Below the pieces are notes generated by a model. That model did not search any database and was not told the DNA's origin. It was given only the letters and a program-made list of their open reading frames with translations. Shown here in pieces: positions 1 through 64,000 of a DNA stretch of 64,000 nt. Position numbers and translations under genes: made by a program. Position 1 is the first letter of the stretch, and the number at the start of each line of letters is the position of its first letter. Source of the stretch: Vicinamibacteria bacterium (GTDB lineage: Bacteria; Acidobacteriota; Vicinamibacteria; Marinacidobacterales; Marinacidobacteraceae); contig CAXXLQ010000004.1 in the NCBI GenBank assembly GCA_963668695.2, positions 2,848,001 to 2,912,000 of the forward strand, written 5' to 3'.

Positions 1-827
1 CCGAACATTCGGCGGGTGTGGAACATGCCGTCGAGGAGGGAAGCCGGGCCCGCCAGAATGGCCCCGGAAGCTGCGTTGAAGTACTTGTAGAGCGACACGT
101 AGACGGTGTCGAACGGGCGGGCCAACTCGGCGACGTCCATCCCGGAATAGGCGCTTTGCAGAAACATGCGCGCGCCGTCCAGGTGCAGCCGGATGCCTTC
201 CCGGCGGGCAAACGCGGTGATCCGATCGAGTTCCCGCTGGTCGAACGTTTCCCCTGAGCGCCGCCGGACCGGCGTTTCTATCGAGATCACCGAGACCGGT
301 CTCGAGACGCGCCCGCCACGAGTGCGGTCCACGATCTCCTCGACCTGTTCGAGGGTGAAGGTTGCCTTTCCGGGGGCCAGCGGAATCAGCGGGATCGCAC
401 TCAGCGTCTGCACGCAGTCCCCGGAGTCGTTGTAGAGGTGAGCCTCGGCCTGGATGATCGCCCGCCCGCCGCCGGCTCCGGCGAGGGCGCGCACCGCGAG
501 ATGATTGGCCAGCGTCCCCGTCGGCATGAAGACCGCGCGTTCCTTCCCCAGGATCGCCGCGAACTGCTCCTCCAGAGCCTGGACCGTGCCGCCGTTGGAA
601 TAGGAATCGCGATGGATCCGGCCTTCGTCCGCCATCCGCGCCAGGAGGTGTCCCTGCTCGGAGGGAGTCAAACCGAGCCCGTCTCCCATCATGCGCACCC
701 GTCTGGATTCGGAAGCAAGGGCGGACAGCGAGGCGGGGCCACCCGCAGCCGCCGCGGGTCCGAAGAGGCCCGCGCCGAGTCCGAGGGATCCGGCCTGAAG
801 GAAGCGTCGTCTGGGAAAGTTGTTCAT
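1..827 (-). CDS. Low-specificity threonine aldolase / beta-eliminating lyase family PLP enzyme with Tat signal (3' end outside window)
   Basis: Manual translation from ATG at 827: MNNFPRRRFLQAG (twin-arginine), then FMPTGTLAN, EAHLYNDSGD, LHLDGAR and VSLYKYF (PLP lysine). GAGGA RBS upstream. Absent from the ORF track because it runs off the edge. Confidence 0.85.
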   Translation of the reverse strand, partial: MNNFPRRRFLQAGSLGLGAGLFGPAAAAGGPASLSALASESRRVRMMGDGLGLTPSEQGHLLARMADEGRIHRDSYSNGGTVQALEEQFAAILGKERAVFMPTGTLANHLAVRALAGAGGGRAIIQAEAHLYNDSGDCVQTLSAIPLIPLAPGKATFTLEQVEEIVDRTRGGRVSRPVSVISIETPVRRRSGETFDQRELDRITAFARREGIRLHLDGARMFLQSAYSGMDVAELARPFDTVYVSLYKYFNAASGAILAGPASLLDGMFHTRRMF

Positions 828-1023
828 GGCGTCCTCACTCTGTGGGCTCCTGGCTGCCGGTTGAGCTGCCGCGCCCGGATTCGCTTCCGGGGCCGGTTCT
901 AGATCTGTTTCGATGGGAGCCGAGGTTGCTGAACCAGCGTATCCGGCTCGGTCCAGCCCGGCAACTTCGGTCCGGACCGCAGGGCCGTGAGACGACCCCA
1001 CCGTACGCGGTTCGAAAACTAAA

Positions 1024-1179
1024 GGCAGCGAACTTGGTTCGCTGCCCGCCAGCTCGGGGGGAAAGTGTGAAAGGGGGAACTCCCCCTTTCACAAGAAAAC
1101 AACGACCAATCGGAACTCGCCGCCGCGCGCCGCAGGCGCGCAAGGGAGTTTCGATTGCCGGCGCGCAGCGCCGGGCGGA
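1024..1179. repeat. Structured intergenic repeat, family B copy 1 (multi-hairpin; REP-like or ncRNA-like)
   Basis: Hairpins GGCAGCGAAC/GTTCGCTGCC, GTGAAAGGGGGA/TCCCCCTTTCAC and CCGGCGC/GCGCCGG. A colinear diverged copy lies at 26328-26479. Confidence 0.8.
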
Positions 1180-1259
1180 CCTTGGACGGGGCCCGAACGT
1201 ATTTAGTCCCATGGCGAATCCAGGTCAGCCGCGGTGGCCCCGTCCAGGGTCCGCTCGAC

Positions 1260-2681
1260 CTAGCGTTCGGGTTTCAGCAAGGCTCGGAAGGCTGGAGGAA
1301 CGTTCATTCCGAGGGTTTCCGCTTTGGCCAAGTGGTTCCTGGCCTCGGCGGTACGACCTCGCTGGCGCGCCACATCCGCAAGCAGGAAATGGAGGCCGGC
1401 GCGTTGGCCGGCGGCCGCCTCGTCTTTCTCGGCGGCTGCCAATGCCCGATCCAGGGTTTCCGCCGCCTCGCTGAGCCGGCCCAGGGTTGCGAGCAACTGG
1501 CCGAGACCCTGCAGGGCTCCAGGGTGATCGGGTTCCTGGGCCAGCGCCAAGCGCAGGTAACGTTCCGCCTGCCGAAGATCGCCGCGCTGGAAGTGGAGGC
1601 TCGAGGCCCCGAGGAGCGTCGGGACGTGAGTCGAGTCGGCGGCGACCGAACGACGGTAGAGATCGTCGGCCTCCCGGTCGCGTCCGCTCCGTGCCAACAG
1701 GTTGGCCAGGTTAGCCATCGCCGCGCTCGAATCCGGGTCGCGCCCAAGGGCCTCGCGGTAAGCGGCTTCGGCGTCGTCGTTGCGGCCGAGCCGGGCGAGC
1801 GAGTTGCCGTGGTTGTAGTGCAGCTCCGCGCTGTCCGGACTCTCGGTGAGCAGGCGCCGATAGATGGCTTCGGCGGTCTGATGATCGCCGGCGGCGCTCG
1901 CGCGCCGGGCCCGGGCCTCCTGTCCCCGGCTGTCGGCCCGCAGATCCTCGACAGCGACGAGAAGGGGGTCTTGGTCCGCGGTGATCCCGAGGGACAGCGA
2001 GCGGGAGGCGGCCCGGGCGCGGGCGGCGGCATTCGCCGCAGCCTGGGGGTCCCCGAGGCGTCTTTCGATCTGGGACAGGAAGGACCACCCCGCGGCGGAA
2101 GACGGGACGCGGTCCACGACGAGTTCGAGTGCGGCGCGGGCACCCGTCAAATCGCCGTCCGCGATTCGACGTCGTCCAAGGGCGAGAGACGCCTCCGCGG
2201 AGTTCGGGGCGTTTTGCCGTAACGCCTCCCAGCCGGCTCCCGCCGCCTCGTCCTGGCCAGTCGCCTCCAGCGTTCGCGCGCTGAGAGCAAGGGACGGGGA
2301 AAAACGGGGATTCCGGCGGAGCGCCTCGCCGGCGAGTTCGAGGGCCCGAGCCGGGTCGGCGCCCTCCAGCAGCCGGCCGTGGAGGTGCGGCCAGCGGTGG
2401 TCGGCACCGCCGAGGCGCGCAGCCTCGGCGTAGGCAACCGCCGCCGGTCCGGTGAGACGATGGGCATGGAGGACCATCCCGAAACGGCCCCAAGCCGAAG
2501 AATCCCCCCGGTCCCGCTCAACCGCCGCCCGGGCGCGCCGGACGGCCTCGACAACGGAGGGCTCCATGCCGTCCGGGGAGACTTCGGGGATCTCGGCTCC
2601 CCCGCAGGCAGCCAGGAGCGCCAACAGCGGCCCCAGGAAACGACCCCCGCCGGCAGCGGTGGGGGCCGACGCCTCATTCAC
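1260..2681 (-). CDS. Tetratricopeptide repeat lipoprotein
   Basis: Lipobox LLAAC; repeated TPR patterns (HYNHGNSLARLGR, MANLANLLARSGR, LQGLGQLLATLGR); overlaps the end of the upstream CRTAC1 gene. Confidence 0.85.
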   Translation of the reverse strand: MNEASAPTAAGGGRFLGPLLALLAACGGAEIPEVSPDGMEPSVVEAVRRARAAVERDRGDSSAWGRFGMVLHAHRLTGPAAVAYAEAARLGGADHRWPHLHGRLLEGADPARALELAGEALRRNPRFSPSLALSARTLEATGQDEAAGAGWEALRQNAPNSAEASLALGRRRIADGDLTGARAALELVVDRVPSSAAGWSFLSQIERRLGDPQAAANAAARARAASRSLSLGITADQDPLLVAVEDLRADSRGQEARARRASAAGDHQTAEAIYRRLLTESPDSAELHYNHGNSLARLGRNDDAEAAYREALGRDPDSSAAMANLANLLARSGRDREADDLYRRSVAADSTHVPTLLGASSLHFQRGDLRQAERYLRLALAQEPDHPGALQGLGQLLATLGRLSEAAETLDRALAAAEKDEAAAGQRAGLHFLLADVARQRGRTAEARNHLAKAETLGMNVPPAFRALLKPER

Positions 2682-4290
2682 CGGGACTACCCTCGCCCCG
2701 AACCACGACCACCGCCTGGTCGAGGGCCGGTACCCGGAACACTTCCCGCGAGCCGTCCGACCAATGCACGCTCAGGCTCTGGAGCACGGTTGTGTCCGGA
2801 ATTCCGAAGTGGGCTCGCGGATCGCCGGAAGAGAGATACGAGACGCCCGGGTTCGCCCGCGCGATCCGGACCCCCGCCGCGGTCTGAAGGGCGACGGTGG
2901 CGCCGTGGTCGAGGGTGCCCGCCGGCAGCCGGGGTTCCACCATCAACCAGGCCCCCTCCCCGGCAGAGCGGTTCTCGAAAATCCGGGCGCGGCCGTCCGC
3001 GGCGGTAATCACCAGGTCGAGGTCGCCGTCCGCGTCCAGATCCCCGGCCGCCAGGCCGCGGCCGACAACGGGGATCTGGCTGAGTTCGGGCGACAGTGCC
3101 CCGGCGTCTCGGAAGCGGTCTCCGTCGCCGCGGAGGACCAGGGCAGGCTCCGCGTATTGCTCGAAGAACGGAGAACGTGGAGATTCCCCGGGGGGGCGGG
3201 CTACCCGTCCGTTGGCGATCACCGCATCGAGGATCCCGTCGTGGTCGAAATCTCCCAGGGCGACTCCGAACCCGGTCATGCGGAGGCCGAGCGTCCCGAG
3301 TCCGAGGTCGATCGAGCCGTCCACGAAGCCGATTCCCGGTTCCGCGAGATAGACGGTATTCGTCTCCTCGGCGAAGTGCGTGAGCAGGATGTCGAGGACG
3401 CCGTCGCCGCTTAGATCCCCTATCTCCACTCCCATCCCGGCTTCCGGGCGGCCGAAACCGCTGAGCGCGGCGCCCAATAGCAGCGCCTCTTCCCCGAAGG
3501 TCCCGTCGCCCTGGTTCACCCACAGGTGATTCGCCTCGGTGTCGTTCGCCACGTAGAAGTCCGGCCGTCCGTCGCCCGTGAAGTCCTGGCAAACGACTCC
3601 CAGGCCCCTGGCCGGCAGAGCCGCGATCCCGGTCTCGCTCCCGACTTCCACGAACGTGCCGTCGCCACGGTTGCGGTAGAGAAGATCCGGTAAGCCGGGT
3701 ATATCGGTCGGGTTGCAGTAGTCCTGCTCACCGGTGGCCGCGAAGCATGAGAAGCCCGGGTCGTAGTCCAGGTAGCGGGTCACGAAGAGGTCGAGGCTCC
3801 CATCCGCGTCGTAGTCGCAAAAGGTCGCGGATGCCGACCAACCTTGGTCCCAGGGTCCTCCGTCGGACACCTGGAAACCATCCGGGCCGGAGTTGAGCAG
3901 AAGGACGTCTCGCCCGAATCCGGTGCGAAAGAGGTCCAGATCTCCATCCCCGTCGACGTCTCCGGCCGCGACCCCCATGCCGTAAGCGCGGGTGGCCGGG
4001 ATTCCCGGGGCGTCGCCAAACCGGATTCCCGGACCGCGGTTCTCGAAGAGCCGGTCCTCGCCCTCACCCTGGACGAGATAGAGGTCCAGATCGCCGTCAC
4101 CGTCCTGGTCGAAGAGCGCGACTCCCGAACCCATGATTTCGGGCATGAAGTAGTCCGGGCGGCCGTCACCGGTGCTACCGGGGTGGTGGATGAATTCGGC
4201 GCCCGAATCGGAGGTTACGTCGGTGAAGCGCGGCTGCCCCGCGCCCGACGCGACGGCGACCGCGAGGCCCCCCGCGGCGACCATCCGCAA
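2674..4290 (-). CDS. CRTAC1 / ASPIC-UnbV family FG-GAP repeat protein
   Basis: Multiple DxDGDGDLD Ca-binding repeats, GMGV, YVAND, C-terminal SYLSSGDPRAHFG (ASPIC/UnbV). Confidence 0.9.
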   Translation of the reverse strand: MRMVAAGGLAVAVASGAGQPRFTDVTSDSGAEFIHHPGSTGDGRPDYFMPEIMGSGVALFDQDGDGDLDLYLVQGEGEDRLFENRGPGIRFGDAPGIPATRAYGMGVAAGDVDGDGDLDLFRTGFGRDVLLLNSGPDGFQVSDGGPWDQGWSASATFCDYDADGSLDLFVTRYLDYDPGFSCFAATGEQDYCNPTDIPGLPDLLYRNRGDGTFVEVGSETGIAALPARGLGVVCQDFTGDGRPDFYVANDTEANHLWVNQGDGTFGEEALLLGAALSGFGRPEAGMGVEIGDLSGDGVLDILLTHFAEETNTVYLAEPGIGFVDGSIDLGLGTLGLRMTGFGVALGDFDHDGILDAVIANGRVARPPGESPRSPFFEQYAEPALVLRGDGDRFRDAGALSPELSQIPVVGRGLAAGDLDADGDLDLVITAADGRARIFENRSAGEGAWLMVEPRLPAGTLDHGATVALQTAAGVRIARANPGVSYLSSGDPRAHFGIPDTTVLQSLSVHWSDGSREVFRVPALDQAVVVVRGEGSPGE

Positions 4291-4292
4291 GA

Positions 4293-5579
4293 TCAGCGGC
4301 GCAGTACCGATCGCGGGCCGATATCCCCAAGGCTCGGGGTCCCGGCGAGCTGCATGGCGAGTTTCAGCTCGGCCCGCAGAATCCGAAGCACGGCCTCGAC
4401 TCCCGCTTCCCCGAAGGCCGCGAGCCCCCAGAGGTAAGCGCGACCAATCAGGATGGCGTCGGCGCCGAGAGCCAGGGCCTTGAAAATGTCCACCCCGCGA
4501 CGGATCCCGCTGTCCATGATCACCGGGATTCGACCCGCAATCGCTCCCGCTACCTCGGGCAGACTGTCGATGGTGCCGATCCCGCTCTCCTCGGCGCGCC
4601 CACCGTGGTTCGAAACCACGATCCCGTCCACGCCGTGCTCCAGGCAGAGCTCGGCGTCTTCCGCGGTGACGATTCCCTTGAGCAGGATCTTCATGCTCGT
4701 GGCGTCACGGAGCCGCTTGACCACATCCCAGGTAAGCGAGGCATCGTTGAGCCCGGCGAAACGACTTCGTCCGTTCGCGTCTTCCACCTCGATCCCGTCG
4801 AACATGCTCTTCCGGGAGACATAGTTGGCGAAACCCGGGACATGGCAGATCTCGCATTCGCGCGGGTCGAGCCGGGCCGAGAGCGCCGTGGTGATCCGGT
4901 TGCTTCCGGCGGGGAGGTCCACCGTCAGCACTACAGCGGGACAACCCGCCGCCTCCGCGCGACCGACGAGCTGCTTGGTCACCTCGAAGGAAGTGGTCGG
5001 ATAGAGCTGGTACCAGACGGGCTCACCGCGCGCTTCGTTCACCTCTTCGACGCCGGAGGTAGTCACCGTGGAGAGCAGTTGGAGGTGGTCCACCGTCCGC
5101 GCGGCCCGCGCCACCGCGACCTCCCCCTCCGGGTGAAAGGCCTTCTGGCTTCCGCACGGCGCGATGCCGATGGGGGAGGTCCATTGCCGGCCAAAGAGTT
5201 CCACCGACATGTCCGGGTCCGATACGTCCACGAGCCGGCGCGCCCGGATGCCGACGTTCTCGAGAGCCCGCCGGTTGGCGGCGAGGGTTCCCTCGCCGTC
5301 CACGCCGGTGGCGATGTAGCCATAGTGCGCGGGAGGGAGGTTCTGCTCCGCGACCACCCGGAAGTCGAACACATCGACAGCTTCTTCCGGGGAACCGACA
5401 GGCATCCGGGGGAATTGGCTGTAGCCGAAATGTTCCATGCCGCCAGCATCCGGCGCCCGGGTTTCCTGCCCGCCCGCGGTGCGGGGTTCCCAACATCCCG
5501 AGGAAAACAGCAACGGACTCCCGGCCAGATAGCGCAGGAAGCGGCGACGATTCGGGGTTAGGTCGTTCGGGTCACGCAT
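4293..5579 (-). CDS. FMN-dependent alpha-hydroxy acid oxidase/dehydrogenase with Tat signal
   Basis: WYQLY, LTVD, LLKGI, VSNHGGR, DSGIRRGVD, IGRAYLWGL motifs; N-terminal NRRRFL. Confidence 0.9.
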   Translation of the reverse strand: MRDPNDLTPNRRRFLRYLAGSPLLFSSGCWEPRTAGGQETRAPDAGGMEHFGYSQFPRMPVGSPEEAVDVFDFRVVAEQNLPPAHYGYIATGVDGEGTLAANRRALENVGIRARRLVDVSDPDMSVELFGRQWTSPIGIAPCGSQKAFHPEGEVAVARAARTVDHLQLLSTVTTSGVEEVNEARGEPVWYQLYPTTSFEVTKQLVGRAEAAGCPAVVLTVDLPAGSNRITTALSARLDPRECEICHVPGFANYVSRKSMFDGIEVEDANGRSRFAGLNDASLTWDVVKRLRDATSMKILLKGIVTAEDAELCLEHGVDGIVVSNHGGRAEESGIGTIDSLPEVAGAIAGRIPVIMDSGIRRGVDIFKALALGADAILIGRAYLWGLAAFGEAGVEAVLRILRAELKLAMQLAGTPSLGDIGPRSVLRR

Positions 5580-5822
5580 CGGTTCGCTCCTGAGGCGCCC
5601 GCCATTGTGTCACCCGCCCGCGAGCGGGCTACCACGAGCAGGATGGGCTGCTGATCGGCCCCGCTCCAGGAGCCGGGGAACGGGCCACCCCGGGTCGAGA
5701 GTTTGTGTTGGGGTCGTTTGGATTGTGCAAAGGACGGCACGGTATCATCGAGAATCGACGGCCGGGCAGCGACGCGACCGGGCGGCGAACGAGAGCGTTC
5801 CGAGGACGCGGGGGGAAAACCC

Positions 5823-7202
5823 ATGAACACGGCGATGCGTTTGGCAGCGAGTGAGAATCGGCGCTCAGACGGCGGGCCGCTCTGGAGTCGAAGGTCTCTG
5901 ATGCACTCCAGCTGCGCGGCGGCACTCCTGGCCCCCTGGGCTCGATTCGCGGGCGCGGCCCTTGGGTCGGGTGAAGGCGGATTGTCCGGAGCGGGTTCGG
6001 CGCCGGCTTCCGGCGGCCAGGACCCGGGGCTGGATACCGCGGGCGATGACATCGTCCTCGGGACTTCGGCTGCTTTCACCGGCCCCTCGCGTGGACTCGG
6101 TAACGAGCTGTACCGGGGCGCCATGGCCTACTTCAGCCACCTCAACGAGAGCGGCGGAGTCGGTGGGCGCCGGGTAGCGCTGAAGCTGTATGACGACGGC
6201 TATCAGCCCGACCCATGCGTTCAGAACACCCTGAAGCTGATGCTCGAAGACCAGGTATTCCTGCTGTTCGGCTACGTGGGGACGCCTACCGTGACCCGGG
6301 TCCTCCCCATGCTGAAGAAGTTCCAGCAACAGCAGATCTACATGTTCTTTCCGTTCACCGGCGCCCAACCGCAGCGGGAGCCGCCCTACCGGGATTTCGC
6401 CTTCAATCTGCGCGCGTCCTACCGCCAGGAGACGGCCGGTTTGGTGGAGAATTTTCGCGCCACCGGACGCCGCCGCATCGCGGTCTTCTACCAGGCCGAT
6501 GCCTATGGCCGGAGCGGTTGGGCGGGGGTCCGCGCCGCGCTCGAGAACCACGGCGAGACGATCGCGGGCGAGGCGACCTACCGGCGCGGCGCCCGCTTTA
6601 CCGGCACGATGCGGGCCCAGGTCGAAATCCTGCAAAAGGCGTCCCCGGACGCCGTGATCTGCGTGGGGGCGTACGCCGCCTGCGCCGCCTTCGCGCGGGA
6701 CGCGATTGACCTCGGTCTTCGGGTTCCCATTGCAAACCTTTCGTTCGTCGGCAGCGAGAATCTGGTGAACCTGCTCAGCGAGGGGCGCGACGACCCGGAG
6801 ACCTACACCCGGTGGCTCGTCAACTCGCAGGTGGTGCCGAGTTACGAGGACGAATCGGTGCCGGCGGTGCGGGAATACCGCGAGCTGATGGCGCGTTACA
6901 ACCCCCAGATTCCGGACCAGTTCGCGGATGACCCGTACGACCCGCTGCCCCAGAGCTTCGTCAGCCTGGAAGGATTCGTGAATGCGAAGCTGCTGAGCGA
7001 GATCTTCCGTCGCTTCGAGGGAACGCCGACCCGAGCCGGGCTGGAGGACGCGGTCTTCTCGATCCGCGACTTCGACCTCGGTATCGGCGAACAGGTCTCG
7101 TTCGGGCCCGACCGCCGGCAGGGGCTCCAGCGGGTCTATTACACGGTCGTCGAGGAGGGCCGTTTTGTCCCCTTGACCGATTGGAACGCGCTGCCCGCCT
7201 GA
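5823..7202 (+). CDS. Periplasmic (type 1, Leu/Ile/Val-like) substrate-binding protein
   Basis: GTSAAFTGP, YDDGYQP, GYVGTPT, FPFTGA, NLRASY motifs; SRRSL Tat-like leader. Start placed at ATG 5823 after GGGGG. Confidence 0.85.
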   Translation: MNTAMRLAASENRRSDGGPLWSRRSLMHSSCAAALLAPWARFAGAALGSGEGGLSGAGSAPASGGQDPGLDTAGDDIVLGTSAAFTGPSRGLGNELYRGAMAYFSHLNESGGVGGRRVALKLYDDGYQPDPCVQNTLKLMLEDQVFLLFGYVGTPTVTRVLPMLKKFQQQQIYMFFPFTGAQPQREPPYRDFAFNLRASYRQETAGLVENFRATGRRRIAVFYQADAYGRSGWAGVRAALENHGETIAGEATYRRGARFTGTMRAQVEILQKASPDAVICVGAYAACAAFARDAIDLGLRVPIANLSFVGSENLVNLLSEGRDDPETYTRWLVNSQVVPSYEDESVPAVREYRELMARYNPQIPDQFADDPYDPLPQSFVSLEGFVNAKLLSEIFRRFEGTPTRAGLEDAVFSIRDFDLGIGEQVSFGPDRRQGLQRVYYTVVEEGRFVPLTDWNALPA

Positions 7203-7203
7203 C

Positions 7204-7969
7204 ATGAGAGTTCACAAGCTGTTCCAGCGGATGCGGTTCGGCATCTTCGCGCTCTTCGGATTGATCGTCCTTTCCACCTCCCTGCTCTGCATCCGGACAG
7301 TGGATACCGAACTCTCCGCGGAATACGCTGCCAACAGCCAGAGCATCGCCAAGACCATCGCCGATGCCAGCGTGGACATCCTCCTGAACCGGAACCTGGC
7401 GACGCTGCAATCGCTGATTGACCAGTTCGTCGAGGTTCAGGGGATCCGCTACATCTACATTACGGACGAGCAGGGCGAGTTCCTCGCGCACACTTTCGTA
7501 CCCGGAATTCCGGAGCAGATCCTGGAAAGCGATCCCTTCCGGACGGAGCCGGTCGAGCGCAGTCTGCCGGGCATGGGCGATTTCATCGAGGTCGGCAGTC
7601 CCATCCTGGCCGGGGTGGCGGGGACGGTTCATCTGGGGATGGATCTGGATCTGGTGGCCGCTCAAGATCCAGCGGGCGATCGGGCAACAGATCTATCTGA
7701 TCTCCATCCTTCTGGTGCTAGGTATCCTGGCGTCCATCTGGCTGGTGAACCTCGTCGCGCGCCCCCTGGCCGAGCTCCTCGCCTATGCGGTGGAAACCGC
7801 CAGGCGCCCCCCGGAACAAAGAGCCCACGCGATTGCCAAAGAGGAATTGCTGGCGCGTGACGACGAGGTCGGGCAGTTGGCGCGTCTGATCCTGTACCTC
7901 TCACAGACCCGGCCGCCCTCCGGGCCCGAGGCGCTGCCCGGCTCCCCGGAGGCGCGCCCGGCGGCGTGA
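7204..7969 (+). pseudogene. Membrane sensor-like protein (TM - periplasmic domain - TM - HAMP-like), frameshifted near 7660
   Basis: ORF 7204 reads sensibly to GMDLDLVA. The next frame continues LKIQRAIGQQIYLISILLVLG...ARPLAEL...RDDEVGQLA (TM + HAMP). One extra base near 7660, real or sequencing error. Confidence 0.7.
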
Positions 7970-8020
7970 CGGTCGAGGGAGGAGCTGGCCGGGACCGCAT
8001 CGTGATGGGCGGTCGGCCCT

Positions 8021-8205
8021 TAGCAGCCTGTGGACAAAGTCTCGCGGCGTTCGAGCGGCGATCCATCCCGGCTGAAACACTCCGCTTCGCGTCGTTCATC
8101 GTTGCGCTTCGGTCGAAATACACCCGGTATTCCTCCCTCGCGCGCCTTGTCAGCCGGGCGCCTCACCGCTCTCGGCGCTCACGACACTTTATCCACAGGC
8201 TACTA
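8021..8205 (+). mobile_element. MITE-like element, family A (185 bp, basic form)
   Basis: TA|GCAGCCTGTGGA ... TCCACAGGCTAC|TA terminal inverted repeats; interior shared with copies at 16344, 19132, 35954, 45970 and 60115. Confidence 0.8.
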
Positions 8206-8216
8206 GGGAGCGTCGG

Positions 8217-9532
8217 GTGATCCAGCCTTCGCCCCGCGTCGCCCGGATCCTGGCAGTCACTGTCTGTACGGTGCTGCAACTGTGTTTCGGGACGGTGTAT
8301 GCCTGGAGTTTCTTCCAGACGCTGCTCGTCCGGCAGTCCGGTTGGACCTTCACCGAGACGGCCTGGGCATTCAGCCTCGCGATCTTCTCGCTTGGCGTGT
8401 CGGCGGCGTGGGCCGGGCAGGTATTGCCGAGGATCGGGCCCAGAAAGCTCGCGCTGGCGGGAAGCCTTCTGTTCTGCGGCGGATATGTGATCGCCGGGGT
8501 GGCCCTGCAACTCGATCACGTGCCGCTCTTTTGTCTCGGTTACGGCGTGGTCGGCGGAATCGGGATCGGGATGGGTTACGTGACCCCGGTCGCTACGGTC
8601 GCGAAGTGGTTCCCCGACAAGAAGGGGCTGGCGACCGGCATCGTGGTCATGGGTTTCGGAGTGGGTGCGCTCTTGCTGAGCAAGGGTCTGGCGCCGGTGC
8701 TGGTGGTTCAGGCGGCCGGCGATCTACCGCTGGTGTTCTTCGGGCTCGGCGCGGTCTTCGCGGTCATCCTGATTCCCGCGAGCCTCCTGATGAGCAATCC
8801 GCCCCCGGCGCCGGAAGCCTCGGGTTCGGCAGGAGGCGAGCGGCGCGGAGCTCCCGAGGAAGAAACGGTCAGGACCTACCTGAAGACCGGTCAGTTCCTG
8901 CTTCTCTGGATTGTCTTCTTCTTCAACATTGCGGCGGGAATTTCGATCATCAGCTTCCAGTCGGAGTTGCTCCAGGAAGTCTGGACCTTGGCCGACCCGT
9001 CGCTGGAACCGGCGGTGCTCGCCCAGTACGGAGCGACCCTGATCGCGGTGAGCTCGTTGTTCAACGGCGTGGGGCGTTTGTTCTGGGGACTCCTCTCGGA
9101 CCGGATCGGCCGGGTGAACGTCTTCCGGATTCTGCTCGCCACCCAGATGGTCGTGTTCGGAGTCCTCATGACCGAGACGAACCCCTGGATTTTCTCGATC
9201 CTCATCTGCTACGTCCTGCTCTGTTTCGGCGGCGGGTTCGCCACCATGCCACCCTTCATTCTGGACGTTTTCGGCGCCCGGAAGATGTCCGCCATGTACG
9301 GGGCGGTCCTGACCGCCTGGGCCGCGGCGGGAATCGCCGGTCCCTTGTATGTGGGTTATCTGAAGGACGTGTATCCCGACCGGGCGGTCATGTACTGCTC
9401 ATCGGGATCCTGATGCTCGGCGGGGGCTACCTCTTCTCGTACCTGCTGAACGACGAGCGGATTCGCCTGAGCAAGCCCACTCTGGAGGGCACGCTTCGGG
9501 AGTTCGGGATCGCGGCCCCCAAGAGCTCGTAG
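8217..9532 (+). CDS. OFA (oxalate/formate antiporter) family MFS transporter, frameshift near 9398
   Basis: GTVYAWS, AKWFPDKKGLATGIVVMGFG, NGVGRLFWGLLSDRIGR. The last helix LIGILMLGGGYLFSYLL is in another frame ending at TAG 9532. Confidence 0.85.
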
Positions 9533-9546
9533 CGGCGCTCCGCCCT

Positions 9547-10713
9547 TCAGAGGCGGATTCGCCGTACTACCTGGCCGTTGTTCTCCCAGGGGGTTGCCTG
9601 GTAGCGCGAGGCCTCCACTTCGGTGGGCTGTACGCCGCCGGCGTCCCGCGCCCGGGAGACGAGGCGGTGCTGTCCGGGAGCCGCGGAAGGCCAGTCCATG
9701 ACAAAGCGACGCAGTCCGAACCGGTGGGTTGACGGCAGGAGTTCCGCCGGCTGGAAAGGGCCATCGTCCACGCTGACCTCGACCGCGGAGATCTCCGAGG
9801 CGCTGTCATTCCAGGCGAGCCCGTGAATCCGGAGGTCCGGCCCCGGATCCCCCTCGACGCGGGTAACGAGGGACTTCAGCCGCATCCGGCCGATCACGCT
9901 GGCGGTGTGGAGGATCCCGGAGGGGGTTTCCACGCCGCGCACGGTGACGTAGTCCTTGGCCTGGTACCAACCAGCAAAGCGGGACGGCCAGACCTCGATG
10001 CGTTCGACCCACTTCACCTGGGCGACACCGTAGAAGCCGGGGACGATCAGCCGGAGCGGACCGCCGTGCTCCCGGGGAAGGGGATCCCCGTTCATGGTGT
10101 CGGCGAGCAGCACCTCGGGTAAGAGCGCATCGGCTACCGGCAGGCTGCGGGCGAAGCGCCCGGGGTAGCGGTTCCCGCGGAGGCGCTCCTCGGCCGCGTC
10201 GGCTCCGAAGAAGACCACTTCCCGCGCGTCCGGACCGACGAGATCGTCGAGTAGCGGAGCGAGCGGAACTCCGCCCCAACGGGCGGCTCCTACGAGGCCG
10301 TGCATCCCGACGCCGCCGTTGCCGCAGCATTCGAACAGCGCGACCGACTCCTGCCGGAGCATTCCGGCCAGCTCGTCCAGGGTGAGCGTTTTGGCAGACG
10401 GGGCGCCCCGGATGCCGATTGCTAGTTGGAAGCGGGCTGCCTGAACCTCCGGAATCTCCCCGTGGTGCAGGACGAAGAACTCGTCGTTCGGCACCACCTC
10501 GCCGGTGACGCGGGTGAGGTCGGTGAAGCGCGCCCGGGTGCCGGGGGGCAGGGGTTCGAGGTCGGCCCACGGCAAGGAGTCGCTCGCCTGGCCCGCGCCC
10601 CGCGAAAGGGCCGGGAACGGCCGCGTCAAAACGGCCGCCGCCAGCCCGGCGAGAACGTGGCGCCGCCTCACGAATTGGGACGCCGGGTCTGTCCCTGCGA
10701 AGACGGCGGCCAC
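9547..10713 (-). CDS. Sulfite oxidase family molybdopterin-dependent oxidoreductase (Tat substrate)
   Basis: FFVLHH, ECCGN (Mo-ligand Cys), FARSLP, EHGGPLRLIVPGFYGVAQVKW, C-terminal dimerisation domain VEVSVD; RRRHVL leader. Confidence 0.9.
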   Translation of the reverse strand: MAAVFAGTDPASQFVRRRHVLAGLAAAVLTRPFPALSRGAGQASDSLPWADLEPLPPGTRARFTDLTRVTGEVVPNDEFFVLHHGEIPEVQAARFQLAIGIRGAPSAKTLTLDELAGMLRQESVALFECCGNGGVGMHGLVGAARWGGVPLAPLLDDLVGPDAREVVFFGADAAEERLRGNRYPGRFARSLPVADALLPEVLLADTMNGDPLPREHGGPLRLIVPGFYGVAQVKWVERIEVWPSRFAGWYQAKDYVTVRGVETPSGILHTASVIGRMRLKSLVTRVEGDPGPDLRIHGLAWNDSASEISAVEVSVDDGPFQPAELLPSTHRFGLRRFVMDWPSAAPGQHRLVSRARDAGGVQPTEVEASRYQATPWENNGQVVRRIRL

Positions 10714-10767
10714 CGCCAGTCCCCCGGGGGACTGGCGGCGGCGCGCTCCCTCAACGGGTGGCTTCGA

Positions 10768-13587
10768 TCAGAAGTGGACCCGGATCGCGAACCGGATGAT
10801 CCGGGGAGAGAGGAAGTTCAGGACGTTTCCGTATGCCGATCCGGCCGCGGTATTGAGCTGGGTCTCGGTGTTCGAGTTTGTGATGTTGAAGATGCTCAGC
10901 TCGGGGGCGATACGCGCCCACCCGGCATAGAAGTCCCGGAACAGGGCAATGTCGAACGTGGTCACGTTCGACAAGCGTTCACTCCCGATCGGCGCGGCCA
11001 GAATCGTCGCGCTGCCCTGGTTCAGGTCTCGCACCAAGAAGGTGCGAGCGATCGGTTGGCCGGTCTGGTAGCGCATGACCCCGGAGGCGCGTACGCCGAA
11101 GGGCGCATGCCAGGTGCCGATGAACTTGAATTGGTTCGTGCGGTCGTAGAAGGACTTGCCCTTGGCGTTCACCAGCAGGTTCGGGTTGGTGAAGAGCCCG
11201 GGGTTCGTGTTCTCCCACTGCCCCCCCCGCGACCAGGTGTCGGTGTCGTTGTATGAGTACGAGACCAGCGCCTGCCAGTCGTTGGAGAGCCGCTTTTGGG
11301 CGATCACTTCGACGCCCTTGTAGCCGGTCGTGAACCGGTCCACCGTCTGGACCACCCGCTGGTTCAGCCCCACGAACTCCGGTCGCAGGTTGAAGACAGT
11401 GAGCATGCCGCCGTCGTCCCCGGTGCCGGCCATGCCGTCCGGACCCGGATCCCGAACTTCCATCGGGTCGTATGCGGAGTCCGGCGCCGCGAGGTTCAGC
11501 CTGTCGGACTTGTCATTGCTGCTGCGTACCGAGAACGTCGCCTGGACCCATAGGTCGCCGGAGAACTCGCGTTCGAGGCTGGCAGTGAACTCGTCCGTGT
11601 ACTCGTGCTTCAGGGCCGGGTCCACCACATTCACCGCCGCGGTAGCGCCGAACCCGTCGGAGAGGATGGCTCCCTGCTCACCGTTCTGGAACTGGCTGTC
11701 GCCGTTCAGGTCGTTCCAGACGTGCCTGTTGTTGAGGTTGCCGTTCTGGTTCACGAAGTTGGCGAACCCGGTGGAGAACTGGTGGTAGTAGCGGCCCCAG
11801 CTCGCCTTGAAGGCACTCTGTCCGCCCTCCTCGAGGCCGACCACGACGCCGACGCGGGGCGCGATGCTCGCGAGGTCGAGGATGCCGGTGCGCTCGGGGA
11901 ACTCGCGCGGGCACCCGGCCGCGGCGGTGCACCAGCTGCCATCCGGACTGTTCTGCTGCGGCAGCCAGCCGTGGTAGCGGTCCCAGCGGAGGCCGAGTTT
12001 GAGGGTCAACCGATCTCCGATCGAGATGATGTCGTCAATGTAGGCGGAGGTCTGATCCAGAGTCTGGCCGTCGAATCGCGGGGTGTTGCGGAGGGTCACC
12101 TCGACCGGCGCGCCGTTGTCGAAGGTCAGGTAGACATCGTCGATGGCGGTGGTCTCATTCGAGATCGGGTTGTGCGAGTACTCCACTCCCGCTCTGATCT
12201 CGTGGTTCGCATTCAACAGGCCCTCGGCGAAATAGGTGAGGTCGCTCTTGTACGAGAACCGCTTCCGGCGCCGCTCGACATTGAAATCACGGGCGTTGAG
12301 GAAGCTGTTCGTTCCCCGGTCGTACCCGGCCTGGAGGCCTGCCGCCTGGGCTTCTTCCGAGTGGTAGGTCGGGAACCAGACGTTGAGGTGGGAGAAGCGG
12401 GTGTCGAGCAGGGCGTTCTGGCTGAGGGTGGAGGTCAAATTGGCCTGCACGATCCGGAACGTGTCGTCCTCGATCCAGCTCGCCTCGGGTGGCCGGTTTC
12501 CGGCCAGCCCGCGCCGCGGCTTCCAGTAGGTCATTTCATGCCACTCGAGACTCAGCTTGTTGCGGTCCGTCAGGTCGGTATCGCTCTTGATCACGAACTG
12601 CCGCATGTCGGTGTCCTCGGTGACGCTGTCGATCCCGGAGACATAGCGGTGGACCCGCTCGTCGCGGAACGAGAAGAAGAACGTTGACCGATCCCGCACT
12701 ACCGGACCGCCGATCTGGAAGGTAGCGTCGGAGAGATAGTCGAACTGCCCAGCGGTGGCGCCGGATTGCTCGAGTTCCTGGGTGAAGTTGTCGAATTGGG
12801 TGGCGTCGTTTTGGTAGTGGAAGCCAGCGCTGCCGGTGAATTCGTTACCGCCGCTCTTCGTGACCATGTTGAGGTAAACACCGGGGGCGTTCACCGACGC
12901 CGGGTGCGAACCCGTCGCGACCTGGACTTCCTCGAAGCTGTCGTAGTCGTAGTAGTAGCCGCTGGCTCCGAGCGCCGCGGGACAGGTCACGTTCACGCCG
13001 TTCAGGTAGTAGCTGTTCTGGCCCCAGGAGGTGCCGCGCGCCGAGAAGACGGCCTGCAGGCCGGTCTCGCTGCCGCCCACGTCGAGGCGGTTGGTGGTGA
13101 CGCCGGGCGCCTGGTGCTCGAGCAGCGACCAGACGTCGCGGGCGCTCGGCACTTCCGCAAGGAGGCTGGCGTCGAAGGTGGCGCCGATGACGGTGCTCTT
13201 GGTGTCGAGCAGCGGGGCTTCGCCCACCACCGTGACTGTCTCTTCGATGGTTGAGAGTTCGAGGGCGACGTCGAGGCCGGTCGTGCGGGCGATGTCCACC
13301 CGGACCTCTTCATAGACGCGGGTCTGGAAACCGCCGAGCTCGAAGCGCAGCGTGTAAATGCCGGGCGGAACCGCGAAGAAACGGTAGGTTCCGGTGCCGG
13401 AACTGACCGACACCTCACTGCTGCCTTGTCCGGTCAGGGTGACAGACACCCCCGGAAGCACCTGTCCGGTCCCGTCGAGGATGCTCCCCTCGACGGTTCC
13501 GGACTGGGTCTGTCCGGCCGCCATGGCCGCGGTAAGCGCGGCGGCGAGAAATGCGAAGACAAGACTTCGCGAGGTTGGCTTCCTCAT
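10768..13587 (-). CDS. TonB-dependent receptor with N-terminal carboxypeptidase regulatory-like domain
   Basis: Signal peptide, GQVLPGVSVT, PPGIYTLRFELGGF, plug region NMVTKSGGNEF, C-terminal PRIIRFAIRVHF. CAGGAGG RBS before ATG 13587. Confidence 0.9.
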   Translation of the reverse strand: MRKPTSRSLVFAFLAAALTAAMAAGQTQSGTVEGSILDGTGQVLPGVSVTLTGQGSSEVSVSSGTGTYRFFAVPPGIYTLRFELGGFQTRVYEEVRVDIARTTGLDVALELSTIEETVTVVGEAPLLDTKSTVIGATFDASLLAEVPSARDVWSLLEHQAPGVTTNRLDVGGSETGLQAVFSARGTSWGQNSYYLNGVNVTCPAALGASGYYYDYDSFEEVQVATGSHPASVNAPGVYLNMVTKSGGNEFTGSAGFHYQNDATQFDNFTQELEQSGATAGQFDYLSDATFQIGGPVVRDRSTFFFSFRDERVHRYVSGIDSVTEDTDMRQFVIKSDTDLTDRNKLSLEWHEMTYWKPRRGLAGNRPPEASWIEDDTFRIVQANLTSTLSQNALLDTRFSHLNVWFPTYHSEEAQAAGLQAGYDRGTNSFLNARDFNVERRRKRFSYKSDLTYFAEGLLNANHEIRAGVEYSHNPISNETTAIDDVYLTFDNGAPVEVTLRNTPRFDGQTLDQTSAYIDDIISIGDRLTLKLGLRWDRYHGWLPQQNSPDGSWCTAAAGCPREFPERTGILDLASIAPRVGVVVGLEEGGQSAFKASWGRYYHQFSTGFANFVNQNGNLNNRHVWNDLNGDSQFQNGEQGAILSDGFGATAAVNVVDPALKHEYTDEFTASLEREFSGDLWVQATFSVRSSNDKSDRLNLAAPDSAYDPMEVRDPGPDGMAGTGDDGGMLTVFNLRPEFVGLNQRVVQTVDRFTTGYKGVEVIAQKRLSNDWQALVSYSYNDTDTWSRGGQWENTNPGLFTNPNLLVNAKGKSFYDRTNQFKFIGTWHAPFGVRASGVMRYQTGQPIARTFLVRDLNQGSATILAAPIGSERLSNVTTFDIALFRDFYAGWARIAPELSIFNITNSNTETQLNTAAGSAYGNVLNFLSPRIIRFAIRVHF

Positions 13588-13977
13588 GGGACCCTCCTGT
13601 TTGGTGGGGGATTGGCCGAGTTGGGGTCGAGTGCGAAGGCAGGTCCAGCGGACCTGCCCAAGTCGGGATAGCGAGCGATGGTCCCGGGGGGCGGGCCGCG
13701 CTCGAAGGTGAGAGTTTAGGGCCGGCGTCCTGCCGGTCGTCCATTCTGGTGGATTCGGAGAACCGGAGATGCGACCGCTGGCGGGAGGTCCCGACCGGGC
13801 AAAAAGCGCGGAACCCCCCGGATTTGAACGCATGCTGGCTCCATTTCCTCCATCGGCCTTCCAAGCCGAAAAGGCGTTATACCACATGCTGTACTAGGAC
13901 TTCGGGCAAGATTTGTACCGTGGTTCGGCGGCCGGGTCGGCGACCGCTCGCGTGGGCCGTCCACCGGTCACCAAGAC

Positions 13978-15153
13978 TCAGGGCGATCTGGTGCGCGCGC
14001 AGGAAAACAGCGCCTGCTGCGCCGCCGTCCAGTCTCCGGAACCGTCCGCGTGCTGGATCAGCATCCGCCCCTCCCGGTACATCCCGAGGTCGAGGGTGAA
14101 CTCCTTGGCGTTCGACTGACGGCCGCTGTGGTCCCAGGCGGCGGGAATCGCCGGATCGTGGAAGCGGTAGATGCCGGTCCTGCCGTAGGCGATCTCGTTG
14201 GACCAGACGTCCATTCCCGGAATCCGGCCGGCAAGGAGGCCGTCCACGAGCGGCAGAGTGGTTTCCATCTCGAGGATTCCGGGAATCACCGCCCGGCGGA
14301 GCACTTCTCCGGGGCTTCTCGCTTCGGTGATCGAGAGTGGAACGCGGCGAATTGCCCGGTAGCGCTGGGGAGCGCCCGGCGCCAGGCTGCGGAAAATGCC
14401 GAGGATGGCCCGGCCGCGCGGCTCGCTCAGTTCCTCGTCGAGATAGAGGGCGACCCAGGTTTCCGGCCCGAGCGTCACGAACCGGGAGCCAGTCAGATCG
14501 AGGCCGCCGTAGTGGCCGGCCGTGATGTGGGTGGCCGTAGTGGCGTGACAGGGGGGATGGGAAGGAGGACCGTTCGATCGGCACGGGCAGGGGGTGTCGC
14601 AGGGGCAGGCGGTGAAGGCATGACCGGTGATCTCCCAGTCGGGGAATTCCGCGCCCGCCGTCTGCGCAGCCTGCGCCTCCGCCGGCAAACGCATGCCCTG
14701 GCCGCCCGCCGGGCGGAGCAGGAAGCGGACCGTGTCCGCGAACCGGACGGCGGTGGGTTCACCGGCCACGAGGGTCGGTTCGTATATCCAGTGCCGGGCC
14801 GCTTCCGCCGCCGCCGCTCCGAGATCTTCGGGTCCCCGGAGGGAGCGGGCGTCGGCGACCGTCCCGTCGCGGTCCACGGTCAGCTCCAGGATGACGAGCG
14901 CCTCCTCGCCCCGTTCGCGCGCCGATTCGGGATACGCCGGTGGTTCGAAGCGGATCCTCTCGGGACGGCGGACATCCCCGCCGACAGGAACGATGTCCTC
15001 CTCCGCGGGAAGCGCGGGCCGGCTGGTCTCGGAGGCCGGCGGGTTCTCCTCGATGGGCGTCTCGTCCTCGCGGCGTTCGCCGCAGGCGCCGCCCAGCAAG
15101 ATCGCCAGGGCGGCATAATGCGGGAAACGCCGTGGGCAAAGGAACCAAAACAT
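13978..15153 (-). CDS. Lipoprotein: TonB C-terminal domain fused to DUF1326-like Cys-rich domain
   Basis: LLGGAC lipobox; PAYPESARERGEEALVILELTVDRDGTV...WIYEP (TonB-C); WEITGHAFTACPCDTPCPC...GHYGGLDLTG (DUF1326 pattern). Confidence 0.75.
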   Translation of the reverse strand: MFWFLCPRRFPHYAALAILLGGACGERREDETPIEENPPASETSRPALPAEEDIVPVGGDVRRPERIRFEPPAYPESARERGEEALVILELTVDRDGTVADARSLRGPEDLGAAAAEAARHWIYEPTLVAGEPTAVRFADTVRFLLRPAGGQGMRLPAEAQAAQTAGAEFPDWEITGHAFTACPCDTPCPCRSNGPPSHPPCHATTATHITAGHYGGLDLTGSRFVTLGPETWVALYLDEELSEPRGRAILGIFRSLAPGAPQRYRAIRRVPLSITEARSPGEVLRRAVIPGILEMETTLPLVDGLLAGRIPGMDVWSNEIAYGRTGIYRFHDPAIPAAWDHSGRQSNAKEFTLDLGMYREGRMLIQHADGSGDWTAAQQALFSCARTRSP

Positions 15154-15224
15154 CGGTTAGGCGCCGATTCTGTCTCATACGGACGACCGCCCCGCGAAAC
15201 CTGTGGTTCGCGCTTGCTGTCTGG

Positions 15225-16298
15225 ATGTTTTCGGCGGCGCTGGGTGGTGGGCAGGAGGAACCGTCACCCGATCCGGCCCTCGCGGAAGCGGCCGCCCTGA
15301 TCGAGGCCGGCGAACGGGACGAGGCGGCGCGCATCCTGCACGACTTCCTGGTCGCCCGGCCCTGGGACGCTGGGGCGTTTCACCAAGTCGGCGCGATGTG
15401 GCTGGTCGCCGGGGAACCTGAACTCGCGCGCCCGCCTCTGGAGGGCGCGGTGGCGCGCGCCCCCGACTTCGTAGATGGCCGCCTGGCGCTCGGACAGGCC
15501 CTCGGACAGCTTGGGAGGGTGGAAGAAGCCCTCAGCCAGTTGGAGGCCGCCTCCACGACGGACCCCGGCCGCTTCGAAGCGCCGTACCTCGCGGCCGCGG
15601 TGCTCGACGGGGCGGGACGTCTCTCCGAAGCGGTTGACAAGGCCGCCCGGGCGGTGGAACTCGCGCCGCGCGACGCCGGGATGCGCCGGTTCCTGGGGCG
15701 GCTGCTGCTGCGCATCGAGCATTGGCCGGAGGCGCAGGCGGAACTCGAGCGGGCGCTACAGCTCGGCTACCGTGAGGATCCGGCGATCTTCGCCGACCTG
15801 GGCGCCGCGCTGCTGGGGCAGGAGCGCCTCCCGGCGGCGCGGGCCGCCTACGAGCGGCATCTGGAGTTGGCCCCGGACGATGCTGAGACGCTCCTGCAAC
15901 TGGGATATCTCGACTGGCGCACCAATGAATACGAGGCTTCCGAAGAGTTCCTCGAGCGCGCGATCGCCCTCGACCCGAATCTCCGGCGAGCCCACCACTT
16001 CCTGGGCCTGACCGCGCTACGTCGCCAGGAGTTCGACCGGGCCGAGGGGGCCTTCCGCCGCGCGCTGGAACAGGGCGAAGATTTCCCGGAGGCTTGGTTG
16101 AATCTCGGGAAGATCGCGCTGCGCCGCGGAGACGCGGAGGATGCGGCGCGCCTGCTGGAGACCGCGATCCGCTACGCGCCGGACTATGCGGACGCCTACT
16201 ACCAACTCTCCTTCGCCCGCCGGCGGCTTGGGGATCCGGAGGGGGCGGCAGCCGCCCTCGAACGGTTCGAGGAACTCAGGCGGGAGCAGGACGGGTAA
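15225..16298 (+). CDS. Tetratricopeptide repeat protein (start uncertain)
   Basis: About 9 TPR-like units (LALGQALGQLGR, HHFLGLTALRR, WLNLGKIAL, YYQLSFA). Confidence 0.85.
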   Translation: MFSAALGGGQEEPSPDPALAEAAALIEAGERDEAARILHDFLVARPWDAGAFHQVGAMWLVAGEPELARPPLEGAVARAPDFVDGRLALGQALGQLGRVEEALSQLEAASTTDPGRFEAPYLAAAVLDGAGRLSEAVDKAARAVELAPRDAGMRRFLGRLLLRIEHWPEAQAELERALQLGYREDPAIFADLGAALLGQERLPAARAAYERHLELAPDDAETLLQLGYLDWRTNEYEASEEFLERAIALDPNLRRAHHFLGLTALRRQEFDRAEGAFRRALEQGEDFPEAWLNLGKIALRRGDAEDAARLLETAIRYAPDYADAYYQLSFARRRLGDPEGAAAALERFEELRREQDG

Positions 16299-16343
16299 TT
16301 GAAGCGACCGCGGCGGGACGGCTTCTCCGGAACGGCAGAGAGT

Positions 16344-16582
16344 TAACAGCCTGTGGCAAAACCCACACGGCGTTCGACCGGCGATCCATCCCGGCTGAAC
16401 CGCGTCGCTGCGCGCCGCTCATCGTTGCGTTTCGGTCGAAATACACCCGGGCCAGTTCTCCCGGTGGGGGCTCCTCCCTCACGCGCCTTGTCAGCCGGGC
16501 CCCCACCGGGAGAACTGGCCCCACCGGGAGAACTGGGCCTCGCCGGTCTCGGCGCTCACGTGGGTTTCACCACAGGCTGCTA
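16344..16582 (+). mobile_element. MITE-like element, family A, carrying nested ~21-nt modules
   Basis: TA|ACAGCCTGTGG ... CCACAGGCTGC|TA; contains GCCAGTTCTCCCGGTGGGGG and two inverted copies of it. Confidence 0.8.
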
Positions 16583-16589
16583 ACGGCAG

Positions 16590-16967
16590 ATGCGGTCGAG
16601 ATTCTTTGGGAGATCCAGCTCCGATTCGGACCGCTTCCGAAGTTCGCCAGCAGGGGATCTGGCCAGGCGCAGCGGGACCACGCGGGACCACGCGGGACGG
16701 CGGGCACGGCAGGAACCATGGTGGAAGGACTGGCTGGGGATCGGAACAAAGCGCGAGTGGCTGTGGGTTGGCTTGGTCGTGGTTGTCGGGATCGGCTACA
16801 CCTACAAACAGGACGGGCTCGCGGGAGCGGGATGGGCGGCTTTCGTGACGGCCGGAGCCCTGTTGGTGGGTGTGTGGATGAAGCGGCAGGAAAAAGCCGA
16901 GGAGAATCGAAAACCCGTCTTGCGCCTCCGTGATTCGGAGCGCGACGAATACGGTAGGAAGCGCTGA
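16590..16967 (+). CDS. Hypothetical small membrane protein
   Basis: Two hydrophobic segments (WLWVGLVVVVGIGY, GWAAFVTAGALLVGVW) and a charged tail; start uncertain. Confidence 0.5.
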   Translation: MRSRFFGRSSSDSDRFRSSPAGDLARRSGTTRDHAGRRARQEPWWKDWLGIGTKREWLWVGLVVVVGIGYTYKQDGLAGAGWAAFVTAGALLVGVWMKRQEKAEENRKPVLRLRDSERDEYGRKR

Positions 16968-17127
16968 GCGCGGGGTTTGCTCCCGGGATTTTCGCTGCGC
17001 ATCGGGGCGCAGCATCGCGGCGGCGTTGCGCGTCGCGCGCGGATCTTGTGGTTCGCCCGGCGCCTCCGGGGGCGCGTACTATGGGGCTGCCGCCCAAACT
17101 CAGGAGGAAATCCCCAGGAGGAAATCC

Positions 17128-18132
17128 ATGATCCGTTCGAAACGAATCCTCATCGCCACACTCCTGTTCTTCGGGGTGGGCGCAGTGCCGGCTCTGGCCC
17201 AGTCCACCCATCCGCCGGTCGCCACCTTCTCCATCGTCGCCCACGACCCCGACACCGGCGAGATGGGGGTCGCGGTCCAGTCGAAGTACTTCTCGGTGGG
17301 GCATGTGGTGCCGTGGGGCGAAGCCGGAGTCGGGGTGGTCGCCACCCAGGCGAACGTGAACGCCGGCTATGGGCTCCAGGGACTCGATCTGCTCCGGCAG
17401 GGACTCAGCGCGGAAGAGGTCAAGGATCGGCTGCTCGCCGAGGACACCTTCCCCGGCGTGGAGGGCCGGCAGTTCGCCGTGGTGGACGCGAACGGTGGGA
17501 TTGCCGTCCACACCGGGCCTACCGCGAATTTCTGGGCGGGTCACCGCGTGGGTGAGCACTACTCCGCCCAGGGCAACATCCTGACCGGGCCGGAGGTGGT
17601 CGAGGCGATGGGTGACGCCTTCGAGGCCGCCGAGGGAACGCTCGCCGAAAAGATGCAGGCGGCGATGGTCGCCGGGCAGGAGGCCGGGGGAGACAGCCGC
17701 GGCCGCCAGTCGTCGGCGATGCTGGTGGTCGGCAAGGGGATGGGCCGGAACATCAACAACGACGTGGTGGCGAGGCTCCAGGTCGAGGACCATCCGATGC
17801 CCATCCAGGAACTGGGGCGGGTGCTCAACATCAACCTCGCCATTACCGCGATGTCCCGCAGCCGGGAAAGGAACGAGGCCGGAGACGGCGCGGCGGCGCT
17901 TGCCGCCGCCGAAAGAGCCACCGAACTCTGGCCCGACGCTTCCGACACCTGGCTGAACCTTGGTCTGCTCAACTACTCGCTCGGCAATCGCGACCGGGCG
18001 CTGGAGGTCTTCGGGAAGGCCGCATCGATGAACGAGCTCTTCCGTGGCCAGTTGGAGTCCACCCTGGGCTGGACCGGCCATCCCGGGCTCGATGACGAGT
18101 TCCTGGCGGCGCTTTTCCCGGGGGGCTCCTGA
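17128..18132 (+). CDS. DUF1028 (Ntn-hydrolase-like) domain protein with C-terminal TPR
   Basis: ATFSIVAHDP...GVAVQS, VATQA, QGNIL, AGGDSRGRQSSA; signal peptide; CAGGAGG RBS. Confidence 0.9.
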   Translation: MIRSKRILIATLLFFGVGAVPALAQSTHPPVATFSIVAHDPDTGEMGVAVQSKYFSVGHVVPWGEAGVGVVATQANVNAGYGLQGLDLLRQGLSAEEVKDRLLAEDTFPGVEGRQFAVVDANGGIAVHTGPTANFWAGHRVGEHYSAQGNILTGPEVVEAMGDAFEAAEGTLAEKMQAAMVAGQEAGGDSRGRQSSAMLVVGKGMGRNINNDVVARLQVEDHPMPIQELGRVLNINLAITAMSRSRERNEAGDGAAALAAAERATELWPDASDTWLNLGLLNYSLGNRDRALEVFGKAASMNELFRGQLESTLGWTGHPGLDDEFLAALFPGGS

Positions 18133-18174
18133 GAGGTCCCTCGGGCACGCGCGGGTCTTTGAGCCTCGGGTAGC

Positions 18175-19122
18175 GTGATCCGTTCCCTCGCGCTCGCCCT
18201 GGCGATCGCGTCGCTCGGCGCGGCGGAGGCGCAGGGTCCGGACGCCCAGGATCCGGACGCTCTGCTCCGCGCCGGCCAGCGGTGGCTCGACGCCGGCAAC
18301 TCCGGCGCCGCGGTGGAGTCGTTCCGCCGGCTCGTGCAGGCGGTTCCGGACTCCCGCTCCCACTACTACCTGGGCGTCGCGCTCCTGCGGGATGATCGGC
18401 CCGGAGAGGCGGTGGATGCACTTCGGCGGGCGGAGTCGGTCGCCGAGGCACCCAATCCGGCGCTCGCGTTATCACTCGGGACGGCGCTCCTGCGAGGGGG
18501 AGCCTCCGAGGAGGCAGTGGTTGTCCTCGAAGCGGCTGCCGGGCATTTCCCGCGCGCCGCTCCCATTCTCATCCAGCTCGGTTACACCCATTACACGAGG
18601 CTCGAAGGCGAAATGGCCCGCGGCGTCCTGCTCCGGGCCCGCGAGATCGCCCCGGCGAATCCGCTCGCTCCCTTCTACCTAGGTCTCGCCGAGGCTGCAC
18701 TCGGTGAGCTGGAGCCGGCGGCCGAGGCCTTTCGCGAAGCGGTTCGTCTGGACCAGGGGAATCCCGAAGCCCGGGTAGCGCTCGGCCGGACTCTCTCCCA
18801 GTTGGGACGCCCGCAGGAAGCCCGCCAGGAATACGAGGCGGCGCTCCGAATAGCGCCCGGATCTCCGTCCGCGTTCGTGGGGCTCGGAATGCTCGAGCTT
18901 CAGCAAGGCCGCCCGGAAGCCGCGGCCGGTTCCTTCGAGGCGGCCCTCGAAGTGGCTCCCGGCCACCGTCAGGCGCTCTACAACTTCGCTGCCGCCCTGG
19001 CCCTGCTGGGGCGCGCGGACGAGGCCGCCGCGGTACGTCGCCGGTTCCGGGAGGCCGCCGCTTCGGGGGAGGACCCCGGCCGTTCGCTTTCGCGTACCAG
19101 ATCGAAGCCGCGTCCGCGCTGA
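18175..19122 (+). CDS. Tetratricopeptide repeat protein
   Basis: Signal peptide; TPR units HYYLGVALLR, FYLGLAEAALG, VALGRTLSQLGR, LYNFAAALALLGR. Confidence 0.85.
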   Translation: MIRSLALALAIASLGAAEAQGPDAQDPDALLRAGQRWLDAGNSGAAVESFRRLVQAVPDSRSHYYLGVALLRDDRPGEAVDALRRAESVAEAPNPALALSLGTALLRGGASEEAVVVLEAAAGHFPRAAPILIQLGYTHYTRLEGEMARGVLLRAREIAPANPLAPFYLGLAEAALGELEPAAEAFREAVRLDQGNPEARVALGRTLSQLGRPQEARQEYEAALRIAPGSPSAFVGLGMLELQQGRPEAAAGSFEAALEVAPGHRQALYNFAAALALLGRADEAAAVRRRFREAAASGEDPGRSLSRTRSKPRPR

Positions 19123-21502
19123 TGGGAAACCCAGCAGCCGGTGCCGGAACCCAGGCGGCCCAGTTCTCCCGGTGGGGGCTCGCCCGGCGATGCATCCCGG
19201 CCAAACACCCGGTAGTGAAACCCACGCGGCCCAGTTCTCCCGGTGGGGGCTCGGCCGGCGATCCATCCCGGCCAAACAACCGGTGATGAAACCCACGCGG
19301 CCCAGTTCTCCCGGTGGGGGCTCGGCCGGCGATCCATCCCGGCTGACCGCGTCGCTGCGCGCCGCTCATCGTTGCGTTTCGGTCGAAATACACCAGGTAT
19401 TCCTCCCTAACGCGCCTTGTCAGCCGGGCGTCTCACCGGCCTCGGCGCTCACGCGGGTTCCACCACCGGCTGTTCACCGCGTCGCTGCGCGCCGCTCATC
19501 GTTGCGTATCGGTCGGAATACACCCGGGCCAGTTCTCCCGGTGGGGGCTCCTCCCTCACGCGCCTTGTCAGCCGGGCCCCCACCGGGAGAACTGGGCCTC
19601 ACCGGCCTCGGCGCTCACGTGGGTTCCACCACCGGCTGTTCACCACTCCGCTCCGCTTCGTTCTGTGTTGCGTTTCGGTCGAAATACACCCGGGCCAGTT
19701 TTCCCGGTGGGGGCTCCTTCCTCACGCGCCTTGTCAGCCGCGCGCCTCACCCCCACCGGGAGAACTGGCGGGCTCGGCGCTCACCCGGGTTCCACCACCG
19801 ACTGCCAGAGCTCGGGCTCGCGGTGTTGCTCGGTGCATCGCCGGCGGCGGGTGAGAACTTCGTCTTCGTGGACCGGACCGAGGCGGCTGGAATCCGCTTC
19901 CACCACGAGGACGGCGGCAGCGGCCGGCGTTACGTGATCGAGATTGTCGGCGCGGGTGTCGCGGTATTCGATTACGACGGCGACGGTTGGCCGGATCTTT
20001 TTTTCGTGAACGGGCACCCGCTGCCAGGTGATACGGGCGGGGGGACGGTCGGGAACCGTCTTTTTCGGAACCGGGGGGACGGGACCTTCCGGGACCGCAC
20101 CGAGGAAGCGGGACTGCTGGATGCGCCGGACGGCCTCCGCTACGGCATGGGGGCCGTCGCGGGTGACCTCGACGGCGACGGCGATCCGGACCTGCTCGTT
20201 ACGCATTTCGGCGAAGAACGGCTCTTCCGGAATCAGGGAGACGGCACCTTTCGCGAAGTCCCGGGCGCCGGCGGTGCGAGCGATGCCCGCTGGACGACCA
20301 GCGCCGCGCTCTTCGATCCCGACGGGGACGGGGATCTGGACGTCTACGCCGCGAATTACCTCGACTACGCGCTGGAACGGCACCGCGACTGCGTGAGTCC
20401 GGTCAAGGAAGTTCTCGCCTACTGCCACCCGCAGGAATACCCGGGAGCGGCCGATTCCTTCTTCGAGAACCTGGGGGACGGGACGTTCCGGGCGGTTCCC
20501 GTTCCCGGTTCGGAGGAAGGGAAGGGGTTGGGAGTGGTCATCACGGACCTCGGAGACGACGGTGCGCCGGACGTGCACGTCGCGAACGACACGACCCCGA
20601 ACTTCCTGTTCCGGACGGAGTCCGGGCCGGAGGGGGTCCGGTTTGTCGAGGACGGGCTCGCATCCGGCGTCGCGTACAACGAGGAGGGCCTCCCGGAAGC
20701 CGGGATGGGCAACGATTGGGGAGACGTGGACCGTGACGGGCGCATGGACCTCGTCGTCACGAACTTCGACTTCGAGACGAACACCCTTTACCGGAACCTC
20801 GGCGGCGGGCTCTTCCTGGACGCCACCGCGGCCTTCGGAATCGGAAGCGAGAGCCTCACCGAACTCGCCTTCGGGTGCGATCTCGCCGATTTCGACAATG
20901 ACGGCTGGCTGGACCTGGTGGTGGCAAACGGCCACATTCTCGACAACATCGCGAAAATCCAGTCGAACCTCCGTTTCGCCCAGCCTGGTCAGGTGTTCCG
21001 GAACAACCACGGCGTCCTGAGACGCAGCCGGGCCAGCGAGGGCGACTTCGCCCGGCCGCGGGTTGGACGGGCTCTTGCCAGTCTCGACTACGACCTCGAC
21101 GGGGATCTGGACCTCGTTCTCGCCAACAACCGGGGTCCGGCGGAGTTGCTCGAGAACCGGGGCGGGGACCAATCGGGGCGTTCGGTGGGCTTCTTGCTGG
21201 TCGGGACCAGCGGAAACCGGGACGGGATCGGAGCGCTCCTGAGCCTCGCGAGCGGCGACCTCGTGCAGCGCGAGGAGCGGCGGGCAGGGGCCAGCTACCT
21301 GGCTCAGCACGATCCCGTGATGTGGTTCGGTCTCGGCCAAGCGGCCAGCGCCAGCGACATCACGATTCGGTGGCGGTCCGGGCGGGAGGAGTTCCTCGGA
21401 TCCCTGCCGGCGGGGTGGGTCCACATCATCAAGGAGGGGTCCGGGCGCATCGGCGGCTCCGAGGTGGGCGCCCGGGGGGACTCGAACCGGGAGGCGCGAT
21501 GA
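19122..21502 (+). CDS. CRTAC1 / ASPIC-UnbV family protein, N-terminus interrupted by a repeat element
   Basis: FG-GAP repeats DYDGDGWPD, DLDGDGDPD, DFDNDGWLD and C-terminal SYLAQHDPVMWFGLG from ~19805. ATG 19122 overlaps the upstream TGA and becomes in frame if the insert is removed. Confidence 0.8.
19132..19807 (+). mobile_element. Compound family A MITE-like element (tandem internal units, many nested modules)
   Basis: CA|GCAGCCGGTG ... CACCGACTGC|CA; three copies of the CGTTGCG...TCGGTCGAAATACACC core and about seven nested modules. Confidence 0.8.
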
Positions 21503-23199
21503 GGGCCGGGTTGGGGACGGTGGCCGGGTTGGGGACGGTGGCCGCGCAGGTCCTCCTCTTCGCCGGGGCGGCATCCGCCCAGCCGGAAATCCGCTTCACC
21601 GAGGTGGCGGAGGCGTCCGGGATCCGCTTCATCAACATGTACGGCGGGGTCCGCAGCAAGGACTTCATCGTCGAGACGACCGGTACCGGTGCGGCCTTTT
21701 TCGACTACGACGGCGACGGGGACCTGGATCTCTTCCTGGTCAACGGATCCCGACTCGGGTATGACGAAAGCCAAAGCCTTTCGAACGCGCTATTCCGGAA
21801 CGAGGGCGATGGACGATTCACGGAGGTCACCGGGCCAGCGGGCCTCGAGTCCTACGGTTGGGGGCAGGGGGCCTGGGTCGTGGATCACGACAATGACGGT
21901 GATCTCGATCTCTTCGTCACCCGCTACGGGCGGAACCTCTTCTACCGAAACCGGGGAGACGGCACCTTTGAGGAAGTGGGGCCCGAGTTGGGTCTGGACG
22001 ATCGTCAATGGGGCACCGGGGCCGCCTTCGGCGACCTGGACGGCGACGGCGTCTCCGACCTGGTGGTGGTGAACTACGTGGACTTCGACCCGGAGGGCAC
22101 CCCGGGGCCGGGAGAGGAGCCTTTCTGTTTCTTCCTCGGCATCCCGGTCATGTGCGGTCCGAAGGGGCTGGCCCCGGCGCCGGCGATCCTCTACCGCGGG
22201 CTCCCCGACGGGCGTTTCCTCCGGGTCGAAGGAGAGGAGATCGGCGCCGAGCGGTACTTCGGCCTCGGGGTGGCGCTCGGCGATCTGGATGACGACGGCG
22301 ACCTCGACGTCTACGTGGCGAACGACCAGATGCCGAACAACTTCTACCGGAACGACAGCGGGGACGGAGAACTCGAGTTCACCGAGATCGGTCTTGCGGC
22401 CGGCCTCGCCTACAACGAAGACGGGCGGGCGCAGGCGGGGATGGGGGTGGACCTCGGGGACTACGACAACGACGGGCAACTGGACATCGTCGTCACGAAC
22501 TTCTCCCACGACTACAACACGATTTACCGGGCGGCGGGTAGCGGGTGGTTCCTCGACGAATCGTTCGCCGCCGGGGTTGCGGAACCGAGCTATCCGTACC
22601 TCGGTTGGGGAACCGGATTCCGCGACCTCGATCGCGACGGTTGGCTGGATCTGGTGGTGGTGAACGGGCACGTCTATCCCGAAGTCGCGGGTGGAGTCAC
22701 GGAGAGCGACTACGCCCAGCGGGGACTTGTCTTCCGAAACCTCACCGGAGGCGTCTTCGCCGAAGTCCCGCCGACGGCGCTGGGAGTTCCCCGGGTCTAT
22801 CGCGGTGCCGCGTTCGCCGACTACGACGACGATGGAGACACCGACCTGCTGGCGACCGTCATGAACGGTCCGCCGGCGCTCTTCCGGAACGACACGGAGA
22901 CCACAGCCGCGTGGGCCGGGTTTCAGCTCGTCGGCCGGACGAGTCCGCGGGACGGGATCGGAACGCGGCTCACCCTCATGGGGGGAGACGTTTCCCAGGT
23001 GCGCGACGCGCGATCTGCGGGCAGCTACCTCGCCTCCAGCGACCCCCGGGTCTTCTTCGGCCTGGGCTTGGGAGACGGTCCATTCCGGGTCCGGGTTCGC
23101 TGGCTCTCCGGCTGCGAGCTGGAGGTCGAGGCTGTCCCCGGCGGTTACCTACCGGTAGTAGAACCGCGCGACTGCCCGGCGGACCCGGGCGGCGGGTGA
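21499..23199 (+). CDS. CRTAC1 / ASPIC-UnbV family FG-GAP repeat protein
   Basis: ATGA overlap with the previous stop; DYDGDGDLD repeats, YVAND, GMGVD, NGHVYP, SYLASSDPRVFFGLG. Confidence 0.9.
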   Translation: MRAGLGTVAGLGTVAAQVLLFAGAASAQPEIRFTEVAEASGIRFINMYGGVRSKDFIVETTGTGAAFFDYDGDGDLDLFLVNGSRLGYDESQSLSNALFRNEGDGRFTEVTGPAGLESYGWGQGAWVVDHDNDGDLDLFVTRYGRNLFYRNRGDGTFEEVGPELGLDDRQWGTGAAFGDLDGDGVSDLVVVNYVDFDPEGTPGPGEEPFCFFLGIPVMCGPKGLAPAPAILYRGLPDGRFLRVEGEEIGAERYFGLGVALGDLDDDGDLDVYVANDQMPNNFYRNDSGDGELEFTEIGLAAGLAYNEDGRAQAGMGVDLGDYDNDGQLDIVVTNFSHDYNTIYRAAGSGWFLDESFAAGVAEPSYPYLGWGTGFRDLDRDGWLDLVVVNGHVYPEVAGGVTESDYAQRGLVFRNLTGGVFAEVPPTALGVPRVYRGAAFADYDDDGDTDLLATVMNGPPALFRNDTETTAAWAGFQLVGRTSPRDGIGTRLTLMGGDVSQVRDARSAGSYLASSDPRVFFGLGLGDGPFRVRVRWLSGCELEVEAVPGGYLPVVEPRDCPADPGGG

Positions 23200-23225
23200 A
23201 TGTCACGGCCTTTCGTGAAGCAATT

Positions 23226-23412
23226 ATGACCATTGTGAACACAACTTGTCTCTTGGGTCTCTTGGGATGTTTCGCGTGGGCGTCCGCTGCGTTCGGGCAG
23301 GATGGCGGCATTTCGGGCACGGTGACTGACTTTGGCGGCGGGGCGCTGCCCGGGGTGACCGTCGAAGTGTCCGGCTCGACGCTGGCCGGCCCGCAGGTGG
23401 CGGTGACCGACC
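23226..23412 (+). pseudogene. 5' stub of a carboxypeptidase-regulatory-domain (TonB-dependent receptor-like) gene
   Basis: Signal peptide followed by GGISGTVTDFGGGALPGVTVEVSG...VAVTD, after which similarity stops abruptly. Confidence 0.6.
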
Positions 23413-23634
23413 GCCTGGCGGTTCGGCGGCTGAACGGCGGGACAGCCACCGCGCCGTCCGCACCGGACCGGGTGGTCGAGCAGAGTTCGCGAGACATTTC
23501 CCCCACTCCGGGGGCAATGTCGCTCGAACAGCGGCGGTCCCTGACCACGGGCTTCGCGCCCCGTCGCTGTTTCCCCGTGTTGCTCCCCGGCGGCGTGGCG
23601 GGCGGCGACGCCGCGTGGGTTCCACCACCGGCTG

Positions 23635-24747
23635 CTAGGGGGCGTCAAAGGACACGGTCTTCAGGAGCGCGAACACCTCGCCGCCGCGCTTCAGTCCGAG
23701 ATCGGCGACCGCGTCCCGAGTGATCCGGGCGCGCAGGCGCTGTCGCCCGACCTCCACCAGGATCTCGGCGAACGGACTGGCAGGATCCTCGGAGACGCTT
23801 CCGATTCTGCCGCGTAACACGTTCCGGATACTGATCGACTCGGGTGGCCGGGTCGCGAGCGCGACGTCCCGGGCGCGGACGCGAAGACGCGCCACCGCGC
23901 CCACCTGGTAGCGGGTCCCGGGCACCCGGAGAATCTGGCCGTCGAGGTCCAGTTCCGACAGCCCGAGCGCCGGAAGCTGTGCCCGGACCCGCGCGGTCAA
24001 AAGGGCGCTCGTCTCGAAGCGCGAGAGCGCGTCTCCCGCCTCCAGCCGCTCGAGCGACTCGGAGGTGGGCGCCGCCGCGGCGATCCGCCCCCCGGACATG
24101 AGCGCGATCCGGTGGGCAATTTCGATTACCTCTCCGAGGTCGTGGCTCACGTAGAGCACCGCCATCCCGGCTTCTTCGGCGAGGGAACGGAGCCACGGCA
24201 GCACGGCGTCGCGAGCCTTCCGGTGGAGCGCGGAAAGGGGCTCATCGAGCAGGAGCACGAGGGGGTCGGAGAGGAGCGTCCGCGCCAGCGAGACACGCTG
24301 GCGCTCTCCCCCCGACAGTCCCCGTGGGGTCCGCTCCAGTTGCGTCGCGAGCCCGAGTCGTTCCACGACCTCGGAGAACGCGAGGGGCCGGTTCCGCTGC
24401 GCGGCGGTGGCGCGCCGTTCCGCATAGCGGAGGTTCCCTTCTACCGAGAGGTGCTCGAAGAGCGCCGGTTCCTGAAAGGCGAAGCCGACCCGCCGGCGAT
24501 GCGGCGCCAGGAAGACCCCGCGGCTGTCGTCCTGCCAGATCGATGCGCCCGCCTGCAGTCGTCCTCGCAGCCGCGTGAGGCCGGCCACCGCGCGCAGGAC
24601 GGTGGTCTTGCCGCTGCCGGACGGCCCGAAGATCGCGGTCACTTCGCCGGCCGGTGCGGCAAACGCGGCCTCGACTTCGAAGGCCCCGACCGTGCCGCTG
24701 AGCGCCAGATCGATGGATCCGGCCGGTCGGGGAGCGGGGGCGTTCAC
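23635..24747 (-). CDS. modC: Molybdate ABC transporter ATP-binding protein
   Basis: [28 protein letters not shown]-terminal TOBE (SIRNVL...ARIT...FALLK); GTGA overlap with the modB stop. Confidence 0.93.
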
Positions 24748-25424
24748 CGAGCTCTCCCTCCCGGCCTCTGCTGCAGGCTGAGGGTCAGCGCCACCACCAC
24801 GAAGGAGAACACGAGCAGCCCGCCCGAGAGGAGATGGGCGGTGCCCCATTCCATGAGTTCCACGTGGTCGTAGATCGCGATCGAGAGCACCCGGGTGGCG
24901 CCCGGGATGTTGCCGCCGATCATCAGGATGACCCCGAACTCTCCGACGGTGTGGGCGAAGCCCAGCACCCCGCCCGCGATCAGGCCGGGCCGGGCGAGCG
25001 GCACCGCAACGGTCCAGAAAGCGTCCCAGGGAGAGGCGCGCAGCGTCGCGGCCGCCTCCAGCGGACGATCGCCGACGGCTTCGAAGGCGCTCCGGATGGG
25101 CTGGACGGTGAACGGCAGCGAGTAGATGACGGAACCGATGACCAGCCCCGGAAAGGAGAACGCCAGGGAACGCTCGCCGAACAGCCGGGCCACGAAACCA
25201 CCCGGCCCGTCGGGCCCCAGTGCGATCAGCAGGTAGAAACCAATGACGGTGGGGGGCAGAACGAGGGGTAGAGCGACGAGGGCGGCGACCGCCTCCTTGA
25301 ACCGGAAGGAGGTACGCGCGAGCCACCACGCGATCGGCGTCCCCAGAAGCAGGAGGAAGACCGTGGTCACCCCGGCCAGCTCGAGCGTGAGCCGAATCGG
25401 CGGCCAGATGGTTTCCGCGCTCAC
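24744..25424 (-). CDS. modB: Molybdate ABC transporter permease
   Basis: [41 protein letters not shown]. Confidence 0.95.
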
Positions 25425-25437
25425 GATCCGTTGGGGC

Positions 25438-26223
25438 TCACTCCGCGCGATAGCCGTGTCGGCGGAGAATCTCGCGCGAAGTTTCCGACCCGAGGAAATC
25501 GAGGAATCGCGCGGCAGCCGGGTTGTCCCGCCCGGCCTCAAGCAGCACCGCCTGCTGCCGGATGGGAGCGTGGAGGTCTTCGGGTACCAGCCAGCGAGAC
25601 CCGCCCGCGCTCGAAGCGATCTGCGAGAGGGCGATGAACCCCAACTCGGCGTTCCCGGTGCGGACAAACTGATGCGCTTGGGAGACGTTTGTTCCGATGA
25701 CCCGCCGGTCCCGAAGCATGTCTTCGAGCCCGAGCGCCCTCACCGCCTCCATCGCCGCCCGGCCGTAGGGGGCGAGCGCCGGATTTGCCAGCGCGACACG
25801 GCTGAGGTCAGGATCGCGGAGAGCGCCGGGCCCCTTGATCCGTTTTGCTTCCGTGCTGAAGAGCACGAGTCTCCCCACCGCGTAGGTGCGGCGGCTGCCG
25901 GGGACTGCGAATCCGTCGCGCTCCGCCCGCTGCGGGCGCTCCTGATCGGCCGCGAGGAACACCTCGAAGGGAGCGCCCTGAACGATCTGGGCGTAGAGCT
26001 GGCCGGTGGAACCGAAGCTGAGGAGCGGAGTGTCTCCGGTCGCGTCCTCGAAAGCGGTCGCGATCTCGCGAGCCGCCGCCGTGAAGTTGGCGGCCACCGC
26101 CGCCCGGACGCTCCCGGTCCCGGCCGAGAGCTTCGCGGGCGAAGCCCACCAGACGCCGGCCGAGAGGAGGACGATCGCGAGGAGTACTACGGGGAGGGTT
26201 CGTCGAGCCATGCCCGTCGGCAT
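25438..26223 (-). CDS. modA: Molybdate ABC transporter substrate-binding protein
   Basis: [36 protein letters not shown]...GNAELGF. Confidence 0.95.
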
Positions 26224-26327
26224 GGTATTGGGGGTTCGTTGCCGGCGGCCTGGATCGGATTCGGTCACGCGGGGACCCGATTGAGGCGGGAGAAGCGGCG
26301 CCCCCACTCCAGTGTGAAAAGACGGAT

Positions 26328-26479
26328 GGCAGCGAACTCTGTTCGCTGCCCGCGAGTTCGGGGGAAAGCGTGAAAGGGGGGATTCTCCCCTTTCACAAGA
26401 AGGTAACGACGAATCGGAACTCGCCGAAGCGCGATAGCGCGCGAGGGAGTTTCGAAGCCCGGCGCGAAGCGCCGGGCGG
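26328..26479. repeat. Structured intergenic repeat, family B copy 2
   Basis: Same ordered hairpins as 1024-1179 with altered loops; flanked by GCCCCCACTCC / GGAGCGGGGGC, which could close the structure. Confidence 0.8.
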
Positions 26480-26562
26480 TTTGGGAGCGGGGGCTGGACT
26501 CATACTCGCCCAGGAATCTGGACTCGTTCAGCGATGTGCTCCCGCTCCCGAACCGCTCTGGT

Positions 26563-27783
26563 CTAGCGGGTCGCCGTCATCATGATCTCGACCTTGATGC
26601 CGGCGCCCATCATCTGGGCCTCTACCGTGGCGCGCGCTGGAAACGGCGCGCCGACGACCTCGCGGTACACCTCGTTCATGGCGCCGTAGTCGCGCATGTC
26701 CTCGAGGAAGACGACAGCGTCGTCCACGTCCCGGAAGGTCAGTCCTCCCGCCTCGAGCGCCTCGGCAAGCCGTCCGAGGACGGCGCGCGTCTGGTCGCCG
26801 GCGTCCTCGCTACGGTCCGGTCCGGGTGCGACCATGCCGGACAGATAGAGCCGGTCGCCCGCCCAGATTCCCGGGGAGAGCGGGCTCCCTGAACGGGGGC
26901 CGCCCGGAGCCAGCACGCTGCGCTCGGCGCGGCTGGCCACACACTGGACTTCGGCCGCGAAGAGCGGGTTCGCGAGCCGCGCCTCCACCGTGGCCCGGGT
27001 CGGCGGATCCTCGGGGAAGAACTGGCGATACGCATCGTTCATATCACCGAAGGTGCGGGGGTCGTCCAGAAACACCCGGCAGTTCGCGACGTTCGAGTAG
27101 TCCATACCGGCCGCGTCGAGCACGAGGCCGATGTTCCCCATGATGCGCTGCATCTGCTCCGTCACGCCGCCCGCGACCGGCTGGTAGGTGTCCGGATCGC
27201 GCGCGGTGGCGCCGGCGACGAACAGCGTGTCTCCCGCCTCGATGCCCCAGGAGTAGGGAAGCTCGGGGCTCTTCATCGCCTCGGGGTTGATGACTCGCCG
27301 CTCCACCCCTTGTTTCACCGCGACCATCGAGATTTCGACGAGCGCTCCCGGGATCGCGATGCCGGCCTCCACCGTCGCGCGGGTCGGAGGGTCCTCGGGG
27401 AAGTACTCGCGATACACACCGTTCATCGCCTGGAAGTGCCGGATGTCCGACAGATAGACGTTGACCGCCGCCACCCGGGAAAAATCGAGTCCGACCTTCT
27501 CGAGGGTGGCGCCCATGTTGTCCATCGTCTGGCGAACCTGTGCCTCGATGCCCCCCGGAACGAGATCGAGGGTGCCGGGCACGTTGCCGAGGGCGCCCGC
27601 CAGATAGACGAGGTCGCCGCTTTCCCGGAACTCGGAGAAGGGCAGACCGACGTCACCCGTGTCGGCCGGAGCCTCGGGTGCTTCTCCCGTACCGCCGCAG
27701 CCGAGCGCGAGAAGGATCAGGAAGGGTGCGGCAACAAATCGGGTAGATCGGAACCATCGGATACCTTGGATACGCTGGATCAT
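26563..27783 (-). CDS. Lipoprotein with three tandem RidA/YjgF domains
   Basis: LALGC lipobox; three repeats of (F/Y)xxMNxxY...P(T/A)RATVEA...E. Confidence 0.9.
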   Translation of the reverse strand: MIQRIQGIRWFRSTRFVAAPFLILLALGCGGTGEAPEAPADTGDVGLPFSEFRESGDLVYLAGALGNVPGTLDLVPGGIEAQVRQTMDNMGATLEKVGLDFSRVAAVNVYLSDIRHFQAMNGVYREYFPEDPPTRATVEAGIAIPGALVEISMVAVKQGVERRVINPEAMKSPELPYSWGIEAGDTLFVAGATARDPDTYQPVAGGVTEQMQRIMGNIGLVLDAAGMDYSNVANCRVFLDDPRTFGDMNDAYRQFFPEDPPTRATVEARLANPLFAAEVQCVASRAERSVLAPGGPRSGSPLSPGIWAGDRLYLSGMVAPGPDRSEDAGDQTRAVLGRLAEALEAGGLTFRDVDDAVVFLEDMRDYGAMNEVYREVVGAPFPARATVEAQMMGAGIKVEIMMTATR

Positions 27784-27928
27784 GGGGGGGAGTCCTCCGG
27801 ACATCTTGAGACGGCTCGCGATGATACATTCGGGAACCCCCGCGGCCCCGCGCGAAGGCCCGCCCACCGCCGCCCCGAAACCCGGAATCCTCCCGGGCCG
27901 GTGGCGCGGACCGGCCGCCCCAAAAAGA

Positions 27929-29233
27929 TTGCATTCCGTTTTTTGTTCCGGCCCGGGCGGCCGCCTCGCCGCCGACGGGGTTTGCCTGGAGCGCGCGCTG
28001 GCCGCTGCGGGGGCATCGACGCCCGCCTACGTGTACAGCGTGCGTGCGGTTGTCGAGCGGTTTTGCGCCCTGCAGGGGGCCCTCGCGGGAACCGACCATC
28101 TGATTGCGGTGGCGCTCAAGGCGAACGCCCTGCCGGCGCTGCTGATCCCGCTCCGGGATCTCGGCGCCGGGGTGGAGGCGGTTTCGGCGGCGGAATTGCT
28201 GGTGGCGAGCGGACTCGGTTTCCCCGGGAATCGGATGGTCATGTCCGGTGTCGGCAAGACCGAGGTGGACCTCGAGACCGCGCTGGACCTTGAGGTGCGT
28301 TTTGTTTCGGTCGAATCGGGAGCGGAGCTCGAGTTGCTGAACCGGCTGGCGCTGCGACGTGGTCTCCGGGCTCGGGCGCTCCTCCGTCTGAATCCCGGAG
28401 TGGACGTGGCGACACACCCCAAAATTGCCACGGGAACCCCCGCCGCCAAGTTCGGGATGGCAGCGGCGGACGTCCTCGAGGTCGCCGAGCGGGCCCGCGA
28501 CTGGCACGGGGTGGAGGTCCTTGGAGTTCACGCCCACGCGGGATCCCAGGTCCGCGACGTGGCGACCCTGGCGCGGAGCGCCGAGCGGCTCGGCAAGGTC
28601 TTCGCCCGCCTGCGCCGCTCCGGGATCCCCGTGCGGATTCTGGATGTCGGTGGCGGGCTCGGTATCCCGCACCGCGACGGAGAAGACGAGATCCCGCTGG
28701 CTGTTTATGCGGAAGCGGTGCTGCGAACGCTCCGGGATGTTTCGGCCAGCGAATTCCCCGATGCGGATCTCACCCTCGTGTTCGAGCCGGGGCGGGCGCT
28801 CTTCGGGCCCGCGGGAGCCTTGGTGGTGCGGGTTCTTCACACCAAGCAGACCGGAACCCGGGAGTTCTGCGTCGTCGACGGCGGGATGAACGACTTCCTG
28901 CGGCCGGCGTTGTACGGGGCCTGGCATCGCGTCGTGCCGCTCGTCCGCCGCGCGGGTCCCGATCGGGTCTTCGATGTCGTGGGCGGGGTGTGCGAGTCCG
29001 GCGACCTGTTCGGAGAAGACCGCGCGCTGCCCCCTCCGGAACCGGGAGATCTGCTCGCCGTGCTGGATGCCGGGGCCTACGGGTATTCGATGGCCTCCAA
29101 CTACAACCTGCGCCCTCGACCGGCGGAAGTCGTAACCCGGGATGGCTCCGCGTTTCTGGCGCGGCCGGCTGAGAAGCCGGCGGAACTTGCGGCCCGCGAA
29201 CTCGGTGCCCAACTGGCAGGAATTCCTGGGTGA
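27929..29233 (+). CDS. lysA: Diaminopimelate decarboxylase
   Basis: TPAYVYS, ALKAN (PLP Lys), RLNP, KFG, HAGSQ, LDVGGG, FEPGR, RPALY, CESGD, GAYG.SM.SNYN.R; start uncertain. Confidence 0.92.
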   Translation: MHSVFCSGPGGRLAADGVCLERALAAAGASTPAYVYSVRAVVERFCALQGALAGTDHLIAVALKANALPALLIPLRDLGAGVEAVSAAELLVASGLGFPGNRMVMSGVGKTEVDLETALDLEVRFVSVESGAELELLNRLALRRGLRARALLRLNPGVDVATHPKIATGTPAAKFGMAAADVLEVAERARDWHGVEVLGVHAHAGSQVRDVATLARSAERLGKVFARLRRSGIPVRILDVGGGLGIPHRDGEDEIPLAVYAEAVLRTLRDVSASEFPDADLTLVFEPGRALFGPAGALVVRVLHTKQTGTREFCVVDGGMNDFLRPALYGAWHRVVPLVRRAGPDRVFDVVGGVCESGDLFGEDRALPPPEPGDLLAVLDAGAYGYSMASNYNLRPRPAEVVTRDGSAFLARPAEKPAELAARELGAQLAGIPG

Positions 29234-29754
29234 GCGCCGACAAGGCACCGCCGCCGCGTTTCGCGCTCCTCGGGGCGCTGGCGCTCCTGACCATCCTGGC
29301 GGCGGTCCGGGTCGCCACCACGATGGACGATCCGGCCGATTTCCTGCTCGCCCTCGGCCTCGTGGCGCTCTTCACGCCCCTGAAGGCATTGATGATCCGG
29401 TGGTTGGATGGACGGCGGCCCTACCAGTCGGCGTTTGCGGCGTCCGTGTTCTCCGCGATCGTCGGCATGGTGTTTCGCGAACCGCTCAACCTGTGGTCGC
29501 TGCTGTTTCGCAGCACGATGCTGACCGCGGCCCTCGAGGCGCTTCCGCTCTTTGCGATGCGGACCTCGGATTCCCCGGTGCGAGTCCTCGTGCTGTCCGG
29601 CTACATGAGCGTGGTGGTCCATCTGCTCTCCGGCGGGTTCGTGCTGCTCTCCTGGAGACCGCTCGTCGGGGGGCTGTTGATGGTGGCCGGAGTTGGGGCG
29701 ATGTGGCTTCCGCTGTTCCTCGGCGGTTTCCGGCGCACCGGGGTCCCGCGGTAG
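29230..29754 (+). CDS. Hypothetical integral membrane protein
   Basis: About 6 hydrophobic helices; GTGA overlap with the lysA stop. Confidence 0.7.
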   Translation: MSADKAPPPRFALLGALALLTILAAVRVATTMDDPADFLLALGLVALFTPLKALMIRWLDGRRPYQSAFAASVFSAIVGMVFREPLNLWSLLFRSTMLTAALEALPLFAMRTSDSPVRVLVLSGYMSVVVHLLSGGFVLLSWRPLVGGLLMVAGVGAMWLPLFLGGFRRTGVPR

Positions 29755-29837
29755 CCCGCCAACCGAGAGTCCGAGCCCGACGACGAAACTGTCGGGGAAA
29801 CCGTCAGGAAACCGTCAGGAAGGCCGCGGACGGGCGG

Positions 29838-34107
<4,270 letters not shown>

Positions 34108-34116
34108 GCTCCGGGT

Positions 34117-34311
34117 ATGGCTGGCTTCCTCCTCTGGCTCCTGCTCTTGATCATCTGCTGGCCGCTCGCGCTGCTGGCGCTCCTGCTCTATCCGCTCGTC
34201 TGGTTGCTACTGCTCCCCTTCCGGTTGCTGGGCGTTGCCGTAGACGGGGTTTTCTCGCTGCTCGGCGCGATGCTGCGCCTGCCGGCCCGAGTGCTCGGCG
34301 GGCCCGGGTAA
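34117..34311 (+). CDS. Small hydrophobic membrane protein
   Basis: 64 aa Leu-rich ORF closely spaced between ligA and the amidase. Confidence 0.7.
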   Translation: MAGFLLWLLLLIICWPLALLALLLYPLVWLLLLPFRLLGVAVDGVFSLLGAMLRLPARVLGGPG

Positions 34312-34329
34312 GGCTCGGAGGAGGATTCG

Positions 34330-35949
34330 ATGTCCGAACTCCGGGTGGCCGCCGCCGAGGAGCGCGCCGCAGCCCTCCGGATCGAACTGGAGGCGGTGAG
34401 GCGCCTGCTCGCCGGACTGCCGGATCCTCCGGAGCCGCTCACCTCCGGCGAGCTGGCCGCGCGTGCCCTGGCTCCGGTTGCGAGGCGCCCGATCCGGCAG
34501 ATCCCGATCCGGCAGATGCCGGCCCGGCAGATCCCGACCCGGCAGATCCCCGCACCGCCGGCGGATTCCGCACCCGGGACCATCGCCGCCGCGCGGTCCG
34601 GGCTGGCTGCGGGCCGCATCTCGCCGGTGGACCTGGTGGAGGAGGCGCTCGAACGGGCGCGGGCGTCCGAAGGACTCGGGGCGTTTCTTCTCCTCCGGGA
34701 GGAGGAGGCGCTCGCCGAGGCGCGCCGCGCGACCGAGTCGTTCGCAGCGGTCGGGCGGGGCGAGGCCGGCGCGCGCCCGCTCCTCGGGATTCCGCTCAGC
34801 GTCAAGGACATCGTTGACGTTGCCGGATTGACCACCACCTCGGGGTCGAAGTTCCCGCACGAGGCGACCCGGAGCGCACCGGCCTGGCAGGCGCTCGCCG
34901 ACGCCGGGGCCATTCTGCTCGGCAAGAACAACCTGCAGGAGTTCGCCTTCGGGGTCAGCGGCGACAACCCGACCTTCGGCCGCACGCGAAACCCCCACGA
35001 TCCGGGGCGCATCCCGGGTGGGTCGTCTTCGGGTTCGGCGGTGGCGGTGGCCGCCGGCGTCGGCTACGGATCGGTCGGGAGCGACACGGGAGGCTCCATC
35101 CGGATCCCGGCGGGGCTCACCGGGGTTTTCGGATTGAAGCCGTCGTACGGCGTCGTCTCGCGGGCCGGGGTTACGCCGCTGTCGTGGAGCCTCGACCACG
35201 TCGGGCCGATCGCCCGGAGCGCGGGCGACATCGCCGCCCTCTTCGAGGCACTTTCCGCCGTGCCGGCGGTGCCGCCGCCGAGCCGTGGGCGGGAGGACTC
35301 GCAGCCGCTCGCGGGACTGCGGGTCGGAGTTCCCCTCGATTTCTTCTACACCGACCTGAGCCGGGACGCCCGCCGGGCGGCGGAGAGTGTGGTGGCGGAC
35401 CTCGTCGGGCTCGGTGCCGAACGCATCGAGGTGCGGATCCCGGAAGTGGAACTGGGCGGCGTATGCCGCAACGTGCTCGCCTTCACGGAGGCCGCGGCGG
35501 TGCATCGCGAGCGGCTCGCCGCGCGGCCGGACGACTTCAGCGAGGACGTGCGCCGGCTCCTGGAACTCGGCGGCGTGCTGTCCGCCGGCGACCTCCTCAC
35601 GGCGCTCTGCTGCCGGCGATTCGTCACCGACGCCTTCACCCGGCTGTTCGACACCGTGGACATCCTGGCGGTTCCGACCACGCCCGCGGGGGCTCCGGAA
35701 GCGGGGGAGCCGCTGCTGGCCACCGGGGAAGAGATCCGTCCCGGACTCATCCGGCTGGTCGGCCCTTTCAACTTCACGGGCCTGCCCGCGCTTCAGGTTC
35801 CGGCAGGGTTCGATGCGCTCGGGATGCCGCTCGGGGCGCAGCTCGTTGCCGGCCCCGGGCAGGACGTCACGGCGATCCGGGTGGCGGCGTGGTTGGAAAC
35901 GAGCGGCGCCATCCGGGCGCGCCCGCCGCCCTTCGGAACGTCAATCTGA
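34330..35949 (+). CDS. Amidase signature family enzyme
   Basis: VKD, GKNNLQEF, GGSSSGS, GSDTGGSIRIPA; GGAGGAGG RBS. Confidence 0.92.
   Translation: MSELRVAAAEERAAALRIELEAVRRLLAGLPDPPEPLTSGELAARALAPVARRPIRQIPIRQMPARQIPTRQIPAPPADSAPGTIAAARSGLAAGRISPVDLVEEALERARASEGLGAFLLLREEEALAEARRATESFAAVGRGEAGARPLLGIPLSVKDIVDVAGLTTTSGSKFPHEATRSAPAWQALADAGAILLGKNNLQEFAFGVSGDNPTFGRTRNPHDPGRIPGGSSSGSAVAVAAGVGYGSVGSDTGGSIRIPAGLTGVFGLKPSYGVVSRAGVTPLSWSLDHVGPIARSAGDIAALFEALSAVPAVPPPSRGREDSQPLAGLRVGVPLDFFYTDLSRDARRAAESVVADLVGLGAERIEVRIPEVELGGVCRNVLAFTEAAAVHRERLAARPDDFSEDVRRLLELGGVLSAGDLLTALCCRRFVTDAFTRLFDTVDILAVPTTPAGAPEAGEPLLATGEEIRPGLIRLVGPFNFTGLPALQVPAGFDALGMPLGAQLVAGPGQDVTAIRVAAWLETSGAIRARPPPFGTSI
34489..34551 (+). 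repeat. 15-bp in-frame tandem repeat in the amidase linker (PxRQI, about 4 units)
   Basis: CCGATCCGGCAGATC-type units encoding PIRQIPIRQMPARQIPTRQIP. Confidence 0.8.
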
Positions 35950-35953
35950 CTGC

Positions 35954-36138
35954 TAGCAGCCGGTGGGCAAAGTGACGTGAGCGCCGAGAGCGGTGAGGCG
36001 CCCGGCTGACAAGGCGCGTGAGGGAGGAATACCGGGTGTATTTCGACCGAAGCGCAACGATGAGCGGCGCGAAGCGACGCGTTTCAGCCGGGATGGATCG
36101 CCGCTCGAACGCCGTGTGGGTTTTGCCACAGGCTGCTA
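35954..36138 (-). mobile_element. MITE-like element, family A (185 bp, inverted relative to 8021)
   Basis: TA|GCAGCCGGTGG ... CCACAGGCTGC|TA; interior closely matches the reverse complement of 8021-8205. Confidence 0.8.
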
Positions 36139-36307
36139 AGCAGCGCGTTTCAGCCGGGATGGATCGCCGCTCGCTTCCGGAGCGGGGCGCTAGCACCGCG
36201 GAGACCCCGGAGCGGAAGAGACGGGGGACGGGGCTGCCCGACCCCCATCTCTGCTGGCTCGGGAACGCCGCGTGACCTTGTCTACCGGCTGCTAAATTGG
36301 GAGCAAC

Positions 36308-37105
36308 GTGCTACTGGAAAAGAAACGAGGGCTGATCGTCGGGGTCGCGAACCACCGCTCCTTTGCGTGGGGCATCGCCCGGTCTACGGCGCGCGAGGGC
36401 GCCGAGCTCGCCCTCAGCTTCCAGAACGAGCGGCTCCAGCGCAATGTGGACAAGCTGGCGGCCGGGCTCCCGGGGACCATCACCTTTCCGCTCGACGTCT
36501 CGAGCGAAGAGCAGTTGGAGCGCGCGGTCGAGACCGTCCGGGAACGTTTCGGCGGGCTTGACTTCCTGGTCCACGCCGTCGCCTACGCGCTGCGCGAGGA
36601 CCTCAAGGGCGATTTCGTTTCCACCTCCCGCGAAGGGTTCCGGGTGGCCCACGACATCTCGGTCTATTCGCTGACGGCGCTGGTCCGGCACTTCGCGCCG
36701 CTGCTCGAGGCGGACGGAGGCGGTTCGGCCCTGACCCTCAGCTACCTGGGAGGCGAGCGGGCGGTTCCCCACTACAACGTGATGGGGGTGGCCAAGGCGG
36801 CGCTCGAGTCCTCGGTCCGTTACCTGGCCAGCGACCTGGGTCCGCGCGGCGTTCGGGTGAACGCGATTTCGGCAGGCCCGGCAAAGACGCTCGCCGCCTC
36901 GGGAGTCTCCGGAATCGGAAAAATGGTGGAGCACTACCGCGAATACGCGCCGCTCCGCGCCGGCACCGATCCGATGGAAGTGGGAGACGCGGCGGCGTTC
37001 CTCCTGTCCGACGCCGCGCGCGGAATTACCGGCGAAGTGCTGCATGTGGACAGCGGATTTCACGCGCTGGGCGCGACGATTCCCGGATTGGGCGTTGGGG
37101 CCTAG
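36308..37105 (+). CDS. fabI: Enoyl-ACP reductase
   Basis: GVANHRSFAWGIA, DISVYS, LSYLG, YNVMGVAKAALE, VNAISAGP.KTLA. Confidence 0.95.
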   Translation: MLLEKKRGLIVGVANHRSFAWGIARSTAREGAELALSFQNERLQRNVDKLAAGLPGTITFPLDVSSEEQLERAVETVRERFGGLDFLVHAVAYALREDLKGDFVSTSREGFRVAHDISVYSLTALVRHFAPLLEADGGGSALTLSYLGGERAVPHYNVMGVAKAALESSVRYLASDLGPRGVRVNAISAGPAKTLAASGVSGIGKMVEHYREYAPLRAGTDPMEVGDAAAFLLSDAARGITGEVLHVDSGFHALGATIPGLGVGA

Positions 37106-37116
37106 CGGACAAGGCG

Positions 37117-38412
37117 ATGACCGATCCGACCCGGAACGCTGAAGAGCGGGGAGATCCGCGATTTCCGACGGGGAACGGCAACGTTCCCACCACGAAGGCG
37201 CTGATTTACGACTGGAATCGGCCGGATCCCGACAACGCCTGGTTCCCGCCCAAACCGGTCCTGCTGAACGACGAGACGCTCCGGGACGGGCTCCAGAGCC
37301 CGTCGGTCGTGTCGCCCTCGCTCGAGAACAAGGCGAAGGTGCTCCACCTGATGGAGTCGCTGGGGATTCACTCGGCCGACATCGGGCTTCCCGCCGCCGG
37401 CCCGCACGTGGAGGAGCAGGTCCTGCATCTCGCCCGGGAGATCGTGGACAACCGGATGAAAATTCGTCCCAACTGCGCGGCGCGCACGGTCATCTCCGAC
37501 ATCGAGCCGATTGCGCGGGTGGCCGACAAGGTCGGCATACCGATCGAGGTCGCGATGTTCATCGGGTCGAGTCCCATCCGCCAGTACGCCGAGGATTGGA
37601 ACCTCGATCTGCTGCTCCGCCACACCGAAAAGGCGGTGTCGTGGGCGGTCGCCCACGGCGTGCCGCCGATGTATGTGACCGAGGACACCACCAGGGCGCG
37701 TCCCGAGAGCATCCGCCGGCTCTACACGGCGGCGATCGAGGCGGGGGCGCGGCGCGTGGTGGTCTGCGACACCGTGGGGCACGCAACCCCGGACGGAGTC
37801 ACGCGCCTGCTGCGTTTCGTTCGCGGGGTGATCGATGACACCGGAGAGGACGTCCAGCTCGACTGGCACGGGCACCGGGACCGGGGACTGTCCGTCCCGA
37901 ACAGCCTCACCGCGATCGAAGCCGGCGCCGACTGCGTTCACGGGACCGCGATCGGCATCGGGGAGCGCTGCGGCAACGCGCCGATGGATCAGTTGCTCGT
38001 GAACCTGCGCCTCCTCGGGTGGATCGACAACGACCTGACCCACCTGGCCGACTATTGCCAGACGGTTGCCGAAGCCACTTCGACCCGCATCCCGCCCGGC
38101 TATCCGGTGGTTGGGAAGGACGCCTTTCGGACGGGGACCGGCGTGCACGCCGCGGCCATCATCAAGGCGATGGCCAAGGGCGACGAATGGCTGGCGGACC
38201 GCGTCTATTCGGGCGTCCCGGCCGGGGACTACGGCCTCCACCAACAAGTCGAGGTCGGCCCCATGAGCGGCCTTTCGAACGTCATCTACTGGCTGCAAAA
38301 GCATGGACACGAGCCGACCGACGAGTTGAAGCACCGGATCTTTCGCGCGGCCAAGGACGCGCGACGGCTGCTGACCGATGACGAAATCGAGGCGCTGATC
38401 GCGTCCCCCTGA
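37117..38412 (+). CDS. LeuA family (2-isopropylmalate/homocitrate synthase-like) DRE-TIM enzyme without regulatory domain
   Basis: DETLRDGLQ, EDTTR, DTVG, HGHRD, GIGERCGN, GVH. Confidence 0.85.
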   Translation: MTDPTRNAEERGDPRFPTGNGNVPTTKALIYDWNRPDPDNAWFPPKPVLLNDETLRDGLQSPSVVSPSLENKAKVLHLMESLGIHSADIGLPAAGPHVEEQVLHLAREIVDNRMKIRPNCAARTVISDIEPIARVADKVGIPIEVAMFIGSSPIRQYAEDWNLDLLLRHTEKAVSWAVAHGVPPMYVTEDTTRARPESIRRLYTAAIEAGARRVVVCDTVGHATPDGVTRLLRFVRGVIDDTGEDVQLDWHGHRDRGLSVPNSLTAIEAGADCVHGTAIGIGERCGNAPMDQLLVNLRLLGWIDNDLTHLADYCQTVAEATSTRIPPGYPVVGKDAFRTGTGVHAAAIIKAMAKGDEWLADRVYSGVPAGDYGLHQQVEVGPMSGLSNVIYWLQKHGHEPTDELKHRIFRAAKDARRLLTDDEIEALIASP

Positions 38413-38440
38413 TCGCGTCCCCCTGATCGCGTCCCCCTGA
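38395..38440 (+). repeat. 14-bp tandem repeat x3 spanning the stop codon
   Basis: CTGATCGCGTCCCC three times, followed by CTGA. Confidence 0.9.
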
Positions 38441-38477
38441 CGGGACGCGTCGGGTTTGTCCGGCCGGCTATTGCCAC

Positions 38478-39221
38478 TAGTGTCATGTCACATGTGATAT
38501 GTCGTATTTGACGGTAGCCTGCTCGTCGCCCAACGAGGGCGAGGAGGCCGCAATCCCCGCAGGGCAACGCGGACTTCGCGGCGGCGATGGAGCGAGTGCT
38601 GGATGTCTATCGGCGTCCCTACGATGCGGCCTTTCCGGTCGTGTGCATGGACGAGACGCCCCGGCAACTGATCGGGGAGACCCGGGTGCCCATCCCGTCG
38701 GCACCGGGGCGGGCGCTGCGCCAGGACTACGAGTATCGGCGCTGCGGAACCTGCAACGTGTTCATGGCGAGCGAGCCTCTGGCTGGGCGGCGCATGACCA
38801 AGGTCACGGCCCGGCGAACCAAGACCGACTGGGCGCACTTCCTCAACGACATCGCCAAGCGGCACCCCGATGCCAAGCGGATCACGCTGGTGATGGACAA
38901 CCTCAGGCACGCACCGCCCCGGCGCCTTCTACGAGACCTTTCCCCCGGCACGAGCCAAGGCGCTGTGGGACCGCTTTGAGTTCGTCTACACCCCCAAGCA
39001 CGGCAGTTGGCTCAACGTCGCCGAGGTCGAACTCAATGTCCTGATCCGTCAGTGCCTCAACCGTCGCATTGACTCCCTCGAGACCCTGCGCGACGAGGTC
39101 GCGGCCTGGCAGGCGTCCCGAGACCGCATCCAGGCCAAGGTCAACTGGCAGTTCACCACGGACGATGCCCGCGTCAAGCTGAAACGCCTCTACCCGACAC
39201 TTGATGAATGACAGGACACTA
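38478..39221 (+). mobile_element. IS630 family insertion sequence, internally deleted
   Basis: TA|GTGTCATGTCA ... TGACAGGACAC|TA (11-bp IR, one mismatch), each end within ACTAGT. Only ~65 bp separates the left IR from the DDE domain. Confidence 0.9.
38557..39211 (+). pseudogene. IS630 transposase DDE domain, lacking the N-terminal HTH and frameshifted near 38905
   Basis: PQGNADFAAAMERVLDVY, CMDE, DYEYRRCG, VMDNL; then in a shifted frame THRPGAFYETF...YTPKHGSWLNVAEVE...VNWQFTTDDARVKLKRLYP, stop at 39211. Confidence 0.9.
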
Positions 39222-40584
39222 GTGCGACATGTTCGGCTCCAACCGAACCCGCTAGAGCGACATGTTCCCGGGCAGATCCTGCTAGTGCGACATGTTCCGA
39301 TCCAGCCGGCCCGGCTAGTGCGACATGTTCCCCCGGGCAGATCCGGCTACTGCGACATGTTCGGCTCCAGCCGATCCCGCTACTGCGACATGTTTCCCGG
39401 GCAGATCCGGCTACTGCGACATGTTTCCCGGGCAGATCCGGCTACTGCGACATGTTCGGCTCCAGCCGATCCCGCTACTGCGACATGTTCCCCCCGTAGA
39501 TCCGGCTATTGCGACATGTTCGGCTCCAGCCGATCCCGCTAGAGCGACATGTTCCCCCCGCCGAACCGGTTAGAGCGACATGTTCGGCTCCAGCCGACCC
39601 CGCTAGAGCGACATGTTCCCCGGGCAGATCCGGTTAGTGCGACATGTTCGCCTCCAGCCGATCCCGCTAGAGCGACATGTTCCCCCCGCAGATCCGGTTA
39701 GTGCGACATGTTCGGCTCCAGCCGATCCCGCTAGAGCGACATGTTCCCCGGCAGATCCGGCTAGTGCGACATGTTCGGCTCCAGCCGATCCCGCTAGAGC
39801 GACATGTTCCCCCCGCAGAACCGGTTAGAGCGACATGTTCGGCTCCAGCCGATCCCGCTAGAGCGACATGTTCCCCGGCAGATCCCGCTAGTGCGACATG
39901 TTCGGCTCCAGCCGATCCCGCTAGAGCGACATGTTCCCCGGCAGAACCCGCTACTGCGACATGTTCGGCTCCAGCCGACCCCGCTAGAGCGACATGTTCC
40001 CCGGCAGATCCGGCTAGTGCGACATGTTCGGCTCCAGCCGACCCCGCTAGAGCGACATGTTCCCCCCGCAGATCCGGCTAGTGCGACATGTTGGGCTCCA
40101 GCCGATCCCGCTAGAGCGACATGTTCCCCGGCAGATCCCGCTAGTGCGACATGTTCGGCTCCAGCCGACCCCGCTAGAGCGACATGTTCCCCCCGCAGAT
40201 CCGGCTAGTGCGACATGTTCGGCTCCAGCCGATCCCGCTAGAGCGACATGTTCCCCGGCAGATCCGGCTAGTGCGACATGTTCGGCCCCGGCCTCCAGCG
40301 GTTAGTGCGACATGTTCGGCCCCAGCCGATCCCGCTAGAGCGACATGTTCCCCGGCAGATCCCGCTAGAGCGACATGTTCGGCTCCAGCCGATCCCGCTA
40401 GAGCGACATGTTCCCCGGCAGGCTAGAGCGACAGCCGATCCCGCTAGAGCGACATGTTCGGCTCCAGCCGATCCCGCTAGAGCGACATGTTCCCCGGCCG
40501 ATCCCGCTAGAGCGACATGTTCGGCTCCAGCCGATCCCGCTAGAGCGACATGTTCCCCCCGCAGATCCGGCTACTGCGACATGT
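39220..40584. repeat. Tandem array of about 44 units, mostly alternating 33-nt (A) and 30/31-nt (B)
   Basis: Core TA(G/C)(T/A)GCGACATGTT followed by CGGCTCCAGCCGATCCCGC (A) or C4-6 G(G)CAGATCC(G/C)GC (B); units counted by hand. Confidence 0.97.
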
Positions 40585-40698
40585 CAGGCGTCCCGAGACC
40601 GCATCCAGGCCAAGGTCAACTGGCAGTTCACCACGGACGATGCCCGCGTCAAGCTGAAACGCCTCTACCCGACACTTGATGAATGACAGGACACTAGT
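40585..40698 (+). mobile_element. Second copy of the IS630 right end (114 bp direct repeat of 39110-39223)
   Basis: CAGGCGTCCCGAGACC...GAATGACAGGACACTAGT is identical in both places. Confidence 0.95.
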
Positions 40699-40738
40699 AG
40701 CGGTCCGCCGATCCGGGGATCGCCGCTGTTCGTGGCGG

Positions 40739-41620
40739 CTACCGCCGCGAGAGGACGGTAGCCACGCCCTCGTGGATGAGACGCGCGGCGAGGATCAGCG
40801 TCCGGTGGTCGCGGTCGTCCGGACAAGCCTCCACGACATCCATCCCCAGGAGGCGGCGCCCCGAAGTTGCGATTTCCTTGACGAGCTCGAGCCCCGCCCG
40901 CGCCGACAGCCCGCCCGGAACCGGATGGGCCACCGCCGGGGCGAAGGCCGGGTCGAACCCGTCCATATCCACCGTCAGGTAGATCGCGGCACCCTCCGGG
41001 AGGTGGGACAGGAGCGCCGTTCGCCTCTCCGCCTCCCAGGCCGGAATCTGCGTGACCCGGCCACCCGACGACTCCCGGATCCCGCGCTGCACCGAGGTCT
41101 CGGTACGGACTCCGATCTGGGTGATGCTCGCCACGTGCGGCATTTCCAGCAGGCGGGCGGCAACGCAGGCGTGGGAGTCCGGGTTGCCCTCGAAGTCCGG
41201 ATACATGTCGGGATGGGCGTCCCACTGGACCACCTGGATCGGACCTCGTCCCGCGTAGGCGGCCACCAGCGCGGGGGTGATCGCGTGGTCGCCCCCGAGG
41301 ATGAAGGGAGTCCGGCCCCGTGCGAGTTCCGCCTCGATCGCGGCCCGATACCGCGCGGCGTTCTCCCGGAAACCCGCACCGTCCGGCCCCAGGTCGCCAA
41401 CGTCCGCAACACTCCCCGCGCAGTCCACCCCGCTCTCGGAGACCGGGTTGTAGCAGGCGCCGTCGTAGGCGGCGCGGATCGCGGGCGGCGCCTCGGCGCA
41501 GCGATCGCGGTAGGTGGACTGGGTCGCGTCCATGACGCCGAGCAGGGAGACGGAGGAATGTTCGGCGTCCGCGCCGGCCGCGATCAGACCCCCAAACGGG
41601 ATTCTGGTTGGTTCGTGCAC
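40739..41620 (-). CDS. Arginase/agmatinase (ureohydrolase) family protein
   Basis: DVGD, LGGDHAIT, WDAHPD, SHAC, QIGVR, VDMDGFDP.FAP, DVVE; start uncertain. Confidence 0.9.
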   Translation of the reverse strand: MHEPTRIPFGGLIAAGADAEHSSVSLLGVMDATQSTYRDRCAEAPPAIRAAYDGACYNPVSESGVDCAGSVADVGDLGPDGAGFRENAARYRAAIEAELARGRTPFILGGDHAITPALVAAYAGRGPIQVVQWDAHPDMYPDFEGNPDSHACVAARLLEMPHVASITQIGVRTETSVQRGIRESSGGRVTQIPAWEAERRTALLSHLPEGAAIYLTVDMDGFDPAFAPAVAHPVPGGLSARAGLELVKEIATSGRRLLGMDVVEACPDDRDHRTLILAARLIHEGVATVLSRR

Positions 41621-41662
41621 GCCGGTATGTTGGCAGCACGCGGCATTTAAGCTCCCGGGAAG

Positions 41663-43159
41663 ATGGCTGCTCCGCCGCGCCCCGCCGCGTCCGTGATGCT
41701 CACCCGCGGCGACGAAGTGCTCCTGGTTCGGCGCTCGCCGCGCCTCAAGGCGTTCGCGAACCTGTGGGCGTTCCCCGGCGGGACGCTTTCCGAAGGGGAT
41801 TGGGGGATCCCCGTCAGCGGCGCACCGGATGCCGAGATGGCAACCCGGATAGCGGCCGCGGTGCGCGAGGTGTTCGAGGAGACCGGGGTATTCCTGGGGC
41901 AGGGCAGGAGGCCTCTTTCGGTGTCCGACCGGGACGAACTCCGCCAGGCCCTGCTCGCCGGCGAGATTGGACTCGAGGAGGTCCTCGAAGGCTTCGGTGC
42001 GGAAATCGATGCCTCGCACTTCGCCCCGGTCGAAGAACTCGTGACGCCGGAATCGGCCCCCTTCCGGTTCGACACCCGCTTCTACCGGCTCCCGCTACCG
42101 GACGGCGCCGAACCGTCGGTGTGGCCCGGGGAGATCGTCGATCAGGCCATGCTCCGTCCCGAGGCGGCGCTCGCTCGTTGGCGCGGCGGAGAGATGGCGC
42201 TGGCGCCGCCCATCATTGGCCTCCTGGAGCGGTGGTCTCCCGACGATGGAGTCTTTCGGGATCGCAACCGGGAGGCGGCCCGCCTGCGGCCGGCGGTCCG
42301 CTATTCGCCCGGCATCGCGGTGGTCCCCTGCCGGACGCGCACTCTGCCGCCCGCGACCCACACGAACAGCGTCCTCATCGGCACCTCACGCCGCTACCTG
42401 GTGGACCCTGCCGCGGAAGACCGGGCGGAGCGGCGCGAGCTGTTCGAAATGGTCGACCGGCAGCTCGGACCGGGAGACCGGCTCGAGGCGGTTCTCGTCA
42501 CCCATCACCACCGCGACCACATCGGGTCGGTTTCCGCGGCGTCGTCACGCTATGGGGTTCCGGTCGGGGCCCATCCGGAGACCCTCGCCCGGATCCCGGC
42601 GCCTCCCGGGGGCGTCATCGAACTCGGCGAGGGAGACGCGCTCGACCTCGGAGACGCCCCCGACGGGTCGTCCGGCTGGACGCTCGGGGTGCGGTTCGTG
42701 CCCGGACACGCTCCGGGACATCTTGCCTTCGTGGAGAGCCGCTACGGAGCGATGGTGGTGGGCGACATGGTCTCCTCGCTGTCCTCCATCCTCATTTCGC
42801 CGGAAGACGGGGATCTCGGCCAATACCTGGATTCACTGCGCCGCCTGGCGGCCGAATGCCGGGGGATCGTGTACCCGGCGCACGGGGTACCGGTGGTGGC
42901 CGGCGATGAGCTGCTGGGCGGCCAGCTCCGCCACCGGGAAGCCCGCGAAGCCAGTCTGCTCGCCGCGCTGGAACCCGCGCCCGCCCGCCTTCGGGACATC
43001 GGGCTCAGGGTCTATCCGCCGGCAGAGATTCCCCGCTGGGGTCCCGCCCGCGAGCTGGCGGAGGTCGCGCTCACCTCGGGCCTTCTGAAACTGCAACGCG
43101 AAGGCCGCGCCGCCCACGACGGCGGGCAGTGGCGCCTCAGAGAAGCGGTCAGTCCGTAA
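41663..43159 (+). CDS. NUDIX hydrolase fused to MBL-fold metallo-hydrolase (LACTB2-like)
   Basis: FPGG...AAVREVFEETGV and RFDTRFY; then TLPPATHTN, THHHRDHIG, PGHAPGH, GD, PAHG. Confidence 0.88.
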   Translation: MAAPPRPAASVMLTRGDEVLLVRRSPRLKAFANLWAFPGGTLSEGDWGIPVSGAPDAEMATRIAAAVREVFEETGVFLGQGRRPLSVSDRDELRQALLAGEIGLEEVLEGFGAEIDASHFAPVEELVTPESAPFRFDTRFYRLPLPDGAEPSVWPGEIVDQAMLRPEAALARWRGGEMALAPPIIGLLERWSPDDGVFRDRNREAARLRPAVRYSPGIAVVPCRTRTLPPATHTNSVLIGTSRRYLVDPAAEDRAERRELFEMVDRQLGPGDRLEAVLVTHHHRDHIGSVSAASSRYGVPVGAHPETLARIPAPPGGVIELGEGDALDLGDAPDGSSGWTLGVRFVPGHAPGHLAFVESRYGAMVVGDMVSSLSSILISPEDGDLGQYLDSLRRLAAECRGIVYPAHGVPVVAGDELLGGQLRHREAREASLLAALEPAPARLRDIGLRVYPPAEIPRWGPARELAEVALTSGLLKLQREGRAAHDGGQWRLREAVSP

Positions 43160-43209
43160 AGACGGCGGGTCAGTCCGTAAAGACGGCGGGTCAGTCCGTA
43201 AAGACGGCG
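43147..43209 (+). repeat. 21-bp tandem repeat x3 spanning a stop codon, between convergent genes
   Basis: GGTCAGTCCGTAAAGACGGCG three times; each unit has a CCGT-AAAG-ACGG mini-hairpin. Confidence 0.9.
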
Positions 43210-43222
43210 GGGCCGCCGGGCC

Positions 43223-44536
43223 TTATTCGCCGGCGCTGCCCGGAACCGTGTTCCCCGCGATCACCACCCGGTCGATGGACCTGAGGGCGGCGATGTCCGC
43301 GAGCGGGTCTTCGTCCAGCACGATGAAGTCCGCCCAGTTGCCGGCGGTAAGGGTGCCCACGCCTTCGATGCCGAGACACGCGGCCGCATCTCCCGTCGCG
43401 GAAAGCAGGATCTGCTCGGCGGTGAGGCCGGCCTCCGACATCTCAGCGGTCTCGATGTGCTCGAAGTACCCCTGAAAGCGCCCGGCCGGGCCGGTGTCGG
43501 TGCCGAAGGCGATCTTCACCCCGGCGTCGGCGACGGCCTTCGCATTGGCCATCGCGATGGGATAGTGCTCCCGGTAACCCTGCGCGGAGGGGCTCTCCGC
43601 CACCCGCGCCATCCGCTCCGGATCCTTCAGTTGTTCCAGCACCGCCGGGTCGGCGTCCTTCAGGAAGAACGGGTCCTCGAAGAACTCGGGCACCTCCGAA
43701 TAGACGAAGGTGGAGATCTCCCGGACCAGGGTGGGGACGTAACAGACGTCCTTCTCCTTCATCAGCTCGAGGAACTCCTCATCCACGGGCTGGTCCCGCA
43801 CGCTGTGGGCGATGAGTCCGGAACCCGCTCGCAGCACCTCCTTGGCGTCGTCCAGGTAGAAGATGTGGGTGGTGACGCGCTTGCCGGCTTCCTTCCCCAG
43901 CTCCATCACCTTCTCGATGGTCTCGGAAGAGACCCGCTCGTTGGCGCCGAGGTTGGTGTCCACCCGCATTTTCAGGAAGTCGGCGGGGAGCGCCAGGCTC
44001 CGGGCCGCCGATTCCGCGGCTTCCTCAGGCGTTCCGCTGGCGATCACCTCGCCGGCGATCCAGATCCGGGCGCGGTCCAGATTCTCGTCCTGCTCGTCGC
44101 GCAGTTGCGCTGCCTCGGGACCGTCCCCGCCCAGCGAAGCAACGCTGGTGATGCCGTAGCGGGCGTAGAGGCCGAGTTGACGGATCAGGTTCTCCCGGCT
44201 GTAGTGGCCCGTCTCGAGTCCGATGACGTCGCTCGCGTGCGCGTGGGCGTTGATGAATCCGGGAACGACGATCTTGCCGGAGAGGTCTTCCACCTGGGCG
44301 CCCGGCGGGATCTCCACGTCGCCGGCCGCTCCCGCCGCCGCGATGCGCCCGTGATCCACCACGAGCACCGCGTTCTCCACGGCGGCGCTCCCGGTCCCGT
44401 CCCACAGGGTGGCTCCGGTGAATGCCGTAACGCCGGGGAGCGGCGGCGGTTCGGACCCGCAGCCGCCGAAGGCGAGCAGGACGGCGATCGCGAACGGAAT
44501 GAGGAGGGGCTGCGTCTTCTGCGAGCGGATGATCAT
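43223..44536 (-). CDS. Amidohydrolase family lipoprotein
   Basis: AFGGC lipobox; PGFINAHAH, YGITS, IAHS, FGTD, G..ADF.VL..DPL. Confidence 0.88.
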   Translation of the reverse strand: MIIRSQKTQPLLIPFAIAVLLAFGGCGSEPPPLPGVTAFTGATLWDGTGSAAVENAVLVVDHGRIAAAGAAGDVEIPPGAQVEDLSGKIVVPGFINAHAHASDVIGLETGHYSRENLIRQLGLYARYGITSVASLGGDGPEAAQLRDEQDENLDRARIWIAGEVIASGTPEEAAESAARSLALPADFLKMRVDTNLGANERVSSETIEKVMELGKEAGKRVTTHIFYLDDAKEVLRAGSGLIAHSVRDQPVDEEFLELMKEKDVCYVPTLVREISTFVYSEVPEFFEDPFFLKDADPAVLEQLKDPERMARVAESPSAQGYREHYPIAMANAKAVADAGVKIAFGTDTGPAGRFQGYFEHIETAEMSEAGLTAEQILLSATGDAAACLGIEGVGTLTAGNWADFIVLDEDPLADIAALRSIDRVVIAGNTVPGSAGE

Positions 44537-44634
44537 GGTCGGTCGGGCCTCCGGAAACACCCGAGCATATCGACCTTGGATCGCTGGCTGACCGCCGCCT
44601 GATCTTGACCGCAGGCTGCTAGCGTTCCCGGACC

Positions 44635-45540
44635 ATGACGACTGCGACGATGGTCTCCGCGCCGACCGAATTGGGGCCGCCCGGAATGTGCGGAAAACTC
44701 CGTCGGGCCCTCCTGATTGGGCCGCGCACCGCCGGCTGGAAGGCTTCGGCCCCGTGGCGGGACCTCGGCTACCTCCATCCGCCGGATCCGGACGCGGCGG
44801 CGCGGCAGCATGCGGAGCTCCGTGCCCACCTGGTTGCCCGCGAGGTCGAACTCGTGGAGCCTGAAGAAGGCCTTTCCGGACTCAGTCCCGACGCGGTGTA
44901 CTGCCACGACGCCTCGCTGCCCGCACCGCGCGGCACGATCCTGATGCGGATGGGCAAGGAAAGTCGGCGGGGCGAGCCCGCGGCGCACGCCCGGATCTAC
45001 GAGGCGCACAAAATCCCGGTGATCGGTGCGATCGAGGCGCCGGGACTTGCCGAAGGCGGGGACCTCGTCTGGCTTGATGAGCGCACCCTCCTGGCGGGAG
45101 AGGGGTACCGCACGAACGCCGCCGGAATCGCTCAACTCCGGGACCTCCTCGCCGGCGATGGGGTGGAAGTCATTGCCGCGCCCCTCCCGTACGGGGACGG
45201 GCCGGACTGCTGCCTCCACCTGATGTCCCTGCTGAGCGCCCTGGACCGGCGGACCATGGTTGCCGACCTGCGCTTCCTCGCGGTCCCCACGTTCCGGCTC
45301 CTGGAGGAGCGCGGCTTCGAACTGATTCCCATCGTGGAGGAAGAGCGGGGGACGATGGCGGCGAACGTGCTGGCGCTCGGGGAACGGACCCTCCTCGCGA
45401 TCGCGGCCAATCGGAGGACCAACGACCGGCTGCGGGAAGCGGGTTTCGAGGTGTTGACCTACGGGGGCAGCGAAATCAGCCAGAACGGCTCGGGAGGCCC
45501 CACCTGCCTTACCCGACCCCTGGTCCGGGAGGCGGCGTGA
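44635..45540 (+). CDS. Amidinotransferase / dimethylarginine dimethylaminohydrolase / arginine deiminase superfamily
   Basis: DAVYCHD, RRGE, EGGD, RTN..G, LHL, ANVLAL, GGPTCLT (catalytic Cys). Confidence 0.9.
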   Translation: MTTATMVSAPTELGPPGMCGKLRRALLIGPRTAGWKASAPWRDLGYLHPPDPDAAARQHAELRAHLVAREVELVEPEEGLSGLSPDAVYCHDASLPAPRGTILMRMGKESRRGEPAAHARIYEAHKIPVIGAIEAPGLAEGGDLVWLDERTLLAGEGYRTNAAGIAQLRDLLAGDGVEVIAAPLPYGDGPDCCLHLMSLLSALDRRTMVADLRFLAVPTFRLLEERGFELIPIVEEERGTMAANVLALGERTLLAIAANRRTNDRLREAGFEVLTYGGSEISQNGSGGPTCLTRPLVREAA

Positions 45541-45812
45541 ACACCCGCATGCGCCGGATCGGCTGGCTCGTTTTCGGCCTTTTCGCCCTGCTCGTCGTCT
45601 TCCTGGTGACTTCAACGCTCACCATGGGCGAGGCGCGCTGCGAAGTGACCATGGAAATGGTGGGTCGCCAGGCCACCGTGACCGCCCGGGGAGCAACGGA
45701 GGCCGACGCGATTCGGGCGGCGGTTACCGGGGCCTGCGCCCGGATCGCGGACGGCCGGACGGCGAACATCCGCTGTCTGGATTCGCCGCCCCGCTCGGTT
45801 CGCTGCGACTAA
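45537..45812 (+). CDS. Small membrane-anchored Cys-containing hypothetical protein
   Basis: N-terminal TM helix, four Cys; GTGA overlap with the upstream stop. Confidence 0.7.
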   Translation: MNTRMRRIGWLVFGLFALLVVFLVTSTLTMGEARCEVTMEMVGRQATVTARGATEADAIRAAVTGACARIADGRTANIRCLDSPPRSVRCD

Positions 45813-45971
45813 CAGCCTGTGGTGAAAGCACCCCGCACGAGCCCCAGGAGGTCGCGCGCGGCGAATCCGTCGGTTTGTGTGCGTGCGGGGCGCTTTCCCC
45901 TCCCCACACCCCACCCCCGCGGCGCTGCGCGCCGCGAATGGATGCCTTCCGGGTTTCACCACAGGCTGTTA
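45810..45971. mobile_element. MITE-like element with family A ends but a different interior
   Basis: Perfect TAACAGCCTGTGGTGAAA / TTTCACCACAGGCTGTTA inverted ends. Confidence 0.75.
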
Positions 45972-46298
45972 ACAGCCGGTGGTGGAATCCGGGTCAGCGC
46001 CGAGGCCGGCCAGTTCTTTTGGTGGGGGCGAGGCCCAGTTCTCCCGGTGGGGGTCCGGCTGACAAGGCGCGTGAGGGAGGAGCCCCCACCGGGAGAACTG
46101 GCCCGGGTGTATTTCGACCGAAACGCAACGATGAGCGGCGCGCAGCGACGCGGCTCAGCCGGGATGGATCGCTGGCCGAGCCCCCACCGGGAGAACTGGG
46201 CCGCGTGGGTTCCACCACCGGCTGTTTGGCCGGGATGGATCGCCGGGCGAGCCCCCACCGGGAGAACTGGGCCGCCTGGGTTTCACTACAGGCTGTTA
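45970..46298 (-). mobile_element. Family A MITE-like element with nested modules, sharing a TA with the previous element
   Basis: TA|ACAGCCGGTGG ... CTACAGGCTGT|TA; reverse-complement core GGTGTATTTCGACCGAAACGCAACGATGAG. Confidence 0.8.
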
Positions 46299-46798
46299 AT
46301 TCCCCGCCGCGGCGGCTGCGCCAGGGTGCCGTCCGGACGGACGATGAAAGCCCGGATCGGGCGCTGGAACAGGACCCGGGCGGCAGCCCGGTAGCGCCGG
46401 GCGCGGGCCTCGGCGGCTTCGGCGCCGCCTTCCTGCATCGCGACGACCGTGACCGTGCCGCTCTCGCGCCGGTAGATCAGACTGGGGATCAGGACGACCC
46501 GGCTGCTTCCGTCCCTCCGCCGGAGTCCAACGCGGACGTTCGGGCGCAATTCGCCCTCGAGACGCCCCCCGGGTTTTCGCTCGCCGAGCGCGGCGAGGCA
46601 AAGCTGGTGCGCCCGCTCCGCCACCTGCCGGCGCCCATCCGGCGAGGGGACGAGGCGCTCGTCCGCAAGCCGGAGCGCCGCGTTGGGGTCCGGCTTCCTT
46701 CCGAGCCGGTCGGCGCGGTGAAGAAGCCGGTGGGCCAACACCCGCACCGCCGTCGCCGTGCGGTCCCGACCACCGGGACGATGTTCGCCTTGCTTCAC
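46286..46798 (-). CDS. Stand-alone degenerate PD-(D/E)XK-like domain, probably the detached AddA C-terminus
   Basis: GTG overlaps the helicase TGA; VLAHRLL, VVLIPSLIY, VTVVAMQEG and ARRYRAA follow the layout of the AddA nuclease without the acidic/Lys residues. Confidence 0.55.
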   Translation of the reverse strand: MKQGEHRPGGRDRTATAVRVLAHRLLHRADRLGRKPDPNAALRLADERLVPSPDGRRQVAERAHQLCLAALGERKPGGRLEGELRPNVRVGLRRRDGSSRVVLIPSLIYRRESGTVTVVAMQEGGAEAAEARARRYRAAARVLFQRPIRAFIVRPDGTLAQPPRRGINSL

Positions 46799-49482
46799 GC
46801 GCCCGGTGTCGCCTCGGCGTCCGCCGCTACCGGCGGGAGAACTTCGATGACGTGCTCCTCCCACGGGAAGCTCGCCCGGCGCTGTTTCGCGGCGAGGGCG
46901 GCCGCCGTCGTGAAGCCCGTAGGGAGATAGCGTGGCCGGTCGCGCCCGTCCGGCGTGCCGTCCTTCGTGAAGCGCGTCTTCCACGAGAGCGTCAGCGTCT
47001 CGCGGGCCCGGGTCATGGCGACGTACATACACCGCCGCTCTTCCGATTCGGCGCGTCCTCCGTCCTTGATCTGCCAGGCGGTGGCGTCCGCCACCAGGGC
47101 GATGTTCCAGACCCCGGGCTCGCTTTCGACCACCCGGGGAATACCGGTGTTCCGGCCGCCGCGCCCGCCACAGTCCACGACGAAGACGTGGTCGAACTCC
47201 AGACCCTTGGCGGCGTGGATCGAAAGGGCCTGGACGGCCCCCTTCGCCTGGACCGCCGCCTGGGTCGCATCGCCATCTGCCGCCTCGGCCAGCCGCTCGG
47301 CGATCCGCTCGAAACCGGTGAAACCTCCGCGCTCGAAGCTGCGCACCAACTGGAGGCCCTTCGCCACGTTCGCGGACTGCTGCCGGGCCTCGTAGCCGTT
47401 CCCGGCGGCCGCCTCGGCGCGGCGCACGTACTGCGTTTCCTCGAGAATCCGGGCGACGGTGCGGGAAGGCGGCAGCCGGCGCGCGAGCCGGACCCAGGGC
47501 GCCACCCGGTCTCCCGCCCGCTGGAGCCGCTCCGCGCGGTCCGAGCCCAGCGAGGGCGGAAGCTCCTGCGCTCCACAACGGAGGAGGTCCGAAAACGGAG
47601 TGGGGGACCCCCTGGCCCGGCGCAGCCGGACGAAGTCGTCGCCGGGGAGCGCAAAGAATCGGGAGCGCAGGAGTTCCACGGCCCGCCGGTCGGAGTGGGG
47701 ACGCGCCAGATAGCGGCAAAGGGCGCGCAGATCGCGGATTTCGCTGGTTTCGAAGAAGTCCGCGCCCTTGAGCAGGTAGGTGGGGATCCCCAACTCCTCC
47801 ACGGCGGTACGGTAGATCGGAAGCCGGGTACCGGCCCGCGCCAGGAGGGCGATCTGCTCGGGTTCGACCCGGTCTTCCTGGACGAGCGCCGCGATCCGCC
47901 GGGCGAGGCGGGCGGCGACGTCCTCGTGGCTCGCGGCCACCCCCACCGCCAGCGCCGATCGTTCCGAGCGCCTTTCCTCCTCCGGGCCCGGCGCTTCGGG
48001 CAGGAGGTCGTCCTCGTCGTAACGGAAGGCCCAGTCGGCGTCGCGATCGGCCTCCGAGCTCTCGGCGATCCGGTGTGAAGCGCGGTTCACGAAGCGGCGC
48101 AGGAGGTGGTGGGAACGGAAGTTCCAGCGGAGCACCACCCGCGGCGAAGCCGTGTCGTCCGGAGCCGCCAGGGAGCCGATCTCCCTCTCGGCCCGCTGCA
48201 GGATCTCCACGCGGGCGTCGCGGAAGCGGTAGATGGACTGCTTGTGGTCGCCCACCACGAAGATGGTCGGCCGCGAGAGCCGGCCCGCCGTAACGCGCTG
48301 CACTTCCTCGGCGGCGAGCCCCATCCCCGCGGCCCAGGGGGCGATGACCGCGCGGAGCAGGTCCCACTGGTGGTCGCTCGTGTCGTGGAACTCGTCGAGG
48401 AGCAGATGGTGATAGCGGGCTTCGAGACGGAAGCGGCTCGCCGAGAACTCTCCGAGACGCGAGAGCAGGTGGGTGGCGGCCAGCGTCAGGTCGTCAAAGT
48501 CCATGACCCCCCGGTCCTGCTTGAGCCGCTGGTATTCCGCCTCGACCGCCCGGAAGAGTCGCCAGACCGGATCGAAGGCCCGCTCGTTCAGGAAGTCGAG
48601 CCAAAGGGATCGGAACGCCTTGACCCGCCCGGCCACGGCGACGTAGTCCTCCTTCAGTTCGCCGGGAAACCCGCGCGGCGGGTTCTTGCGTCTGATGGAG
48701 AAGTAGCTCTCGAGCGCCTCCCGGTCCAGCGCGTCCCGGCTGCTTTCCTGTTCCTCGAGCCGGAGGGCCAGGCGGACCGCCAGCGGCATTTGCAGCGGCA
48801 TTTCCAGCCCCGGAAGCCCGTCGAGCGCTGCCTCCCGGAGACGTTCGCACGCGGGTGCGATCTCACCGAAGAAGGTGCGGAGGCACGGCGGAGAGGTGGG
48901 TTGCCGGTCCTCTGCCGCCGCTTTCTCCTCAAAATACCGCCGCCAGGTGAGTCGCCGGTCGAGGTAGCTGCGGACCGCCTTTACGACCTCGCCGCGGGAG
49001 CGGCCGAGCAGCAGGGGCAGGGAACCCAGCACGTCGCGATCGAAGCCGGTGACTCCGGAGAGGACCCGCCGGATGGCCTCCTCGCGCACCACCGGCATCG
49101 ACCGTTCGTCCAGGACCTCGACGCCGGGGCTCACCCCGGCATCCAGCGGAAACTCGCGGATCAGCCCGAGGGTGAAGGCGTCGAGCGTCGAGATGTTCAC
49201 TTCGGCAATGTCGGTCCGGCCGGCGAGGGCCTGCCGCCGGTGCGCCTTCCCCAGTTCGCCGACGATCCGGTCCTTCATCTCCTGCGCCGCTTTCCTCGTG
49301 AAGGTGAGGGCGAGGATGTTCCGGGGCGGCGTTCCCGCCTCGACCAGCGCCACGTAGCGGTCGGTCAGCACCGTCGTCTTCCCGGTTCCGGCCGATGCCC
49401 GCAGCACGACGTTGCGCCGCGGGTCGGCGGCGGCGCGCCGGGCCTCCAGATCGGGAGGGAAAGGAGCGCGCGAGGAGTTCAT
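46795..49482 (-). CDS. UvrD/AddA-like ATP-dependent helicase
   Basis: ASAGTGKT, LTFTRKAA, LDEFHDT, VGDHKQSIYRFR, NFRS, SIHAAKGLEF, EERR..YVAMTRA. Confidence 0.92.
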   Translation of the reverse strand: MNSSRAPFPPDLEARRAAADPRRNVVLRASAGTGKTTVLTDRYVALVEAGTPPRNILALTFTRKAAQEMKDRIVGELGKAHRRQALAGRTDIAEVNISTLDAFTLGLIREFPLDAGVSPGVEVLDERSMPVVREEAIRRVLSGVTGFDRDVLGSLPLLLGRSRGEVVKAVRSYLDRRLTWRRYFEEKAAAEDRQPTSPPCLRTFFGEIAPACERLREAALDGLPGLEMPLQMPLAVRLALRLEEQESSRDALDREALESYFSIRRKNPPRGFPGELKEDYVAVAGRVKAFRSLWLDFLNERAFDPVWRLFRAVEAEYQRLKQDRGVMDFDDLTLAATHLLSRLGEFSASRFRLEARYHHLLLDEFHDTSDHQWDLLRAVIAPWAAGMGLAAEEVQRVTAGRLSRPTIFVVGDHKQSIYRFRDARVEILQRAEREIGSLAAPDDTASPRVVLRWNFRSHHLLRRFVNRASHRIAESSEADRDADWAFRYDEDDLLPEAPGPEEERRSERSALAVGVAASHEDVAARLARRIAALVQEDRVEPEQIALLARAGTRLPIYRTAVEELGIPTYLLKGADFFETSEIRDLRALCRYLARPHSDRRAVELLRSRFFALPGDDFVRLRRARGSPTPFSDLLRCGAQELPPSLGSDRAERLQRAGDRVAPWVRLARRLPPSRTVARILEETQYVRRAEAAAGNGYEARQQSANVAKGLQLVRSFERGGFTGFERIAERLAEAADGDATQAAVQAKGAVQALSIHAAKGLEFDHVFVVDCGGRGGRNTGIPRVVESEPGVWNIALVADATAWQIKDGGRAESEERRCMYVAMTRARETLTLSWKTRFTKDGTPDGRDRPRYLPTGFTTAAALAAKQRRASFPWEEHVIEVLPPVAADAEATPGA

Positions 49483-49486
49483 GCCG

Positions 49487-52400
49487 TCAGGAGTCGAAGG
49501 GGGCTCCGGCGTCCGCCGGGGGCTGCGGCGCCCGCTCGGGAAGGTCCCGGCGGATGACCAGCTGGAAGTCGAAGTTCCCGTCTTTCCCGGGCGCGGGTGG
49601 GAAGGCCCCGGTGGCGAGTTGGTCGCGGATCTCCGCGAGCTGGGCGTCCTGCTCGGCGTCTTTCGGGGTGTCCTCCGGTCCGATCCATCGCCGGCTCCCG
49701 AAATAGGGAATGGCGAAGTCGGTGGGGGCTCCGTCCGCGGCCTCCAGGATGCGCGCGTAGAGCCGGGCCTGGAGGGGCTTTTGATAGAAGCGGCCCGACT
49801 TGTATTCGACCACCCGGCGCGTTCCGTCGGGCCGTTGATCGAGGCGGTCCAGCCGGCCTTCAACCCGCAGACGGGGTGTTCCGGGAGCGGCCGGCTCGGG
49901 CTCGCCGCCGATCCACTGCTCGAACTGCACGGGGAGCGACGGTCCGCGGTCCGCTTCTTCCCGGAGGAACCACTCCATCGCGCCGGGGGTCGCCTCGCCG
50001 CCGAAGAGCCAGCGCTCCTCTCCCCGCCGCTGTGTCGCATCCATTCCCCGGGCGCTGGCGAAGCGCCGGAACTCCTCCCGGAAGAAAGCCAGCAGGTCCT
50101 CCAGCGCGGACTCCCGGACGGCGAGTCCCCGATCGCCCAGGGCCCGGTAACTCTCCTCCAGGAACTCATGGAGGATTTCGCCGCGCTCCGTGGGCGGCGG
50201 GACGTCGGCGAGCTGACGCTCCTCGTCGAGCCGCAGCACGTAGCGGGCGAAGAACTGGGCGGGACTGGCCGCGCAGGTGTCCAGCGCGGTGGGAGAAACC
50301 GGGCGTTCCAGCACGGCGGCGGAAGGAGCGCGCCGATCGAGCGTGGTCGGCAGGGGCTCGCACTCCGCCCGGTCCGGCGGGCCCTCCGTGACTCGGGGTT
50401 CAGGAAACGGGATCCGGGAATGCGCCGGGCTGGCGGCGCCGATCGCTTCGGCCAGCTCGACTTCGAACGGGGAGACGGCTACCGGAAACCCGTCGTCGAG
50501 TTCGGGGCGAGTGAAGAGAGCGGCGGTGCGGGGAAGGCCGGGAATGGCTCGCAGGAGCCGGATCTCCCGCTGGCGGGCCCGCGAATGGCGCGAGCGAGTG
50601 GCTTCCTCAAGGAGGTGGTTGGGAAAGAAGATGTTGCGGGGGCGCGGCCCGGGCCAGTCGGCGTCCGCGACTCCGAGGAGCACCAGGAAGTCGTAGTCGC
50701 CGAAAGGAGCATCGGAGGCGGCGATCAGGGACACCCCCCCGCGATGAATCCCTCCGCCGCCGGTGCCGGTGTCGGGTGGGGGACGCCGTCCGAGCGTGCG
50801 GCCGTTCAGCAGCCGCCGGATGCGCCGGGGGAAGCGACCCGGCCCGCCGGCGAGCGCCCCGGGGGGCGCGGCGGCGGCCGCCTGCCGGAGCGTTTGGAGC
50901 ACGGCTTCCTTGACCTCGCCGTCTCCCTCCGCAGGAGGTTCGAGGCACGTTTCCAGGAAGTCGAGAAGCGCCTCGACTGCCGTCTGGAATCCCGTGCCCG
51001 GATCCCTTACCGGGCGCAGTCTCCCGGCAGCGGAAGCGAGCGTCCGGAGAGCGGCGGCGGCCGTCTCGAGCGACTCCGCCCGCCCGAGCCTTCGCTCGAC
51101 GATCGCCGGGCTGTTCGCGTCGGCCTGCTCCCCGTTCTGAATGTCACGGCGGATTGCTTCCGCCCTCCCATCCAACGGAATGGCGAGGGCGGGGAAGGCC
51201 TCCGGATCGTTCGTGTCCCGCAGTCCCGCGTCCAGCGCCTGTTTCTGGAGGATGTCGGCCGCCCGCGCGGGGGCGCCAGTGAGTTCGGAAGCGAGGAAGA
51301 ACGGGTTGCGCAGCAGGTTCAGGCCGACGGAGATCCGGCCGGGGTGGGCCCCGAACTCCAGGACGTCGGAAACGGCGGCGACCCAGGGTTCGCTGCTCAG
51401 GCGGGAGTCGAGATGCGTGTCGAAGGGGATTCCCAGCCCCGACAGCAGCGTCTCGGCGCTCTCGAGGTACCGGTGGGGCTCCTGGGCCACGAGCGCGCAG
51501 CGTTCGTAGCCCCGAAAGGCCTTTCCGCGGTTCTCCCGGAACCTCAAAATCACCGAAGCCGCCGTCCGGACCTCCGCCTCCCGGTCGGTCACGCGGCAGA
51601 CGAGGCCGCTACCCGACTCGGGGACGTAGATCGCCGGCGGGGTTGGAGTCTCCTTCGGCGGGCCGGCATTCAACGGAGGTGCCGGCACCGGAGGCGCCGG
51701 GAACGGGGCGGAGAAGAGGGTGGGTTGCTTCCGCGGCGGCGACGGGAGCGTGCCGGCAGCCGGGGAACCACCAGGCATCGGGGTCTCCCGAACTTCCAAC
51801 CAGCGGGGCAGCAATCCGCGGGGGAAGGGGGGCGGCGCATCGGCGGGAAGCGCCCACCAGAGGCCACCCGGCGGCAGCAGCGTGGCGAACAACCCGGCAT
51901 CCGCGAGGCGCAGGGCGTCTTCGCCGACGGCGAGCACCCGCGTTCGGAGCAGCATCGGACGGAGCGCCGGCGCGAATCGGAGCAGGCGGTCGCGGAGCGA
52001 ACCCGGATCAACCCGCGCAACCGCTTCGAGCGCTTCCTGGTAGCGGCGATGGGTTCGCCGCAGCCAGCGGGTGAGCGCCAGGAGGCGCAGCGCCCCCTCG
52101 TCCGTTTCCTGCGCTTCGGCAAGCCGCCTTGCGGTCCGCTCGGCGAAAGCCTCGAACGCCGACCCGTCCGGCCTGAGGTGGGCGTCCTTCGCCTGCTCGT
52201 CCAGGAAGGCGAGCAGCGGATCGGCGAGTTGCGCCGGATCCCCGGGAGGGACTTCGGGCTCGGAGGCTCCCGCGAGCAGCGCCTCTTCGATCAGGATTTC
52301 GCGGGTCAGCCGCGGCGCCACCCGGAATGGGGGCTCGAGATCGCCGGCGAGATCGCGCAGCGCGCGGTCTGCCACCCCTATCCAGGGAAGGGGGGAACCC

Positions 52401-52615
52401 TCAAGAAGCCGGGCGCGCAGCATGCGGTCAAACACCCAGGCGGCCCCCGTTCCGGGAACGACGATCTGGAGGCGCTCGCTGGCCGGGCCGGAGACCTGCC
52501 CGGGATCCGCAGGCGAGGCTTCCCCGACGACCCATTCCCGGAGTTCCCCCCAGTTTGGGAACCGCCGGATCTCGATCCGGCGCGGCGACTCGGGTTCCGG
52601 CAGGGAAGAACTCAT
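49487..52615 (-). CDS. AddB-like protein with C-terminal PD-(D/E)XK nuclease
   Basis: SPTAL...FFARYVLRL, RGEILH, GRLDRLD, VVEYKSG, LQARLY; lies directly upstream of the helicase. Confidence 0.85.
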   Translation of the reverse strand: MSSSLPEPESPRRIEIRRFPNWGELREWVVGEASPADPGQVSGPASERLQIVVPGTGAAWVFDRMLRARLLEGSPLPWIGVADRALRDLAGDLEPPFRVAPRLTREILIEEALLAGASEPEVPPGDPAQLADPLLAFLDEQAKDAHLRPDGSAFEAFAERTARRLAEAQETDEGALRLLALTRWLRRTHRRYQEALEAVARVDPGSLRDRLLRFAPALRPMLLRTRVLAVGEDALRLADAGLFATLLPPGGLWWALPADAPPPFPRGLLPRWLEVRETPMPGGSPAAGTLPSPPRKQPTLFSAPFPAPPVPAPPLNAGPPKETPTPPAIYVPESGSGLVCRVTDREAEVRTAASVILRFRENRGKAFRGYERCALVAQEPHRYLESAETLLSGLGIPFDTHLDSRLSSEPWVAAVSDVLEFGAHPGRISVGLNLLRNPFFLASELTGAPARAADILQKQALDAGLRDTNDPEAFPALAIPLDGRAEAIRRDIQNGEQADANSPAIVERRLGRAESLETAAAALRTLASAAGRLRPVRDPGTGFQTAVEALLDFLETCLEPPAEGDGEVKEAVLQTLRQAAAAAPPGALAGGPGRFPRRIRRLLNGRTLGRRPPPDTGTGGGGIHRGGVSLIAASDAPFGDYDFLVLLGVADADWPGPRPRNIFFPNHLLEEATRSRHSRARQREIRLLRAIPGLPRTAALFTRPELDDGFPVAVSPFEVELAEAIGAASPAHSRIPFPEPRVTEGPPDRAECEPLPTTLDRRAPSAAVLERPVSPTALDTCAASPAQFFARYVLRLDEERQLADVPPPTERGEILHEFLEESYRALGDRGLAVRESALEDLLAFFREEFRRFASARGMDATQRRGEERWLFGGEATPGAMEWFLREEADRGPSLPVQFEQWIGGEPEPAAPGTPRLRVEGRLDRLDQRPDGTRRVVEYKSGRFYQKPLQARLYARILEAADGAPTDFAIPYFGSRRWIGPEDTPKDAEQDAQLAEIRDQLATGAFPPAPGKDGNFDFQLVIRRDLPERAPQPPADAGAPFDS

Positions 52616-53099
52616 CAGTCGCAGGATCATACGGAGGGAGCACGCCATTTCCCGCCACCCTGGGAGTGCCCGCGGGCATCGCGATGGCGCCGGCGTGCTG
52701 CAATTTGCCGGGACGCACGCGCCCAGTTGTTGTGAGAATGCAGTAGCGCCGGGACGCCGACAGCCCAGCTGGCGCGCTGCCAGGGAACGCCGGGCAGTTC
52801 TCCCGGTGGAGCCCTTCAGACCGGCACCGCGGCCCGGGGGGCCGCGAAACCGCGTACCGTCGATTGCGAAGAAGCGCGGGGTGTGCAGGCCCCGATCATG
52901 GGGATTTCCCCCCCGCGGTTGGTAGCATCGTCGCCGGACCGGCGCCGGTTTCGCCGACTACCTTGGAACCCGACCCGGCGCTCCCAACGGAAACGGATTT
53001 TTGGCGCGGCAACCGGCACACGTGTTCCCACTCGGCACTGCGGGGGCAAACGGGGCACACCTTTTCTCCGAGTCCGCGAGATCTCCCGCTCCCCTGGAC

Positions 53100-54305
53100 G
53101 TGGCGGCATTTGAGTCAGAGCTGCGTTCGTTTCGCGACTTCGGAACGCGAACGAGGCTGGTTCCATTTCCCGACCCGTCGGTCCGGCTTCCCGTGTACGT
53201 CAACGAGTTCTGGACCTCGAAGCAGCGGGCGGCCCATTCGCTGCACGAGATTTCGTACCGCGCCTGCTTCAAGCCGCAGTTGCCGCGCTTTTTCATTACC
53301 CGGCTGGCGCGGCCCGGAGACGTGGTGTACGACCCCTTCATGGGTCGGGGCACCACCCCGCTCGAGGCTGCCCTACTCGGGCGCCGAGCCGTCGGATCGG
53401 ACCTGAATCCATTGAGCGCCCGGCTGCTGGAACCCCGCCTGGATCCACCGCAAATCGCCGAGGTGGCCGCACGCCTCGAGTCGCTGGATCTCGAGCGCCC
53501 TTCCGATATCCCGGAGGAACTCCTCGCTTTCTACCATCCGGCCACCCTCCGGCGGGTGGTCAACCTCCGCCGGGAATTGCTCCGTCGCCGCGCGGAAGGA
53601 ACCCTCGACCGGGTGGACGCCTGGATCCAGATGGTCGCGACGAATCGGCTCACCGGGCACTCCCCGGGGTTCTTCTCGGTGTACACGCTGCCCCCCAACC
53701 AGGCGGCTTCGGTCCGGTCCCAGATCCGGATCAACGAGCGCCGGCAGCAGGCTCCTCCGGAGCGGGACGTGAAGGCTCTCATCCTGAGAAAGTCGGGGTC
53801 CCTGCTCGGCCGTTTCGATACCGGTGACGGCGTTCGGTTGGCGGGGGCAGACCCTCTTCTCCTGACCGCTTCGGCCGACTGCACGCCGGAGCTCGAGGAC
53901 GGGTCGGTCCGGTTGGTCGTGACCTCGCCGCCCTTCCTCGACGTCGTGAACTACCGGGCGGACAACTGGCTCCGTTGCTGGTTCAATGGAGTCGATCCGG
54001 ATAAGGTGGCGCTGTGGCACTGGAAGCGCGCGGCGGATTGGCAGGCGGCCATGACCCGGGTCTTCTCGGAGCTCTCCCGGGTCCTGGTCCCGTCCGGGTT
54101 GGTGGCCTTCGAAGTTGGCGAGGTGCGAAGTGGGCGCCTGCTGCTGGAGACCCTCGTGGTGCCGGCGGCCAGGGAGGCAGGACTCGAGCCGCTACTCGTG
54201 CTGGTGAACGATCAGCAGTTCACCAAGACCTCCAACTGCTGGGGGGTGGACAACCAGCGAAAGGGCACGAACACCAACCGCGTCGTGCTGCTCCGAAAGC
54301 CCTAG
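53100..54305 (+). CDS. Amino (N4-C/N6-A) DNA methyltransferase, orphan
   Basis: SYRACFKPQLP, DPFMGRGTT (motif I), VTSPPF (motif IV); start uncertain. Confidence 0.88.
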   Translation: MAAFESELRSFRDFGTRTRLVPFPDPSVRLPVYVNEFWTSKQRAAHSLHEISYRACFKPQLPRFFITRLARPGDVVYDPFMGRGTTPLEAALLGRRAVGSDLNPLSARLLEPRLDPPQIAEVAARLESLDLERPSDIPEELLAFYHPATLRRVVNLRRELLRRRAEGTLDRVDAWIQMVATNRLTGHSPGFFSVYTLPPNQAASVRSQIRINERRQQAPPERDVKALILRKSGSLLGRFDTGDGVRLAGADPLLLTASADCTPELEDGSVRLVVTSPPFLDVVNYRADNWLRCWFNGVDPDKVALWHWKRAADWQAAMTRVFSELSRVLVPSGLVAFEVGEVRSGRLLLETLVVPAAREAGLEPLLVLVNDQQFTKTSNCWGVDNQRKGTNTNRVVLLRKP

Positions 54306-54337
54306 CCCGAGGAAGACCTGACCGGATGGAGAGGCGC

Positions 54338-57250
54338 ATGACGGGCCGCCGGGGAGGTTCGCTGGTCCGGAACCTGTCTGCCTGGTTGCTTCTGCTCGGC
54401 GCGTCGGCCGCGAGTGCGGAGGAGCCCGGAGAAACGGCCCGGCGGGTCCTCGCTGGACTGACGCTCGATCAAAAGGTGGGCCAGGTGCTGATGCCGCGAG
54501 CCCCCGCGGAATTCCGGAACGTGGGAGATCCCGAGCGCCGGGAACTGCTCGAGCTGGCGGAAAGCGGCCGGCTGGGAGGGGTCGTGGTGTTCGCCGGCAG
54601 CCCCGAAGGCACGCGGGGAATCACCGCGGCGCTGCAGAACGTGGCGCCGCTCCCGCTGCTCGTTGCTGCCGACTACGAGTGGGGAACCCCGATGCGCACG
54701 GCCGGCGGCATCCGTTTTCCGCCGGCGATGCAGGCGGCGGCGGCGCCCGATCCCGCTGCTCTCGAACGCCAGGGGCGCATCGTGGCGCGGGAGGCGCGGG
54801 CGGTGGGAGTCCATCTGGTGCTCGCTCCGGTGCTGGACGTGCTCCAGAGCGCCTCGAGTGCGGTGATCGGGACCCGCTCATTCGGTTCCGACCCGGGTCT
54901 CGTTGCGGATCTCGGGGTCGCGTTCCTGCGAGGGATCGAAGCGGGCGGGGCGCTCGCCACTGCGAAGCACTTTCCCGGACACGGCGGAACCGGCACGGAC
55001 TCCCACAACGGGCTCGCCCTGGTCCCCGCGGATCGGGAACACCTCGACGCGGTGGATCTCGCTCCCTTCCGGGCGGCGGTGGCGGCGGGGGTTTCCGCAG
55101 TGATGCCGGGACACCTGGCGGTGCCGGCGCTCGACGGCCGGGACGATCGCCCGGCCATCCTGTCCCCGGAAATGCTCGAGGGGGTGCTTCGCTCGGAGAT
55201 GGGGTTCGACGGGTTGGTGGTGAGCGACGCGCTGGAGATGGAGGGCGCGCGCGCCGGACGCTTCGACGGTGAAGTGGCGGCGCTCGCGCTCGGGGCCGGG
55301 GTGGACGTCATCCTGGTGCCGCGCGATCCGGTGGTGGCCCACGGCGCGCTCGTCCGGGCGGTGCGCGCCGGCCGGCTCGACCCGGAACGGCTCGATGAGG
55401 CGGTGCTGCGCGTGCTGGAGGCGAAGGCGCGCCTCGGTCTCTTCGCCGACCGCACCCCGCCGGAGCCGCTCGCTGAGGCGTTCGGGGATCCGGCCGCCCG
55501 CGACTGGGCGGAGACGCTTTTTGCCCGCGGGTTGACGCTCCTCCGCGATCCGGAGGGGCTGGTCCCCTGGTCCACCCGCCTCACCGGGAAGAGGCCGGGA
55601 GCGTCCGACCTGACGCCCGACCTGCTGCTCGTCGAGATCCATCAGGAAGGTCCCTACGAGCCGGATCGCCGGCCGTTCCGGGAAGCCCTGCGCCGGAGAG
55701 GCGCCCTGTTGTCGAGGATTCCGACGACCCGTCACGGCGCCCTGCCGCTTCCCCGCTTCGCTCGGGATGCCGACCGGGCCGCTGCGGTGGTGGTGGCCGA
55801 TTTCCGGAGAGACGGTCTCGAAATGGCGGATGAGTTGCTGAATGCGGTCACTCCCTTCGCCGAGAAGTTGCTCGTGGTTTCCTTCGGCAATCCGCACGGC
55901 GTCCGGAACGCGCCGCCGGAGGCGGCAATCCTGCTCGCCTGGGACGGCGCCCGCGAGAACCAGGAAGCGGCGGCGGCCGCGCTCTTTGGCGAGAGTGCGG
56001 TGGCGGGACGCCTCCCGATCCCGCTCGAGGGGCAGGCCGCGGGAGCGGGTGTCCCAAAACAGGCGGAGCGCCAACGGCTCCGCGCGGTCCAACCCGGGGA
56101 GGTCGGCATGAGTCCCGAAGGCGTAGAGAACATCCGCGCGGTGATCGAGGATGCCATCGCCGAAGGCGTGACGCCGGGCGCGAGCGCTCTCGTGGTGCAC
56201 CGGGGCAGGGTGCTGTTTCAGGAGGGCTTTGGCCGGCTGACCTACGACGAGGACGCGCCGGCGGTGACTCCGGACACGATGTACGACCTGGCGTCGCTCA
56301 CCAAGGTCGTCGGGACGACAACCCTGGTGATGATGCTGGTTGAAGAGCGCGCGCTCGACATTTCGCTTCCGGTGAGCGCGTACCTGCCGGAGTTCCTCGA
56401 CCAGGCGCCCACCGGGGAAGAGCGGAACCGGCGGTCCGCCGTGACCGTCGCCGATCTGCTGGCTCACTGCTCGGGTCTTCCGGCATGGATCCAGTTCTAT
56501 CTGGAGTTCGACCCCGAGGCCCGCGGTCTGCCGCTCGACGAGGCCAGAAAGCTCGTCTTCGACCGGATCATGGGTGCGGCGTCCGACTACGAACCGCGCA
56601 CCGACACGGTGTATTCCGACAACGGAGTCCTCCTGGTGGGAGAAATCATCGAGCGGGTCTCCGGCAAGACTCTGGATGCACTCGTTCAGGAACGCCTCTT
56701 CGTCCCTCTCGGAATGGTGAACACGCGCTACCGGCCGCCGGCGGAATGGCTCGACCGCATCGCGCCGACCGAGGACAACCCCTGGCGGGGCACCGTGGTT
56801 CGCGGACAGGTGCACGACGAGAACACGGTGGTGCTCGGCGAGGTGGCGGCGCACGCCGGGCTCTTCAGCACCACCGGCGATCTGGGTGTCTTCCTCCAGA
56901 TGCTGCTGAACGGCGGTTCGATGAACGGCCGGCGGCTGCTGCGCGCGGACACCATCGCCCGCTTCACGCGACGCGTGGAACTCGTGCCGGGCAGCAGCCG
57001 GGCGCTCGGCTGGGACACCCCGTCCCGGAGTTCGTCCGGAGGCCCCTCTTCCGCGGGCGACCATTTCTCCGCTTCGTCCTTCGGCCATACGGGTTTCACC
57101 GGCACCTCGATCTGGGTGGATCCGGAACGCGAGCTCTTTGCGGTGCTGCTGACCAATCGCGTGTATCCCACGCGGGAAAACGAGGGAATCTTCCGCCTGC
57201 GTCCGGCCTTTCACGACGCGGTCATCGCGGCGCTCGGGGAAGATCCCTGA
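54338..57250 (+). CDS. GH3 beta-N-acetylhexosaminidase fused to a beta-lactamase-family serine hydrolase
   Basis: APVLD, RSFG, KHFPGHG..DSH, SDAL (GH3); then LASLTK (SxxK), YSD, VHDEN, GHTGFTG. Confidence 0.92.
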   Translation: MTGRRGGSLVRNLSAWLLLLGASAASAEEPGETARRVLAGLTLDQKVGQVLMPRAPAEFRNVGDPERRELLELAESGRLGGVVVFAGSPEGTRGITAALQNVAPLPLLVAADYEWGTPMRTAGGIRFPPAMQAAAAPDPAALERQGRIVAREARAVGVHLVLAPVLDVLQSASSAVIGTRSFGSDPGLVADLGVAFLRGIEAGGALATAKHFPGHGGTGTDSHNGLALVPADREHLDAVDLAPFRAAVAAGVSAVMPGHLAVPALDGRDDRPAILSPEMLEGVLRSEMGFDGLVVSDALEMEGARAGRFDGEVAALALGAGVDVILVPRDPVVAHGALVRAVRAGRLDPERLDEAVLRVLEAKARLGLFADRTPPEPLAEAFGDPAARDWAETLFARGLTLLRDPEGLVPWSTRLTGKRPGASDLTPDLLLVEIHQEGPYEPDRRPFREALRRRGALLSRIPTTRHGALPLPRFARDADRAAAVVVADFRRDGLEMADELLNAVTPFAEKLLVVSFGNPHGVRNAPPEAAILLAWDGARENQEAAAAALFGESAVAGRLPIPLEGQAAGAGVPKQAERQRLRAVQPGEVGMSPEGVENIRAVIEDAIAEGVTPGASALVVHRGRVLFQEGFGRLTYDEDAPAVTPDTMYDLASLTKVVGTTTLVMMLVEERALDISLPVSAYLPEFLDQAPTGEERNRRSAVTVADLLAHCSGLPAWIQFYLEFDPEARGLPLDEARKLVFDRIMGAASDYEPRTDTVYSDNGVLLVGEIIERVSGKTLDALVQERLFVPLGMVNTRYRPPAEWLDRIAPTEDNPWRGTVVRGQVHDENTVVLGEVAAHAGLFSTTGDLGVFLQMLLNGGSMNGRRLLRADTIARFTRRVELVPGSSRALGWDTPSRSSSGGPSSAGDHFSASSFGHTGFTGTSIWVDPERELFAVLLTNRVYPTRENEGIFRLRPAFHDAVIAALGEDP

Positions 57251-57396
57251 GTCGATCCGGTCTGCCCCGCGCAGAACCCGGTTGCCGGCGTTCCGGTTTG
57301 GCGGGGGATTGTGGTTCCCGTACACTCATAAGGTTCGGCGCCGCCACGGTGCCGGTGTTTGATATCCGGTCGGGGCAGGAGCTCCGGGAGAAAGAA

Positions 57397-58557
57397 ATGA
57401 AAAACAAGAATCTGGCTCTTGTCCTGATCGCTTTGGGGACGGCCTTCGCCGTCGGCTGTCAGGCTGACGCCGAACGGACGAGCGGCGCACCGATGGACGA
57501 CCCGCACGCGGAGCACGCGGTAATGCCCGAGGTGGATCCGCATTGGCCCATGCTTCCCGACGACTGGCTGATCGGGGAAGTCGCCGGGATCGCGGTGGAC
57601 ATGAACGACCACATCTGGCTCATTCATCGTCCCCGCACCCTGAACGCCGACGAAGCGGGGCTCGCGCAGGATCCGCCCCTCTCCCAGTGTTGCAACCCGG
57701 CGCCGCCGGTGCTGAAGTTCGACGCCGACGGGAACCTGCTCGACAGTTGGGGCGACGCGGGCGGCTATCAGGGCGAGGGCTACGAGTGGCCGGCGAGCGA
57801 GCACGGGATCTTCGTGGACCACCTGGGGAACGTCTGGATCGCCGGCAACGGGCCCGACGACCACCAGGTCCTCAAGTTCAGCGGTGACGGCACCTTCCTC
57901 ATGCAGATCGGGCAGGCGGGCCGCACCGAAGGCAGCAATAACACCGAGTTTCTCGGACGCCCCGCCGACATGGAAGTGGATCCCGAGACCAACGAGCTCT
58001 ACATCGCGGACGGCTACCTCAACAAGCGCGTCATCGTGTTCAATGCCGAGACCGGTGAGTATCTGCGGCACTGGGGCGCCTACGGGCACGAGCCCTCCGA
58101 CGAGGACACCGGCGGGTTCGCCCCGGGCTCCGAGCCGATCCAGCAGTTCCGGAACCCGGTGCACGCCGTCCGGATCGCCAAGGACGGGATGGTCTACGTG
58201 GCCGACCGGGTGAACAACCGGATCCAGGTGTTTCAGAAGGACGGGACCTACGTGAGCGAGATGATCGTGGAAGGGAACAGCCTCGGGAACGGCTCCACCT
58301 GGGACCTCGAGCTCTCGCCGGACGAAGGGCAGGTGGATCTTTACAACGCGGACGGCCAGAACCAGCGGATCCACATCATCAACCGCGCCACGATGGAGAT
58401 CGAGGCTTACTTCGGGCGGCGCGGCCGTTACGCCGGCCAGTTCCACTGGGTCCACAACCTGGTCGTGGATTCGATGGGCAACTTCTACACCGCCGAGGTG
58501 AACCAGGGACGCCGGGCGCAGAAGTTCGTCGTGAGCCACGCGGGTCACGTCCACTGA
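57397..58557 (+). CDS. NHL-repeat beta-propeller lipoprotein (peptidyl-hydroxyglycine alpha-amidating lyase-like)
   Basis: AVGC lipobox; EHGIFVD, YIADGY.N.R, YVADRVNNRIQVF, FHWVH. Confidence 0.88.
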   Translation: MKNKNLALVLIALGTAFAVGCQADAERTSGAPMDDPHAEHAVMPEVDPHWPMLPDDWLIGEVAGIAVDMNDHIWLIHRPRTLNADEAGLAQDPPLSQCCNPAPPVLKFDADGNLLDSWGDAGGYQGEGYEWPASEHGIFVDHLGNVWIAGNGPDDHQVLKFSGDGTFLMQIGQAGRTEGSNNTEFLGRPADMEVDPETNELYIADGYLNKRVIVFNAETGEYLRHWGAYGHEPSDEDTGGFAPGSEPIQQFRNPVHAVRIAKDGMVYVADRVNNRIQVFQKDGTYVSEMIVEGNSLGNGSTWDLELSPDEGQVDLYNADGQNQRIHIINRATMEIEAYFGRRGRYAGQFHWVHNLVVDSMGNFYTAEVNQGRRAQKFVVSHAGHVH

Positions 58558-58616
58558 TCGCCGCCCGGGTTCGGGAATCCCTGAGAAAGCCCTCCCTGAG
58601 AAAGTCCTGACCCGAA

Positions 58617-58657
58617 GGCCGTGCGCCTCGCTTCGGGCGAGGCGCACGGTCGTTTTT
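58617..58657 (+). terminator. Intrinsic terminator
   Basis: Stem CCGTGCGCCTCGC / GCGAGGCGCACGG followed by TTTTT, ~60 bp after the NHL gene stop. Confidence 0.7.
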
Positions 58658-58694
58658 GTCCTCGCCCGGCGCGAGTCGCGGGCCTGATCGCATC

Positions 58695-60026
58695 ATGCAG
58701 AAGCGCGCCCGAACAGTGGCTTCGCTGCTCGCAGCGACCCTTGTCTTCCTGGCCGTCGTTCCGCGGCCGGCGGTTGCGCATGACATCCCGGACGAGGTCC
58801 GGATCCCCGTCTTCGTGCGCGAGCTGGACGGAGAGCTGCACCTGGTGGCCCGGGTGCCGCTGCTCCTGCTGCTGTCTCTGAACGTGCCCAAGTGGGGCGC
58901 CGGGTTCCTTGATTTCGAGCGCGCGGATCCCGCGCTCCGGCGTGCGGGGGAGGCGTTCGGCGCCGAAGCGCCGCTGTTCCATCCCGACGGCAGCCTCCTG
59001 CCGCCCACGCTGCGGAGCTACCGGATCGCGCTCCCGTGGGACCGCTCCTTCACCTCCTTCGAATCGGCTCGGGAGACGGTCCTCTCCGAGTCGCTGCCAT
59101 CCGATACCCAGATCTTCTGGAATCAGGGTTTTCTGGATCTTTATCTGACCTATCCGGCACCGACCGACGGAAGCGCGTCCATCGAGTGCACGGTCGCACC
59201 CGGTTTTGGCGACCGGGTAGCGCTCGATCTCGTTTACGAGCGGCGTGCCGAGGACGCGGATGACTGGAAGAGCCACCTCTTCCATATCAGCATCCGGGAG
59301 GGGCGGGTGGTTCTCGACCCCTCGCCCTTCCAGGCCTTTTTCGCCTTCGGACGCTCCGGGGTCGAACACATCCTCACCGGCTGGGACCACCTGCTCTTCC
59401 TGATCTGCCTCATTGCTCCCTTCGGACAGCTCGGGCGCCTCCGGCACCTTCTCTTGATCGTGACCGGGTTCACCGTGGCCCACTCGGTGACCCTGGTGGC
59501 GGCGGCGCTCGGCCACGCTCCGACCGCGCTGTGGTTCGTTCCGCTCGTCGAGGGCGTCGTGGCGCTCTCGATCCTCTATACGGCGATCGAAAACCTGATT
59601 TCGGCAAGCGTCGTGCGGCGGGCGGTACTGGCTTTCGGCTTCGGGCTCTTCCACGGCTTTGGCTTCGCTTTCGCGCTCGGCGAATCGCTGGCCTTCGCCG
59701 GCGACCACCTCCCGCTCGCGCTCTTTTCGTTCAATCTGGGAGTGGAGGCAGGCCAGGCCGCGGTTGTCCTCGCGGTCATTCCGATCCTCCATCTGCTGGG
59801 CGGTCGCGAGCGGTCCCGGTTCGCGGTGACGGCCCTGCTCTCGGTGGTTGGCGGTCACGCCGCGTGGCACCTGCTCGAATCCCGCTACTCCGAGCTGACC
59901 CGGGCCTGGGCGATCTCGGGGGGGGCGCCGCCTTCATGGTCCTGGCTGCTTTGGCCGCTCATCCTCGCCGGCGCCGCCGGCTGGGCGGCAGTGGTATGGC
60001 GCCGCCGCGCGCCAAGTCGAGGCTGA
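58695..60026 (+). CDS. HupE/UreJ family membrane protein
   Basis: Signal peptide ending AHD; HILTGWDHLLF, FTVAHSVTL, FGLFHGFGFA, FNLGVEAGQ. Confidence 0.9.
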   Translation: MQKRARTVASLLAATLVFLAVVPRPAVAHDIPDEVRIPVFVRELDGELHLVARVPLLLLLSLNVPKWGAGFLDFERADPALRRAGEAFGAEAPLFHPDGSLLPPTLRSYRIALPWDRSFTSFESARETVLSESLPSDTQIFWNQGFLDLYLTYPAPTDGSASIECTVAPGFGDRVALDLVYERRAEDADDWKSHLFHISIREGRVVLDPSPFQAFFAFGRSGVEHILTGWDHLLFLICLIAPFGQLGRLRHLLLIVTGFTVAHSVTLVAAALGHAPTALWFVPLVEGVVALSILYTAIENLISASVVRRAVLAFGFGLFHGFGFAFALGESLAFAGDHLPLALFSFNLGVEAGQAAVVLAVIPILHLLGGRERSRFAVTALLSVVGGHAAWHLLESRYSELTRAWAISGGAPPSWSWLLWPLILAGAAGWAAVVWRRRAPSRG

Positions 60027-60114
60027 CCGCCCCCGCGGGAGGCCACCGGTCCCAGGCGGCGGCGCGCTCAGGCGGGTCGGCGGTACCCAGCGGGCGGGGC
60101 TCCATTCCCGGTGT

Positions 60115-60758
60115 CAACAACCTGTGGTGAAACCCAGGCGGCGTTCAAGCGGCGATCGATCCCGCCGGAATACAACCCGGTATTCCTCCCTCACGCGCCT
60201 TGTCAGCCGGGCCCCCACCGGGAGGACTGGCCCCACCGGGAGAACTGGGCCTCGCCCCCACCGGGAGGACTGGCCGACCTCGGCGCTCACGTGGGTTCCA
60301 CCACCGGCTGTTCACCGCGTCGCTTCGCGCCGCTCATCGTTGCGTTTCGGTCGGAATACACCCGGTATTCCTCCCTCACGCGCCTTGTCAGCCGGGCCCC
60401 CACCGGGAGGACTGGCCCCACCGGGAGAACTGGGCCTCGCCCCCACCGGGAGGACTGGCCAACCTCGGCGCTCACGTGGGTTCCACCACCGGCTGTTCAC
60501 CGCGTCGCTTCGCGCCGCTCATCGTTGCGTTTCGGTCGGAATACACCCGGTATTCCTCCCTCACGCGCCTTGTCAGCCGGGCGCCTCCCCGGCCTCGGCG
60601 CTCCCGTGGGCTCCACCACCGGCTGTTCACCGCGCCGCTTCGCTCCGTTCTGCGTTGCGTTTCGGTCGAAATACACCCGGCATTCCTCCCTCACGCGCCT
60701 TGTCAGCCGGGCGCCTCACCGCTCTCGGCGCTCACCCGGGTTCCACCACAGGCTGTTA
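60115..60758 (+). mobile_element. Compound family A MITE-like element (tandem internal repeats)
   Basis: CA|ACAACCTGTGG ... CCACAGGCTGT|TA; core TTCCTCCCTCACGCGCCTTGTCAGCCGGG four times (spacing ~185, ~185, ~129) with nested modules. Confidence 0.85.
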
Positions 60759-60771
60759 GCATGCGGCGCCG

Positions 60772-61857
60772 ATGAGTCCACCCCCCTCTGCGCCCGCGTC
60801 CAGCCCTCCCATCCGCATCGAGCGGGTCCCTGAGTCCCGGCTGCCCCAGGTAGATCTGACGAACGTAGCGTTCGGTCGGGTGTACAGCGACCACATGCTG
60901 AGCGCCCGCTGCCGCGACGGCGGGTGGGACGCCCCGGAGATCGTTCCGTTCGGAGACATCTCGCTCCATCCGGCGACGGCGGTGTTCCACTACGCCCAGG
61001 CCATCTTCGAGGGGATGAAGGCGCACCTGACCGACGACGGCGTTCCGGTGCTCTTCCGGCCGGAGGAAAACTGGCGGCGCTTGAACCGGTCGGCGCGCCG
61101 GATGGTGATGGCCGAGGTCCCGGAGGACATTTTCCTCGGCGGCGTCCGTGAACTCGTCCGGCTCGACCGGGACTGGATCCCCGGAAACGAGTTCGGCTCC
61201 CTCTACATTCGCCCCTTTCTGTTCGCCTCCGATCCCTTCATCGGGGTAAGTCCCTCGCGGGAATACCGGTTCTTCATATTCACCGCCCCGGTCGGCGCCT
61301 ACTACGAAGGCTCGGTGAGCCTCTACGTGACCAGGAAGTGGATTCGCGCTGCCGAGGGTGGCATCGGAGAAGCGAAGGCCGCCGGAAACTACTCCGCGAG
61401 CTACTACGGGATGGCGGAGGCTAAGGAGCATGGCTGCGACAACGTGCTCTGGCTGGACGCGAAGGAACACCGGTTTGTCGAGGAATGCGGCACGATGAAC
61501 ATGATGTTCGTGATCGGCGATCGGGTGGTAACGCCGCCTCTCGGGGGCACCATCCTGCCGGGGATCACCCGGGACAGTGCGATCCGGCTCCTCCGCGAGC
61601 AACTGGGAACCGCGGTGGAGGAACGGCCGGTATCCATCGAGGAAGTGGCCGAGGCGCACGCTTCCGGGACGCTTCGCGAATGCTTCGGGGTGGGAACCGC
61701 CGCGGTCGTGACTCCGGTTGCGCGTTTGACCGGCGGCGGCGTGGAAGTCAACCTCCCGGAGGAAACCCCGATACAGGACGCGTTACGGGATGTGCTGACC
61801 GGGATCCGACTCGGGCGCCGTCCCGATCCCTACGGCTGGGTGGACCGGCTTCTCTGA
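60772..61857 (+). CDS. ilvE: Branched-chain amino acid aminotransferase
   Basis: FHYAQAIFEGMKA, LFRP, LYIRP, KAAGNY, EECGTMN, ILPGITR, GTAA. Confidence 0.95.
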   Translation: MSPPPSAPASSPPIRIERVPESRLPQVDLTNVAFGRVYSDHMLSARCRDGGWDAPEIVPFGDISLHPATAVFHYAQAIFEGMKAHLTDDGVPVLFRPEENWRRLNRSARRMVMAEVPEDIFLGGVRELVRLDRDWIPGNEFGSLYIRPFLFASDPFIGVSPSREYRFFIFTAPVGAYYEGSVSLYVTRKWIRAAEGGIGEAKAAGNYSASYYGMAEAKEHGCDNVLWLDAKEHRFVEECGTMNMMFVIGDRVVTPPLGGTILPGITRDSAIRLLREQLGTAVEERPVSIEEVAEAHASGTLRECFGVGTAAVVTPVARLTGGGVEVNLPEETPIQDALRDVLTGIRLGRRPDPYGWVDRLL

Positions 61858-61869
61858 CAGTCCGTCGTC

Positions 61870-63135
61870 TTGACGGTTCTCGGAGGCGGCCGGGTCGCGG
61901 CGATCGTTCTGGCAGTTGCCTCGCTTGCCTGCGGGTCTCCGACCGGCGATCCGCTTGCTCCCGGACACGTTCTACCTGGTCTCGACCGGCTCGTTGCCGA
62001 GGGACCCGGGGACCTGCTCGGCAAACGGGTGGGGCTGATCACGAACCACACCGGCCGCACCATCGACGGAAGGTCTGCGGCCACCGCGCTCTTGGAAGCG
62101 GGGGTCCACGTCGAGGTGCTCTTTGGTCCGGAGCACGGCGTCTCGGGATCGGCCGCCGCCGGCGAGGGGGTCGCATCGGGCCGCGATCCGGAGACCGGTC
62201 TTCCGGTGGTGAGCCTCTACGGTGAGCAGCGGATCCCCAGCGAAGCGTCGCTGGCCGGACTGGATGCGCTCGTTTTCGACATCCAGGACATCGGGGTTCG
62301 CTTCTACACCTACATTTCCACCCTCCGGAACTCGCTGGTCGCCGCTTCCCGGGTGGGTCTCGAATTCTGGGTGCTGGACCGGCCCAACCCGAACGGCGGG
62401 GACCGGGTAGAAGGTCCGATGCTGGAGCCGGAGTTCCAATCCTTTGTGGGGACGGACCGGCTGCCCCTGCTCCACGGGATGACGGTCGGCGAGCTGGCCC
62501 GGCTCTTCGCGGCGCGCGAGGGGGTATCGGTGCAGGTGGTCCCGGTGAAGGAGCTGAGCCGCGCCACCCGCTGGGAGGAAACCGGACTGCCCTGGCGGGC
62601 GCCTTCCCCCAACATCCCAACGCTTGAGAGCGCTCGCGTCTATCCCGGTTTCGGATTGTTCGAGGGAGTGATGCTGTCGGAGGGGCGGGGGACCGCGACC
62701 CCCTTCGAGGTCGTGGGGGCTCCCTGGGTGGATCCGGGGGCCTGGCTCTCGGCGCTAGGGGGGCCGCTGGCGGTTCCGGGAGTCCGGTTTTCCGAGGTGC
62801 GGTTCACGCCCCGGCCGCTTGCCGCCGCTCCCAATCCGCGCTTCGCCGGCGAAGAGGCCGCCGGGCTGCGCGTCGAGATCACCGATCCGGTCGCGTTTCG
62901 ACCGGTGAGGAGCGCTCTGGAGGCGATCCAGGCGGTCCGAAGAACCCATCCGGAGGAGTTCGCGTGGCGGATCAGCGGCGGGCGTTACTGGCTGGATCTC
63001 CTGCTCGGAACGGACCGGATCCGCATCGGGATCGAGCGGGGAGAGCCGGTGGCCAACCTCATGGACGACGCGGACGAGGCGGTGCGCCGCTTCCTGCCGG
63101 AGCGCAGCCGCCATCTCCTGTACTCCGAACGATGA
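61870..63135 (+). CDS. DUF1343 exo-beta-N-acetylmuramidase (NamZ/YbbC family) lipoprotein
   Basis: GLITNHTG, PEHG, SLYG, DIQDIGVRFYTY, LDRPNP, HGMTVGE, PSPNIP, SEGRGT. Confidence 0.92.
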   Translation: MTVLGGGRVAAIVLAVASLACGSPTGDPLAPGHVLPGLDRLVAEGPGDLLGKRVGLITNHTGRTIDGRSAATALLEAGVHVEVLFGPEHGVSGSAAAGEGVASGRDPETGLPVVSLYGEQRIPSEASLAGLDALVFDIQDIGVRFYTYISTLRNSLVAASRVGLEFWVLDRPNPNGGDRVEGPMLEPEFQSFVGTDRLPLLHGMTVGELARLFAAREGVSVQVVPVKELSRATRWEETGLPWRAPSPNIPTLESARVYPGFGLFEGVMLSEGRGTATPFEVVGAPWVDPGAWLSALGGPLAVPGVRFSEVRFTPRPLAAAPNPRFAGEEAAGLRVEITDPVAFRPVRSALEAIQAVRRTHPEEFAWRISGGRYWLDLLLGTDRIRIGIERGEPVANLMDDADEAVRRFLPERSRHLLYSER

Positions 63136-64000
63136 ACGAAACAGCTGACGGCCGGTTGCCCCGGGAGGAGGCCGTCCCCGGCGAGATCGCGGCTCCTGGC
63201 ATCGCCCCAGCCGTCCGGCGGCCGCGCCTGCTGGTTCCCGTGGCCCTCTTCCTCGCCACCCTCGCCACCACCCTGTGGGTGGGCGGAGCTATCGGGATTG
63301 CCGCCGAATCGCCGGAACTCTTCAGGGAGGGGGCGGACTCGCGGTCCGGACTCGAATGGACGTTGCTCTGGATTCGTCACGGGATTCCGTATTCGTTCTC
63401 CCTGCTGTTGATCCTTCTCTGCCACGAAATGGGGCACTACCTCACCGCCCGGGCCTACCGGGTGGACGCCAGCCCTCCCTACTTCCTGCCGATGCCGTTC
63501 ACCATGGTGGGAACGCTCGGGGCCTTCATCCGGATCCGGTCTCCCTTTCCCAACCGCCGGGCCCTGCTGGATGTGGGGCTCGCCGGACCGATCGCCGGAT
63601 TCCTGGTCTGTCTCCCCTTTCTGGCAGCGGGGGTCGCCTCCTCGCGCGCGGGCCCCATGATCTCCGGAGGACTGCAGTTCGGCGAGCCGATCGTCTTTCG
63701 GCTGTTTGCCTCGGTATTCGGCCCGGCGGTTCTCGACGGCGAGGTGCTCTATCTGAGCCCGATGGGCCTCGCGGCCTGGTTCGGCCTGCTGGTGACCGCG
63801 ATCAATCTCCTGCCGATGGGCCAACTCGACGGCGGACACGCCCTCTACGCACTGCTGCGCGACCGGGCGGCCCGGTTTTCGAAGACCGTGCACCTGCTCA
63901 TGTTTCCGCTGGCCTTGTGGTCCCCGACGTGGCTCGTTTGGGGGCTCCTGTGTCTTGTCCTCGGCGCTCGGCGGCCGCACCCGCCGACGCTCGACGACGC
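63132..64000 (+). CDS. Site-2 protease (M50) family membrane metalloprotease, truncated by window edge
   Basis: Manual translation: HEMGH, PPYFLP, GTLGAFIRI, AGPIAG, NLLPMGQLDGGH; ATGA overlap with the previous stop. Confidence 0.9.
   Translation, partial: MNETADGRLPREEAVPGEIAAPGIAPAVRRPRLLVPVALFLATLATTLWVGGAIGIAAESPELFREGADSRSGLEWTLLWIRHGIPYSFSLLLILLCHEMGHYLTARAYRVDASPPYFLPMPFTMVGTLGAFIRIRSPFPNRRALLDVGLAGPIAGFLVCLPFLAAGVASSRAGPMISGGLQFGEPIVFRLFASVFGPAVLDGEVLYLSPMGLAAWFGLLVTAINLLPMGQLDGGHALYALLRDRAARFSKTVHLLMFPLALWSPTWLVWGLLCLVLGARRPHPPTLDD

Follow-up and report, generated by a model that had tools for sequence, protein, structure and literature searches.

A satellite family with a near-invariant core in a sponge-associated Acidobacterium: an array carried in an IS630-bounded block and its putative role as a DNA recognition platform

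Satellite arrays that are long and combine a higher-order period with an invariant, box-like core are regarded as a typical feature of eukaryotic chromosomes and are rare in bacteria. Mycobacterial MIRU-VNTR loci consist of tandem units on a 40-100-bp scale at many intergenic positions, with a copy number varying between strains. The iterons and centromeres of plasmids, such as sopC of F, are tandem protein-binding repeats with a conserved core and a spacing of whole helical turns, and act through multivalent binding or titration. REP/BIME clusters are composed of imperfect palindromes in alternating orientation. With regard to mobile elements, IS630-family elements are cut-and-paste elements of the Tc1/mariner type that duplicate TA on insertion (PMC2170065), with a reported preference for CTAG; among the references of that article is a paper with the title 'Preferential transposition of an IS630-associated composite transposon to TA in the 5'-CTAG-3' sequence'. 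In the NIME arrays of Neisseria (PMC1797815), dRS3, which is 20 bp long and bounded by 6-bp terminal inverted repeats, is combined with RS segments of ~50-150 bp belonging to >100 families, and is targeted by a phage recombinase.

In this study, we analyzed a window of 64,000 nucleotides, the whole stretch of DNA under consideration, on contig C4 of the genome of a Vicinamibacteria bacterium (G000). We propose, with moderate confidence and on the grounds of sequence comparison, that it contains a member (family F1) of a lineage-specific bacterial satellite family, that this array is the cargo of IS630, and that its core is a putative DNA-level recognition site forming a multivalent platform. 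The array extends from 39219 to 40584 on the plus strand (1.4 kb) and comprises 43 units of 30-33 bp arranged head to tail. Each F1 unit of ~32 bp is built from a 15-nt core (CTA, two free bases and GCGACATGTT) and a fast-evolving linker; the 43 cores follow the pattern CTA-NN-GCGACATGT(T), and units of a 33-nt type A alternate with units of a 30/31-nt type B. The array starts in phase at a CTAG overlapping the IS630 end and stops within a core. Within the window, GCGACATGTT occurs 42 times, exclusively on the plus strand and between 39224 and 40554, against 0.08 copies expected by chance and with none of 100 shuffles reaching 42; the 9-mer GCGACATGT is present in 43 copies. Tandem Repeats Finder assigns to 39251-40584 a period of 64 with 21.2 copies, 87% matches and a score of 1585, in addition to a period of 127. 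Measured between exact cores, the units are 33 nt (n = 20), 31 nt (n = 10) or 30 nt (n = 9) long, with one unit each of 32, 34 and 46 nt. The original prediction of a tandem array of two alternating units is thereby confirmed at this locus, as are details of its layout: CTAC heads are grouped near the left (units 5-9), TTAG heads lie mostly mid-array (units 12, 14, 16, 20 and 35), and the truncated units near 40400-40445 correspond to a broken 46-nt unit at about those positions. Towards the right end, CTAGAG heads are combined with type A linkers. The notion that the variable part has only two types stands at the level of linker types, but the 42 regular units carry 21 distinct exact variants.

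The core and the linkers have evolved in very different ways. GCGACATGT shows 7 mismatches over 4635 positions (515 regular units from 18 arrays of five species), a count in which intact cores are slightly favoured because units were detected with a threshold of at least 8 of 13 core matches, 10 irregular stretches being set aside, and in which the arrays are not independent since several of the 18 are orthologous. Polymorphism within arrays is 0-1% at core positions 6-14, compared to 0-23.5% at linker positions (means of ~8.6% and 7.7%). When array consensuses are compared with the majority, none of 16-17 arrays differs at positions 1-3 and 6-15, while in the linkers, which diverge at up to half of their positions between arrays, up to 8-9 arrays differ. 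The least conserved position of the head is the G of CTAG: the consensuses of 7-8 of 16-17 arrays deviate here, and C or T is found in many units and even in whole arrays. We read the combination of a near-invariant core with diverging linkers as a sign of purifying selection acting on the core of every unit.

Throughout the genome, the core pattern has 302 matches against 0 for the reversed control. These cluster in seven arrays; setting aside one assembly duplicate leaves six non-redundant F1 arrays of 17-86 cores each. Of 41 genomes of relatives, G000 counted among them, 5 carry the two-core pattern; besides G000 these are 4 of 15 congeners (Candidatus Marinacidobacterium according to their record titles), and none of 25 genomes of other genera has it. 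In a collection of 185,579 species, multi-unit matches were obtained in Ca. Marinacidobacterium/Vicinamibacteria records and in one other Acidobacteria MAG. The genomes with F1 arrays besides G000 number at least five. F1 arrays adjoin the same DCC1-like gene in G000, G001, G004 and G008, and a second location common to these four genomes is the interval between an aminotransferase gene and the isocitrate dehydrogenase gene. Syntenic arrays differ in copy number among species, and the presence or absence of an array at a given locus varies as well. The array of the window has 43 cores, compared to 65 at the orthologous locus of G001 and ~54 units in a third copy, in agreement with the predicted satellite-like DNA undergoing local copy-number change; nothing was found pointing to the rolling-circle-like copying that had been suggested as its source. 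Along C4 the six arrays are oriented -,-,+,-,-,+, and a replication-strand bias was rejected in the absence of a two-arm pattern. BLAST of the 1.5-kb flanks of the six arrays returned short shared motifs only, and Pfam annotation of the 35 flanking ORFs yielded unrelated housekeeping genes. Outside the arrays, single copies of GCGACATGT number 22 versus ~24 expected from base composition, so the core motif is not a dispersed operator.

Sister families with their own invariant cores exist in the genus (F2, GACGCATGC; F4, TCGCACCCAGTTCC; F5, CAGCGTGGAGTTCC; and others), and these do not contain CTAG. In the closed genomes G010 and G014, F1, F2 and F5 did not turn up. Together, this superfamily of satellite arrays occupies intergenic DNA of an uncultured sponge-associated Acidobacterium. 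Tandem arrays with the same 10-mer as F1 were also encountered in an Acidimicrobiia MAG, a Bacteroidetes MAG, a Bdellovibrionales MAG and 13 metagenome loci (~8 designs). In the arrays of the L150 group, L158 and L162 the 10-mer is as variable as the rest of the unit, and the matches in unrelated taxa are probably due to chance. Among viral contigs, the two-core pattern identified three copies of one coding-looking sequence, the single head-plus-core pattern six lone matches and the two-core F5 pattern none. A phage or plasmid origin, or a function as decoy, was rejected since these scans gave no array-like match. No prior description of the arrays was found in the literature searched.

The surroundings of the array reveal how it is placed in the chromosome. 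On its left lies an HMGL-like gene (2-isopropylmalate synthase/HMG-CoA lyase type; 37117-38412, plus strand; Pfam PF00682, E 1.5e-39), which serves as synteny anchor and has an orthologue in 14 of 15 congeners, with identities of 89-98%. On its right, and convergent with this gene, lies an arginase-family gene (40739-42019, minus strand; PF00491, E 7.6e-48) that is syntenic in 14 of 15 congeners. Both genes are outside the element. The gap between them measures 36-681 bp in the ten congeners with both genes on one contig, compared to 2.3 kb (G000) and 4.8 kb (G001); at the same locus, the contigs of three congeners break off within a related array. The left target half (38431-38479, plus strand) is a sister-family proto-unit that ends in CTATTGCCAC followed by the left TA duplicate (38478-38479), and it aligns to the uninterrupted site of G008. 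A degraded IS630-family element of 740 bp follows (38480-39219, plus strand), with a left inverted repeat starting with GTGTCATGTCA at 38480 and a right one ending in GACAGGACAC at 39219, the two agreeing at 10 of 11 positions. Its transposase gene lacks the 5' part and is frameshifted: the pieces at 38518-38979 and 38894-39211 match PF13358 (DDE_3) with E 1.5e-16 and 4.7e-9 over profile positions 1-89 and 90-146, respectively. Beyond the array comes the 110-bp tail of a second IS630 copy (40585-40694, plus strand), which holds the last 37 transposase codons and the right inverted repeat and is an exact duplicate of 39110-39219. Array and tail are joined by an illegitimate junction in which GCGACATGT is directly followed by CAGGCG. 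The right TA duplicate (40695-40696) and the right half of the interrupted proto-unit, starting with GTAGCGGTCCGCCGATCCGG, complete the locus (40695-40738, plus strand), as shown by comparison with the unoccupied sites in G008 and G004.

Read as inverted repeats, the two termini of the block match at 10 of 11 positions: on the left GTGTCATGTCA at 38480, and on the right the complement of GTGTCCTGTCA, which ends at 40694. Left and right repeat are each bordered by TA, and the flanks together make up a single proto-unit, found intact in G008. A DDE_3 transposase gene, terminal inverted repeats, a TA duplication, an uninterrupted target and a second-site copy are all present, as expected for an IS630 composite. 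Judged by this comparison of occupied and empty sites, the array is not native to the locus: an IS630-bounded block has been inserted into a CTAG between two conserved genes. The original prediction was made without this IS630 context, in which two identical 113-bp IS630 3' ends (113/113 positions, counting the following TAG) bracket the array as the cargo of a transposon-like block. The idea that the core resembles the inverted repeats of IS630 was rejected by eye, as only TAGTG...CATGT is common to the left repeat and is absent in the right one.

A second block in G001 (L149:1086-6572) comprises a complete IS630 and an array followed by the same junction and tail; it has TA on both sides and lies in unrelated flanks. 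Since the same block with the same deletion junction occurs at an unrelated locus of a sister species, the array would have travelled as cargo of an IS630 composite transposon. The full-length IS630 relative of this block (L149:1086-2301, 1216 bp) is 85% identical to the element of the window, indicating that more than one IS630 subtype took part in the history. Intact transposase genes of the window's subfamily are available in G008, where four copies give identical matches and have open frames of 286 codons. Junction and tail are shared with G001 at both L036 (111/113) and L149 (112/113). The best alignments of the sister arrays are 81-92% identical, compared to 98-99% for the adjoining 113-bp tail. 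In terms of exact linkers, the array has 29 of 42 and 27 of 42 in common with the two G001 copies, 17 of 42 with the G000 array at 2553729 and 0 of 42 with the other four G000 arrays. A clean empty site of the second G001 block was looked for in G000 and not found, because the flanks of the block map there 1.3 kb apart and in swapped order.

These observations suggest the following scenario. Two IS630 copies may have inserted at CTAG sites within an older resident array, which is probably the source of the present one; the likely candidate is the resident array between the aminotransferase and isocitrate dehydrogenase genes, given the 17 of 42 exact linkers in common. The enclosed piece would then have been moved by the two copies, in the manner of a composite transposon, to the spacer between the HMGL-like and arginase-family genes, presumably before G000 and G001 diverged. 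A later deletion would have shortened the second IS to 110 bp, and unequal recombination or replication slippage may afterwards have altered the copy number and homogenised the linkers locally. Five of the six G000 arrays are without IS630 ends; IS630 thus accounts for the movement of this copy and not for the origin of arrays.

As to function, the core would be needed intact in most units as a DNA-level recognition site, and each array would offer a multivalent platform to a DNA-binding factor with sequence specificity, e.g., in titration or local chromosome structuring. Such a putative binding array is the most likely function, and it fits the very strong conservation of the core in each unit. 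Unit lengths of 21 and 30-33 bp are near two and three helical turns. On the opposite side, 31-33 bp only approximates three turns and may have been inherited from a common ancestral unit. The six arrays also have neither a conserved gene beside them nor a common leader.

Conservation of the core could alternatively result from core-dependent amplification or recombination, i.e., molecular drive, and not from a host function. The arrays would then be selfish or neutral minisatellites, in which the core is constant since the expansion process needs it as point of exchange or slippage or as recombinase site, and units with a mutated core are not copied and get lost. This explanation, which we regard as possible but rather unlikely, is consistent with the rapid turnover of copy number and unit order seen in the lower identity of sister arrays than of their tails, with the variable occupancy of loci among species, with the recombination of heads (positions 1-5) and linkers across the core, and with the IS and MITE insertions tolerated in the arrays. 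Ordinary unequal crossing-over, however, homogenises whole units and would not spare just 13 of ~32 positions in all arrays of five species, and Pfam analysis of the flanking ORFs revealed no recombinase gene linked to the arrays. A landing array had also been among the original suggestions, and the arrays do serve as a landing site for insertion sequences: at least three IS630 ends lie at array CTAGs, IS21-type elements have inserted independently in both G001 sister arrays, a 164-bp derivative is present in the G000 array at 2553729, and IS256-type right ends abut superfamily arrays in 6 of 8 occurrences (5 of 7 non-redundant). Moreover, CTAG is 9-fold under-represented in the genome (1263 versus 11,359 expected), and the F1 arrays, at 0.27% of the chromosome, hold 14.3% of all CTAG sites. 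That the arrays evolved as a landing pad or trap, concentrating a rare site in harmless intergenic DNA to draw IS630-type insertions off genes, is nevertheless improbable in our view: the G of CTAG is the very position at which heads are least conserved, the strictly conserved GCGACATGTT is not the target of IS630, sister families do without CTAG altogether, and the insertions may be merely tolerated.

The array is neither an RNA gene nor coding. A mini-ORF from the core ATG to the TAG of the next head is in frame for 33- and 30-nt units and was rejected, as this applies neither to the common 31-nt units nor to CTAC heads; the 64-bp period is not divisible by three. We consider it very improbable that a non-coding RNA is transcribed from the array and cut to RNAs of 30-64 nt, in a CRISPR-like or guide system with fixed 'spacers'. 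The regular repeat-linker layout would suit such a system, and neighbouring cores can pair via their ACATGT palindrome (fold z-scores of -2.4 on the plus and -3.4 on the minus strand), yet in the consensus fold of 16 natural unit dimers this is the only pairing and shows no compensatory change (covariation for 0 of 11 pairs, covariation term +0.29). Rfam (E up to 1) returned 0 matches over 37000-42500, the promoter scan gave 0 promoter-like sites and one terminator-like site, which lies outside the array, there are only two linker types, and neither a shared leader nor linked genes accompany the arrays. In the metatranscriptome contig sets X19 and X20 the array is uncovered with flanks at a depth of ~3-4, although contigs cannot show the absence of RNA and lose small RNAs; one contig joins the IS630 3' region to the right flank and skips the array, which is ambiguous because 114 nt fit both sides. 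As the original prediction stated, the array is not CRISPR, its conserved part being ~15 nt long with linkers that are variants of two types, and the window has no cas1. The only Cas1 match of the genome (C4:3284095-3284739) adjoins a true CRISPR of period 61 and a different repeat, ~372 kb past the end of the window. Finally, a collapsed or inflated repeat that is absent from cells as written is extremely unlikely. The assembly is indeed redundant, contig C1 repeating part of C4 and the last ~140 kb of C4 repeating its start, and short-read contigs cannot reach across the array. Against an artefact, however, the F1 family also appears in the assemblies of five other genomes, of which four are congeners assembled into long contigs, the orthologous G001 locus has the same right junction, and DNA runs from two further studies contain array k-mers as well as both IS junction contigs. 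The array is thus not unique to this assembly either.

The locus documents a non-coding tandem array carried by an IS630 composite transposon, and with it a concrete route for the spread of a satellite within a genome. In addition, the superfamily provides a compact setting in which to study why hundreds of tandem copies keep a short motif intact. Going further by analogy, the arrays might represent a new class of chromosomal element, a true bacterial satellite DNA with a box motif in which several sister families on a ~32-bp scaffold would each have their own putative DNA-binding factor and serve as multivalent sponges or organising centres (e.g., titrating regulators or the replication/partition proteins of mobile elements), spread by insertion sequences and following a logic similar to that of the CENP-B box, which is found in every other alpha-satellite monomer. 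We hold this broader idea to be unlikely.

Compared to known systems, the F1 arrays resemble CRISPR in the regular alternation of repeat and spacer-sized segments. They can pass for CRISPR arrays, and they break short-read assemblies of the genus. CRISPR was nevertheless rejected: the repeat of ~15 nt falls short of the ~23-50 nt of the definition, the 'spacers' are two recurring types with 21 exact linker variants in 42 units instead of unique sequences, and the six arrays share no leader or flank and have no adjacent cas genes. REP/BIME clusters were rejected as well, with all 43 cores on one strand and no conserved hairpin (0 of 11 pairs supported). Iterons and plasmid centromeres have in common with F1 the direct repeats, the conserved core and a spacing near helical turns, binding being putative here; F1 arrays are chromosomal, multi-locus and far larger, and membership was rejected given that Pfam detected no Rep/Par family among the 35 ORFs neighbouring the six arrays. 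Like MIRU-VNTRs, they are families of units at many intergenic loci with variable copy number, but F1 arrays are much longer (17-86 cores), have a two-unit higher-order period and a sharply delimited invariant core, and are accompanied by several sister families with different cores.

In the light of the NIME arrays of Neisseria, the original prediction of no known feature type is not supported, since dispersed intergenic arrays with a conserved short element are known (PMC1797815). The two kinds of array are alike in being long and intergenic and in the alternation of a short conserved element with segments of greater variability; they occupy syntenic positions in related species with differing unit numbers and contain IS insertions, and a role as recognition site is attributed to the conserved element of each, putatively so for F1 (PMC1797815). 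The F1 core differs from the 20-bp dRS3 in lacking 6-bp terminal inverted repeats, having only an internal ACATGT palindrome, and F1 is for this reason not a NIME member (PMC1797815). Its linkers are 15-18 bp long and of two types per array, its units are strictly head to tail, it belongs to another phylum, and recombinase targeting is known for dRS3 and not for F1. The block around the array shares with IS630 elements the DDE_3 remnants, the terminal inverted repeats and the TA duplication at CTAG (PMC2170065), and with composite transposons the two IS ends around foreign DNA and a second copy elsewhere. One IS is here reduced to a 110-bp tail and the other, in this genome, is without the transposase 5' part. 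Mobility is deduced from the copies; the cargo is a non-coding satellite array in place of genes. With head-to-tail units at several loci and a copy number varying among relatives, this cargo belongs to satellite/minisatellite DNA.

The array in the window is a head-to-tail satellite on the + strand (39219-40584), in which each unit joins CTA-NN-GCGACATGTT to a linker; the linkers are of two types, in mostly alternating order. All 42 copies of the 10-mer GCGACATGTT found in the window lie on the + strand within this array, against a chance expectation of 0.08, and none of 100 shuffles reached that number; the 9-mer GCGACATGT occurs 43 times in the array. Cutting at the cores yields 20 units of 33 nt, 10 of 31 nt and 9 of 30 nt, along with a few irregular ones, and Tandem Repeats Finder (TRF) reports a period of 64 (21.2 copies, 87% matches) and an additional period of 127. 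The unit listing bears out the original prediction in its finer details, namely CTAC heads toward the left, TTAG heads mid-array and a broken or truncated unit near 40400-40445.

The array belongs to a satellite family, F1. The core pattern gives 302 matches in the same genome (G000) and none in the reversed control, grouped into seven arrays of 17, 17, 54, 86, 40, 64 and 43 cores. Outside the arrays 22 single copies of the motif occur where about 24 are expected from base composition, and the motif is thus essentially confined to arrays. The 17-core array on contig C1 is unit-for-unit identical to the one at C4:309478 and represents assembly redundancy, leaving six non-redundant arrays, each with its own linker pair and all with a common core. 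C1 duplicates, in reversed orientation, part of C4 around 305-450 kb. The final ~140 kb of C4 duplicate its first 140 kb at an offset of ~3.774 Mb (3,773,818 to 3,774,033) that is near constant between repeat loci, probably as an untrimmed circular overlap. The redundancy of C1 and C4 may be the source of the reported 9.3% contamination.

The two-core pattern is present in five of 41 related genomes including G000, i.e., in four of 15 congeners (Candidatus Marinacidobacterium) and in none of 25 genomes from other genera of the family and order. Assemblies of the four positive congeners comprise 1 to 20 contigs; G010 and G014, both closed or nearly so, lack the pattern, fragmented short-read genomes being uninformative on absence. 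In a scan of 185,579 species, each represented by one genome, multi-unit arrays of the F1 design were limited to one additional Acidobacteria MAG and to records with Candidatus Marinacidobacterium or Vicinamibacteria in the title. Sponge metagenomes are among the sequencing runs containing the window stretch. GCGACATGTT also occurs inside tandem arrays of quite different designs (11-34 bp units) in unrelated taxa and metagenomes (loci L065, L074, L129, L112, L116, L117 and L150-L162), probably by chance; in several of these the 10-mer is kept no better than the rest of the unit.

Within the genus, F1 arrays persist at syntenic sites while their copy number changes. The same DCC1-like gene (88-91% protein identity) adjoins an F1 array in G000, G001, G004 and G008, and in these four genomes an array also lies between the same aminotransferase and isocitrate dehydrogenase genes. 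At the DCC1-like locus of G009 and G010, TRF (score >=40) detected no intergenic repeat array. The locus by a different aminotransferase gene (C4:309478) carries an array in G000 and G008, and TRF found no tandem repeat in the stretches fetched for the equivalent locus from G004, G001 and G010.

At the window locus, the array is part of an IS630-bounded block inserted between HMGL-like and arginase-family genes, which neighbor each other in convergent orientation across the genus. The spacer between them measures 2.3 kb in G000, 4.8 kb in G001 (the nearest relative of G000) and 36 to 681 bp in the ten congeners with both genes on one contig. A 14-bp string containing the HMGL-like stop codon is repeated 3.3 times at 38395-38440 with 100% matches; G001 has three copies (the third altered), G004 and G008 one. 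The block opens with a TA (38478-79) and, from 38480 on, an IS630-type left inverted repeat, followed by a frameshifted transposase gene without its 5' part (recognized as PF13358 halves) and a right inverted repeat, the final base of which (39219) also belongs to the array's first CTAG. The satellite breaks off abruptly inside a core (...GCGACATGT|CAGGCG...) and is followed by a tail consisting of the last 110 bp of a second IS630 copy, including its right inverted repeat, and by the right TA (40695-96), with the 113 bases at 39110-39222 identical to those at 40585-40697. The sequences outside both TAs join into one proto-unit, belonging to a sister repeat family and intact in G008; the reconstructed target ...CACTAGTAG... 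contains CTAG. The G001 orthologue has 65 cores interrupted by a 2.5-kb IS21-type element, with the same junction and tail (111/113 identical to the window); its left IS has been removed by a deletion with an endpoint within a unit.

A second copy of the block lies in G001 at a place unrelated to the window locus (L149:1086-6572), in the order TA, full-length IS630 (1216 bp), CTAG, 11 units, IS21-type insertion, ~43 units, junction, tail (112/113) and TA. Its junction is identical to that of the window, and since one illegitimate junction is common to all three loci, these are copies of each other. In agreement with this relation, exact linkers of the 42 window units recur in the G001 orthologue (29/42), the second block (27/42) and the G000 array at C4:2553729 (17/42), with none in the other four G000 arrays. 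The array at C4:2553729 would likely be the older source of the window array, because that locus bears an array in four species; we infer both this donor and the order of events. Mapping the flanks of the second block to G000 revealed no clean empty site. Its left IS630 is of a different subtype (85% identical to that of the window), indicating at least two IS630 insertions. The IS21-type insertion differs in position and orientation from that in the orthologue. These elements, which match a Mu-transposase C-terminal domain (L036, G001:C17:3940300-3945600, and L149:2619-5149), are independent insertions, one inside the ACATGT of the core. The same IS21-type end recurs in a 164-bp derivative inside the C4:2553729 array and beside the array in another Acidobacteria MAG (L082).

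An IS630 composite transposon reportedly transposes preferentially to TA within CTAG. In the G000 chromosome CTAG is depleted 9-fold (1263 observed vs. 11,359 expected), and F1 arrays hold 14.3% of all chromosomal CTAG in 0.27% of the DNA, making them the densest IS630 targets available. IS630 elements are described in PMC2170065 as cut-and-paste elements that duplicate TA.

G000 contains at least five sister families on an F1-like plan, with units of ~32 bp or 32+21 bp comprising a TA in the head, an 11-nt core and a linker like ...GCCGAyCCCG. The core is invariant within a family and different between families: GACGCATGC (F2), TATCGCCCCCAG (F3), TCGCACCCAGTTCC (F4), CAGCGTGGAGTTCC (F5) and TATCGCGGGGACCACG (F6). 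Their arrays reach 1.45 kb and different families are frequently side by side (C4:122070-123461, 422916-424748, 172199-172839, 1173358-1174469, 1487264-1487684, 2093439-2094890, 2329596-2330693, 2741092-2741551, 3276749-3278091, 3551688-3552683 and 3734722-3735519). F2 occurs in seven and F5 in three of 41 relatives, all within this genus. The window's own locus holds two F3-like units in G004 and G008, and in G003, G005 and G007 contigs terminate there in an F3-like array. In six of eight occurrences (5/7 non-redundant; C4:123484, 975804, 2741042, 3276723, 3734700 and 3897246, with C4:1594954 and 3773502 lacking an array), an IS256-family element (transposase PF00872, E 2e-129) has an array immediately adjoining its right end, always on that side. 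Arrays may also be carried by this element or arise at its end. MITE-like repeats are moreover exceptionally abundant in the chromosome (TRF periods 71, 90, 148, 166 and 184; e.g., window 19432-19804 and 60166-60757).

Several readings of the array were rejected. For a CRISPR the repeat is too short, two linkers recur and a leader is absent, and cas1 and a true CRISPR (period 61) sit side by side ~372 kb beyond the window end (C4:3281361-3284739); this CRISPR is unrelated to F1 arrays. No Rfam match was found over 37000-42500 (E up to 1), no covariation-supported structure in the consensus fold of 16 natural unit dimers and no promoter-like site at the array locus, and a coding role is contradicted by a 64-bp period not divisible by three. 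Two other studies provide independent DNA runs with array k-mers and contigs over both IS junctions, which, added to the copies in the sister species, rules out an assembly artefact. One metatranscriptome contig joins the IS630 3' region to the right flank, skipping the array; as 114 nt match either side, the join may stem from a collapsed assembly graph, a transcript or loss of the array in a variant through recombination between the 113-bp copies.

The F1 core is under constraint. Chaining units with at most five mismatches to 13 informative core positions, and setting aside 10 irregular stretches, yielded 515 regular units from five species, spread over 18 arrays of which some are orthologous, so that independent lineages number fewer than 18. 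Mismatches to GCGACATGT amount to 7 of 4635 positions. Units deviate from their own array consensus at 0-1% for core positions 6-14 and at 0-23.5% for linker positions (linker means ~8.6% and ~7.7%). Array consensuses never differ from the majority at positions 1-3 and 6-15 (0 of 16-17 arrays) and do so in up to 8-9 of 16-17 arrays at linker positions; head positions 4-5 are free to vary. Ordinary unequal exchange homogenizes whole units and so cannot account for 13 never-drifting positions beside drifting neighbors. Core constancy reflects either purifying selection on each unit or propagation restricted to units with an intact core. Core-dependent amplification without a host function is the main rival to our reading of the F1 array as a DNA-level recognition array needing many intact cores, which in its simplest form would be a multivalent platform for a sequence-specific binding factor.

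Among known systems the nearest counterpart is the Neisserial intergenic mosaic element (NIME) array (PMC1797815), which the window array resembles in its working. The defining features of NIME set out there are not those of the window array, which is thus NIME-like rather than NIME.
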